A stretch of 63,936 bases of DNA, the filler included, from Octopus bimaculoides (taxonomy: Eukaryota), in NCBI RefSeq assembly GCF_001194135.2. It is 8 parts of 8 records of this genome, joined end to end, with 100 filler letters (N's around TTAATTAATTAA, not from the genome) between each part and the next. Parts side by side here need not be neighbours in the genome. Positions count along the whole stretch, not along the records: positions 16,971 to 34,827 come from NC_068997.1; 7 more parts are not named here. One strand, given 5' to 3'. The notes under the pieces are model-generated. The model saw nothing but the letters and a program-made list of their open reading frames with translations, had not been told where the DNA came from and did no database searches. Position 1 is the stretch's first letter, and every line of letters starts with the position of its first letter. This document shows positions 1 through 63,936 of this stretch, piece after piece. Position numbers and translations under genes: made by a program.

Positions 1-249
1 CATTCAATCGATCGCATCAACAGATTATTAGTAGGCTGTGCGCTTGACAACACTCCAGATATCTGGCCAATAGCGTAGCTGGAAGGAGGGTGTGAAGGGG
101 CGGTCCACCAGGACGACGCATTTATGGAGGCGGCACTTTTGTGTCTACTGTATAAGCCTAAACAGGCTTATACCTCCTGTGTAGGGAGCTACGCCACCCT
201 GTCATCCCATTTTTGGCATTTATTTGACTAAGAACTGCAGTTTCATAAA

Positions 250-1450
250 AATGACAAGTGGTAGGAATGTGTGCTTCACAAACAGTGGCCACACCTGCTC
301 GTCATCTAAGAATCTCTGCAGATATTACAGCATCAGCACCTGTCTACGTGGTATGCCTCCCCCACTGCATATTACGTTCTCTATGTAGAGTGTTAGTCGC
401 AAAGGGACCTTCTGATCAAGGAAACCCGAATTTTTCACTAGAAGCAAAAGAGCAGACTTGTTTAAATGCAAAGTAGAGCAAAGCTTTGTATGATAATATA
501 TAAAAGAGACAATGCATACAGTCATAATCTTTGTCTGAACTTTTAGGGATAGCTTTCCCTATTTCTATTTCTATTGCCCACCATGTTCATAACTTCGTCC
601 CAAATCCTATCCCCTAGAAGTCTTGACCAAGCCATTCACTGAGTACCTTTACTGGACTGTCAGTCAAGCCACAGACGACTCTACCCCCAGGTTGCATAGA
701 CTTGTCTTTCTAGGTATCATGTTCCAAGACCGCCGGCTTCTCCTAGTTAATGAATTCTCCAGTTACTACTTTATATTCTTTCAAAATTATGACGATTTCT
801 TTGAATATTTATGTGTCCGACACCATGACAATAATTTATCAACATAGCTCTCCTGCATCCCGACTCGAATTATATGCCTCTCCACTGCTCCAGCTTTTGT
901 AGTTGTGGTTCAAGAGTCAAAACGTATGGAAAAACCGACCACGCGATATCAAATGGCTCCGAATGGTAGCGATTTGCCGCTGTACAAGCTAGCGACCAAC
1001 CCACTGAGCACTAATGAGAAACTGGTTGCACATAATACAGCGGCCAGATGGTGATGGTGAGTTTGCAGAATTCATTAGATTTACCCAAGTGATCATCATA
1101 ACCAAATCCAGATCCGACCCTCTCTACGGTATATCGCATGAAGTGAATAGGTTTGTCCAGGATGGAACAGATTTATGCGGACCTGACGATATTATGGTAA
1201 ATTATGAGCCTTTCTGCAATGCTCCTCTTTGCATAATTCGGATTTTGTACAGCTCCACCTCTTCTGTCATGATTTGCAGCTGACCCATCAAGGTATTATT
1301 ACGGAATTTCACCGTCTCCAGTTCGTTGCTACTCCCGAAAATTTCAGTAAAGTGTTGCTGAAAAGTTGCACTGGTTGCTTGGAACAATATGTGGTCCATC
1401 AAAGAGTCTGTAGCAACGCTGTGCGCATGCGTAGTCTCACGCATGCGTGG
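250..1450 (-). mobile_element. Degenerate non-LTR retrotransposon (APE endonuclease region, CR1/L2-like)
   Basis: Minus-strand frames broken by stops and frameshifts give APE-like motifs in the expected order: SIAERL (ETWL-like), LFHPGQTYSLHAIYRREGR, KSLPFGAI*YR, KVVTGEFIN (GDFN-like), QPGGRVVCGLTDSP. Boundaries approximate. Confidence 0.5.
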
Positions 1451-3535
1451 AATTCAACAACCAAGCTTTCCCGCTTCATTCTGTCTCTTTCTTGCTGGCC
1501 AGCGATTGAGCAAGGACGTGTTTAGCTGTCTCTCTCCATCTTTCGAACTTACGCTAGACAGCTCGCTCACATCTACATACCAACGTCCCAACAACCATGC
1601 TCACACACACAGAAGACGTCTCAACAAACAAGAGCTAAAGATGTATATTTACCACCATGAATAAATGTTGTTTGAGTTGATAGTCTGGTGTTCAGCGTTC
1701 CGTTAATTCTTAATTTAATATAGGAAGGCAGGTGTACATCTAATAATGTATAACCCACTTCTCTATACTGGTGACCCCGACGTGATTCAAACACGCAGCC
1801 CGCTGAGCTACAATAACCCACTTTCCTATAAGTCTATCGTAATTCAGTTTCCTTGACACAGCTCCGTCGCTTGGGCCTACAGAATGGTTTTAATGTCCTC
1901 ATATTTTAATGTATGCGTCTTAACATAGCAACCAAGCTTTCGAGTTTAACACGACCGCTATCGTTTAGACTAGGAAATCCCTTCAAACAACTTCTGTTAA
2001 ATTAGTTAACTCAACCTCCTATTTAATGCTTTCTGCTGCTATTCCGTTACTAACTAAATTTTAATGGGGGTTTTTTTTACGAAGCCATCCACCATCTGTT
2101 GTTAATAATCAAACCCGTCAATTTCTACTCAATTTGCTCTCAAATCCGGTCCCTAAAGGCTTTTTGCACTGTAAACGACGCTTTCAGCTTTCCAGTAACC
2201 GTGTCTCTGACTGTGTCATATTTAAGTTGATCGTGTTATACAAAAGGGTCTACACATAATGTGGAGATGTATGTATTCAGGCATGCCTGACGTTACGGGA
2301 GTTCGCGCTGGCGGGAATTGTCAAGTTTGACCACTAATTTCGGGATACGCTAAGTGAATCTTTCCAGTCTCTAAGTAAAAAAAAATTACTAGCAGTATTT
2401 ACAATAATTTCTCAGACAGCTTTACCAACATCATCTTCCAAACCATTGTTGTAACCTTTTATTCTACAGAGCTAACATATTTAGGAAAAGCCAGGAAGAC
2501 AGAAGTTCCTATATTCAATTCCCTATAGATGATAATTATCATGTTTATATACAAAAACATATTTATAGATTTGTTACAGTTCTTTTGAAATATAGTCTCA
2601 AGTTGTTGTTACTGTTGTTCTTGTTCTTGTTTTTATTCTTTTGTGAGTGTGTGTCTGTAAGCATGTGTATATGTTTCTAAAAACCAGTTACATCGATAAT
2701 TAACACATATTTACATTAACCTAAGGGTCAATAATTGACTGTAAATGTTCAATATTATGATTGGATCTCACAACAGAATTAGTTTCAGTGAACATCAATT
2801 TATGTCAAACATGTTATTTTAAACATCACTTAAATCATCATAGAATCAGAATAGTCAATAGAGAGCTAAACGAACAAAAGCAGTGCTGATACACATTACT
2901 GAGTCAATATAAGCTATGAATTCATTTAGAGAGAATATAATCCAGTGGTGTATCAAGTCTTCTTAATGTGGGATTTAATGTGCAAATAACACATAGTGAA
3001 AACTGACCAGTCTATTCATGTAATATTAGCATGAAAAATAAATTCAGTCATCATTAGCAAATATTTAGGGGTTCTTTTTTGTATCTTAATTTCTGACCAG
3101 ATGTGTGAAAAACCAATTGGCAAATTAATGTTAACCTATTTTATGCTCCATAGGTGCATTAAAATTAGCCAGCAAGAAGTGAATATGCTGTTAGTCAATG
3201 ACTAATGTGTTTTGTTTTTCTTCATTTACTTGTTTCAGAGATTTGAATGAGGTCATGCTGGGGCACTTCCTTGAAGGATTTAGTCAAACAAATCAACCCC
3301 AGCATTTATTTTAAAATCTGGTACACTATTCTCTTTGTCTCTTTTGCCAAACTGCTCAGTCACGAGCATGTAAACAAACCAGTACCAGTTGCAATAGAGT
3401 ACAAACACAATAACAGAGACAAGTGCACACAATATACATACATACACATGCACATACACCCACACATAGATAGATACACAAAGATAGATATATAGACAAA
3501 TGACAGACAGACTTCGGCATAGTTTCCATCGACCA

Positions 3536-4345
3536 AATTCCTCGAAGGATCCAAGGATGAGCTACTTCCTGGAAAGTTCTGGGGAGGTTACTTCCTCGAA
3601 AGTTCCGAGGAGTTCCTGGAAAGTGCCAAGGATTTCCTGGAAGTATCCGAGGATAAGCTACTTCCAGGATAGTTCTGAGGATGGTACTTCCTGGAAAGTT
3701 CCGAGGGTTTCCTGGAAAGATCCGAGAATGCGCTGTTTCATGGGAAGTTCCGAGGATGGTACGTCCTGGAAAATTCCGTGGATTTCCTGGAAAAATCCAA
3801 GGGTAAGCTACTTCTTGGAAAGTTCCGTGGATGGTACTTCTTGGAAATCTCCAGGGAGTTGAGTGGAAGTTCCGATGAATCCTGGAAAGATCCGATGACT
3901 TCCTGGAAAATGCCACGATTTCCTGGAAATATTCGAGGATGAGCTACTTCCTGGAAAGTTCAGCGGATGGTACTTCCTGGAAAGTTCCGAGAGTTGTACT
4001 TCCTGAAAATTTCCGATGATCTCCTTAAAGATCCGAGGTTGAGCTACTTCATGTTAAGTTCCGAGGATGGGATTTCTTGGAAAGATCCGAGGATTTACTG
4101 GAATGATACGCGAATGAGCTTACTTCCTGGAAAGTTCCGGTGATTTCCTGGAAACATCCGAGGATGAGTTACTTCATGGAAAGTTCCTAGGATGGGATAT
4201 CCTGGAAAGTAACGTGGGTTTCCTGGAGTTCCGAGGATGAGCTACTTCCTGGAAACTTCCGGGGATGTGACTTTCTGGGAAGTTCTGAGGATTCCTGGAA
4301 AGTTCCGAGGAAGGGGAGGAATTACTTCCTGGAAAGGTCCGAGGA
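3536..4345. repeat. Minisatellite built on TTCCTGGAAAGTTCCGAGGA units
   Basis: About 800 bp of degenerate 18-30 nt units around the near-palindrome TTCCTGGAA; roughly 15 perfect cores counted by eye. The ORFs 3356-3916(-), 3500-3862(+) and 4174-4431(-) are by-products of it. Confidence 0.95.
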
Positions 4346-4660
4346 GGGGCGCCCATCATACTGCTGCGGAATTTGGATGCTCCAATAATGTGTAACGGCA
4401 CACACATGATAATCAAAATTGATACTCCCAAGTCTTACAGGCAACCATCTTGAATGGACCGGCCGCTGGTCAAGATGTTCTTATAACTCCAATGTCCCTC
4501 CCTCCCTCCGATACGATCTACAAGTTTAAGCGGCTTCAATTTCCTGTCAAACTCTCCTTTGCAATGGCAATAAATAAGGCACAGGGTCCTTCATTGCAAT
4601 GGTTGGTTTAAATCTCACAGAGCAAGTGTTCTCCCATGGTCAACATTACGTTCGATGCTC
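4346..4660 (+). mobile_element. Helitron PIF1-like helicase C-terminal fragment (one frameshift)
   Basis: Translates GAPIILLRNLDAPIMCNGTHMIIK...LQATILNGPAAGQDVLI...PSDTIYKFKRLQFPVKLSFAMAINKAQGPSL, then frameshifts to MVGLNLTEQVFSHGQHYV. These are the hallmark motifs (LLRN, CNGT, QFP, FAMTINKAQG, VFSHGQ) of Helitron/PIF1 helicases. Confidence 0.9.
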
Positions 4661-4661
4661 A

Positions 4662-4890
4662 CATCATCATCATTATCTAACATGCATATTCCATGCTAGC
4701 ATGGGTTAGATGGTTTGAAAGGATCTGATGTGTATTCAAGGACAGCATTGAGCCCCAGTGTCTGCTTTGGGAAGGTTTTCATGGCTTAATGCTCTTTGTA
4801 ACGCTTTACGGTGTGGACTTTACAGCATGGATTGGGTGCTTTTTTCCATGCCACCTACACTATTGAGGTCACCATGCAGTTTGCAGAACT
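4662..4890. mobile_element. Short interspersed repeat family C (CATCATCAT...TTCCATGCTAGCATGGG head)
   Basis: Shares CATCATCATC...TTCCATGCTAGCATGGGTT with the copies at 5850-5997, 8995-9350 and 13070-13280. Confidence 0.65.
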
Positions 4891-5849
4891 ACAAGCCCTA
4901 GATGGGAAGGGGAGCAGGGGACACAGATTCATGCTTGGGAACAAAGAGATTACAATGCAACAGTGGGGAGGGAGTTAGAGCAGATTCTTGTGTAGAGGTC
5001 TGCATGACTACATGGCTATTCACACTTGTAGATAAAAGCAGGCAGAAAGACATATACACATATGTTAGTAGGGGAAAGTGGGAGAAAAAGACACACACAC
5101 ACACACATATATATATATACACATATTTACACACATTAATAAGAGAAAGGGAGACACACACACACACACATATTTACATATACGTAAGTTCAATTCATAT
5201 TTTTACGATTAAAGTTTCCCCTATTTGAAACCTTTTGATTTTCCCCTGATATTCCAATTTTTGGCTGTCTTTGCATCAGTTTTGCAAAATGTTTGAGATG
5301 TGAAGGAAAATGAAATGAAATCGTTTTTAACTATGTTTTATTTTTAAAATCATAATATTTAATTTGAATTGACATAAAATATACAATAAAAATACATTTG
5401 AAAAAATTATTATTGCATCTCCTTTAAACACAATCACATCACACACCTTTATAGTATGAGACTATTTCTTTGATATATACAATGGTAATGTTTGTTTTGT
5501 TAAAGACTAGTGTAAAATATTAGTAAAAGTTGATCCATGAGCAATGCATTAAACACTCACATCCATCATGTATACAATTTAATGTGAGGAAAAGAGCAGT
5601 CAAGTCAACATTATGAACGTTTCTGTAAACATTGTTAATTCTATACTACACATAATGTTATGCAATACATACAATATATGTGAGATATATATATTTACAC
5701 ATTGGATACATGACGTACTCTTTTTTATCATTTATTGCAGTATGACTGATCTTTCTTTAGTTGTTGGAATACTGCACTAGCCAAGTTCCTACATGAAGTG
5801 CTGATGAGATGATCACCAGGATAGTATGTATTGCCCCCATTATTATTTA

Positions 5850-5997
5850 TCATCATCATCATCGTTTAACGTCCGCTTTCCATGCTAGCATGGGTTGGAC
5901 GATTTGACTGAGGACTGGTGAAACCAGATGGCAACACCAGGCTCCAATCTAATTTGGCAGAGTTTCTACAGCTGGATGCCCTTCCTAACGCCAACTG
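5850..5997. mobile_element. Short interspersed repeat family C
   Basis: Near-identical in reverse complement to 9190-9345 (CAGCTGGATGCCCTTCCTAACGCCAAC block). Confidence 0.8.
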
Positions 5998-6121
5998 CTC
6001 TTATATATATATTTATCAATAATAATAAAAGGATAAAATTAATTGATTAATCAATTAATAATTTTATCAAGTAGTTCGGTACATTAAAATAACCTTTTTA
6101 GGTAAAATGATACAAATATTT

Positions 6122-6341
6122 TATAACTATAAACATAATTATAATCAGGAGTCAGCTAACTGCTTCGCCACACACTGAATTTAGAAATAGGAGTTAAAAT
6201 GCCTTTTCTATTACCATAAAGTGTGTTACTGTCTGGGAGATCTTTATGGTAACAGAAAAGGCATTTTAACTCCTATTTCTAAATTCGGCGTGTGGCGAAG
6301 CAATTAGCTGACCCCTGATTATAATTATGTTTATAATTATA
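6122..6341. repeat. Foldback/palindrome with ~100-bp arms
   Basis: Arm 6122-6221 (TATAACTATAAACATAATTATAATCAGG...CCATAAAG) is the reverse complement of 6242-6341 with few mismatches; 20-nt spacer. Confidence 0.92.
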
Positions 6342-6560
6342 GAATATATATGTAATATAATATGTGACAATTATTCGGTTGCCATAATGAAACTCCAAGT
6401 TTCAGATGTTGGGGTGGAAATCTGCTCCGGCATCTTGTCAGTTATTAAGACATTTTTGTTTGTCTTAATAACTGACGAGATGCCGGAGCAGGTTTCCGCC
6501 CCACATCCGAATAATTATGGCAACCGAATAATTGTCACATATTATATTACAGATAAATTC
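6342..6560. repeat. Second foldback with ~105-bp arms, abutting the first
   Basis: TGTAATATAATATGTGACAATTATTCGGTTGCCATAAT...GTCAGTTATTAAGACA is mirrored by TGTCTTAATAACTGAC...ATTATGGCAACCGAATAATTGTCACATATTATATTACA; ~8-nt loop. Confidence 0.92.
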
Positions 6561-6818
6561 CTCTATTTACATAATATCAAGGTCTCATTAACTTTTTTGT
6601 TGTCATACTATTACTATTAATATATATATATATGTTTGCTTTCTTAAAGACTAGTGTGAAATATTAGTAAAAGTTGATCCATGAGGCTTACAAAAAAGTC
6701 GATTTGTTCGACTAAAGGCACTGCTCCAGCATAGCCACAGTCAAATGACTGAAACAAGTTAAAGAAAAGGATGTGTGTGTGTGTGTGTGTGTNNNNNNNN
6801 NNNNNNNNNNNNNNNNNN

Positions 6819-6849
<31 letters not shown>

Positions 6850-7499
6850 TATACACATACACACACACATGCCAATATTGAATAATGAGAATGAGTGCTT
6901 AACACCACATTGGTGGATAAATATTTTATATATGTGGGTGAACAAGGACACCATTGGTTTCATGCCAAAAGAAAATTTCTCAGCAATTGCTGAGAAATTT
7001 TCTCTCCGCATGAAACCAATGGTAGCCTTGTTAACCCACAAATACGGTATGTAAATATATATGTATGGGGTGAGGTGTACATATATTTAACAAAGGAATA
7101 TTAGCTACAGATTAGTTATACTACATTTAATACACATAAGGAAAAGAATGAGCAAAAAAGGACAATTACACACACAGACACACATTACATGCATGCACAC
7201 GCACGCCACATGGATGCACGCACATACACACATCTCCATTGAAGTGTACACTGATGAGATTCTCCCCAACCACAATCTTCCATCACTGATGTACCCCAAG
7301 GTTCAGTTCTGTCTCACATATTGATATCTTATTTTCTGTCAGTTCTAACAACATGCATTACCACCAGACAATAGCCAACCTCCTTAAACTTTTTCATCAT
7401 CCATATATATATATACCCTAAGCACCTTACACTAGACGTACATGGCCTCCATGAATATAAACCTTTCAGTGATCCTTTAATCGGGACATTACAAACTAA

Positions 7500-8092
7500 T
7501 TGGCTGTGTGTGTGGTAAGTAGCTTCCTTACGAACCACATGGTTCTGGTTTCGGTCCCACTGCGTGGCACCTTGGGCAAGAGTCTTCTACTATAGCCTCG
7601 GACTGACCAAAGCCTTGTGAGTGGATTTGGTAGACAGAAACTGAAAGAAGCCCAGCGTATATATATATATATATATATNNNNNNNNNNNNNNNNNNNNNN
7701 NNNNNNNNNNNNNNNNNNNNNNNNNNNNNNNNNNNNNNNNNNNNNNNNNNNNNNNNNNNNNNNNNNNNNNNNNNNNNNNNNNNNNNNNNNNNNNNNNNNN
7801 NNNNNNNNNNNNNNNNNNNNNNNNNNNNNNNNNNNNNNNNNNNNNNNNNNNNNNNNNNNNNNNNNNNNNNNNNNNNNNNNNNNNNNNNNNNNNNNNNNNN
7901 NNNNNNNNNCCAACATCACTTGATAACCGATGCTGGTGTGTTTACATCCCTGTAACTTAGCGATTCAGCAAAAGAGACCGATAGAATAAGTACTAGGCTT
8001 ACAAAGAATAAGTCCTGGGGTCGATTTGCTCGACTAAAGATGGTGCTCCAGCATGGCCACAGTCAAATGACTGAAACAAGTAAAAGAGTAAA
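7500..8092 (+). mobile_element. SINE family B (GTGTGGTAAG...TTGGGCAAG...GAAACTGAAAGAAGCCC), split by microsatellite/gap
   Basis: tRNA-like head plus conserved body. Related copies at 14828-14985, 41655-42052, 43072-43550 and 52188-52345; 3' halves at 6686-6770, 29550-29680, 37612-37790 and 60785-60955. Confidence 0.8.
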
Positions 8093-8807
8093 TCAACGCA
8101 TTAAAGAAACAGCTTTACATTGTAATGTCCCTTTGCAGGAACCAGCCAGGACTAAAATTTTTTTAATTCACTAAAACTTCTAGGCTGCTAGACATCACAA
8201 TTAATATCTTGTGGTGAAACCATTTGGACAGTATCTCTATATTTACATCACAAAAACTAGGTTTCTTAACACCAGAAATGTCTTCTATATCGATGAGTTA
8301 CTACTCCCCCTCTATAAATCTCAAGTGTAACTCATGATGAAATACATTTGGAATGTTGCGACTGTTCTACACACAAACATGCTAGACTATAGTTTAATAC
8401 AGCAAAGATGATTTCACATTTAACTTTACAATATTTTACAAAACACTTCAAGCAATTATGATCAGTTGATTATGATCTGCTATGATGTTAGCAAAATAGA
8501 AAAATAAATCTATTTTCTTGCAACTTTTGATTGAGATTCACAATGCAGTCTTATCCACGAAAGAGCTTTGTCTTCTTGTATTAGATAATGATTCTACTTG
8601 TCTATACAAAATTCATTTTGATTTCACACTTTTGGACAAAACTGTACAATATAAAAGATACCAGTGTACGATAATGGAATTACAATGGAAAGTGTTTAAA
8701 TATAAGAAAACTTCCAGAGTTTTCTGAGCAGGTAAAAACGTTTTGTGCTGCACAACATTTAGAAAGGATCAATGATGATAAAACATAGAATGATGTTGAT
8801 GTTAAAA

Positions 8808-8903
8808 TCATGAAGTCATTTCCACGGCATTTCTGTAATCTGTGAGTTCTTTGGACAGTTTCATGCGAGTATAATTAGATGCCAAGATAGTCATAAAATG
8901 GGC
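8808..8903 (-). CDS. M6: Proteolipid M6/PLP-family gene, last coding exon (AHFMTILASNYTRMKLSKELTDYRNAVEMTS*)
   Basis: Acceptor ttttgtttcag at 8904, phase 0, TGA at 8810-8808. Matches the end of TM4 in M6 proteins (VHYLMxLSAN(W/Y)). Confidence 0.88.
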   Translation of the reverse strand, partial: AHFMTILASNYTRMKLSKELTDYRNAVEMTS

Positions 8904-8994
8904 CTGAAACAAAAATGAAATAACAATTAGTTTAAGAATTAATAACATTTACTTAGTGACTATTTATTTTTGAAATATTTCAATATTTTTTTTT

Positions 8995-9350
8995 TTACCA
9001 TTTTGAGCGTGGCCGTTGCCAGTACTGCCTGACTGGCCTTCGTAGGATTTTCGAGCGACATCGTTGCCAGTGCCCTTGGACTGGCTCTTGTGCGGTGGCA
9101 CATAAAATACACCATTTTGAGCGTGGCCATTGCCAGTACCGCCTGACTGACCTTCATGCCAGTGGCATGTAATAGCACCCACTACACTCTCTGAGTGGTT
9201 GGCGTTAGGAAGGGCATCCAGCTGTAGAAACTTTGCCAAATCAGATTGGAGCCAGGTGTTGCCATCTGGTTTCACCAGTCCTCAGTCAAATCGTCCAACC
9301 CATGCTAGCATGGAAAGCGGACGTTAAACGATGATGATGATGATGATGAT
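8995..9350. mobile_element. Short interspersed repeat family C (opposite orientation to 5850-5997)
   Basis: Reverse complement of the 5850-5997 copy, plus an internal duplication TTTTGAGCGTGGCC(G/A)TTGCCAGTAC. Confidence 0.8.
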
Positions 9351-9811
9351 ATAATATGATTTAGTCATTGAAAATCAGAAGACACCAAATTAGAGAGACT
9401 GAATTCGTTTTTGATGAAAATAATAGTGTTGAAACCCAAGCAGGAAACACAGCACCCTCTCGATAACAGAGTCAACATCCACTGACAATGTTGCAAAAGC
9501 AACAAAAATTTTGAAAGACACAAAAATAAAAGTAATAATAATAAATGAGTAGAAATTGAACCAGTGCGTGTGTGAGAAATTATGGCAGTTTGACTCTCCC
9601 CAGACACACACAAATTCACATAAAGAATCTTGCAACCGAGATAAAAAAAAGTATATACACACACATACTGTAATAGACTCTGCAGTGTGTGGAAGTTTAA
9701 GAATTCATTAGTCAGAAAAAGTATGCACTCATATAATTGTCAATAGAGCAGGTATATTAACTGAAGTGTACAGTCTTATATATCTATTACAGACGATCTT
9801 ACCAATTCTTC

Positions 9812-10020
9812 TCTTCTCTAGGCACAAGGCCTAAAATTTTGGGAGAGGAGACCAATCAATAAGATCGACCCCAGTACCCAACTGGTACTTAATTTATTGA
9901 CCCCGAAAAGATGAAAGGCAAAGTCGACCATGGCGGAATTTGAACTCAGAATGTAAAGACAGATGAAATACCACTAAGCATTTCACCCAGTGTGCTAATG
10001 TTTCTGCCAGCTTGCTGATC
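9812..10020 (-). mobile_element. tRNA-derived SINE family A
   Basis: Minus strand reads GCTGGCAGAAACATTAGCAC...TTCTGAGTTCAAATTCCGCC (A/B-box-like), then GTCGACTTTGCCTTTCATC...AAGTACCAGTT. Many copies in the window. Confidence 0.85.
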
Positions 10021-10281
10021 TTACCAATTAGTTTCACATTAGGGCTTCACAAAGATGTTAGATAACAGCCCAATTATGTAACCCAATGTTCTTCAGAGTT
10101 GACAGTTAAGAAGAAAATATAGCGTTTATATATATATATAAATGCTATGTATTTACTTTGGCCATTCAAAGTATGGTGTATATTTTCTTAAAAAGCCAAG
10201 TAAAGGAAAAAAAACAGTAAAGAAACACTTCATTAAATTGTTAAATGTCTTTATAATCAAACAATTAATAGTTTGACTTAC

Positions 10282-10347
10282 CATTGCAAGTGAGGTGCAA
10301 AATGCACCAATATAAGCAACAATAAAGAGTTGACCAGATTCTTCAGT
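10282..10347 (-). CDS. M6: Proteolipid M6/PLP-family gene, 66-nt exon (TEESGQLFIVAYIGAFCTSLAM)
   Basis: ttttacag acceptor and gtaagt donor, phase 0/0. Aligns with M6a LNMTFHLFIVALAGAGAAVIAM and has the same 22-codon length as the corresponding vertebrate exon (recalled). Confidence 0.92.
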
Positions 10348-10681
10348 CTGTAAAACATAACAAACACAAGTTTAAAATTTGGAATTACCATTAATTTTTA
10401 TCAACTGTTAATTGAATGGAACATTTATTAACGATTCTAATCACAACTTTCAGGAATTCAACTTTCTTTCTCTTCATTCCAGCTTATGTATTTTCAAATT
10501 TATATTTAAAGATATCTTCATATATGCCTGAAACTGTAAAGACATCTGGTAACTTGACTGACAAAAGAAGGCTATGAATGACCCGCCCTTTTTTTCCTGT
10601 CCCTCTAATTGTTGTTTTCCCTGTCCGCCTTTGTACTGTCTATCTGTGTGGATGTTTTATTGTCCTCTTGCGTTTTTGTTC

Positions 10682-10729
<48 letters not shown>

Positions 10730-11189
10730 TCGTTTATGGTAAGGACACTGACTAATGAGTATTTTTGTGGTTGCAGAATTACTGTTATTATTATTAATAT
10801 ATATATATATATATATATATATCATCATCAACGTCAATTCATTACAGAGAAAGTTTATAGTCATCAATTCACTACAGCGAAAGTTCACCGTCATCAATTC
10901 ACCGTTTTTGGGGGTTTTTTTTTTCAATAAAATAGCTTTTAACTATTAATGATGAGATACTATGGATATATTTTCTCAGTAAGCTTTCCTTGTGGTGAAC
11001 TTTCTTCACGGTGAATTATGGTGGTGAATTTACCTGTAAATGTTAAGTGGATCCAGTGCAATGAGAAATGAAGTGCTTTGCTCAAAATCACATTGCACTA
11101 CCTGGTCCAGGAATTTAAACCATGGTCTTGTGATTTTAAGTGCAACACTCCAACCACTAGGCCACTTGCCTTCACATAGAAAGACCAGC

Positions 11190-11410
11190 CATTAATAATC
11201 CTTTCCACTATAAGCACAAGGCCTGATATTTTGTGGGGAGGAGGCTAGTCAATTATATCGATGCAGAGGGCTCAACTGGTACAACTTATTTCATCAACCA
11301 TGAAAGGATGAAAAGCCAAGCCGATCACAGCAGAATTTGAACTCAGAATGTGAAGAGACAAAAGAAATACTGCTAAGCATTTTGTCCAGCTCAGTGACAA
11401 TTCTGTTAGA
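11190..11410 (-). mobile_element. tRNA-derived SINE family A
   Basis: Diverged copy containing GAATTTGAACTCAGAATGTGAAGAGAC...CTAAGCATTT. Confidence 0.75.
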
Positions 11411-11576
11411 GCAATTATTTATAATACCTGCTGAGCAATGTTTCAGACAGACAGGCATATTTATCCACCCAGCTGTCCACCTATGTAAATAGTATATGTT
11501 ATCAAAAGTCAAAACACTTTACCATATAATAGCAGAAGCAAAAATCAGAATGGTAATAAATAAATACAATAATTAC

Positions 11577-11668
11577 ACGAGTACACATCCGTCGCAGAGT
11601 GGTTGGTGAGCAAAGAGGAGTTGCAGTCAAACCTCCGACAATTTTCTGGGAGCTGTTACTAAATATAC
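11577..11668 (-). CDS. M6: Proteolipid M6/PLP-family gene, 92-nt exon (G-IFSNSSQKIVGGLTATPLCSPTTLRRMCTR)
   Basis: ctcatacag acceptor (phase 1) and gtaatt donor (phase 0). Phases fit both neighbouring exons, and it holds the last two conserved EC2 cysteines (LCS...RMC). Confidence 0.82.
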
Positions 11669-12297
11669 CTGTATGAGAGTATAAAGAGCATATCATTCAA
11701 ATACATCCTAAATATTTTCATTGGTATTTTCATTCAATTTAATGTTTATAATGATCATCACCCTATCACTCATACCCCCATCTCCATCTCTCATCTCACT
11801 ACCTGTGATGCTCACTAATGGTCCACCAACCCACCCTTACCTCCATCCACATCACTCTGCTATCCTCCCCTGTTCCACTCCACTAGACCTGTGTATAAAA
11901 GACTGCATTGGACCAACATCATCCTTCTACCCACCCACTCATCTCTAGTTGAGTTTACTATATCATCATTTGCTTACTTCTCTTTAGTTGCCTTCCCACA
12001 TGGTCAAGACATCAGTAAGCTCTATGTGAGTCAAGGCTTTAACAATTCCATTCTTTATTAAGCCTTCAGGAATGTTCTGTCTTGATCAAGAGACCAGTAA
12101 GCTGTATCTTTGTCAAGACCCCAGTAAGCTCTTCCTCAATCACACTCTGTTTAGATTAAGCTTTTATGATGCTCTCTTCAGCCAAGACTTCAGAACACTG
12201 CCTTCAGCAAGACTATAGTAAGATCCATATCAGTCGGTTTAAAAAGTTCTAGCTCTGTCAAGACTCCATCAAGGTTTTATCTGAGCCAAGACTTCAA

Positions 12298-12517
12298 CCC
12301 TTTCGTTATTGTATTTATTTTGAGATGCTCTGTGTTTCTTTCAATTACTTTAAATATAACAAAGAATTTAGTAAAATAACTTATTTATCATTCAGCTAGA
12401 GTTAGGAACATACATTGTGCCAAAGGTTTGGTGGAAGATTTTAATTCAAAACTTATGAAAACAAGATATTTGTACTCAGAGCCAGAGCCGGTTTCAGCTG
12501 GGTTGGTAACGAAAGGG
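12298..12517. mobile_element. piggyBac-type MITE
   Basis: Terminal inverted repeats CCCTTTCGTTA...TAACGAAAGGG, flanked by TCAA (12294-12297) and TTAA (12518-12521), i.e. a TTAA-type target. Confidence 0.7.
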
Positions 12518-12719
12518 TTAATGGGATCTAGTTAACAAAAATTCTTTATTGGTCTATTTATGGCTTATCATCAACTGCCAATTAATCAGCTAAGTATTTA
12601 AACTCTGCTAACATGGAATCTTTCTTAGTTTTCACATTTTCTTAGCTGTAACCAAATTTCACACATAATATACTTTATCAAATAAAAGATAAAAAAATAT
12701 AAATAATACTTATACACAC

Positions 12720-12882
12720 CAAAATTACTGAGATCCATACAAAATTTTATATCATCTGCTTTTTTGTTGAATACATGTTGATTACAAAGTTCAATGAACA
12801 TAGCATATAAAAGAATTGGTACAATACACGCCGATATAATAAGGATCCATATTATATTGCAAATATATGTTAGAGCCATTAA
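12720..12882 (-). CDS. M6: Proteolipid M6/PLP-family gene, 163-nt exon (LMALTYICNIIWILIISACIVPILLYAMFIELCNQHVFNKKADDIKFCMDLSNF-G)
   Basis: aatatttcag acceptor (phase 0) and gtgtgt donor (phase 1). TM3 TYxxxxxW pattern and FCMDLSNFG resemble M6a LCLDLRQFG. Confidence 0.92.
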
Positions 12883-13747
12883 CTGAAATATTAAAAAATA
12901 ATTGTTAGTAATTTGACATACACAGTGAAATTCATTAATATCATTTATATAAGAAAATGAAAATTATTGTGCTGGAGGATTTTGTAATTCATAATTAGGT
13001 GAGATTATAGAAGGTTTGAGAGGAACTTCAATTCTTGTCAAGGATATGTCAACCTCTGTGGTGCTGGTACCAGATAAAATGTACTCAGTATACTCTGTAA
13101 AGACATTAATGTTAGAAAGAGCATCCAGCTACAGAAGCCAAGTCAAAAATGTAACATATGAGCAAGGCATAGTCCTCCGCTTCATCTAGGAGGGAGTAAC
13201 TCTGGATAAACATTGACTGAGGCTGTAATGACCTGTCCAACACATATCAGCATGGAAATCAGGTGTAAAATGATGATGGTATGAAAAACTTACAAAGGTT
13301 AGAGATAAAAGTGCTCAATAGAATTTCATAAAGGAGTTGTTTGTGAGGAGCTTCAATAAGCTGTGTTTAGTAAGTACTATCAAGAACAGTCAAAGATTTG
13401 TTTGTGCCCAACAAAATCAACAAACCAAGATCAAAAGGAATCAAAGTAATTGATCCCTCTTTCATTGAACCTGAGATTAATATGATTCAAATTCAGAGTT
13501 GTAAATCACATGTTTTACAACACAATCAAGGTAGAATTAAGATTCGAACAGATTTTAGAATTCTTCTTTATTTTTTTTTTTCTATCCTTGTTGCACAAAA
13601 ACTTGTTCAGTTTTGTTAACTTTAATGCAATTTGCTAACTTTTCAGCTTTGGTTTAGACTTTTTAAAGGAAGTATGATGAAGTTGAATTGAAACCAATAA
13701 TTCTAAACTCAAAGACAACAAAAATAGAATAATAGTTAAACACTTAC

Positions 13748-13907
13748 AAAAATCGCTGATGTCTGTCCCCCCATTATGCATGACATTCCACCATACACAT
13801 GACGATGTGTGGCACCAGTCACTAATATACCAAATACAAGAAGGAAAACTACATAAAGTGCCATTGTAATGGCAATAATTAAAAATATATCTTGAATAGT
13901 TTCCAAC
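13748..13907 (-). CDS. M6: Proteolipid M6/PLP-family gene, 160-nt exon (LETIQDIFLIIAITMALYVVFLLVFGILVTGATHRHVYGGMSCIMGGQTSAIF)
   Basis: tttcttttcag acceptor (phase 2) and gtaagt donor (phase 0). TM2 followed by the family motif TGAT..VY....GG. The upstream TM1 exon was not located. Confidence 0.92.
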
Positions 13908-14827
13908 CTGAAAAGAAAAATTAAAAACATTTTGTTAATATTTGGTTGAAAGATCAAATGGAAATATAATCTTATAAAGTGTTTAACATTCAAATTTTCA
14001 TTCAGATGTATTATTTTCTCCTTAAAGTTTTCAATTGCTTATAAAATATCAATAATATAATTTAAACAATTGTTCAATAAGAAACCTTAAAATATTTCAG
14101 CTTATCAATATTTTGCACTTTCCCTTTAACATTTTATTTGGCAGATGCTTGGCAGTGTGGGGGATGGATTGACATTCAAGACTCTATTGTTTCTTAAAAA
14201 ATGATAGATGCATCAGACCTGCCAAAGTACAGAATGTGTGGACGTCCCCATGCTGGACTCTCTCTTCACTGCATGGTGAGGGGAAATGGACATTTTCCAC
14301 AATTGCCCCCCCCCCCCCGGTCACTGCCAAGAAGACAAATGCTTTAAAGAGACGCACAGTATGAAAAGCAAAAGAGAAATGTAAGGAAACTAGGTACCAT
14401 CACTCACAATATGATATGCCATTGTGTGTAGTACTCTGTTTTGAACACTACCACACTAGAGTCAATTTTTGAATTCACATGATTGTAAATACAGGAAGTT
14501 GATCTGACTTGTGCTGTCAAGTAATCTTATACAGGAATATCTTGCACAGGGATATAGCTTAGGTAAACAGTACTTACACTAAAGCAGTTGAAATAAATAT
14601 ATGCCGAACATTATCTCACACTGACCTCAATTGGTATGATTACTGTTGCTGCAAGAAAGCAACTAACTGAATCACCACCATAAACTGGTTAAAGCAGTTG
14701 ATATAAATATACACTGATCCATTGTCGTGTGCTAATTGCTGAACTCAGCAGAGATGATTACCATCAATGCAACCTAGTTGCTTGATAAAAAAAAAACCCC
14801 CGTTATCATGAGGTTAAAGAACTTCAA

Positions 14828-14985
14828 GGCATGGCTGTGTGATAAGAAGCTTGTTTCCCAACCACATGGTTCCAGGTTCAGTCCCACTGTGTGGCACCTT
14901 GGGCAAATGTCTTCTACAATAGGCTAGGGCCAACCAAAGCCTTGTGAGAGGATTAGGTAGGTGAAAACTGAAAGAGGCCTATTGT
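14828..14985 (+). mobile_element. SINE family B, 5' half
   Basis: GGCTGTGTGATAAGAAGCTTG...GGCACCTTGGGCAAATGTC...GAAAACTGAAAGAGGCC. Confidence 0.8.
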
Positions 14986-16814
14986 ATGTATGTGTGTGTG
15001 TGTGTGTGTGTATGTGTGTGTATATATATATANNNNNNNNNNNNNNNNNNNNNNNNNNNNNNNNNNNNNNNNNNNNNNNNNNNNNNNNNNNNNNNNNNNN
15101 NNNNNNNNNNNNNNNNNNNNNNNNNNNNNNNNNNNNNNNNNNNNNNNNNNNNNNNNNNNNNNNNNNNNNNNNNNNNNNNNNNNNNNNNNNNNNNNNNNNN
15201 NNNNNNNNNNNNNNNNNNNNNNNNNNNNNNNNNNNNNNNNNNNNNNNNNNNNNNNNNNNNNNNNNNNNNNNNNNNNNNNNNNNNNNNNNNNNNNNNNNNN
15301 NNNNNNNNNNNNNNNNNNNNNNNNNNNNNNNNNNNNNNNNNNNNNNNNNNNNNNNNNNNNNNNNNNNNNNNNNNNNNNNNNNNNNNNNNNNNNNNNNNNN
15401 NNNNNNNNNNNNNNNNNNNNNNNNNNNNNNNNNNNNNNNNNNNNNNNNNNNNNNNNNNNNNNNNNNNNNNNNNNNNNNNNNNNNNNNNNNNNNNNNNNNN
15501 NNNNNNNNNNNNNNNNNNNNNNNNNNNNNNNNNNNNNNNNNNNNNNNNNNNNNNNNNNNNNNNNNNNNNNNNNNNNNNNNNNNNNNNNNNNNNNNNNNNN
15601 NNNNNNNNNNNNNNNNNNNNNNNNNNNNNNNNNNNNNNNNNNNNNNNNNNNNNNNNNNNNNNNNNNNNNNNNNNNNNNNNNNNNNNNNNNNNNNNNNNNN
15701 NNNNNNNNNNNNNNNNNNNNNNNNNNNNNNNNNNNNNNNNNNNNNNNNNNNNNNNNNNNNNNNNNNNNNNNNNNNNNNNNNNNNNNNNNNNNNNNNNNNN
15801 NNNNNNNNNNNNNNNNNNNNNNNNNNNNNNNNNNNNNNNNNNNNNNNNNNNNNNNNNNNNNNNNNNNNNNNNNNNNNNNNNNNNNNNNNNNNNNNNNNNN
15901 NNNNNNNNNNNNNNNNNNNNNNNNNNNNNNNNNNNNNNNNNNNNNNNNNNNNNNNNNNNNNNNNNNNNNNNNNNNNNNNNNNNNNNNNNNNGTACTCTTC
16001 CACCACAACTGTCTCTCACTCTTACTTCCTGTTTCTGTTGTGCCTGTAATTCAAAGGGTCAGCCTTGTCACACTATGTAACGCGGAATATCCCCCGAGAA
16101 CTACGTTAAGGGTACACGTGTCTGTGGAGTGCTCAGCCACTTGCACGTTAATTTCACGAGCAGGCTGTTCCGTTGATCGACGTCGTAAGCGACGGAGTGC
16201 CAACACATTTATAATGGTATAAAACAAATACTTGATACAAATTGTGATTTCTTTATGATCTGTATCAAAGAATGAAACATGTTCTTAACACGTATGCAGT
16301 CTGTATCAAACGGATTTCAAAGAGATTTTTTTCAGTTGTTATTTAAGTCAAAATAATAGTACCTGTGAATTTTCAGGCAATTTCGTTCACTAGAAAAATT
16401 TCAGCATGAATGGATTAAACTTCGTAGAAAAATGGTTAATTCTTAGCTACTCATTTTCCAACTGCAACTCATCATTTGTTACAAAGGTAGCGAACTGGCA
16501 GAAATATTAGCACGCCGGGTGAAATGCTTAGTGGTATTTTGCCAAGGGTCAAATGAACCCTGATTGAGAACCACTGGTCTAGATAGTGATGCTATTTAGC
16601 TCCAGGTCAACCATTACTGAGCAGATATATGATCAAAGGCGTTCTGGTCATGACCATCCCACTTTTCCTTTTTCAATATCTAAGAGTATGGAGGTGCGTG
16701 GCCAAGTGATTAGGATGCCACACTCACAATCGTAAGATCGACGTTTCAATTCTCGGACTCCAGAGCAGGACATTGAAGCATAAAATCAAAACAAAAATCA
16801 TCAATAGAATTCTT

Positions 16815-16870
<56 letters not shown>

Positions 16871-16970
16871 NNNNNNNNNNNNNNNNNNNNNNNNNNNNNN
16901 NNNNNNNNNNNNNNTTAATTAATTAANNNNNNNNNNNNNNNNNNNNNNNNNNNNNNNNNNNNNNNNNNNN

Positions 16971-17152
16971 TCATTGGCTTTATCTAGTGTTATATTGCTA
17001 CTTTTAACTAATTTTCCTCTTTTCAGGGTTGCTTTGGCACATTTTTCTAATCCGAATTTCATCTCTATTTCCTTGGTAAAGCCGTGTACTGTCTGTAGTA
17101 GTGTTTCTAGCTCTTTGTCGTTTTTTGCATATAATTTTAGGTCATCCATATA
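16971..17152 (-). mobile_element. Non-LTR reverse transcriptase fragment (R4/Dong-like)
   Basis: YMDDLKLYAKNDKELETLLQTVHGFTKEIEMKFGLEKCAKATLKRGK: YxDD catalytic motif plus the FGLEKC motif. Related to 46510-47935. Confidence 0.8.
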
Positions 17153-17160
17153 TAGAAGGT

Positions 17161-17164
17161 ATTA

Positions 17165-17236
<72 letters not shown>
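17161..17236. repeat. (ATT)n microsatellite
   Basis: Direct inspection; source of the poly-Tyr ORF. Confidence 0.95.
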
Positions 17237-17237
<1 letters not shown>

Positions 17238-17444
17238 GGCGGGGAGCTGGCAGAATCCTTAGCACGACGGCCGAAATGCTTAGTGGTGTTTCAACCGTCG
17301 TTACGTTCTAACTTACGATACTGTGTCACCAGCTGTTGAAAATAGTCATCTTGTAAACTATTAAAAACAGAGAAGCAGGTGACTGTAACTAGCGACTGTT
17401 AAACTTACAAAATTCCTGATAAAAAGTTGCTCCTGCAGAAATAT

Positions 17445-17641
17445 CTTACTAACAAAACAATATTGATCTCCCTGTCGTCTGCCTGTCACACAGAGTTTTA
17501 TTTTCATTTCTTCTCTTTAACATGTCTGTATTCCTTCGTCTTTAAAATTTACAAATATTTCATGATTTAATTGTCACACCGACCTTGATTTCATTGTTTC
17601 TCATTTTGTGATTTCAGATATCTGCACACACTGGTTCAACA
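17445..17641 (+). other. Conserved 5'-UTR intron end, splice acceptor and 24-nt leader of multicopper oxidase A
   Basis: tttgtgatttcag|ATATCTGCAC at 17617/17618, 24 nt before the ATG. About 180 nt of intron are homologous in reverse complement to 32046-32225. Implies an unlocated upstream non-coding exon. Confidence 0.75.
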
Positions 17642-19658
17642 ATGATTCACTTCAACGTAATTGTATTCCTCCTGGGTCTCTTCTCACCATTAGTTTATTC
17701 TCATGGCTGTCGTATGGAGGACGACGTGTGTGAGTTTAAGCTGGTAATTTCCTATAAATTAACTATGCTATACCAGAAGATCTTGGTACAACCCTATAAT
17801 GGAAAACTCTACAGATATGACGTCACTAATTTTACGGGTGCTGAACCGATACCAACTGATAAAGTCATTACGATGGATGGTTTTTCTGAGGCAGTGAAGG
17901 TGATTACAATTAATGGCACAGTTCCAGGGCCAACAATAGAAGTTTATAAAGGACAAAGAGTCATTATTGATGTAGAAAACCATTTATTTTCAGAAGGTAC
18001 GACAATACATTGGCACGGCTTGCATCAAAGAGGAACATCACATATGGATGGTGTACCTTGGGTAACACAATGCCCTATTCTACCAGGTCAAACATTCAGA
18101 TATGAATTTAATGTTACACAAATTGGAACTTATTGGTACCATTCTCATCTTGGAACACAACGTACCATGGGACACTTTGGTGCTTTAATACTACACGAAA
18201 AGACAAAACCTAAAATGAAAGAACATGTAATGGTAATCTCAGACTACAATCATAACTGGGATTCCGATATGAGTTTTATAAAAGTTGGCATGGGACTTTA
18301 TGTGAATAAGAAAAAAGTTGGTATTACCAAATCTATTGAAGGAGGAGCTTTTAGTCTCTTTCAGTTCAATTCCGGTCTTGTGAATGGTCGAGGCCGCTAT
18401 TACGATGAATCAGGGAATCACAATGGGGCCCCGCTGACTGTCTTTGAAGTAAAATCAGGTGAACATTATCGTTTCAGAGTGATCGCTGCAGGGGCTCTGT
18501 ACCCGTTTGAAGTATCTGTTGATGGTCACCAGATGGTAGTCGTTGCCTCTGATGGTTATGAACTGGAACCAACACCTGTTGATTTCTTTACCATCAACCC
18601 GGGTGAGAGAATAGACTTCACAATACATGCAAATAACTCTGTCGGAAATTACTGGATCCGCGGAAAGACACTGCAAATGGACAAAAATAATACATTTGAA
18701 GCAATTCTTCGATATGAGGGTGCTTCGGAGGAAGAACCTAGCTCCACTGCTTCTGACTGCGTTCAACAAAAGAACTGCACTTTATTCAACTGTCCTTTTC
18801 TTTATGATCCCTATAAAAGTGATAAACCATGTTTAAACTTTGGTGACTTGGAGTCTAATTATCCAGGTGTTGTACCGCCTTACCGGTCTGAGAAGTTTAA
18901 GGAATATTTTTTAAATTTTGCTTTTCCTGGTGAACGTGGGAACACACCTGCATCAATAAATGGTCGGGTGTTCGTGGAACCCACGGTAAACCCTTTAACG
19001 CAACCGAATGAAATAGACACTTTATGTGATAATGCCAATTGCGGTGTAGGTAAAGTTTGTCGTTGTACCCATTCCTTAAATCTCAAGCATGATTATACTA
19101 TTCAGTTTGTATTGACAAACTTGGGAAGCGGTAACGGATTCTCCCACCCTGTACACATACATGGACATACATTTTATGTAGTTAAAATGGGATTCCCGAA
19201 ATACAATGAAACAACGGGAGGAATAATAAGTGATACTACAGATATTGATTGTAGAGGTGATCCGAAAAAGAATTTTTGTAACGATGCAACTTGGTCAAAC
19301 AGCAAATGGGTGGGAGACAACATCTCCGGAATAAAGTTAGAAAAGGCTCCTCGAAAGGATACAATTATGGTCCCAACAGGTGGATACGCTGTAGTGAGAA
19401 TTGTTGCGGACAATCCTGGATCATGGTTCGTTCACTGCCACATTGAATTACACAGCAAGGAGGGAATGGCTCTTATTCTTAACGAATCTTTCGCTCAGTT
19501 GCCAGAAATGCCGGACAATTTGCCCGAGTGTCATAGCTTCAAGAAAAGCGTTTATAACATAAAGAAACATCCTGGAAAGGATGACGATAAGGACAAAAAT
19601 GGTGGAGATAAAGACAAGAACCAAGATGATAAGGATGATAAAGGTGATAAAAATGGCG
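17642..19658 (+). CDS. Laccase-like multicopper oxidase A, main coding exon (signal peptide + three cupredoxin domains + charged stalk)
   Basis: Uninterrupted ORF with N-terminal hydrophobic signal peptide and all four copper motifs: HWHG, WYHSH, HPVHIHGH, HCHIELHSKEGM (Met axial ligand). Phase-1 donor G|gtaagg at 19658/19659. The unspliced ORF runs on to a stop at 19690. Confidence 0.97.
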
Positions 19659-20127
19659 GTAAGGGATGTTTTATTTTTATTGTTCTTTAATCTTTTTCCT
19701 CGAGTTTCGTCTCTTATTTTATAAATATTCATCATAGAGTTTTTGATGTTTTATCTAGAAGGCAAGGCAGATAGGGTACTATCAGATAGTTGGTGGAATA
19801 AAAGCAGTACTGTTCCTGGGAACGAAGTAGATTGTGGTTTCGTGATTTTAGAGAGCGTGAGAAATGCCTGGAGAGAGAGGATGGATGGACGGAGTGAGAG
19901 ATTGAAACGTTTGGCGATTATCTGTTTGTTCAACGTCGTCGATCTGTTGTTGAAGACCGTAGTTGCTGCTGTAGTCGTTGTCGCTGTTGTACTTCATAAC
20001 CATGTCAACCATTGAGCTGAGATTCCAGAAATATATTTCAGGTTTTGTCATCCCTTTTTAAAAACTTTCTACACCACCCAACACTACAATATCAAATGCA
20101 TCCTTTTCTAAATCGTTAGGGTTCGAT

Positions 20128-20185
<58 letters not shown>

Positions 20186-21409
20186 TACAAATATATATGT
20201 CTGCTCTTTATAGAGGGCAAGTAACAGAAGACAGTCTTCTCTTGTTGGTTGGTCAGAGAACGAAGTTCATGTGGGTAATAAATACAGTCTAATTTGATCA
20301 GACTGAATTGTATCCTATTATCCTTAAAAGCCAATTGCACCAGAGAACAAAAGGACGTTGAATATCAATAGATTAGGATACCTTCATGTTTGATAAATCC
20401 TCGACTACCAATGACATCAGCTGAGGCAATAAGTCAGTTTTGTTTTCTGCTATCAACTGCAAATGAAGATGAGGTTCTCCAGGAATTTTAAAGATGATTA
20501 CTTGTTCCAGGCATTTCTTTAGATTTGCCATCAGGTCACGTACACACATACAATAAAGGAAACAACGTAAGTTCATTTCGTAAATTAGGATGAATACCCG
20601 TTCGTAAAGAGTTGCAGTTCTTTACACTTGACCAATTTATAAAATGTTAGTGTGGAGAGAAGAGAATCCCGATGTTCGAGCAATGTTTTTCATCGTGGCA
20701 GTGCTGGTGGTGGTTGAACATCATTGTTGCTAAAACTGTATTTCGTATTACTATGTTATTATTCAAACTGTATACGTATAGCTATTGTGGATTTCCTAGT
20801 AGATTACGTGAATGAAAAATGAAGATCAATGACAAACTAGTGTCTTACCAGTTGTTCTGTTTGGATTAAGTGAATTAAGTTTGTTGCTGGAGGATTCTCA
20901 GTGTAATGTGTTGTAGTCATTTGGCAAACAAGGAATTTATTCGTTGTAGGAACGCAAATCATTATTGACTGATGTATATCGCAGATGTACGGCTGTGCTT
21001 CATGAGTGACATCCTTTACTTGGAAAGCATAACTACTACAAACATTTCAAATAATAAACGAATACACTCTTACTAGTGATCATTTGTATGGAAGTCATCA
21101 CAATTATGGAGTGATACATTGAGAACAAACACGTATTGAAATTAAAATGATACGAGTGGCTGCGTGTGCATGAATTATTTCTTGTCTGGTGATGTGGAAA
21201 CTGAAGAAGCAAATGTATTTTTTACAGCAATAGGTTTATAAATAGAGTGCTAAATACTTAGAGAGTCTGAGTAGCATCTTTGGCTATTAGATCTTCCTTA
21301 ATAAAGATACTTAATTATTTAATGATATTGTTACCTAAGTAAGAGAGAAATGACTTCTTGGAATGCAACCGCCATTGAAGTTTTATATATTTTTATCTTC
21401 TGGTCACAC

Positions 21410-21660
21410 ATGTGGAGGTGCGTAGCTTAGTGGTTAAAGTGTTGACCTCATGATCGTAAGATTGTGGTACCGATTCCTGGACCGGGTCACGCGTTGTTTT
21501 CTTGAGTGAAACACTTCGTTTAACTTTGCTCCAGTCCACACTCAGCTGGCAAAACTGAGTAATCTTGCGACGGACCGGTGTCCCGCCAAACAGGGAATAT
21601 ATACCCCACAAAAACCGCAAAATCGGCCCTATGAGTTTATAAGACCTGAGAAGAAAATTT
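21410..21660 (+). mobile_element. tRNA-headed SINE (family D)
   Basis: GGAGGTGCGTAGCTTAGTGGTTAAAGTGTT...CGATTCCTGGACCGG head; related head at 16690-16770. Confidence 0.6.
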
Positions 21661-22138
21661 ACTACTATCTTTTACTACATATATCTAAAGTAGGGATGGG
21701 CAAACTATTTCAGATGTGGACTAGGTTGGGAATGTTTCGTTTCCTGGGTCAATACAAATACAATGAAATGAAAATTAGACCATAGAGGGGTTTGGAAGTT
21801 CTAGCCATGACTGTATATGTTTATATTCAGATACAGTATATCAAGCACATCATTTAATGTATCCATTTTTTAACGTAGCACAGGGTAATTCGAAGGAGAG
21901 TTGGTTGCTATTTCAGAGAATATATGTTTGTTCTTATTCCTAACACGTGAAGTTCGTAGGCTATTTCTGAGGTATTTAATGCGCAGTTCGAATTCGTTCC
22001 TCGTAAGAAAATGCATTATTGAAATAATTAAATAAATTTATGAAATTTCTCCTCTGACGGGGTCAGCTAGTATTTTAATAATTTGCTATTTGTACATCTA
22101 CCCAATCAACTCAATATTGTTTTTCTTTATCTTTACAG

Positions 22139-22254
22139 CTGGAAACGACCCAACAGTAAAAGTGGCACTTGGAGTTCTAATCGCTGTCGTTTGTATCCTG
22201 GCCATTCTTGTTGTTGTTCTTGTGTTCATTGTTGTAAGAAAGCAAAAGAATTAA
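22139..22254 (+). CDS. Multicopper oxidase A, terminal transmembrane exon (A-GNDPTVKVALGVLIAVVCILAILVVVLVFIVVRKQKN*)
   Basis: Acceptor tttttctttatctttacag|CT at 22138/22139 is phase-compatible with the 19658 donor (G+CT=Ala). About 25 hydrophobic residues, then RKQKN and TAA. The paralogous exon at 28293-28175 is nearly identical. Spliced product is 710 aa. Confidence 0.9.
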
Positions 22255-22518
22255 CTTTGAAAATCATTTGAAATCAATACAATCATAGATAGCAGTGGGG
22301 GTTAGTGAGGTGGGGGAATCTAAGATGTGTTAAAGTAATTTTGTTGGGCATGTAAGTACGTAGTGTAAGGTTCGAGTGGGGTTTGGTAACTGATGTGTGT
22401 CGTGGGTGAAGCTGGTGGTATATAGTACAGATAGTGTATTAGTGATAGTATAATATGGTGTAATACAACGCCATTACGACGGCATTACTAATTTTACATT
22501 ATTACTACACCATTATTA

Positions 22519-22558
<40 letters not shown>

Positions 22559-23544
22559 TGGTGTAGTAATAATGGTATTTATCCATGATTAGTGAAGGCT
22601 GTCTTCATTGTTGTTATTATTGTTTAACTATAGGTTTGAATCTATTGAATAGCAACGACCATCCCATCCCGTCTGATATGTAAATAATTTTTCTAGGATT
22701 ACGTAATCTATCATGTCCAGTTTTTGCTTTGGAACGGAGGTAGATTTTTTACTTCTAATTTTACCAACTCCAGTTGACGCGTAAATATCCACTCGTTGAG
22801 ATCATCCTATATTCATTGAAGTAAATTGTGAGTTTCTTTATGTTAATTAATGCTTTACTCTAACAATTATAAACGCTGTTTTGTCCAGAACACAGGTATT
22901 TAATAGTTGTAGACACCAGAAGTGAAGAGTATATACTAAAAGAGTTAACGAGAGATACTGATAGGGTAGAAGTATGATTCGAACCACTATCCTCAAGCTT
23001 ATAACTAATAGAATGTTTTAATAAAAGCGCGTTTGTATAAGGTGTATGTGTGTGTGTGTGTGGGGGGGGGTGTTTATTTCACAAAACAGTTGAAATAAAT
23101 TTCTAGTATTAACTTCTTTACTAATATATTCAAATACACCTTTTATTATAACAAATATATGTAATGTCACTAATAATCTCATATCCAAAAAATTGTTGAA
23201 GGCTGTTTATATTATTGATTGCTATTAAAAGTCTTCAGTATTCAGCCTTATCTGGATTTAAAAATACAGTGATAATCTTTTGGCTTAAATCTGTCGCCCG
23301 TTCCAATATGTAAGTTCGTACATCAGATATTCGGTTCAGCCTAAATTTAAATTACTCACGTGACATAACTCTCCATTTTTCCAGTTTTAGTTGTCTCCCT
23401 TGTTACTTTGAACTGTTGGTTTCTGTTCATAGTTGGTTTCTAGTTTTATGGCTTCACTTGATGGTTTCGGACACTTATTTCGCTGCGAGGGTGAAGTCCA
23501 CATCAGTCATGTAATATTATCTAAAATCTTCCAAAGGTGATGAG

Positions 23545-23760
23545 CTAGCAGAATCGTTAGTATGCCGGACAAAATGCTAAGCGGCATTTTGTCCGTCTTA
23601 ATGTTCTGAATTCAAATTCCTCCGAGAGAGAGTTTGCCTTGCCATTCATCCTTTCGGAGTCGATAAAATAAGTACCGGTTGAGTACTGGGATAAATGTAA
23701 TACATTTAGCTCCACCCCCCCTAAAATTGCAGGCGTTGTGCCAATATTTGAAACCATTAT
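23545..23760 (+). mobile_element. tRNA-derived SINE family A
   Basis: GAGCTAGCAGAATCGTTAG...TTCTGAATTCAAATTCC...GATAAAATAAGTACCGGTTGAGTACTGGG. Confidence 0.85.
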
Positions 23761-24669
23761 CTAAATCCTTACATTTCACTGATTAAATAGTTTAAAACAT
23801 ATCGTGTAAAAAATATTTTCGGAAGTAAGGACAATAATGGATTTCCCATTAAGGCTACATGGCGGTGTAAACCATAGTATATTGCGATTGTTATTGCAGT
23901 CTTATAATTTTAGGCAGCAGGAAGATAGTGATAACTGTAAAAATTAAAAAGTTATGTCAATATTCCCAAAACCGAATCACTAGCATACTAAACTACAGTC
24001 TAGGTAGAAAGAGATGTGTTTAGGCTGAACAACGAATACACGTGCAATACGTTTTCCCTTTTGCTTCATCAGAATGTGTTAATTGCATTTTCAATACAAA
24101 TATATACATAGCTGAGGAGCGAACGAATCTAGATGTAAAATGTCGAAAAGAGGTGTAAAAGAAATGTGAGAGAGGATGAATAGGATACCCAACAAGAGGA
24201 AAGTTAGATTGAAGGGAGATAACTATTTCCCCATTTTTAGAAACAAAACGAAAAACGAAACCAACTCTACACGGTCATCGAAAAATAAGCTCAATACATA
24301 CATCAAAACAAAAGTAATACAGATACAAACGAAATGCCTCAAATACGAACATCGAACCAAAACAAACAAGTTAAACAATATAATTTAAATGTACACTGAT
24401 ATTTTGAGCAGTTCATAAATGAGAAATTAATATTTTTACACATGATGTTTTATAATACTTATTATGATTTGTTGTTAAATAAAATATTTACATTTTAATA
24501 TTCCTTGTTAGTTTTTATTACTGAAATAAACAGTTTACATTTGTGCTTCAAATCCCAAGATATGGCTAACTTGTCCTGTGGTTTTCCTCTTATCCATGTG
24601 TCGGAAGGACGAATGCACGCTACGCACCATTAAGAAGATCATCATGGAACGATTCACGTCATGCGTTAA

Positions 24670-24915
24670 TAGATAAAGGAGAAAGCCTTGGTGAGGTCGA
24701 TGAATGCAACATGTATGAGCTCAGCAAGGCCATCGACAGCCTAGCAGCAGGCAAGGCTCCAGGCAGCGACAGCATCCCACCAGATCTCATCAAGCGTTGC
24801 AAAATTACCCTACCGCGCCCTTTACACGAAGTCCTCTGCCAGTGCTGTAGAGAGGGAGTTGTACTGCAAGACGTGAGAGATGCAAGGATTGTTACTCTGT
24901 ACAAGAACAAGGGCG
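24670..24915 (+). mobile_element. RTE-type LINE reverse-transcriptase-proximal fragment
   Basis: ELSKAIDSLAAGKAPGSDSIPPDLIK...LHEVLCQCCREGVVLQDVRDARIVTLYKNKGERSDC matches the KAPGxDxIP...W.eG.vPqd.rda.ivtlyK.KG motif of RTE elements. Confidence 0.85.
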
Positions 24916-25413
24916 AAAGAAGCGACTGTTACACATGTTATACAAAAATAATACAGCAATACTATTCTAATAAAATATCGATGAAACAATTGCAAAGTTA
25001 TGCAATAAAACGAATTGCTCACTCCGTTGTCCCAGTAAATATGTATTTGCTGGCCGAAACTTCGAAGTCACTGCGAACATAATCAACATAATCGACATAA
25101 TCAACCAGGAGGGAATAACTCTCACACGTCATAGTGTTTTACGTAAATAATAATTCAAGGGAGATTACTCATTCTTTTTCTCCAGTTAGTGTTATCTCAG
25201 CCGAAACAACGCGATCACCATAGCAACTGGTTAAACCAAGCCATGACGGCGAAACTTGTGCCTCGGTCAGCTCAGTAATATCAATAACATTTACTCAAGG
25301 TACACCATTAGTAGATATTTTGTTGTTTACTACAAATTGACCAGCAATACCGAATACACACATACAAAGCTTGTGTGTATGTCTGTGTGTGTTCGTGCGT
25401 GCGTACGTGCATG

Positions 25414-25419
<6 letters not shown>

Positions 25420-25485
<66 letters not shown>

Positions 25486-25495
25486 TGTGTGCGTG
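25420..25495. repeat. (GT)n microsatellite
   Basis: Direct inspection. Confidence 0.95.
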
Positions 25496-25769
25496 TTTGC
25501 ATATGTTCCTTGTTGATTCGAAAACTGAGATACCGATATTGACGTATGAGATATCAAAACATTCAGTAAGTTTCGGCTACCGAATAAAGTATGTGTTTTT
25601 AATAAAACTCCTTTTTACCTAAAAAATAACCTCGAAAACGAGGTCAGGTCGCACAATTTTGAAGCCCTTAGCTAAAGGAGGCAACTTTGCCTGAACAATC
25701 TTAAAATACATGGAGTCTTACCAGGGAATGAAGCTTCGAATGTAAACCTTCAACTTTATTAGCATTGTT

Positions 25770-25970
25770 TATTAGATTTGTGGGTATTCCATTTCAAATA
25801 ATGCAAAAAGAACATAACGAGTATTTATGATGGAAAACTCAGGGTATTTATATGCACATCAAGATATAATAGTTGAGGATAAATACAGTACAATAGCAGG
25901 GTATAAAATATACTACCTTCATTAGCCCTTACTTGAGTTACAAATATAATTAAAAAGGAACTACACGTGT
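25770..25970. repeat. Left arm of ~200-bp inverted repeat (partner at 27060-27265)
   Basis: AGATTTGTGGGTATTCCATTTC...GAGTATTTATGATGGAAAACTC...GAACTACACGTG is the reverse complement of 27060-27265. Confidence 0.88.
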
Positions 25971-26156
25971 TTCGGTATTGGAAGATCAGAATATATGTAA
26001 TCTTCAAGCTTATAATTCCACCAACACATGTTCAGGTTCATGTTTGAAAACAATGTTCAGCTATTTTAAATCTTCATAAAAATTAAGCGTTAAATAAAAA
26101 ATAAAAAATTAAAAATAAACTTTACAAAATTAAGAAGTAAAAATAATACTCCAATT

Positions 26157-26478
26157 ATGAAGAAAAGAGAGGATGAAACCAATAAACTGTCTACAGTCTG
26201 TCTACCCTATGTGAAAGGCCTCTTCGAAAAGATACAAAAGATATGCGGCCCATATGACATCAGGGCAGTATTCAAGAGCAATACAACACTTCGCAAATAT
26301 CTCCTTCGTGTAAAACCACCAACAGAAGAGAATATGACCAAAAACTGCATGTACTCCATCCCATGCAGCTGTGGTAGGTTATACAAAGGCGAAACATGCC
26401 GACCCTTCAAAATAAGGGTAGAAGAACATCGCAAAGCTGTGACACGAGGAGATATTGATAAATCGGGTATAGCTGATC
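26157..26478 (+). mobile_element. Penelope-like element GIY-YIG endonuclease fragment
   Basis: VCLPYVKGLFEKIQKIC...NCMYSIPCSCGRLYKGETCRPFKIRVEEHRKA...KSGIAD is the typical VY.IpC.CG..YiGET.R.l..R..EH pattern. Truncated by an N-gap. Confidence 0.88.
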
Positions 26479-26709
26479 NNNNNNNNNNNNNNNNNNNNNN
26501 NNNNNNNNNNNNNNNNNNNNNNNNNNNNNNNNNNNNNNNNNNNNNNNNNNNNNNNNNNNNNNNNNNNNNNNNNNNNNNNNNNNNNNNNNNNNNNNNNNNN
26601 NNNNNNNNNNNNNNNGTGCAGATATGAATAGCATATGGGAACCGGTATTGAGGAAGGATAGAAAAATAATAGATTTATAAGCCCTAAAATTCACTCCATA
26701 ATTGCCCAC

Positions 26710-26785
26710 GGGCATATGGCGTAGTGGTTAAGAGCGCGGGCTACTAACCCCAAGATTCCGAGTTCGATTCACGGCAACTACCTGA
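26710..26785 (+). mobile_element. tRNA-like SINE head (not a functional tRNA)
   Basis: A-box TGGCGTAGTGG and B-box GAGTTCGATTC present, but no pairing acceptor stem; followed by an (AAT)n tail. Confidence 0.6.
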
Positions 26786-26856
26786 TTAATAATAATAATA
26801 ATAATAATAATAGTAACATCGTTAGGAATGAGAACCCAGGTTCGAAATTTCCGCAA

Positions 26857-26902
26857 GACACCTGACGAAGGCTGGAGGGTATATCAGCCGAAACGTTGTG
26901 TT
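26857..26902 (+). ncRNA. Minimal type-I hammerhead ribozyme in a Penelope-like terminal repeat
   Basis: GACAC-CUGACGA-A-GGCUG(gagggtatat)CAGCC-GAAA-CG-UU-GUGUU: stem I GACAC/GUGUU, intact core, perfect 5-bp stem II, and the palindromic ACGU stem III described for PLE dimeric hammerheads. Confidence 0.75.
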
Positions 26903-27059
26903 AACAACAAACAAGATGAGGACAAATATCCGTCAAATGTAAATAATGTAAATAATTCCTCATCGCTTAAATATAGAACTGTAAAAATAATAATTTATAA
27001 ATATAATTATAAATTAGTATACATATACCCACTTAGAATGTCAAATATAAAATTATAAA

Positions 27060-27265
27060 TCACGTGTAGTTCTTTTCAATTATAATTGTAACTCACGTAA
27101 GGGCTAATTAAGGTAGTATATTATATACCATGCTATTGGTTTTATCCTCAAGTATTATTTCTTAATGTGTATATAAATACCACGAGTTTTCCATCATAAA
27201 TACTCGTTACGTTTTTTTTCTGCATTATCTGAAATGGAATACCCACAAATCTATTTATTGAAATC
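27060..27265. repeat. Right arm of ~200-bp inverted repeat (partner at 25770-25970)
   Basis: Reverse complement of the left arm. Confidence 0.88.
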
Positions 27266-27477
27266 CCAATAACTGAACTATTATTAATTTTCTATTATTA
27301 TATAGTTTGTATATTTATATATAAAAGTATATATAAATATATTATAACCATGACCTCATTGCATGATATGCTGATGTGGAATACACGGTATATATTTTCC
27401 ATATAAAAATGCATCTTATGCTAAAGGGTGTGTACCTGATCGATTTGGAAATTCATTTTCCCACATTATTCAAAATA

Positions 27478-27518
<41 letters not shown>

Positions 27519-28174
27519 NNNNNNNNNNNNNNNNNNNNNNNNNNNNNNNNNNNNNNNNNNNNNNNNNNNNNNNNNNNNNNNNNNNNNNNNNNNNNNNNNN
27601 NNNNNNNNNNNNNNNNNNNNNNNNNNNNNNNNNNNNNNNNNNNNNNNNNNNNNNNNNNNNNNNNNNNNNNNNNNNNNNNNNNNNNNNNNNNNNNNNNNNN
27701 NNNNNNNNNNNNNNNNNNNNNNNNNNNNNNNNNNNNNNNNNNNNNNNNNNNNNNNNNNNNNNNNNNNNNNNNNNNNNNNNNNNNNNNNNNNNNNNNNNNN
27801 NNNNNNNNNNNNNNNNNNNNNNNNNNNNNNNNNNNNNNNNNNNNNNNNNNNNNNNNNNNNNNNNNNNNNNNNNNNNNNNNNNNNNNNNNNNNNNNNNNNN
27901 NNNNNNNNNNNNNNNNNNNNNNNNNNNNNNNNNNNNNNNAAAATTAGTAATGTCCGAGCAATGGTGTTGTATCACACCATGTCATACTACAACTCCTACA
28001 CAATCTGAACTGTATACCACCAGCTACATTCCTGACACACACGAACCTTACACTGCGCACTTGCATACCCCACAAGATTAATTTGGTACTCCTTAGCTCC
28101 TCCCCTCTCCTCACCCCCCTCTCCTCACCCCCACCCTTATCAATAATCGTATTGATTTCAAGGGATTTTCAAAG

Positions 28175-28293
28175 TTAATTCTTTTGCTTCCTCACAACAA
28201 AGAACACAAGAACAACAACTACAAGAATGGCCAGGATACAGACGACAGCGATCAGAACTCCAAGTCCCACCATCACTGTTGGGTTGGTTACAG
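28175..28293 (-). CDS. Multicopper oxidase B, terminal transmembrane exon (A-VTNPTVMVGLGVLIAVVCILAILVVVVLVFFVVRKQKN*)
   Basis: Acceptor tttttctttatctttacag|CT at 28294/28293, phase-compatible with the 29951 donor; TAA at 28177-28175. Spliced product is 729 aa. Confidence 0.9.
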
Positions 28294-28584
28294 CTGTAAA
28301 GATAAAGAAAAACATGGAATTTATATACAAACAGCAGATTATTCAAATATTTCATACATTTTTAATTTTTTATTTCAAAAATATATTTCCTTGCATGACC
28401 CGAATTCGAACTCCACATTCACTATATTGAAAGTCGTTCACGAACCTCACCCCTGGGGAATAAGAACAAACAAGGAACGAGTTATCTATGTGGTTTCTCT
28501 ATTTTCTGAAATGATAACTGAATCTCCTTTGAATCACTCTGTGCTCTGCTGAAAAGTTGGAGGATATCTTATATTATTATTTAT

Positions 28585-29020
28585 ACTCCGGGAACAAAGG
28601 CCTTGAAAATTTTGGGGGAAGGGAACTGGTCTATTACATCGACCCCAGTGCATAACTGGTAACTTTCATCGACCCTGAAAGGCTGAAAGACAAAGTAGAC
28701 GTCGGCGGAATTTGAACCCAGAAAGAATCGGCAGACGAAATACCGCTAAGCATTTCGACCGGGGTGCTAACGATTCTGCCAGCTTGCCGTTTTGAGACCA
28801 CTTTAAATAATTATGTGTTACAAGCGCAAAGCCTGACATTTGGGGGAGGAGGATAGTCGATTACATCGACTACAGTACTCAACTGGTACTTAATTTATCG
28901 ACTCCGAAAGGATGAAAGGCAAAGTCGACCTCGGCGGAATTCGAACTCAGAACGTAGCGGGAGTCGAAATAGCGTTAAGCATTTCGCCCGGTGCAAACGA
29001 TTCTGCCAACTCACCACCTT
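28585..29020 (-). mobile_element. Two tandem copies of tRNA-derived SINE family A, in the MCO-B intron
   Basis: Two successive blocks with CGACC(C)CAGT...GAAAGG(C/A)TGAAAG...GGCGGAATT(T/C)GAAC...TAAGCATTTCG. Confidence 0.85.
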
Positions 29021-29486
29021 GAGGCCACCTTAAATAATTTTATATCTGGTATACTATGAATGTATATAAGAAGGTACGAACATGAATTGAAAATTACCTT
29101 AAATAAATGTTATATCTGATATATCACATAATGTTATATCTGATATACAGCTATATCTGAAGAAGGTACGATCATGAAATGAAAATCATCCACGTCCGGA
29201 ACCTTCTATGATCTAATTTACATTTCTCTTTATTTGTTTTGGNNNNNNNNNNNNNNNNNNNNNNNNNNNNNNNNNNNNNNNNNNNNNNNNNNNNNNNNNN
29301 NNNNNNNNNNNNNNNNNNNNNNNNNNNNNNNNNNNNNNNNNNNNNNNNNNNNNNNNNNNNNNNNNNNNNNNNNNNNNNNNNNNNNNNNNNNNNNNNNNNN
29401 NNNNNNNNNNNNNNNNNNNNNNNNNNNNNNNNNNNNNNNNNNNNNNNNNNNNNNNNNNNNNNNNNNNNNNNNNNNNNNNNNNNNNN

Positions 29487-29530
<44 letters not shown>

Positions 29531-29950
29531 CTGTGTCTGTACACCACAACACTTGACAGAGGTTTTGGTGTATTTACCGAGACCGTAAATTTTGCTGTTC
29601 GGCAAAATAAACCGATAGAATAAGCACTGGGAAAAATTTCTTCAAGGCGGTGCTCCGGCAAGGCCGCGGTCTAATGACTTTCTATCTCTCACTTTCTCTC
29701 TTTCTCTATTTCTCTCTCGGTCTATTTCCCTATGTCCCTCTCTCTCGCTCATACTTTTTAGAAACATAAGTCATGCTACAGTGCATCTCGTTCACAAGAA
29801 AAGCACAACCCCCGCCCCATATTCAATCTCATAACTGTTCATGTATGGTACATATTTATTTTTAAAATCAACAGATAATCTGTGATAAATAAACATAGAA
29901 TAAGAGACAAAACTAGAGAAAAAAGATAAAAGAAGAAGCGTAAAACATAC

Positions 29951-32021
29951 CAGCGTTTTCATTTTCATATCTTTGTCTATCTCTATATTCACTACTTGAG
30001 TGCGTGTGGTCATCACTTTCTTTATCATTATCTTTCTGTATTTGTTTCTCTTTATGTTCATCACTTTTGTCCATGTGGTCATCCTTTTCAGTAACTTCTT
30101 TCATATTATAAACCGGCTTCCCGAAACCACGACACTGTGGGAAATTGTCCGGCACTTTTGGAAACTGAGCAAAAGATTCGTTAAGGACCATAGCCATTCC
30201 ATCCATACTGTGTAATTCAATATGGCAGTGCACAAACCACATTCCAGGATTGTCAGCCCGTATTCTCACAACAGCGTATCCACCTGTAGGGACCATAATT
30301 GTATCCTTTCGAGGAGCGTTTCGTAAATTCATTCCAGGGATGTTGTCTCCTTCCCAGTTGCTGTTTGACCAAGCTGCATCGTTACAATAGTTCATTTTCG
30401 GATCACCTCTGCAATCAATATCTTTAGTATCATGTATTATTTCTCCCGCCGTTTCATTGTATTTCGCGAAACCCAGCTTAACTACATAAAATGAATGTCC
30501 GTGCATGTGTATGGGGTGGGAGAATCCTTTACCTTTTCCTAGGTTTGTCATTACAATCTGGACAGTATTATCGGGTATCGGACTTAAGGTGTAAGTACAA
30601 TGGCACACTTTGTCAACACCACATTTGGTACTATCGCACCAAGTCTTTACTTCGTTCGATTGTGTTAAAAGGTTTACACCGGCTTCCTTGAACGCCCGTC
30701 CATTTACTGATGAAGGTGTGTGTCCAGGTTCACCAGGAAATGCAAAATTTAAAAAATGCTCCTCAAACTTCCCAGGCCGGAAAGGAGGTACCACATCTGG
30801 ATAATTAGACTCTAAGTCACCAAAGGTTAAACATGGTTTATCACTTTTATAGGTATCATAAAGAAAGGGACAGTTCAATAAAGTGCAGTTCTTTTGCTGA
30901 ACGCAGTCAGAAACAGTGGAGTTAGGTTCTTCGACCGGTGCACCCTTATATCGAAGAATCGCTTCAAATGAGTTATTTCTGTCTATTTCCAGCGTCTTCC
31001 CACGGATCCAGTAATTTCCGACAGAGTTATTTGCATGTATTGTGAAGTCAAATCTCTCGCCCGGGTTGATGACAAAGTAATCAACAGGTGATGGTTTTAG
31101 TTCATAACCATCAGAGGCAACGACTACCATCTGGTGACCATCAACAGATACTTCAAACGGGTAAAGGGACCCTGCAGCGATCACTCTAAAACGATAGTGT
31201 TTACCTGATTCTACTTCAAAGACAGACAGTGGGGCCCCATTGTGTTTCCTTGATACATCATAATAGCGGCCTCGACCATTCACAAGACCAGAATGGAAAT
31301 TAAAAAGACTAAAAAGCGCTCCAGCAGCGGATCTAGAATTTGTAACTTGTTTTCCATTCAAATAAACTCCGTAAACCATTTTTATAAAACTCATATCGGA
31401 ATCCCATTCATGATTGTAGTCTGAGATTACCATTATATGCTCTTCCATTTTAGGTTTTGTCTTTTCGTGAAGTATTAAAGCACCAAATTCTCCCATGGTA
31501 CGCTGTGACCCAGTATGAGAATGGTACCAATAAGTCCCAGTTTGTGTAATATTAAATTCATATCTGAACGACTGACCAGGTAGAATAGGGCATTGTGTAA
31601 CCCAAGCTACGCCATCCATATGTGATGTTCCTCTTTGATGCAAGCCGTGCCAATGTATTGTCGTAACTTCTGAGTATAAATGGTTTTCTACATCAATAAT
31701 AACTCTTTGACCTTTATAAACTTCTATTGTTGGTCCTGGAACCGTGCCATTAACTGCAATCACCTTCATTGGCTGAAAGTAACCATCCATAGTAATAACT
31801 TCATCAGTTGGTATCGGCTGAGCATCCGTAAAATTAGTGACGTCATATCTGTAGAGTTTTCCATTGTAGGGTTTTACCAGGGTACGATTTACTAACATAG
31901 TTAATTTATACGAAATTATCAGCTTAAACTCACACACGTCGTCTTCCATACGACATGTACGAGAGTAAACTAATGGTGAGAAGAGACCCAGGAGGAATAC
32001 AATTACGTTGGAGTGAATCAT
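29951..32021 (-). CDS. Laccase-like multicopper oxidase B, main coding exon
   Basis: Signal peptide plus HWHG, WYHSH, HPIHMHGH and HCHIELHSMDGM motifs in one exon; colinear paralogue of MCO-A. Phase-1 donor G|gtatgt at 29951/29950. The unspliced ORF stops at 29913. Confidence 0.97.
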
Positions 32022-32225
32022 AGTTGAACCAGTGAGTGCAGATATCTGAAATCACAAAATATAAATATGAGAAACACTGAAATCATCAAATACAATTAAA
32101 TCATGAAATATTTGTATGTTTTAAAGACGGAAGAATACCAACATATTAAAGAGAAGAAATGAAAGTAAAACTCTGTGTGACAGGTGGACGACAGAGAGAT
32201 CAATATTGCTTTGTTAGTAGGACAT
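32022..32225 (-). other. 24-nt leader, splice acceptor and conserved intron end of multicopper oxidase B
   Basis: ttttgtgatttcag|ATATCTGCAC at 32046/32045; homologous to 17445-17641. Confidence 0.75.
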
Positions 32226-32834
32226 CCTTTCTCTACCTCATCATTTAGACTCCATCACTGCAATTGACACCCCTTAAAGCTTTATATCTCTCTCCATAAC
32301 CCCATCACGCCTTCTATCTTTCTACATTCTAATATCTTTCTCTCTCTTTCACCCTTATCCTCCCGTTCCTACCTTCTTATTATATTCACTGACCTTTCTG
32401 GTACACTTTCCCTTATCTCTATTTTTGCATTCCTTTTTCCTTTCTTTTCTTTATTCCTTTTATTATTTTCTTCTTCCTTTTTTCTTCTATTTCTCCCTCT
32501 CACTTTTCTTTTCTTTTTTCCCTCTTCCTTTATTCCTCTCTTCCTGTTTTCGATTTGACCTTACTAGTGCATTCCCTACTTTTGGGTCACTTTAAACAGA
32601 ACCCATGATTCAATAACACTGTGTATAAACTCTGTGTCTGGAATGACCAATTTCAAAGACTGTTGGTTTTTACTCATAGGGTATTGGAATCTTAATAATG
32701 GATTTACAAAGGCAATGACCAATCTTAAAGACTATTACTCACAGGGTATTGGAATCTNNNNNNNNNNTATATATATATATAAGGATTTACTTCTTCCTTT
32801 CTTTTCTTTATTCCTTTTATTTCTTCGCCATGAT

Positions 32835-33015
32835 AGATCGCTAGCCACTACACATTTTTTTCTCTCCTTGCTTCTTTCTGTGTTCCTTTCTGTAGAAGAG
32901 CGTAGGCTCGAAACGTTAAAGACTTTTTCAATTCCCGAGCGTTATACTAATACAGCTGTTTGTTTTCTGCACTACCTGTCTTCGTCTGTTGTTGTTTTTT
33001 TCTTGTGAATTCTCC
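32835..33015 (+). mobile_element. Short Penelope-terminal-repeat-like element with degenerate hammerhead core
   Basis: CTTT-CTGTAGA-A-GAGCgtagGCTC-GAAACGTT-AAAG. The same family occurs inverted at 41082-41451 and diverged at 54190-54330. Confidence 0.6.
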
Positions 33016-33329
33016 CTATATATATATATATATATATATATACATACACAAAGAGATGGGAGAGAGTGCCAGAGAGTTCAAAATATAAAGGAAAAATCCA
33101 GGGGAATAATTACAAGGTAGCTAAATATTGCTTAAGTGTTTCAGGATTTAAATCCAGGATAGTAAGTCGTATTTAGTAGAAAATAGGAAAATTGAATAAG
33201 GAGACGAACTCTCGGGATGTTGTTAAACCATTTATATCGTGAATTCTTCTACATACGTGAATTCTTCTAATAATACTATTAACCCTATTAACGCTAACAT
33301 TAACAATAATCTCTCCTTAAATGGTAACA

Positions 33330-33600
33330 ACAACACAACCAACCTTTGCAATTGTAGCCCTGGTAAGACCTGTGTTCTAAATGGAAACTGCAGAATTAAA
33401 AACACCGTTTACCGATGCAAGTTATTTCTGGTAACAAAGATTATTTTCTATATTGGATTATCCTCAGCATTTTTGAAATCCCGTCTGGCCAACCACCTCT
33501 CTACCTTTAAATACAATCGTAAGCGGAACTCTACAGAAATCAATAAACTAATTTGGGAACTCAAGATTCTTTCTAGATCTTTCCTTATGATAAAGGGAAA
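33330..33600 (+). mobile_element. Penelope-like element GIY-YIG endonuclease fragment with Cys-rich N-extension
   Basis: LCNCSPGKTCVLNGNCRIKNTVYRCK...FYIGLSSAFLKSRLANHLSTF...STEINKLIWELK matches the CNC...CPL.G.C...VY...YIG...FK.R..nH...F...sT.Ls..iW.lK pattern. Confidence 0.8.
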
Positions 33601-33749
33601 TCATTCTATTCTTTATGCACGGAAGAGCAGTATTTTATTCTCTTCTCTAAACTTGAATTGGTAAACAAATTTACAGAGACAGTTTACAAATGTATTCATG
33701 GGAAAAAAACAGTTTTAGTTCTTTCAAATAATATCATCTCGTAACGTAA

Positions 33750-34540
33750 TAATATTTTTTGCAAATTTTCTTTTCTTTATTCTTCCATCTAAATTCCCAT
33801 AACCTTTCCTCCCACTTCTTGACTTTTTATGTATACAATTCGCCTATTCCTCTTCACTCTCTCTTTCTACCTCCTGTTTTTTTTTCTCTCTATATATTTC
33901 TATTCCTTTTCTCCTTCTCTCACGCAATCTAGTTAATTACCTTAGAACCATTTTAAATTTCTAAACTTCCCTGACTACCCGGCTTTCCAAATATGCTTAT
34001 GCGTATATACCCGTTTTTGCTATCGTATATATGTATATTTTCGGTGAGCACAATGATGTATATGTGCTTAGTGAGTGTGTGTACTGGTTTGTTATAGTGT
34101 GTTTGTGTCTGTCGATGTTTTGTGATGTGTGTGCCCTTCCGTATGCGTGTGAGCCCCCATAACCAAATAATAATTTCTGCAAATTTTCTATTTTTTTCTT
34201 CCATCTTATTACCCATAATCTTTCACCCATTCCCCTTCTTTCCGTTCTTTTCATGCTTTTTTTTTATATTTCCAATTTGTCCATTCCTCTCCCACACTCT
34301 CTCTTTCTCTTTTATTTTGTTTTATGCTTCCTTTCTTTCCCCCTCCCAACCTTTCTATACATCTCTCACATTATCTAGTTCGTTTCGATAACGTAATTTT
34401 AAATTTCTAGCGTCCCCTGTTCGTATGTAAGTATTTTGTGAATGAACAATAGCGTAACGTGTACGTGCTTAAGTAAGTGTGTGTATGTGTCTACCATTAT
34501 GTGTTTGGGTCTATCGACGTTTTGGGAAGTGTATGCTCTC
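33750..34540. repeat. Diverged ~420-bp tandem duplication
   Basis: Recurring blocks GCAAATTTTCT, ATCTAGTT, TTTTAAATTTCTA, TGTGCTTA(A)GT(A/G)AGTGTGTGTA and TCGA(T/C)GTTTTG about 420 bp apart. Confidence 0.6.
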
Positions 34541-34788
34541 GTGTATGTATATGATCGTGTGTTTATGTGTATAAGTATGAGATCGTAAACGTTTACTTTA
34601 GCGTAAGTATGTTTCTATGCTGTTGCTGCGAGAATATGCACGAGCATATGTATAGATATACATGCATATGTCTGTGAATATATTTCTGGCTATGTATGTT
34701 TGTATGTAATTGAATATATATGTATGTGTGTCTGTGTATATGTATAAGTATGCATTTATGTATATGTATATGTTTATATATATAAAAG

Positions 34789-34822
<34 letters not shown>

Positions 34823-34987
34823 ATACANNNNNNNNNNNNNNNNNNNNNNNNNNNNNNNNNNNNNNNNNNNNTTAATTAATTAANNNNNNNNNNNNNNNNN
34901 NNNNNNNNNNNNNNNNNNNNNNNNNNNGTGTGTGTGTGTGTGTGTGTGTGTGGCAAATGAAAGACAGAAGATGGAATATACGAGACC

Positions 34988-35563
34988 CATCTAGCAACGA
35001 TTCCTCATGAGTGGGATACTCAACAGCTATCCAAGTGCATCTGGTGTTGCTGATGTATGTCGTCGGGTGATAAATAAATACAACTGTTCTGTAGTGTTAC
35101 TTTCCGTTCTATGGAAAGAAAAGCAGCCAGATGGAGGAAATATTTTTGTTTATATAGAAGAAGAAAAATAAAATCACAGATGACAAAAAGAGAAACAAAC
35201 ACGCAATCCAGCGAGAAAAGTATAAATGGATGCTTGTATGAGCGAGTGTACTCTTGCTATACAGCTTGCCCGAGGGTATTTATACATCCATATCTGTTAA
35301 CGGTTATTTTTAATACTTCTCTCGCTGGATTGCGTATTGGTTCCTCCTTTTTGTTTTCAGTGATTTTATTTTTCAACTTCTATATAAATGAAGATATTTC
35401 CTCCGTCTGGCTGCTTTTCTCTCTACAAAACGGAAAATTACATTGTGGAACAGTCATTTTAACGACTTGTATTTATTTATCACCCGACGAGATACATCTG
35501 CACCACTGGATGATCCTGAACCAGTTGTTGAAGGTCCCACCCATGAGAAATCGATGCTAGATG
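34988..35563. repeat. Foldback element, ~250-bp diverged inverted arms
   Basis: CATCTAGCAACGATTCCTCATGAGTGGGA is mirrored by TCCCACCCATGAGAAATCGATGCTAGATG. Internal blocks (TCGGGTGATAAATAAATACAA; AAAAGCAGCCAGATGGAGGAAATAT; ACGCAATCCAGCGAGA) are mirrored in order. Confidence 0.9.
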
Positions 35564-36551
35564 TGTGGAAAAAATTGTCCTGAATAATAATACCAGGTGT
35601 AATACATTCGGTTTATTATCCATTATATANNNNNNNNNNNNNNNNNNNNNNNNNNNNNNNNNNNNNNNNNNNNNNNNNNNNNNNNNNNNNNNNNNNNNNN
35701 NNNNNNNNNNNNNNNNNNNNNNNNNNNNNNNNNNNNNNNNNNNNNNNNNNNNNNNNNATATATATACATACATACATACATACATACATTATTAATATAA
35801 ATCAATAATTCAGAAAGGAACACAGTTGATATCATCCTAGTTTATCATTGTAATTCATAAAGTGTATATTATTTGATATCATAATTCTAAAGGAACATCC
35901 AGAGTATGCAAAGCTCTCATATAAATGTTTTTCAGTGAAGAGTAAATATTAAACTGTAACCCAAGATAACAAAACATATCTTGCAGATGTTCAAAAGTGG
36001 GTATTTAAATAAAGCCTGTCAATTGACTATTGCATTTTGACTGAGAGAAGTATATCATTTAAAATCATACATAATGCCATATGTTTCTGAAACCATGTCC
36101 GACGGGAAAATAGTATTTGTTTACGATATCATATACGCTGTATTCAATAAATATATACGTAGAAATAGATTTATATGTACTAAAAATCTACTTATCTAGC
36201 CCCTATTTATCTACATTAATGTATTCGCACACATAAATATAGAAATATATACGTTCAATTTTATATCAAGAACTACTCAAATCATGAGGGTAAACATAAA
36301 TGCTCAAATATTTTCTCGTGATAACAATATTAAATAGGAAATATAAGAATAACATTTCCAATTCGGAACATTAACGTATATAATTTGCTGTACAAACTTA
36401 TTTTCGTAATTGCACTAACACACATATGCCCACGCATGTAAACAACATGTATATCTAGTATGTGTATATATTCATACGCACTCAGGCACACATTAGTAAT
36501 CATTAGTAATGAATCTGAACATATATTTTGGCGGTATATATTACATTGAAT

Positions 36552-36583
<32 letters not shown>

Positions 36584-37576
36584 GCAAATACACACATACA
36601 GACATACATGCGCTCATATATGCATACATATTTATTACTGAATTTTCATAAATATATTTGGGGCTATTTTTTAATTCTCATACCTACAGGTATACATACA
36701 CACATACATATGCAAGTATACATATACAAAACAAAGATATATACTCATCCACGGAGTAACAGACGCATAGACAAATTTGTGTTAGTGCTAAAAATTCTGT
36801 GCATACATTTATAAAAAAGCTAAATTTCCTCCCTACTGATATAGGCCATCATGCTCTATCGTATGTTAAGCTGATCAAACCAAGAATTATTTCTTCCTGA
36901 GACCTAAATAGCTTTTAAGTTGAAGTGAAGACAGCATGTTCTCTGTCTATCTCCTTACCTTCTTGGAGATTTTAGGTAAAATTATGCTAATGTGTCCATC
37001 TAGTTTAAGTAATTAAATTCTATGTCTTTATGCAGCTGAAGATTGCTCTGCGTTTAAATTGATGTAATGATTGCATTGTTCAATTAAATGTAGTTGCTTG
37101 AAACGATCGTATTGCATTACCTCTGGATATCCTTGTCGCTTATTTTGATTTTAATCACCATATTTTGTAATTGTATGAATAATACCGTACTAAATTCTGG
37201 TGCCTCATCTTAAGTACCATAGTCATCTGAATATATATATATATATANNNNNNNNNNNNNNNNNNNNNNNNNNNNNNNNNNNNNNNNNNNNNNNNNNNNN
37301 NNNNNNNNNNNNNNNNNNNNNNNNNNNNNNNNNNNNNNNNNNNNNNNNNNNNNNNNNNNNNNNNNNNNNNNNNNNNNNNNNNNNNNNNNNNNNNNNNNNN
37401 NNNNNNNNNNNNNNNNNNNNNNNNNNNNNNNNNNNNNNNNNNNNNNNNNNNNNNNNNNNNNNNTATATATATATGTATATATATGCATATGTATATATGT
37501 ATATATGTATGTATGTATATATGCATATATATGTACGTTTATATGTATGTATGTTTGTGCATATTCACGCATGAAT

Positions 37577-37615
<39 letters not shown>

Positions 37616-37857
37616 TTCGTGTCCGCCACTCAGGCTCGATAACCGACCAGTGTTGATGTGTTTCCGTCCCTGTAACCTAGCGGTACCCCCTAAGGGGCTG
37701 ATAGAATAAATACCAAGCTTCATAAAAGAAAAAAATAAAAGATACTGGGATACATGGCCGCAGTCAAATGACTGAAACATATAAAAGACCAGCAATGCAC
37801 CTCGGCGTTGCCCGGGTGTTATGGCCTACAGCCACATTGCATTATTTGTTCCTTTCT

Positions 37858-38075
37858 AAGGCAGCGGGCTGACAGTATTATTAGCAGACCGGGCAATATG
37901 CTTAGCAGTATTTCGACAGGCTTTACGTTCTAAGTTGAAATTACACCGAGGTCAACTACGACTCTCATCATTTCGGGGTCTATAAATTAAGTACCAATTG
38001 CGCACTGTGGTCGATCTAATCGACTGGCCCCTCCCGAAAAATTTCGGATCTTGTGCCTATAGTAGAAAAGATTAT
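37858..38075 (+). mobile_element. tRNA-derived SINE family A
   Basis: GGCAGCGGGCTGACAG...TACGTTCTAAGTTGAAATT...TAAATTAAGTACCAATT...CTTGTGCCTATAGTAGAAAAG. Confidence 0.75.
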
Positions 38076-38586
38076 TACTTCCTTTCTAATGGATAGTATC
38101 GACAAACGTAGGGTATGAATCAAACAACTCGTTTTTATAAACATCTTTTTTCCCTCAATTTTGGATGAACAACACTGCAGTTTCCATCTACCAAATTCAG
38201 AATATGTGATTGGCCTTGAGCTATAGTAGAAAACACTTGCCCGACGTACCATGCAGAGGGACTGAACGTGGAACCATGTGGTTGGACAACAATCTTCTCA
38301 AGCACACAGTCATTCTTGCACATAATGAATGTGTGTGCGTGTGTGCGTTTACAATTGTCGTTAAATCAAGTATTGTGACCTAGTATGTATCAAAATTTAT
38401 CAAGCAGAGATATTTCCCACTAATATGTCGGCATGAAACGCGCGCACTCTTTCTTCCACTTTCGTTTCTTAAACGTCACCGATTTTAATTCTCTGTCCAA
38501 TATTTCATAGATTTTATGTATTATAAATTTTCCCTTGGATTTTTTAGATTTTTAAACTAGTTTTGTATAGTACACTTTTCTTGGTG

Positions 38587-38645
<59 letters not shown>

Positions 38646-38747
38646 NNNNNNNNNNNNNNNNNNNNNNNNNNNNNNNNNNNNNNNNNNNNNNNNNNNNNNN
38701 NNNNNNNNNNNNNNNNNNNNNNNNNNNNNNNNNNNNNNNNNNNNNNN

Positions 38748-38752
38748 TATAT

Positions 38753-38826
<74 letters not shown>
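38748..38826. repeat. (GATA)n microsatellite
   Basis: Direct inspection. Confidence 0.95.
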
Positions 38827-38827
<1 letters not shown>

Positions 38828-39834
38828 TGCATACATACGTAATTGGCAAAACATATCTAAATATCTATACACTGGCATTAGGCACCCGTGTTGCGCAGAT
38901 CACAATATATTGCAGTATATTAACTTGAATATACATGTACATAATGAAATAAGTGTTCAGAAATATAAACATATTTGTGTAAATCAGTAGAAAATATGCC
39001 TAGACACTCATATAATTATTATTGTGCAGATATAGATATAATCAAAAACATGCGTGTGCTTGAGTGTATGTTCGTGTGTGTGTTTGCTAATATAGGATAA
39101 TATGCAATATGGTATAATGGATAACTTTTGTTCAAATACGAAGGCTATGTTATCATGTTGATTGGTGTTATTAAAGAGGTAATTAATTTATAAATGTTAT
39201 TGATTAACTAGAAAATAAAACAAAACTGAAGGTAATTGTATTTTAGTTTAATTGTTATTGCAAATAAACTAATGTCTGTGAACTGAAATTTGAAACATAA
39301 CATATTTCTTCGAAAATTCTCTATTGAATTTTATTTGAATATAAAAAGAAAGTTTGTGTAAAAGTTGTACTTTTATATATAGACCTACATGCATATATGC
39401 ACACATGCGGAAAAATACACAGAGACATACAAGTAAATATACACTTTTCTGCATATATTCTCCCATAAAAGTTATTGTTTTCAAAAACAGAAGCATATAT
39501 TTACATGTATATTTGTGTATTTGGCAAAAATATATTTTATTTGCAAACATTTATGTGTAAAATTANNNNNNNNNNNNNNNNNNNNNNNNNNNNNNNNNNN
39601 NNNNNNNNNNNNNNNNNNNNNNNNNNNNNNNNNNNNNNNNNNNNNNNNNNNNNNNNNNNNNNNNNNNNNNNNNNNNNNNNNNNNNNNNNNNNNNNNNNNN
39701 NNNNNNNNNNNNNNNNNNNNNNNNNNNNNNNNNNNNNNNNNNNNNNNNNNNNNNNNNNNNNNNNNNNNNNNNNNNNNNNNNNNNNNNNNNNNNNNNNNNN
39801 NNNNNNNNNNNNNNNNNNNNNNNNNNNNNNNNNN

Positions 39835-39867
<33 letters not shown>

Positions 39868-40188
39868 CACATATATACATACACATATATATCATATATA
39901 TATGTATGCATATATATATGTGTGTGTGTATGAATGTCTATGTATGTTTGTATATATACACATGTATAAATGATCTTGAATATAAATATTTCCAAATGAA
40001 TATTACACACACGCAGGGACACATGCACACGCTCATATGTGTATACACATACACATGTGCCAATATAAGTTGATAAAATTGTTTCATACAATATATGAAA
40101 TAAATACACACACAGTTAATCACATCTATATATAGGGCAATGTTATTTCTTAATTCTAAGCATATATGCCTATGTGTGAGTGTGTGTT

Positions 40189-40219
<31 letters not shown>

Positions 40220-40945
40220 GCGTGTGTGTGTGTGTCTTAGTCTATATGCCTGAGCAAATGAGTGTTCAAATATATTTTAATGCATTTTATATCCTCCTCG
40301 ATGTTTTCTGTAATTCTTTCATTCTTTGATGTTATTTTCAATAAAGTGTAACTTGTTTCCTTGTATGAGTTTTTCTTATGTAACATATTCTCATACACAA
40401 AACACTTTGTTAGATACTTCAAAAATATGTAATATTAGTAGAGTTTCGTCATACTTACAGCGCTCTAAATGTGAAAGCAGATTTATTTATTATATTTGAA
40501 TGAAAATATTCGAAATAGTCTATAAAATATTTTATAAAATGCAATATTTAATATTTCATGCTGTGTCATCAGATATAAAGACCTCTGAAAAGGAGTTCAT
40601 CTCAATTGTGCTCACTTTATCTTATTAACAAACTCTATGCCCCGCGAACACGTTGAGCTAGGACATCAAAAATACGAGGTGGTATGAAAGACTCCCCGGA
40701 ATAGTTATATTTAGTAAAAAATTACTTATTTACCTTAATTTTAATATATTCTCCTTCAAAATAGTCATCTTGTGCAGCAACATACTCGTCCCGACGTGCT
40801 TGTCACTTTTTGAATCCAGCCTGGACGTATCAATAACGGTGTTAAAATGGTGACCTACAATTGCTAAAAATAAAAGCTAAAAAATATAAATCGTAAAATC
40901 AATAACCTCATCAGATTAGTGATTGCCGTACATTTATTTTCTCTC

Positions 40946-40981
<36 letters not shown>

Positions 40982-41081
40982 NNNNNNNNNNNNNNNNNNN
41001 NNNNNNNNNNNNNNNNNNNNNNNNNTTAATTAATTAANNNNNNNNNNNNNNNNNNNNNNNNNNNNNNNNNNNNNNNNNNNN

Positions 41082-41451
41082 AAGCAACAGACAAAGACAG
41101 GTGGTGTAGACAACAAACAGATGTATTAGTTTAATGCCCGGGAAGTGAAAAAGTCTTTAACGTTTCGAGCGTATGCTCTTCCACAAAAAGGAACACAGAA
41201 AGAAGCAGCGAGAGAAAATGTGTAGTGGCTAACGATCTTATATATATATATGTATATACAGGGGGAGAATTAACAAAAAACAAAGCAACAGACAAAGACA
41301 GGTGGTGTAGACAACAAACAGATGTATTAGTTTAATGCCCGGGAAGTGAAAAAGTCTTTAACGTTTCGAGCGTATGCTCTTCCACAAAAAGGAACACAGA
41401 AAGAAGCAGCGAGAGAAAATGTGTAGTGGCTAACGATCTTATATATATATA
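41082..41451 (-). repeat. Exact ~170-bp tandem duplicate (period ~201) of the PLE-terminal-like element
   Basis: 41082-41251 and 41283-41451 are identical by eye; reverse-complement homologue of 32835-33015. Confidence 0.85.
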
Positions 41452-41654
41452 TGTGCAAGCACACATATATAGACATATATATTATGAATGCAGTATATTC
41501 AAAGTATTATTATTATTGATATTTATATTCATAAAATGCATTTCATGTACTGAAATGAAATGATTGTAACTATAGAATCAAAGCATAATACCATAAATAA
41601 AGCTTAGTTTTTGTACATACGTACCCTGTGACAAATATACTGATATATAGGCAG

Positions 41655-42052
41655 AGGCATGGCTGTGTGGTAAGAAGCTTGCTTTTGAAACCGTACAGTT
41701 CTGGGTTCAATCCTACTGTGTTGCACCTTGGGCAAATATTTTCTGCTAGAGCTTTGGGCTAACCAAAGCCTTGCAAGTGGATTTGGTAGATGAAGGAAAC
41801 TGAAAGAAGCCCATTGTATATGTGTGTGTGTGTGTCCTTGTGTATGTATTTGCTCCCCATCACTGCTTGACAACTGGTGTTGGTGTGTTTATATCCCTGT
41901 AACATAGTGTTTTGGCAAAAGAGAAAAATAGAATAACTATCAGGCTTTAACAAAAATAGTAAGTACCAGGGTCGATAAGTTCGACTAAAAATTCTTCAAA
42001 GCGGTGCCCCAGCATGGTTGCAGTCTAATGATTGAAATGATAAAAGATAAAA
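41655..42052 (+). mobile_element. SINE family B, full length
   Basis: Head, TTGGGCAAA core, (TG)n linker and 3' body ending CAGTCTAATGATTGAAATGATAAAAGATAAAA. Confidence 0.85.
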
Positions 42053-43071
42053 CACCAGGCATTTCAGCTTATATATATACATATATNNNNNNNNNNNNNN
42101 NNNNNNNNNNNNNNNNNNNNNNNNNNNNNNNNNNNNNNNNNNNNNNNNNNNNNNNNNNNNNNNNNNNNNNNNNNNNNNNNNNNNNNNNNNNNNNNNNNNN
42201 NNNNNNNNNNNNNNNNNNNNNNNNNNNNNNNNNNNNNNNNNNNNNNNNNNNNNNNNNNNNNNNNNNNNNNNNNNNNNNNNNNNNNNNNNNNNNNNNNNNN
42301 NNNNNNNNNNNNNNNNNNNNNNNNNNNNNNNNNNNNNNNNNNNNNNNNNNNNNNNNNNNNNNNNNNNNNNNNNNNNNNNNNNNNNNNNNNNNNNNNNNNN
42401 NNNNNNNNNNNNNNNNNNNNNNNNNNNNNNNNNNNNNNNNNNNNNNNNNNNNNNNNNNNNNNNNNNNNNNNNNNNNNNNNNNNNNNNNNNNNNNNNNNNN
42501 NNNNNNNNNNNNNNNNNNNNNNNNNNNNNNNNNNNNNNNNNNNNNNNNNNNNNNNNNNNNNNNNNNNNNNNNNNNNNNNNNNNNNNNNNNNNNNNNNNNN
42601 NNNATATATATATATATATATATATATAAAGCAGTTGTATACTGTCAACGTGACAACCCCAATAAGGGAATCATACTGCTGCTATTTAGCTGTAGGAAGC
42701 TGGACCACTTCCTGTCAGCCTTGACACATTTCCTGTGTCCTTATGTTTATGAGGGGGAGACAAGCACTTCCACCCAGCCTAGCCTGCATTCAGGGACATT
42801 TTTCTGAGTCTTTGCTTGTCATCAGCCTGAAGTAGCACGACCAGCTGGCTGAAGATGCTTGTCAATTAGATCATTTCTAATTTTTGTAATCAGTGAATGT
42901 GTTTTCACTAGAAATATATATGTTTGTGAGAGATTGCTTGGTGACAAGGGTGATTTTTGGACACCATGCAGGATGAAAAATAAAACCAGTGAAAGGGCAG
43001 AGGAACTCATGAGTAGTCAATGGTCATACACACACACACAGAGGTGCGCGCACGCGTGTGTGTGTGTGTGT

Positions 43072-43276
43072 GGCTGTGTGGTGAGAAACTTGCTTCTCAA
43101 CCACATGGTTCTAGGTTCAACCCTATTGTATGCCACTTTGGCTAAGTGTCTTCTACCTATAGCCTTGGGCTGACAAAAGGTTTGTTAGTGGATTTGGAAG
43201 ACAAAAACTGAAAAAAAGCCCCATCATATATATATATAAGATACACACATACACACACACACGCACACACACACGC

Positions 43277-43322
<46 letters not shown>

Positions 43323-43550
43323 GTAAGTGTGTGTGTGTGTGTCTCTCTCTTTGTATCTATGTTTGTCTCCCATCATCATTTGACAACCGATGTTGGTGTG
43401 TTTATGTCCCCATAACTTAGAGGTTTGGCAAATAAAGTCCGATAGAATAAGTACCAGACTCAAAAAATAACCAAAAAAAAAACAAACCAATAGGTGCCAG
43501 TGTTGATTCATTCAACTTAAAAGTTCAAGGCGGTGCCCCAGCATGGCCAC
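43072..43550 (+). mobile_element. SINE family B, full length
   Basis: Same blocks as 41655-42052 with an expanded microsatellite linker. Confidence 0.85.
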
Positions 43551-44651
43551 ACTCTGGTGCGTTTATTACTGAGTAATAGACACACCAGCACAAGCATGTA
43601 AACACATGGTAGTCCCTATGCTTATGTTTGTGTGTGTTTGTCTATGTGTGTCTAATCCCAAAGTTCTTTGTTGCATTTTCAAATTTACTACTAGCCTTTA
43701 TCTGATCTTGTAGCTGTGCATGGCACTGATGTTGTTATTACTCCTCCTTCTCCTCTTCCTTCTACCACTTCTACTAGGTCTGCTTTTACTGCTACAGTCA
43801 CTGCTGGGGCTCTGTTGCTGTTTCCACAGCGGCTGTTGCTGCTACCAGAGTGTGGCTGATGCTGCTACTTCTTTGGGGAATCTATACGGAAATTATTCGA
43901 TTTGCTAGAAATAGCAGTCAAACCTCCTCTTAATAACAGCCTTCTCTTTTTTTTTTTTTTCAAGTAAAGAAAAAAAGCAAAACGAAAATAAGACAGGACA
44001 TTGGACAATGTTTGAGATTTACATATTTACGCATTTGTGCCACAANNNNNNNNNNNNNNNNNNNNNNNNNNNNNNNNNNNNNNNNNNNNNNNNNNNNNNN
44101 NNNNNNNNNNNNNNNNNNNNNNNNNNNNNNNNNNNNNNNNNNNNNNNNNNNNNNNNNNNNNNNNNNNNNNNNNNNNNNNNNNNNNNNNNNNNNNNNNNNN
44201 NNNNNNNNNNNNNNNNNNNNNNNNNNNNNNNNNNNNNNNNNNNNNNNNNNNNNNNNNNNNNNNNNNNNNNNNNNNNNNNNNNNNNNNNNNNNNNNNNNNN
44301 NNNNNNNNNNNNNNNNNNNNNNNNNNNNNNNNNNNNNNNNNNNNNNNNNNNNNNNNNNNNNNNNNNNNNNNNNNNNNNNNNNNNNNNNNNNNNNNNNNNN
44401 NNNNNNNNNNNNNNNNNNNNNNNNNNNNNNNNNNNNNNNNNNNNNNNNNNNNNNNNNNNNNNNNNNNNNNNNNNNNNNNNNNNNNNNNNNNNNNNNNNNN
44501 NNNNNNNNNNNNNNNNNNNNNNNNNNNNNNNNNNNNNNNNNNNNNNNNNNNNNNNNNNNNNNNNNNNNNNNNNNNNNNNNNNNNNNNNNNNNNNNNNNNN
44601 NNNNNNNNNNNNNNNNNNNNNNCACCACCACCACCACCATACCACCGCCAT

Positions 44652-44656
44652 ACCCC

Positions 44657-44734
<78 letters not shown>

Positions 44735-44735
44735 A
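44652..44735. repeat. (ACT)n microsatellite
   Basis: Direct inspection. Confidence 0.95.
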
Positions 44736-45029
44736 CTGCTGCTGCTGCTGTAGCTGCAGAACTGCTGTCTTACACAATATGTAGATGCTACGTTATCTTC
44801 ACTGATCGATGAAATCAGCCCACAACACTGCGTGTGTAGTTGTAGTGCAATTGAGTGTTGGATGCAGTATGTGTATAAGTGGGTGCTCTATGCCTATATG
44901 TATATGTGTGTAATGTGTGTGTGTGTATGTATGTATGTGCCTGTGTGTGAATTAGGTGTAAGATATATATATGTGTGTAGGTTGATTATTTGTTTGATAT
45001 AATCGTGTATGTATGTGGGTTGTGCATAG

Positions 45030-45071
<42 letters not shown>

Positions 45072-45563
45072 TATTCATATGAGTGTATGAGTGTATGTTT
45101 GTGTGTTTGTGTGTGAGTGTGTATGTATATATATATGCTGTGAATGTGGATGTTTTGTGTATATGTAAGTGTGCTTGATTGATATGTATGTAATTGTGTG
45201 TGCATGCATGGGAAAAATTGTGTATGTGTGTGTGTGTGTGTTAATGAGATGAAGAAGATATGACAGAATGAAGGAGAGAAAGAGAGAGAAAGAGAGACAG
45301 AGAAAGAGAAAGACAGAGAGAGTAATATTCTATTCACTTAAAAATACTTGTTATTGGATGAATTTCTTTCATCTCTCTTCCTCTCACCACCCCTCACTCT
45401 CTCACTCTCCCCCCACTCTCTCATCCAGTCATTCCTTTCAAATAATATGTATGAATCCTAATAAAAACTCACATACAGCCCCATGTGTATATATCTATAT
45501 ATATATAGATATATACACATACATGCACACACACACACACATATACATACATACATACATACA

Positions 45564-45599
<36 letters not shown>

Positions 45600-46023
45600 T
45601 ATATNNNNNNNNNNNNNNNNNNNNNNNNNNNNNNNNNNNNNNNNNNNNTTAATTAATTAANNNNNNNNNNNNNNNNNNNNNNNNNNNNNNNNNNNNNNNN
45701 NNNNAAACATTCTTGCTTGTTTTCAGTTTGTCAATCGAAACTCTATCAACAAACTACCAAAAAATAAAAAAAAATAAAAAAACCTAAAAAAAAAAAAAAA
45801 GTCATGTTTAGAATGATGTCTACTGCACCATCACAGAAAAGAAATGAAAGTAAAATGAAACACCTGAACAAAAATGATGACGCGGCATTTCTAAATGGTA
45901 TGTAAGTAATTTAGGAAATATTCAACCGAAACGAAAATCATGTGAGAGGGAAACTGTGTAAACTGAGGAACATGCTTAATGTTTGAATTGACTGTTTCAA
46001 AGAGAGGAACCAAAACATCTTCA

Positions 46024-46070
<47 letters not shown>

Positions 46071-46509
46071 ATAATAATAATAATAATAATAGTTCATATA
46101 AAGGACTGAAGTAACTCAGCAGAAATGTAATAGATAGATAGAAGAACTCTTCTATCTAATAATAATAATAATAATAATAATAACAACAACATCGCGATCT
46201 CATATCAAGATAAACAGCACATGACCTTGCAGGTGGGGCCCAGTTAGAATTTTCTTCAGGTCGAGTAGCCCATCCTTTGAATAAGGGTTGTTAAAGGATG
46301 TTGAATGAAACACCTATGTTTCCAAAGGTGGTGGTGGTGGCGGCGGCAGCAACGGCAGTGGCGGCGATGGTGATGGNNNNNNNNNNNNNNNNNNNNNNNN
46401 NNNNNNNNNNNNNNNNNNNNNNNNNNNNNNNNNNNNNNNNNNNNNNNTGGTGGTGGTTGTGGTGGTGGTTGTGGTGGTTGTGGTGGTGGTGGTGGTGGTG
46501 GATCGATGA

Positions 46510-47935
46510 CAACAGAACATTGACGGAATGAAAAAGAAATAAACAGCCTTGGTGGAAAAGGAGAATATCATAAGATATAAGTTCTCTGAAGTGTAGTATC
46601 AGTTACTTGAAAGGAAAAGAAAAGGAGAATTGAGGAATGATTACAAATTTGAAAAATTGAAGACAAAACATGGTGTTGATACAAAAGAACTGAATGTCAT
46701 AATTGAAGAACTGAAGCAGCACATACTTGCCAACAAAGCAAATCTAGGTTTGAGCAACACAGCAAAACCGATTGCTTAGAATTGAGCAAAAGAGATTTTA
46801 TCTAAAAGTTTTAGCATGATTTAGCATGCAAAAGATTAGTGCCTGATGCAGATGAAAGTCAACAACTTTGGGGTGAGGTGTGCAGTAAGCAGAAACAACA
46901 CAATACTGGAGCTAAATGAATGGCTCTGCAGTCTGAAGCAAACAGCTATTTATTCCCAGCAATAAGCTATCCTTTTTACTGAGGATAGTGTCAGAAATGT
47001 GGGCAAAAAGATGAGCAATTGGAAAATAGTGGGATTTGATGGTTTTATAGGAATTTTGGATAAAAATATTCAGCAGATGCAATAAATTGATTGCAGAGCA
47101 ATTTAATGTATTGATTGATGAAACAGAAGAAATTCCAGGGTGGTTGAACAAAAGACAAATGGTGTTGTGCTTGAAGGCTGTATCAGTAGGAAATGCTGCC
47201 AACAATTACAGGCCAATTTCTTACCGTCTATTAATGTGGAAGTTATTGTCAGGAGGGATTCCAGAAGAAATGTACAAATTCCTAGATGATAATGATATTT
47301 TACCAATGGGATGAAAAAGATGTTGGAGAAAATACAGAGGTACCAAAGACCAATTATTGACAGACAAAATGGTGATGCAAGATTGTAAGCAAAGGAGGAC
47401 AAATTTTAAAATGGCTAGGATTGATTACTGCAAAACTTACAATATCATTCCACATTCATGGATCATTGAGTGCTTAGATATGTTTGGAAATGCAACATGT
47501 TCAGAGTTCTCAAAACATGTTTTCTGAAGACATAGTTTGAGAACTCTGAGCATCAGGAGAGGGATTTTCCAAAGTGATAGCATATCTCTATTGCTTTTAG
47601 TATTTTTTGTGATCCCTCTGACCTTCATGCTGAGGAAAGTGAACCTGGGATATCATTTCAAGGGAAAAACACAAAGAATCAACCATCTTCACTTCATGGA
47701 CGTATTTGAAGCTGTATGACAGCATTTGAAGCTGTATGACAAACATGAGGTGCACGTGAATCTCTTTGTGGACACTGTCCACTGTTTTAGTGCTGATGTT
47801 TAGATGGAATTTGGACTCAAGAAATGTGGTGTAATGTGTTTGAAATGAGGCAAGGTACAGTCCCAGCAGGGATAGAATTACCAAATTAGGAAGTAATGAA
47901 ACAAACTGGGCAGTGGCATCACTTAGGAATGGAGA
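46510..47935 (+). mobile_element. Degenerate non-LTR retrotransposon RT region (R4/Dong-like)
   Basis: Broken frames give [74 protein letters not shown] and MEFGLKKC: RT motifs 0-7 of the RLE-type clade. Confidence 0.85.
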
Positions 47936-50869
47936 TGGAATCATAAGCAGCAGCTTTTGAAAATGTATGAACCAAATGACTACAATAGAAGAGTGGTTAG
48001 AATTGGATCTGATCTTAGAGTTAATTAGAGAAAATATAATAATTGTGTAATTGGGAGATGTAAGGGATGAGCACTAAGAGCATCGGTGTATTATGTGTAG
48101 GAGTTTTGCAAGTATGTTAGTGAAAAATATTACAGAATATGTGGTGGAAGTAGAAAATTAAAATTAAAACAGCACAAGTGTGAAACAAAGAAGTTAAGCA
48201 AAATAATTTTTTGTGTGAGATGAAATGTAATTAAATCTTTAAAATAATCAACAAATAAATAGATTTGTGCCTGCATGTCTTTTCTCTCTCTTTTTCCTCA
48301 TTGAAAGGATTCTTATTTGAAACAGATGAATTAATTAATTAGTGCAATAAGACAGCTGTCATAATCACTGCAATACATAAAGATATAAATTTTTGTTGAA
48401 TTCATCATACATCAGAGTTTTCTTTCAATGTTTAGCCAATACTATATTTCATTATATTGCACCCACTTCCTTCCATACACATTGAGGCATTGTCTCTGCT
48501 TTTATATGAATAATCATTACATGCAGACCAAAACAATGTGGCATAACTACAGAATTATGCCACCCCACCTGCTAACTTTGTTTTCCACCTATAGCATTTT
48601 TAAAATGCATATTTTTCTATAAAAGTTTTTAAGGATATATTTTAGAGGGTATAAATTACAATTATCATGATAAAATTTGAAAAAAATTCAATTTTGAAGA
48701 GTTTCAAATCATCTCTCTCTAAATTTTGATTCACCCCACCCCACCCNNNNNNNNNNATAATAATGAAATGGAAACATATTTAATAATTAAATTGTTAACA
48801 TTGCACTTAACTTTCTACAAAGATTTCTTTCAGAAAATTTTCTTCAACAACGATAGAAATTCGCATAGGTTTCAGCTCAAATGTAAACAGTTGCAGGCAT
48901 GGCCACTTTGGTTAATATGCAGTTTACTATCATAAAAACGTGAAAGTAAATTGTCCAAAAAGCATGAAAGTAAACTGCAATAGAAACCTAGAGTGACAAC
49001 ACTCTGTTCCCTACATGTACATTAATTAAATTATTCAACTGTGTAACTCAATTTCTGTCCTTGGGTAGCATCTGTTATTTCCTATTTGCTTACCCCTAGA
49101 AAGTATGAAAAATGGGTAATATTTCTTTCAGATTTTACTTTTGTTATGATATTTCTTCAAACTCCAAAGAATCCCCCTCGACACATGGCTATGATACTCC
49201 TCCACCACTCCTACTTATGATCAGGGATGCACATACTGAAGTCACTAAAGGACATGCTCAACTGGTTAAGGTCAAGTAACTGATAAGCAAATCTGTAGTA
49301 TTGAGAGGAATATATGTTGTAACCTGTCATTTATACCAAGGCAAAACAATGTACATGATAACACTTCCAATCAGTTATGACCAGAAGCCACGAAAGCCAC
49401 TGCTTGATGCTGCGTCAGGACATTTATTATAATTGTTATTAAGGTCAAACAACAGACAAGCAAATCTCTGGTATTGAACAGAGTACACGATTATTGATTT
49501 GCTCATCTGTAACTTGTCATTTATTATGTGTCAACATGCAAAAAAGCAAATTGCTTTTTCTGAAGTGTTTATTGCTGGGTATATTATGTTGGAATAGTGT
49601 ACCCCAGTTCCTATTTCTGAAATACTTAATACTAGAATATACTGTACAGGGAGGTGCCTGTGGACATGACATAATGAGTTTACTGGGTTTTTTAATGAAG
49701 TTTTGGTATATCATTTCTTATTTCTTTTGCAATTTACATTCATTTTTTTTAGGACAATTTACTTTCACTTATTTAGCAACAGTAAACTGCATGTTAACCT
49801 GGAATTTTAGTTTTGTTACTTAACTTTCAGTGGAAAACCTTAATGTGAGATCAATGAGTTTGATGCCTTATTGTTTCACTCTCCTGTGATTGAGTTTAGC
49901 AGTGATAGAACATTATAATTTTTACATTTCACAAAATACCACCACAAGTTTCTGGAAGTTTTTGCCCAAGAAATGAGTAAAGTTAAATGTTTTTCTGGGG
50001 TAAAATGAAATAAAAACAACATAATCACACAAAATCAGGAAGATGGCAAAACTTCACTGCATGAGGAACTAAATACCAACAGAATTGTGATAAAAAGTTT
50101 TTTAACAGTTCAACAACACTGAAATGCTTTATATTATTATTAGAGCTGGTAAAATAGCTCACCAGACAAAATGCTTGGCAGCATTTCATTCATCTATATT
50201 TTAAGTTCAAATTCTGTCAAAGTCAGGTTCGCCTTTCATCACTTTAAGGTCAATAAAATAAGTACCAGCTTGTGCCCATAGTAGAAAACATTATCATTAT
50301 TAACTTTCCAGGGTACAAAGTTCATTTACAACAATCATTATAAAAGTATGTGACATTGTTTGTCTTTTTATAAAAAGCTATTTTGTTTTGTCTTTCTGCA
50401 TTATTTTGCACACTCAAAAACGATTAATTTTACCTTTTACATACAGTTTTGAGAGGCAAGAATTTTGTTCATTCATTCATTCAATATGGACCTTTGCAAT
50501 GAGTAGCTTATAAACATTTCCTCTTTATGTTACTTTAGAACATATTTGCAACTAAACTTTATATTAATTTCTTTTTATCATCGTTTCTTTATATTGTTTA
50601 AAATTTAATCAAATATTACATAAATATTGAAAATTTTTCCGGGAAAACAGCTGTTTCTTATAAACAACTCTCCTAGGGCACAATCTTATATTATTTAACA
50701 ATTTAAAATAATGAATTTTCTAAATAATTTCAAATTATATACCAAATCCAAAAGTAAAACAGCCTTCCCATATATATATTTAGTCAATTGTTGATTGGAT
50801 CAGTAGATGTAATATTTACATATATATTTATTCCTTATATCTTTAGTTTTCAATATTTTTTAATTTCTT

Positions 50870-51090
50870 TATAGCCCAAAGGAGCTAAACATAGAGGGGA
50901 CAAACAAGGACAGACAAAAGGATTAAGTCAATTACATCGACCCCAGTGCGTAACTGGTACTTAATTTATCGACCCCAAAAGGCTGAAAGGCAAAGTCGAC
51001 CTCAGCAGAATTTGAACTCAGAACGTAACAGCAGATGAAATACCGCTAAGCATTTCGCCCAGCGTGCTAATGTTTCTGCCAGCTTGCCAT
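50870..51090 (-). mobile_element. tRNA-derived SINE family A
   Basis: Near-consensus copy. Confidence 0.85.
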
Positions 51091-51249
51091 ACTAGAATAT
51101 GCTGTTAAATGCCAGCGTATGAATCAGATCACCAAAAATTGCAAAGTGAATTGAGCTCAAAAGAACAACCCTAATGCTTCATCTGTTATGTAGGTTAGCA
51201 AGGTATTTATTGGGATATTATGTAGAGGGGTCCATTCAAAAGATATATT

Positions 51250-51900
51250 GCAGATATAACCAGCAATAAGCCTACTACTTGATCTGAGAAGCAAGGTATT
51301 GGAGACCAAAAGATGTTTCCCAAGACCTTAAAGCAGGTTTGGAAGGTAACAACTAGTAAGGATTAGGGATATGAATGACAACCCTTTAAAATAAAGAGCA
51401 GGAACTACTGGAAGAGGTCAAACACTACTGGTAGGATATAGTCAGTGTCTACTCTGGAAGGTTCTGTAGCTCTGGCATCATACATTTGGAAAGCGGATGC
51501 AAACTCCACTATTCAGATATTTGATCAATGTAGTGGTGATCAGATAACCCAGGAGGGGCAACGACATTTATAGTTTGATGTATATTAGGACAGTGTAGGG
51601 GATGAGATAAGTTGGAACAAGTCCAAGTAAAAGACTTACATTCTGTACCATTAGAATGAGGAAGTCACCAATGAATTCAAAAAGGGTTGTAGTAAGGCAT
51701 ATTAATCCTGAAGGCAAGTGGGGATGTGATCAGAGAGATGCAGGTGGTTTGAGATGTTAGGAGAGCATCACAAGGTGCAAACCTATTTTGGGGAGTAATG
51801 GTGGGAGACTTTGATACAGAGTAGCTGTGTATCACTACTAATCATATGCAAGTGAGAAAGGTGAGAGACAGGTAAGAGAGGTGTCTGTGTAAGCACAGAC
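51250..51900 (-). mobile_element. Highly decayed LINE APE-endonuclease remnant
   Basis: Minus-strand fragments FYLDLFQLIS and VVAPPGLSDH resemble the LDL...PLG.SDH C-terminal APE motifs; many stops. Confidence 0.4.
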
Positions 51901-52187
51901 ACCACCTATCAGGGTGACATAAGATAGAAAGTGTAGCCTGTACCAGTGAGATGGGTTGACGATTGGTGTCTGAGAAGAATAGGATGCATGGCTTGTGTGT
52001 GGGTAAGAGATGATGAGTGAGATCTAGAGTGGAATGAAGTCCACAAAATTTGGAGAAAAAGAGGGAAAACTCTCTTGAGGATTTACTTCAGTGAAAGGAG
52101 TTGTATGTTTGTGAGTGAGTGTGTGTGTGTGTGTGCAGGCATGCATCCCTTTCTCTCACTGCTTAGCAACTGTTGTTGATTTCTAGG

Positions 52188-52345
52188 AGTGACTGTGTGG
52201 TAAGTAGCTTGGTTACCAACTACATGGTTCCGGGTTCATTCCCATTGCGTGGCATCTTGGGCAAGTGTTTTCTACTATAGCCTCAGGCCGATCAAAGCCT
52301 TGTGAGTGGATTTGGTAGATGGAAACTGAAAGAAGCCCATCGTAT
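52188..52345 (+). mobile_element. SINE family B, 5' half
   Basis: GACTGTGTGGTAAGTAGCTTGG...GGCATCTTGGGCAAGTG...GGAAACTGAAAGAAGCCCATCG. Confidence 0.85.
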
Positions 52346-53242
52346 ATATGTATTGTATATATATATATATATATNNNNNNNNNNNNNNNNNNNNNNNNNN
52401 NNNNNNNNNNNNNNNNNNTTAATTAATTAANNNNNNNNNNNNNNNNNNNNNNNNNNNNNNNNNNNNNNNNNNNNTGTGTGTGTGTGTTTGTGTATGTGTG
52501 TGTGTGTGTGTTTGTGTGTCGTTGTGTGTACGTGTGTGTGTATGCACATATCTACACACGTTGTATTAGATCAGGAAGTAATGGGCACTTTATAGAATTT
52601 AATTTTTTATACTTCAATTTAAAAAGAGGAACACAGTACATAGAAAACGAATATGGATCGTCTGAATTGTGAGTATTATTACTAATAATACCATACTTTG
52701 ATCTTAGTGAAAAACTGACAAAGTATTTGTATTAGTGTGAATATTGCTCTAAATATTTGTGTTTCATGAGCTGTATTACACTTGGTATTAATGAAAATGT
52801 AGCGGGGTATGAAACGGTTACATATATTTTATTCGTATCTTAATTTTTTTTTTTTAGTTTTCAAGAAATGGCCAGGTTATTTTACTGTCGTTTTGAAAAT
52901 CAATGCTTTGAAAATACATCAATTTTTGGGGAAGAAAAATTACTTACGATGGAACGCAAAATGAATATGAAAATTGCGTAGTTGCCTCCATTTCTGAGTG
53001 TAGACGTTCGTAAATTATGACCTACTGGAAATAAAAGCAAGCAATGACCATTTTTAATATTAATATTTGCACATTCACAAGTGCATTTTGATCATATTAA
53101 TCTCTGAATAGGAGAGCCAGCTGTTTGTTAATATGAAATACAACACATGTGCACACGTACGCACAGAGGCATACAAACACACACACATATATATATTGAT
53201 GAATAGATATATGCATGCATATACATACATACATACATACAT

Positions 53243-53276
<34 letters not shown>

Positions 53277-54039
53277 ANNNNNNNNNNNNNNNNNNNNNNN
53301 NNNNNNNNNNNNNNNNNNNNNNNNNNNNNNNNNNNNNNNNNNNNNNNNNNNNNNNNNNNNNNNNNNNNNNNNNNNNNNNNNNNNNNNNNNNNNNNNNNNN
53401 NNNNNNNNNNNNNNNNNNNNNNNNNNNNNNNNNNNNNNNNNNNNNNNNNNNNNNNNNNNNNNNNNNNNNNNNNNNNNNNNNNNNNNNNNNNNNNNNNNNN
53501 NNNNNNNNNNNNNNNNNNNNNNNNNNNNNNNNNNNNNNNNNNNNNNNNNNNNNNNNNNNNNNNNNNNNNNNNNNNNNNNNNNNNNNNNNNNNNNNNNNNN
53601 NNNNNNNNNNNNNNNNNNNNNNNNNNNNNNNNNNNNNNNNNNNNNNNNNNNNNNNNNNNNNNNNNNNNNNNNNNNNNNNNNNNNNNNNNNNNNNNNNNNN
53701 NNNNNNNNNNNNNNNNNNNNNNNNNNNNNNNNNNNNNNNNNNNNNNNNNNNNNATACGCAAATGAACCCACACATAACTCACATACACACACATATATAT
53801 ACACATACACACACGCACACAAAAATACAGGCACTCACTGCTAGAAAATCACACCCACACAACACACATAAACGCAAACACGCATACTCAAAAACTAACT
53901 GCCCACTTTCTATTGACTATTGTCCACTACCACTCCGAAATTATTCATGCTACTAATTCCTTCCACAGAGTCACACGACAAACACACACACACACACTAA
54001 CAGATAAACAGTCAAACCACACACACACACACACACGAA

Positions 54040-54330
54040 CCCGCGCGCACGCACACATACTTACCTCCCTCTTACACTCTCCTGTCTTACAAAGATCTTT
54101 TCCTCCACCCCTTCATCTGCCGGTCCTTCCACAATGTAACCTCGTGGACATCGGTGGCGATTTTTTTCTTCCTCCGTTTTTCCCTCCTTTGGACTATCCT
54201 TGTTTCCGATGAGGAGCACCGCTCGAAACGTCATATTCTCTCTCTTTTCTTTCCCGAGCGTCTAGTAATAGAATCTCTATCACGTCCTTACGTTGTTGTT
54301 TTTTGTTGTTTTTTTTGTCTTTTTCCTTTT
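54040..54330 (+). mobile_element. Penelope-like 3' terminal remnant with hammerhead-like core
   Basis: CCGATGA-G-GAGCaccGCTC-GAAACGTC at 54206-54232 inside pyrimidine-rich PLE-tail-like sequence. Confidence 0.55.
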
Positions 54331-54360
54331 TTGAACCTATATATATGTATATATATTTAT

Positions 54361-54435
<75 letters not shown>

Positions 54436-54953
54436 NNNNNNNNNNNNNNNNNNNNNNNNNNNNNNNNNNNNNNNNNNNNNNNNNNNNNNNNNNNNNNNNN
54501 NNNNNNNNNNNNNNNNNNNNNNNNNNNNNNNNNNNNNNNNNNNNNNNNNNNNNNNNNNNNNNNNNNNNNNNNNNNNNNNNNNNNNNNNNNNNNNNNNNNN
54601 NNNNNNNNNNNNNNNNNNNNNNNNNNNNNNNNNNNNNNNNNNNCGTACATCAATCTAAATACACACATGCATACAAATACGCACACACAGATGACATAAA
54701 CATAACACACACAAACACATATATATATATATATAAAGCGAAAGAGAGAGTGAGAGTGAGAGAGAGAGAGTTATAGTTTGGGATAACCGGCTAAGGGTTA
54801 ATAATATCCGTTTTTACTATTGGTATCATTTACCTATAATCACCCTGTGCATGTGTAAGCAAGCATACTATGCTCATAGGCTACAGATAAGAACAGAGTA
54901 AACAAATGTTTATAAGGAATCAAATTTAATTAAGCAGAAAATAGAGAAATCTT

Positions 54954-55688
54954 TTAATCAACAAACACACCGAGAGACGAACATCTGTTGATTACTTTTT
55001 AATACAAAACCTGACATAACATTTCCTACAGCCGTTTCCGGTGCTAATGTCAGTCGGTGCTTACGAAAGAAATTCCGAAAATAATATTCGTCATTTTCAT
55101 AGCACATTCTATCCAGTACACGGAACTTCATCAGAGCGAATACAAATGCATAAAATAGACGAAGGGACGAGGGAAAAGGAAAGAACGGGGCCTTGAGGTG
55201 AGGCCAGAAGGCTCAATATATTAGATTCATACCATCTTGCAGATTGGAACTTGAAGTCGATAGACAAAAGAGCGAACTAGCTGTGATCTAGGAAAATATT
55301 TATGGGTTATGCCTTTATAAATGGCAACCAGTGTATGTAAATAGTAGTGAAATAAAATTTGTAGTAAAGTACTGCTAGCTCACTATTTTGTCTATCGGCT
55401 TCAAGCTCCACGCTGCAAGATGGTATCATTCTAGTATATTCAGCATTTCGAGGGCCTGTTCTTTCTTTTTCCTTCTTCCCTTCGTTTATTTTATTTTATG
55501 TATTTGTATTCACTCTGATGAAGCTCCGCGTACTAGATAGAATGTGCTATGAAGATTGCGAATATAATTTTTCGGAATTTCTTTCGTAAGCACCAACTGA
55601 CATTGTCAGCAGGCTGTAGGAAATGTTATGTCATGTTTTGTATTAAAAAGTAATCAACAGATGTAGACTAATTTCTTTGTTGATCAAC
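54954..55688. repeat. Foldback element, ~330-bp inverted arms, ~90-bp spacer
   Basis: ACATCTGTTGATTACTTTTTAATACAAAAC...TAGACAAAAGAGCGAACTAGC (to ~55281) is mirrored by GCTAGCTCACTATTTTGTCTATC...AAAAAGTAATCAACAGATGT (55374-55664). Confidence 0.9.
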
Positions 55689-55760
55689 ATTTTCTGTATT
55701 TTCTGTTTATTTAAATTTAAAAGTACACATATATACATACATACATACATACATATATAT

Positions 55761-55796
<36 letters not shown>

Positions 55797-58700
55797 ACAT
55801 GAACGTACACACACAATCACACGCATACACATAGTGATGCATTCACGCAAAAATATGTATAAATAGATTTATAACAATACAGTATATATTTCCCTAGAAA
55901 GAATACCTTCATGCATTTCAAGACGGGCAACAAAGACGGTCTTGATTGATATATCTAATTTAGACAATATATTCGCACCCACCACTCATTATCAACAATA
56001 TAAACTAATCTATCAAGCAATTTGGTTATTGCTCAAGCACAAAGGAAAGAATCACTCGATAACATTTTCAGTCTCTTCACCCTTAAGTAGCTCTTTTTCA
56101 TTTGAATAAAGTTGCAATGACTTGAAAAGATTAGAGTCAGAGGAGCAAGATGATGTTACGATGGGAGATGAGGCAAAATTTCCATATTTAGTGCCCTGAC
56201 CTTTACCTGGGTGACTTACACAATATGTGGTTTTGTGTTATCATGTAAGAGCAGCACCGCTTCGCGATACAGGAATGACGAGCGTGTTTTTGTTCGACAT
56301 AAAACATGATTTCTATTTGCCAATACTATTCCGAATTAACAGTTTCATTTTGGTTTAATAGCTCATAACAGTCGAAATCAAAACGCAACAAACTTTTTCG
56401 AACGTTGTCTTATTTTGTGAATGTGCACGCATGTTTTATTATTAGGAATTAACCGTTTTCGTTTCAATTGTATATGATGATACAGAAGCAACCTTAAATC
56501 ACTTATGATGATTGTACCAAGGCAATATTTGGTTGCAAGTCTGCACTTCAATGATGAGCAGAGAGCTATTCTTTGATTACGATGAGGAGTAAAATAATGA
56601 TCATCCCGCGGACTAATTTAAACACGCTTCCTAGTTCAAGATGTTTTATTATCAAAGTGTAACTTGAATTAAAACACGCGCACACACACACACACACATG
56701 CACACGCACACACACATATACGTAGATAGATGGATTGATAGATAGTTACATATATACCTATACGTAAAATACAGAAATACAGCTCACGCTGTTGGGAAGT
56801 AATTATAATGATAATTACCAACATCCAATGCTAATACTAATTATATATATATACAGCGAAACTTTCTGATTCCACCAATATATTTCTTTTGGATGTTATT
56901 TTACGTACTATATGCATATTTATAAAATGTGAAACTCTGTTAAAACGCCCAAATGCTGCCATAGATTTTTCTGTCTATACCTTCCCCAGAAGTAATCGCA
57001 ATCTTCAAATGACAATCTCTCATTCAATTTCACGTACCATTCTCCCTAAGCTAACACCATTCATCAACTAATTCGGTGTGATTAATCATTATATATAGTA
57101 ATGCTTATCTTCCGAAATTATTGCGTGTGTGACAGAAAAGCATTTATTTTTAATCATTTCAAGACGTTATATCCGTTTACCCGAAATATTATTTTATACG
57201 AGAAAACTTAAATAATGTTGGGAGAACCTACGGAAGCAATGCCTTTGTCCTGATCTTTTGATGAATCCAATATGCTTCATACAACACAATCATACCCGAC
57301 ATACAATAAAGAACTAAAATGAGAGTAATAAGAATCTTTTGCAATTTGAATGAATTATTATTTTTTTCGAACATTTAGATTTGCTTGAAAATGTTTATCA
57401 GCTAGCAGAACAACGTATATAGAAATGGTTAATTTTAACATAAGCAGTATTAAATATTGCTTACTAATATTGCATTTTATATCATGGTGACAATTCAAAC
57501 TGTGCTACTGGATAACACAGATGTGGTTTGATCTTTAGATACATGAAAACATTGGAGATGTGTGCATAAATGTGTGATTGAAGGATTCTCGAGTGTTATT
57601 ATTCAAATATTCGAATGCTTATCTCAATAAATTTGAATTACATTTTGAATAAATATAGTCCTTATGAATCCCAGAAATATCTATTACGCAGCAGATCACT
57701 GCCTTTGAATCCACGTATGTGTTTGTTTTATTATATTGGTGATCTGTCATTACATTTCTCTTTGAAAATGATTAAAATATTCATAATTCAGTTGATATTC
57801 CTTAATGATATGAGTTTATTTATATGAGCAAAATGTCATGGCTTTGAATAAAGGAAAATCACTTCCTAGAACAAATATTATATGTTATTGGTACTGGTTT
57901 CATGATTTATGCATCAAATGATAAATGGTAACACCGATAATTAAACAACACACATTAGGGATAGCATGAAATGCTCTAACACATTTCATTCATTTTCACA
58001 TGTTGCGTCGATAATATCTTACTGAATTTATATGTCCAGCTGTTTATTCTACAATATTCTGTTTTCAATTTTCATCAAAATAGCAAAATTTGATTAAAAT
58101 AAATCTTAAACATTATTACAATGAATGCTTTAAACTTTAAGGCTTTCTAAATCTCAATATAGTTGTTTATAAGCGAACAATCATTCTAATATCAATATCT
58201 CTATTACAAATCGACTTAAATGTTTCATTCGGGAGTTCCTAAACTTCAGTATCCTCATGATCAACATGAGTAGTACGACAACCACTTCACCACTATCTTG
58301 ATTTTCTGTTTTATTTATCATTCATCTCTTTACTTTACTTTTTAGATTTATTGACATCATTTGTTAAACTTTAACTGACATTGAAACCTGCAGACATCTT
58401 AATAACTCTACTTTCCTAATCTGCGTACATTAATAGAGTCTCATTTATCCTATGTATTTTTCCATAATAACACATGTCAAACTACATCAATTATTTAACT
58501 AGTATATTTCATTACATTTCAATATTACATTATTTGTATTGTGAAAAAAAAAGTGAGTATGTTCTGTGGAGCCATAAATGCATGGATAATCACCTATCGT
58601 TCGCAAATTATACTATAGATATACGGTCGAAAAATCGTTCATACATCTTCAGTAATATAGTGATACTGTAACAATAAACATAAAAAGTATGTCGAGTTAT

Positions 58701-60700
58701 TGTTCCACTGTAAGCTAAAGGGTAACGAAAATACAAAACACAGAATGAACTAGCATTTAACGACCTTCGTTTATTCAAATAAGTATTCCAATAAAAGAAT
58801 ATAAGGTATAAAGCACAAAATATTTGCCCTAGAGGAGCATGAAATGTCTTAGATATTGTTTAATATTTAAATTCCATTTGATATAAGGAATCATAATTTA
58901 TTTAAATACTGTCGAATCGTTTGTTGCAAGTTATTTTACTTTTACGCAATAAAATCTGCAGCTGCCCTTGTAATTACTAAATTTTGATGTAAACCAGCTT
59001 AGTAGTTTTCAACTATACTCAATTGAGTTTTATTTTTATCTTTTGTATGATAAGTCATGCTTAGGATATTTTTCAATCAATAAATTTCTAATCAATAAAA
59101 TCTAACAAAATGTAACTTACTACAGCAAAAAGCAAACAAAACAAGCTTGCATTAATTTCAAGTGGAAGCCGTAAGTAAAATGATATTGAACAAAGAAGCT
59201 TATCAGTTAACTTGGTTCAGTGGGGCAATATAATTACGTGTAACAAATATGTAACATATGTGACAATAAAAAAGTGACAAGATTGGATAGAATCTCCAAT
59301 GGAGAGGAAAAAGAAAAATATCAGAAATTGTTGTACTTAAGATAAACTGAAAATGTTATCTCATGATTATTTCGGTGCAAAAATTATGGTCTAAAACTTC
59401 CTAATTTAAACCCGAGTTAACAAATGTTGCCATTAATCAATCGTTATCTCATATTTCACGTACTATTCTCTTTGGAAATAGATTTCGCTTATCAAAAAGA
59501 ACCAGTTAGATACAAGAAAATAAGCACTTAAATACACACAATTTCTTGCTATATGACTTCATGTAACTGCGTAAGAAATTTTTATACTGATTTTCATGTT
59601 GTTACGTTTAGGAATATGCATGTATACGTACAAAATATTTGCAGAAATAGTCCGGATACACATACACACACACACACACACTCACACACACATATATATA
59701 TTGCCATCACTCCTCTACTTATATTTCTCGTTAGTCTCCAAATACATTCTACTAATTCTTCAATGTCTTTAGTTCTCTCTCTCTCTCTCTATCACGAGCA
59801 CTTTCCTATTTCCAGTGCTATTCTGCACCAGTAAGAAGACAAAAATTGAGGTTTTTCATATTAAATTTTCCATACGAACATCCTTAACACGCTAGCTTTT
59901 TGTCATCTCATTATGTTGTCTGCGTAACGAGGGCTGACATCAGAACTGTTGGCACACCACATTATCATACAGTCGGCATGCTAAGTTTGAAATTATTTCA
60001 TTCACCACTCGTAAATTAATATCACTCTGGATCACCCATCTATATAAATCACTGTCCCTCGGTGTCACTCTCGCCCACTCTCTCCCTATCTCTCCTGTCT
60101 CTTTCTCCTCACTCTATTTTTCTCTTCTCTATCTTCTTCTACCCCTGAAAGCAAACGTCACAACTTGTACTGCTAGCCATTGCTTTCCATCCCTCATGCG
60201 ACACTCCCACTGCCAGGCGCATCATTCGTTGCTTACTAACAGGAAGAAGGTATCTTTCATCATTGCCTTCACCATTACACACTGTCGCAGTGTGTCTGCA
60301 GTTTTCTTGTCTCTAACATTATTTGTACCATTCATATTTTATCCACTATCTCATTTTAATGCACCCCCGAAAACATTTCGCGTCCCTCGCCTTCTAAGAC
60401 CTTACCAAGAGAATTCACCCAGTATTCACCCTCAAGTGCTATGCTAGCAGACAAAACAAAATAAAGTCCTGACCCGTTATTATTTCTAAGAAATTCACGT
60501 CATTTCTGCGGTTGCTGTCATTGTAGGTGCAGCGGATACACTCCACTATATACAAACTCACACACACATATACATACGAACACACACATATATACATATA
60601 NNNNNNNNNNNNNNNNNNNNNNNNNNNNNNNNNNNNNNNNNNNNTTAATTAATTAANNNNNNNNNNNNNNNNNNNNNNNNNNNNNNNNNNNNNNNNNNNN

Positions 60701-60784
<84 letters not shown>

Positions 60785-61004
60785 CCCTCACCACCGCTTG
60801 ACAACCGGTGGTGGTATGTTTACGTCCCTGTAACTTAGCGTTTCGGCAAAAGAAACCGATAGAATAAGTACTGGGCTTTTAAAAAATAACTCCTAAGGTC
60901 GATTTGTTCGACTAAAACCCTTCAAGGCAGTCCCCAGCTTGGCCGCAATCAAATGACATCAGCACACTGCATCAAATGACACATCAATCCATACTACGCT
61001 AACA

Positions 61005-61620
61005 AACAACTTACACAGTACTACACCACATATCGTACTATAACACACCGTATTACACTATACTTTGTTTAATACCACATCACACTACATCACAGTGCAC
61101 TGTACCACAGGACTCTACACAAAACGCCATACTAGTCTACACAAGACGTCACACTGCACTACACAAAACGTCACATTGCACGTCACACTACACTACAAGA
61201 AACGTTATACTACTCTACACAATACATCAAACAACACTACAAGAAACGTCACACTACTCTACACAAAATGTCACACTACTCTGCCCAAAGCGTCACACTG
61301 TACTACAAACAACGTCACTCTACACTACTTGCACGTCACACTACACTACAAGAAACGTCATACTACCCTATACAAAACGTCACTCAACACAAAACGTCAT
61401 ACTATACTACACAAAACGTCACATTACACTACAAGAAATGTCACACTATGCAAAACGTCACACTACTCTACACAAAGCGTCACACTACATCTACATCACA
61501 CTCCATTACAGCACAGCACACTTCACTCAACATTTCACTACAATACAAAGCACCACCTCACGCTACATCATACTACCTTACACCACAGGACACTACGTTT
61601 GCAAAGAATCGTACGGCACT
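61005..61620. repeat. Minisatellite of ~20-25-nt units CTACACAAAACGTCACACTA
   Basis: Direct inspection; recurring AAACGTCACACTA core. The ORFs 61065-61652 etc. are by-products. Confidence 0.92.
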
Positions 61621-61719
61621 GTCGTGATGAAAGACAATGCCCTTACGATTAGCAAGTGTTGGATGCTTCTTGTGAATCGTTGTCTAATTTGTCCAGCGAG
61701 TCACAGTATATATTTTAAT

Positions 61720-62480
61720 TGATGGCCCTGTCCGTAGGAAGAAGCTTGTAGAAGCAACGCTTCTCCACCCCAACCAAACTGAAAGCATGCCCTTCTTCAG
61801 GTGAAGTCCTGCTTTTGCGGTTGTTCGTAGTGGTTCGCAACTCTTCCTCCATGATCGTTTGTGCTTCACATTGTTATAGACGATCCATTTTTCATCATCT
61901 GTCACCATTCTTTTCAAAAAAGGATGATCGTTTTCTTCACGTTTCTGCAACGAATCGGTGGAAATCCGTTCGGCGAGGTTAGCCTCATTGAATTGATGTG
62001 GGACCCTCACATCGAACCTGCTAAAGTAAACAAGTTGATGCAGATGGTTTTCAACAATCGATTTGGATATTTGGAGGATATCTACATTTATCCTGGTCGT
62101 CTAACGAAGGTTGGTGTCGACTAACTTCTTCATTTTGTTGCTGTTAATCTTTTGACCGACCAGAGCAAGGTACATCTTCAACCGAAAAATTTCCCGATTG
62201 AAATCTTGAAAACCACCTCTGACACACACGTTCCGTAACAGTACTCTCTCTAAATACGGCGCATATCTTTCTATAGGTTTCTGCCGCTTCTTTGCCATTT
62301 TTAAAATTAAAAAAATGTACAAGGAATTGATAATGTTCGCTTTGATTCTCCATTTTCAAGGTGATCCCAAGCATACAAAATGCAACCTGTTTCGTCGAAA
62401 GTCTGCGTTGAACTTTGTTGAAATGTTAAGTATCAAACGAGTGTGGATGCGCAAGGAGTAGACCGACGTTAGCTACTTAT
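61720..62480 (-). mobile_element. Degenerate Tc1/mariner (mariner-type) transposase
   Basis: FKNGKEAAETYRKICAVFRESTVTERVCQRWFSRFQSGNFSVEDVPCSGRS (HTH), then VPHQFNE...FLKRMVTDDEKWIVYNN...AKAGLHLKKGMLSVW (WVPHEL, TGDEKW, LHPKK motifs); frameshifted. Confidence 0.92.
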
Positions 62481-63121
62481 TAGGGNNNNNNNNNNNNNNN
62501 NNNNNNNNNNNNNNNNNNNNNNNNNNNNNTTAATTAATTAANNNNNNNNNNNNNNNNNNNNNNNNNNNNNNNNNNNNNNNNNNNNTATATATATATACAC
62601 ATACTCATATATATATACATACATATTCTATACATTATATATATGCACATATATATACATGTGTGTATATGTAATGCTCGCATTAATTTAATGTAATGCT
62701 CGCATTACTTAAATAAATTGGAGTAGCATGAAACGTGCGTACTGCAATCACCTTTGAAATCCGTGTTGCTTATTTTTTTATTTTGATCACCTATCCTTTT
62801 GGGATACGATATTCGGGTGCCTACGCATAAGTACCATATTCAACCTTGAATCTATATCTAAACCGTGTGTGTATATGTATATATGTTTATATATATATGT
62901 ATATATGTTTATATATATATATGTATATATATGTATATATACATATTGTGTTTATCTATGAATTTATTTATCTATCTATCTATCTACATACATACATATA
63001 TACATACATACATACAGACAGACAGACATACATATACATATATATATAAGACAGAGAGGGAAAGAGATAGTGACAGAGACTGAGGCAGAGACCGAACGAG
63101 CGAAGTGAGTGAGAGAGCGTG

Positions 63122-63288
63122 ACTAAGAGAGCGAGAGAGAGGGAGTAGTAGAGACAGAGTAGTAGTAGAGAGAGAGAGAGTAGTAGAGAAAGAGAGAGAG
63201 TAGTAGAGAGAGAGAGAGAGTAGTAGAGAGAGAGAGAGAGAGTAGTAGTAGAGAGAGAGAGAGAGAGTAGTAGAGAGAGAGAGAGATT
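63122..63288. repeat. Compound (GA)n/(GTA)n microsatellite
   Basis: Direct inspection. Confidence 0.9.
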
Positions 63289-63711
63289 GTGTGTCTGTAC
63301 AACAAAGAAAAGTAATACTTTTTCCCCGTGGAAAAATAGAGTAATAGAATTAGTTATGGATGGTATTAATATTGTCTGTGAAACTGAAAATATTCAAAGT
63401 TCACACAAAAGCTTACAGATAAAGCCAGCATTAATGCAAGTTTTAAATGTAAAGGACTGTGCATTCGTCTTTTTTTTTTTTTTTTACAAGTCAGATCCTA
63501 TAGAAATAATGTAAGACATATAGATCGAAAAAGAAATATATATTTGAAGGTTAATATCATTGAGACTTAAATAGAAACATATCAAGAAGGATGTTTGATT
63601 TAAATACTGTCATGTTTTAGAAGTATTTTATAAAATCCATATTTAACTTGTAATATACTCACAGCTTTTACCCCTTTTACTCACACAAATTTAAGGTTTT
63701 CTATTAATAAT

Positions 63712-63898
63712 TCTTTGTTAGGGGTACAAAGCCTAAAATTTGCGGTGGGGCTAGGGATATTGGATTACATCGACCTTAGTGCCCAACTGGCGCTTATGTT
63801 ATCGACCTCGAAAAAATGGAAGGTAAATGCGACTTCCCCAGAATGTGAAAGTAGAACGCAATTTCGGCAACGTGCAAAGGATTCTAAAGTTCGTCGCC

Positions 63899-63900
<2 letters not shown>
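63712..63900 (-). mobile_element. tRNA-derived SINE family A (diverged)
   Basis: GCCTAAAATTT...ATTACATCGACCTTAGTGCCCAACTGG...ATCGACCTCGAAA, followed by (AAT)n. Confidence 0.7.

Positions 63901-63936
<36 letters not shown>

What the first reader, a model, noticed from the sequence alone, without database searches (positions are those of the whole stretch)
17618..32045. Twin membrane-anchored laccase-like multicopper oxidases with hidden transmembrane exons
The ORF track shows two apparently secreted laccases. Seen in sequence: each large ORF has a phase-1 GT donor just before its stop (19659; 29950) that fits an AG acceptor 2.5 kb and 1.7 kb downstream (22139; 28293). The downstream exon encodes ~25 hydrophobic residues plus RKQKN*. 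Donor phase, acceptor sequence and TM exon are conserved between the paralogues. Predicted products are 710 and 729 aa type-I membrane, three-domain MCOs with complete T1/T2/T3 copper ligands and a Met axial ligand. Established: this topology is that of yeast Fet3p (cell-surface ferroxidase/cuprous oxidase), whereas typical laccases are secreted or GPI-linked. Inference: a cell-surface oxidase pair for Fe(II)/Cu(I) handling, catechol cross-linking/melanisation or immunity, in an animal that relies on copper-based haemocyanin.
Basis: partly seen in the sequence, partly recalled or inferred. Interest (0 to 1): 0.8.

Follow-up and report, generated by a model that had tools for sequence, protein, structure and literature searches.

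The report
Membrane-anchored octopus laccase gene pair
Two neighbouring Octopus bimaculoides genes encode laccase-like copper oxidases tethered to the membrane by a small separate last exon, but these gene models are already in public databases and the design is shared by molluscs, an annelid and a nemertean, so the finding is correct but ordinary.

Summary
ORFs 17642-19690 (+) and 32021-29913 (-) are three-domain multicopper oxidases. Each has a phase-1 GT donor (19658|19659; 29951|29950) that joins an AG acceptor (22139; 28293). The downstream exon encodes a roughly 25-residue hydrophobic helix plus RKQKN-stop, giving 710 and 729 aa.

These exons are not hidden. The two spliced products are identical, residue for residue, to public O. 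bimaculoides proteins XP_014787382.1 (LOC106881493) and XP_014787384.1 (LOC106881494).

The same layout, one large exon, a phase-1 intron and a small TM exon, occurs in all six relatives checked: O. vulgaris, cuttlefish, abalone, oyster, the annelid Owenia and the nemertean Lineus. A C-terminal TM segment is present in 69 of the 120 nearest homologues.

The gap at 29243-29486 lies inside gene B's intron. Its flanks are collinear with a gapless O. vulgaris orthologue.

All ten His and one Cys copper ligands and the axial Met are present. The three acidic Fe(II)-binding residues of Fet3p align to Tyr, Asn and Gly, and the closest solved structures are a termite laccase, ascorbate oxidase and fungal laccases. 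The Fet3 resemblance is therefore one of topology only.

Verdict: a real, already annotated, family-typical membrane-tethered laccase-like oxidase pair. Low novelty.

The parts
17618..19658 (+). Gene A (LOC106881493) main exon. An acceptor AG lies just upstream of 17618, followed by 24 nt of 5'UTR and the CDS at 17642-19658. The exon encodes the signal peptide (aa 1-20), three cupredoxin domains and most of the charged stalk.
   Evidence: ORF. Pfam Cu-oxidase_3, Cu-oxidase and Cu-oxidase_2. The conserved TTTCAG acceptor 24 nt before the ATG in both genes is. The donor G|GTAAGG at 19658|19659 is.
19659..22138 (+). Gene A intron, phase 1, GT...AG, 2480 nt. It contains a (CA)n microsatellite. Its first ~90 nt are conserved with gene B, and an AATAAA lies at 19797.
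22139..22254 (+). Gene A terminal coding exon. It encodes (G)AGNDPTVKVA, a ~25-residue TM helix and RKQKN. The stop codon is at 22252-22254. The 3'UTR continues, is homologous to gene B's up to about 22495, and the first AATAAA is at 23020.
   Evidence: The AF2 model has a helix at residues 677-709.
29951..32045 (-). Gene B (LOC106881494) main exon. The acceptor lies just upstream of 32045 and the CDS runs 32021 to 29951. It encodes the signal peptide, three cupredoxin domains and a 61-residue charged stalk.
28294..29950 (-). Gene B intron, phase 1, nominally 1657 nt. It includes the assembly gap at 29243-29486 and a 229-bp SINE-like tandem at 28629-29039.
   Evidence: Collinearity across the gap with the O. 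vulgaris locus L008 is.
28175..28293 (-). Gene B terminal coding exon. It encodes (A)AVTNPTVMVG, the TM helix and RKQKN. The stop codon is at 28177-28175.
27940..28174 (-). Start of gene B's 3'UTR. It is homologous to gene A's 3'UTR and is cut off by the gap at 27519-27939. No poly(A) signal lies within the readable part.

Best explanation
The window holds two tail-to-tail paralogous genes of Octopus bimaculoides, LOC106881493 and LOC106881494.

Gene structure. Each gene has one large exon and a small terminal exon, separated by a phase-1 intron. The large exon encodes a cleavable signal peptide, a three-cupredoxin-domain laccase-like multicopper oxidase and a disordered charged stalk. The terminal exon encodes a single transmembrane helix and a five-residue basic cytoplasmic tail, RKQKN.

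Protein (inferred). The product is a glycosylated type-I membrane protein. Its four-copper catalytic domain faces the outside of the cell, or the lumen of a secretory or granule compartment.

Mechanism (inferred from the family). The T1 copper, with His, Cys and His ligands and an axial Met, takes single electrons from a reducing substrate. The electrons pass through the His-Cys-His bridge to the T2/T3 trinuclear cluster, which reduces O2 to water.

Substrate and role (inferred, not shown). The sequence and fold are closest to insect and fungal laccases and to ascorbate oxidase. The likeliest substrates are therefore diphenols, catechols or ascorbate, oxidised at an epithelial or haemocyte surface for defence or cross-linking. 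The stalk may allow shedding.

History. This gene design is ancestral and typical for the lophotrochozoan laccase-like family. The pair arose by an inverted segmental duplication of the whole gene.
For: Gene models:
- The products are identical to XP_014787382.1 / XP_052829921.1 / A0A0L8FS93 and to XP_014787384.1.

Conservation:
- The same phase-1 intron before a TM exon occurs in O. vulgaris, Acanthosepion pharaonis, Haliotis rufescens, Crassostrea virginica, Owenia fusiformis and Lineus longissimus.
- A C-terminal TM segment occurs in 69 of the 120 nearest homologues.
- A 2.4-kb Logan contig from a sequencing run carries one continuous ORF from the MCO core through the TM tail of a 50%-identical relative. 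I read this contig as a spliced transcript, though the run type was not checked.

Selection:
- dS between A and B is 0.31 and dN/dS is 0.43 overall. It is 0.17 for the TM plus tail.
- Gene B has TM-tailed counterparts (728 aa) in its 90%-identity cluster in O. sinensis and O. vulgaris; the O. vulgaris locus matches B at 91% over exon 1.

Domains and ligands:
- Pfam finds Cu-oxidase_3, Cu-oxidase and Cu-oxidase_2.
- All ten His and one Cys ligands align with Fet3p H81, H83, H126, H128, H413, H416, H418, H483, C484, H485 and H489. The axial position is Met.

Topology:
- Only two hydrophobic segments exist, aa 1-20 and the C-terminus (19-residue Kyte-Doolittle maximum 3.78).
- There are 9-10 N-glycosylation sequons, all in the ectodomain, and a basic tail follows the helix.
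- The AF2 model has mean pLDDT 81.7 and pTM 0.81. The ectodomain is confident, residues 631-675 have pLDDT below 50, and residues 677-709 form a helix.

Nearest structures:
- The termite laccase BP76 (8r7i) is first, then ascorbate oxidase and fungal laccases.

Biological context from relatives:
- Squid laccase-3 is expressed in light-organ crypt epithelium in contact with bacteria (PMC7665748).
- Laccase-24 marks an oyster haemocyte cluster (PMC12064177).
- Residual laccase activity is attributed to haemocyte membranes in snails and oysters (PMC4722754).
Against: - No RNA-seq reads from O. bimaculoides could be inspected. The junctions rest on gene models, conservation and orthologous structures.
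- Topology, signal-peptide cleavage and glycosylation are predictions from simple sequence features and AF2. No dedicated predictor such as SignalP or DeepTMHMM was available.
- No substrate information exists for any octopus member.
- With a cytoplasmic tail of only five residues, a GPI-type anchor cannot be formally excluded for the octopus copies.
- An older consortium model of gene B (A0A0L8FT03, 676 aa) joins exon 1 to a different downstream exon and lacks the TM.
- Gene B's TM exon lies on a 1.3-kb island between two assembly gaps.
Confidence: 0.85

Rival explanations
1. The pair are Fet3p-like cell-surface ferroxidases or cuprous oxidases. They would work in iron or copper handling, rather than as phenol or ascorbate oxidases.
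For: - The predicted topology matches Fet3p: type-I, with a single C-terminal TM.
- Insect MCO1, which has a similar anchor, has been linked to iron homeostasis (PMC4593997).
- The full copper-ligand set is present.
Against: - The three acidic residues that give Fet3p its Fe(II) specificity are E185, D283 and D409 (PMC9880977). They align to Y, N and G in both octopus proteins and in the other lophotrochozoan homologues aligned.
- The D409 column lies next to the conserved HPxHxHG motif and is reliable. The other two columns lie in loops and are less certain.
- Fet3p ranks 41st by sequence (E 1.8e-43, against 9.5e-66 for the termite laccase) and 40th by fold.
- No permease partner is encoded in the window.
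Confidence: 0.1
2. The C-terminal hydrophobic exon is a GPI-attachment signal. It would be removed in the ER, leaving the mature enzyme lipid-anchored rather than membrane-spanning.
For: - The tail after the hydrophobic run is very short, only RKQKN.
- Small residues (G-A-G-N-D in A, A-A-V-T-N in B) lie about 6-10 residues before the hydrophobic run, where an omega site would be.
- Insect MCO1 with a comparable C-terminus is predicted to be GPI-anchored (PMC4593997).
Against: - The hydrophobic run is 23-26 residues long and ends in three basic residues. That fits a stop-transfer anchor under the positive-inside rule better than a GPI signal.
- Homologues with the same exon structure have cytoplasmic tails of 13-52 residues in abalone, oyster, Lineus and scallops. 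That is incompatible with GPI processing.
- No GPI predictor was available.
Confidence: 0.08
3. Both a secreted and a tethered isoform are made. Use of a poly(A) site just inside the intron would give the 682- and 702-aa read-through proteins. Splicing to the TM exon would give the membrane form, as in the immunoglobulin mu-s / mu-m switch.
For: - AATAAA lies 107 nt after the read-through stop in gene A (19797) and 53 nt after it in gene B (29860).
- The first ~90 nt of the intron are 78% conserved between A and B, while the rest of the intron cannot be aligned.
- Laccase-type activity is mainly in plasma in some molluscs (PMC4722754).
Against: - AATAAA is expected by chance roughly once per 850 nt in this AT-rich DNA.
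- A donor-proximal hexamer is absent from the O. vulgaris paralogue and from the abalone, oyster and Lineus genes.
- The conserved intron start is not shared with the O. vulgaris paralogue or with cuttlefish. It probably reflects only the age of the duplication.
- The look-ups here returned no read-through model for either gene.
Confidence: 0.12
4. One of the two copies is a decaying duplicate (pseudogene), and only one gene is functional.
For: - dN/dS of 0.43 is moderately high.
- The stalk region has diverged strongly, including a 17-residue indel.
- No A-like copy lies within 10 kb downstream of the B orthologue in O. vulgaris.
Against: - Both reading frames are intact over 710 and 729 codons.
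- All copper ligands, cysteines, splice sites and TM exons are preserved.
- dS of 0.31 means ample time has passed for disabling mutations, yet none is seen.
Confidence: 0.04

Closest known systems
Annotated lophotrochozoan 'laccase-like' proteins. Examples: O. bimaculoides XP_014787382.1 and XP_014787384.1, O. sinensis XP_036366185.1, O. vulgaris CAI9735563.1, and homologues in Haliotis, Crassostrea, Owenia and Lineus.
   Same: - The two spliced products are identical to the O. bimaculoides entries.
- They are 43-77% identical to the other homologues aligned.
- Where checked, the homologues have the same signal peptide, three cupredoxin domains, stalk and C-terminal TM.
- They share the same large exon, phase-1 intron and TM exon.
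   Different: Nothing for the O. bimaculoides entries. Compared with other taxa, the octopus cytoplasmic tail is unusually short (5 residues against 13-52) and the stalk is a D/K-rich low-complexity stretch.
Insect multicopper oxidase-1 (MCO1)
   Same: It is an animal three-domain MCO with a signal peptide, ten His and one Cys ligands, and a C-terminal hydrophobic membrane anchor (PMC4593997).
   Different: - The MCO1 anchor is predicted to be GPI.
- Orthology to the octopus genes and sharing of the anchor intron were not tested here.
- MCO1 is about 800 aa long.
Termite blue laccase BP76 (PDB 8r7i), fungal laccases and plant ascorbate oxidase (PDB 1aoz)
   Same: These are the best sequence and fold matches to the ectodomain (E 9.5e-66; Foldseek E 1.4e-49, TM-score 0.73 normalised to the target). 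The copper motifs are the same.
   Different: In the solved chains, the top sequence match to BP76 ends about 70 residues before the octopus C-terminus, so it covers neither the stalk nor the TM. That these enzymes are soluble and secreted is from general knowledge. Identity is only 22-27%.
Saccharomyces cerevisiae Fet3p (PDB 1zpu)
   Same: It is a type-I membrane three-domain MCO with a single C-terminal TM, and all copper ligands align.
   Different: - Fet3p has an axial Leu where the octopus proteins have Met.
- The ferroxidase residues E185, D283 and D409 are replaced by Y, N and G.
- It is a more distant relative than the laccases.
- It works with the Ftr1 permease, for which there is no counterpart here.

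Membership tests
Three-domain multicopper oxidase (laccase / ascorbate oxidase / Fet3 superfamily) | Three cupredoxin domains in the order Cu-oxidase_3, Cu-oxidase, Cu-oxidase_2 | tested here: met
   Pfam hits with E 5e-45, 3e-30 and 4e-32 for gene A and similar values for gene B. The AF2 model matches laccase folds.
Three-domain multicopper oxidase (laccase / ascorbate oxidase / Fet3 superfamily) | Ten His and one Cys copper ligands in the four motifs HxHG, HxH, HxxHxH and HCHxxxH | tested here: met
   HWHG, HSH, HP(V/I)H(I/M)HG and HCHIELH align with Fet3p H81, H83, H126, H128, H413, H416, H418, H483, C484, H485 and H489. These columns are invariant in the 35-sequence alignment.
Three-domain multicopper oxidase (laccase / ascorbate oxidase / Fet3 superfamily) | Copper-dependent oxidase activity with reduction of O2 to water | not testable with these tools
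   This needs recombinant protein and enzyme assays.
Lophotrochozoan membrane-anchored laccase-like MCOs | A single C-terminal TM helix after the HCH motif, separated from the core by a variable stalk | tested here: met
   The 19-residue Kyte-Doolittle maximum is 3.78 for A and 3.75 for B. The same feature occurs in 69 of 120 nearest homologues. The AF2 model has a helix at 677-709 after a stalk with pLDDT below 50.
Lophotrochozoan membrane-anchored laccase-like MCOs | Gene structure: one large coding exon, a phase-1 intron, and a small terminal exon carrying the TM and tail | tested here: met
   Present in both window genes and in 6 of 6 genes examined from O. vulgaris, Acanthosepion, Haliotis, C. 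virginica, Owenia and Lineus. The O. vulgaris B orthologue has the same two blocks.
Fet3p-type ferroxidase | Acidic Fe(II)-binding and electron-transfer residues E185, D283 and D409 | tested here: not met
   They align to Y, N and G in both octopus proteins. The role of these residues is taken from PMC9880977. The E185 and D283 columns lie in loop regions and are less certain than D409.
Fet3p-type ferroxidase | Type-I membrane topology with one C-terminal TM | tested here: met
   Prediction only.
Fet3p-type ferroxidase | Closest sequence or fold relationship to Fet3/Fet5 rather than to laccases | tested here: not met
   Fet3p has E 1.8e-43 and ranks 41st by sequence. It ranks 40th by Foldseek.
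Fet3p-type ferroxidase | Functional partnership with an Ftr1-type iron permease | not tested
   No such gene lies in the 17.9-kb piece, and the rest of the genome was not searched.
GPI-anchored MCO (as predicted for insect MCO1) | A C-terminal GPI signal: an omega site, a spacer, and a hydrophobic tail with no cytoplasmic extension | tested here: inconclusive
   Small residues lie upstream and the tail is short (RKQKN), which is compatible. The 23-26-residue hydrophobic run ending in R-K-x-K, and the long tails in orthologues, argue for a true TM. No GPI predictor was available.

The most novel reading that the evidence does not exclude
The conserved phase-1 'anchor intron' may define an ancient clade of membrane-tethered laccases that predates the split of molluscs, annelids and nemerteans. 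I found no description of such a clade in the searchable literature. Its design, a catalytic exon, a disordered stalk and a detachable TM exon, might let cells switch between a surface-bound and a released oxidase. The switch could act through intronic polyadenylation (AATAAA at 19797 and 29860) or through stalk cleavage. That would reconcile the plasma laccase activity of molluscs with their cell-bound activity.
Probability: 0.2. Interest if true: 0.4.

Novelty: already known. Interest (0 to 1): 0.2.

Why it matters
The finding adds little that is new.

- It shows that an ORF-only view mislabels these enzymes as secreted. The public RefSeq models already include the TM exon.
- It gives two useful by-products. 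First, the membrane anchor and its phase-1 intron are ancestral across Mollusca, Annelida and Nemertea. Second, the Fet3-like ferroxidase reading is not supported at the residue level.
- For mollusc immunology, where 'laccase' is usually treated as a soluble phenoloxidase (for example PMC7665748 calls squid laccase-3 an extracellular enzyme), it is worth noting that many family members are predicted to be cell-surface tethered.
- That point is a matter of annotation and interpretation, not a discovery of a new system.

Tried and rejected
- Literature searches for membrane-anchored or transmembrane laccases in molluscs found no paper that discusses the anchor in molluscs. They found only the insect MCO1 description and expression papers. 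The library covers open-access papers only, so this absence is weak evidence.
- The search for 'BP76' was uninformative. The identity of 8r7i came from the Foldseek description instead.
- Pfam scans of three short intergenic ORFs that looked like transposon fragments gave no hits.
- The bacterial promoter/terminator scan is irrelevant to a eukaryotic locus and was disregarded.
- I tested whether the conserved stretch just after the donors, and the nearby AATAAA, are shared by other species. They are not shared consistently, so the secreted/membrane isoform switch stays speculative.
- I tried to resolve the gaps with the chromosome-level O. bimaculoides assembly. It carries the same N runs, so the gapless O. 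vulgaris orthologous locus was used instead.
- I checked whether P0002 (873 aa, LOC106881494 isoform X1) is gene B. It is not. It is a third paralogue fused to a fragment of another MCO, and it lies outside the window.

Full report
**What is in the sequence.** The piece at 16971-34827 contains two long ORFs in convergent, tail-to-tail orientation: 17642-19690 (+), 682 aa, and 32021-29913 (-), 702 aa. Both carry the three Pfam multicopper-oxidase domains in the canonical order.

At the end of each ORF there is a GT donor in phase 1. In gene A the exon ends at 19658 and the donor reads G|GTAAGG. In gene B the exon ends at 29951 on the minus strand and the donor reads G|GTATGT. Downstream by 2480 nt in gene A, and by a nominal 1657 nt in gene B, lie identical acceptors, TGTTTTTCTTTATCTTTACAG|CTG.

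Splicing gives proteins of 710 and 729 aa. They end in a 23-26-residue hydrophobic run followed by RKQKN and a stop.

**Is it more than chance?** Yes.
- Between the paralogues, the main exon is 85% identical at the DNA level.
- Most of the intron cannot be aligned.
- A 570-bp block around the TM exon aligns at 71% overall. Within that block the exon itself is about 90% identical, and the polypyrimidine tract and AG are invariant.
- In the TM-plus-tail codons there are 4 synonymous and 2 non-synonymous differences, giving dN/dS 0.17. For the whole gene dN/dS is 0.43 and dS is 0.31.

**Assembly gaps.** The piece is base-for-base the public O. bimaculoides chromosome assembly (GCA_001194135.2, CM046617.1). 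That assembly has the same N runs, so it cannot close them.
- The gap at 29243-29486 lies inside gene B's intron, and no reading frame crosses it.
- Gene B's TM exon sits on a 1.3-kb island between two gaps, so I checked its placement against the gapless O. vulgaris orthologous locus (L008). The sequences on both sides of the gap align there in the same order and orientation, with about 328 bp between them. The TM exon follows at the expected place, and the O. vulgaris intron is about 1.7 kb.
- The gap at 27519-27939 begins exactly where the homology between the two 3'UTRs is still running, and no poly(A) signal precedes it. Gene B's 3' end is therefore unread.
- The gap at 26479-26615 is intergenic.

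**The exons are not hidden.** The 710-aa product is identical to XP_014787382.1 / XP_052829921.1 / UniProt A0A0L8FS93 (LOC106881493). The 729-aa product is identical to XP_014787384.1 (LOC106881494). The current RefSeq isoform X2 (XP_052829985.1, 746 aa) differs only by 17 extra N-terminal residues. Only the original consortium model of gene B (A0A0L8FT03, 676 aa) misses the TM exon. It joins exon 1 to a different stretch just upstream of the TM exon.

**The architecture is typical of the family.**
- O. bimaculoides has further paralogues with the same ...DPTVKVALGVLIG... tail: LOC106882161 and LOC106882155.
- Gene B has TM-tailed counterparts (728 aa) in its 90%-identity cluster in O. sinensis and O. 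vulgaris.
- Among the 120 nearest homologues, 69 have a strongly hydrophobic segment downstream of the HCH motif. These homologues come from cephalopods, gastropods, bivalves, chitons, an annelid and nemerteans.
- Some of the homologues without such a segment come from unannotated contigs (sources 'ena' or 'lgn'). If those proteins were called without splicing, they would be truncated by construction.
- I fetched the genes for six TM-bearing homologues and mapped their exons. All six have one large exon, a phase-1 GT-AG intron of 185-4657 nt, and a small last exon encoding the TM and tail. The six are O. vulgaris, Acanthosepion pharaonis, Haliotis rufescens, Crassostrea virginica, Owenia fusiformis and Lineus longissimus.
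- A 2.4-kb contig assembled from a sequencing run carries a 722-aa relative, including the TM, as one uninterrupted ORF. I read it as a spliced transcript, though the run type was not checked.

The anchor exon is therefore old. It is at least as old as the common ancestor of molluscs, annelids and nemerteans.

**What the protein is.** All ten His and the Cys copper ligands align with those of Fet3p. I confirmed the Fet3p sequence against PDB 1zpu before using it. The axial T1 position is Met.

Only two hydrophobic segments exist, residues 1-20 and the C-terminus. The N-terminal segment has Val at -3 and Ser at -1 before residue 21, which fits a signal-peptide cleavage site. There are 9-10 N-glycosylation sequons, all in the ectodomain, and three basic residues follow the helix.

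An AlphaFold2 model built on a 35-sequence alignment has mean pLDDT 81.7 and pTM 0.81. It has a confident globular ectodomain, a segment at 631-675 with pLDDT below 50 that corresponds to the D/K-rich stalk, and a helix at 677-709. Together these predict a type-I membrane glycoprotein with an outward-facing oxidase on a flexible stalk. These are predictions, not observations.

**Function.**
- By sequence, the nearest solved structure is the blue laccase BP76 of the termite Neocapritermes taracua (E 9.5e-66). Fungal laccases follow at about 1e-59, ascorbate oxidase at 2e-49 and Fet3p at 1.8e-43.
- By fold the order is similar, with Fet3p at rank 40.
- The three acidic residues that make Fet3p a ferroxidase are E185, D283 and D409 (PMC9880977). 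They align to Tyr, Asn and Gly in both octopus proteins and in the other lophotrochozoan sequences aligned.
- The D409 column, four residues before the T1 His, is reliable. The other two columns fall in loops.

The resemblance to Fet3p is therefore one of membrane topology, not of substrate site or of close kinship. The best inference is a laccase- or ascorbate-oxidase-type enzyme acting at a cell surface.

Published context fits a surface or defence role. Squid laccase-3 is expressed in light-organ crypt epithelium that touches bacteria (PMC7665748). Laccase-24 marks an oyster haemocyte population (PMC12064177). Residual laccase activity has been ascribed to haemocyte membranes (PMC4722754). 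None of this concerns these two octopus genes directly.

**Rivals.**
- A GPI anchor cannot be excluded for the octopus copies, because the tail is only five residues and small residues precede the hydrophobic run. Homologues with the same exon have tails of 13-52 residues, which favours a true TM.
- A secreted isoform made by intronic polyadenylation is conceivable, with AATAAA at 19797 and 29860. Neither the hexamer nor the conserved intron start is shared consistently with other species.
- Pseudogenisation of one copy is unlikely, given the intact frames, ligands and splice sites at dS 0.31.

**Known or new.** Membrane-anchored animal three-domain MCOs are already described for insect MCO1 (PMC4593997). 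The exact octopus proteins are in RefSeq and UniProt under the names 'laccase-like' and 'Laccase'. I found no open-access paper that discusses the membrane anchor of mollusc laccases. The family-wide anchor exon may therefore be under-appreciated, but it is not a new kind of system. I rate the finding as already known and of low interest.

Noticed in passing
window 17594-17641 (+) and 32069-32022 (-): Both genes have a conserved acceptor, TTTTGTGATTTCAG|ATATCTGCAC..., 24 nt upstream of the ATG. The finding's start and end coordinates are exactly these acceptors. This implies a 5'UTR intron and at least one upstream non-coding exon that was not located. RefSeq isoform X2 of gene B reads through this acceptor and adds 17 N-terminal residues, MAVGAVIADISALTGST.
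   Followed up: partly
window 19680-19752 and 29937-29865; AATAAA at 19797 and 29860: The first ~90 nt of each intron are 78% conserved between the paralogues, and each is followed by an AATAAA hexamer. This could mark an alternative 3' end for a secreted isoform. The stretch is not conserved in an O. vulgaris paralogue or in cuttlefish, and the hexamer is not present consistently in other species.
   Followed up: partly
window 28629-29039, 23534-23741, 17236-17309; many copies in L008: A dispersed repeat of about 200-230 bp is present as a 1.8-copy tandem in gene B's intron. It contains a tRNA-like GGAATTCGAACCC motif and occurs several times in the window and at least five times in the O. 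vulgaris locus. It looks like a SINE. It was not classified.
   Followed up: no
window 24711-25082 (+), 26157-26478 (+), 33239-33664 (+): These short ORFs look by eye like fragments of transposable-element proteins. One has a reverse-transcriptase-like AAGKAPGSDSIP stretch and two have GIY-YIG-like stretches. Pfam gave no hit at E<=0.01, so this is unverified.
   Followed up: partly
window 27479-27518 (TA)n, 29487-29540 (GT)n, 26787-26816 (TAA)n: Two of the three gaps within the finding directly abut a microsatellite: (TA)n before 27519-27939 and (GT)n after 29243-29486. This probably explains why the assembly broke there.
   Followed up: no
window 28370-28472 (-): The older consortium protein A0A0L8FT03 (676 aa) ends ...NENAGVRFVNDFQYSECGVRIRVMQGNIFLK. 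That ending is encoded in the conserved block just upstream of gene B's TM exon. It is either an alternative or an erroneous last exon, and it lacks the TM.
   Followed up: partly
outside the window (same chromosome CM046617.1); protein P0002: RefSeq LOC106881494 isoform X1 (873 aa) is only 71% identical to gene B. It continues after its own HCH motif into a second partial MCO domain 2. It looks like a chimeric model spanning a third paralogue plus a fragment of another, which points to a larger local laccase cluster.
   Followed up: partly
L008 (O. vulgaris OX597830.1, 65.24-65.27 Mb): The O. vulgaris orthologue of gene B has no A-like gene within 10 kb downstream. Gene A is equally distant, about 85% at the DNA level, from gene B and from the O. 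vulgaris B orthologue. The A/B duplication therefore predates the species split, and the A copy is lost, moved or further away in O. vulgaris.
   Followed up: partly
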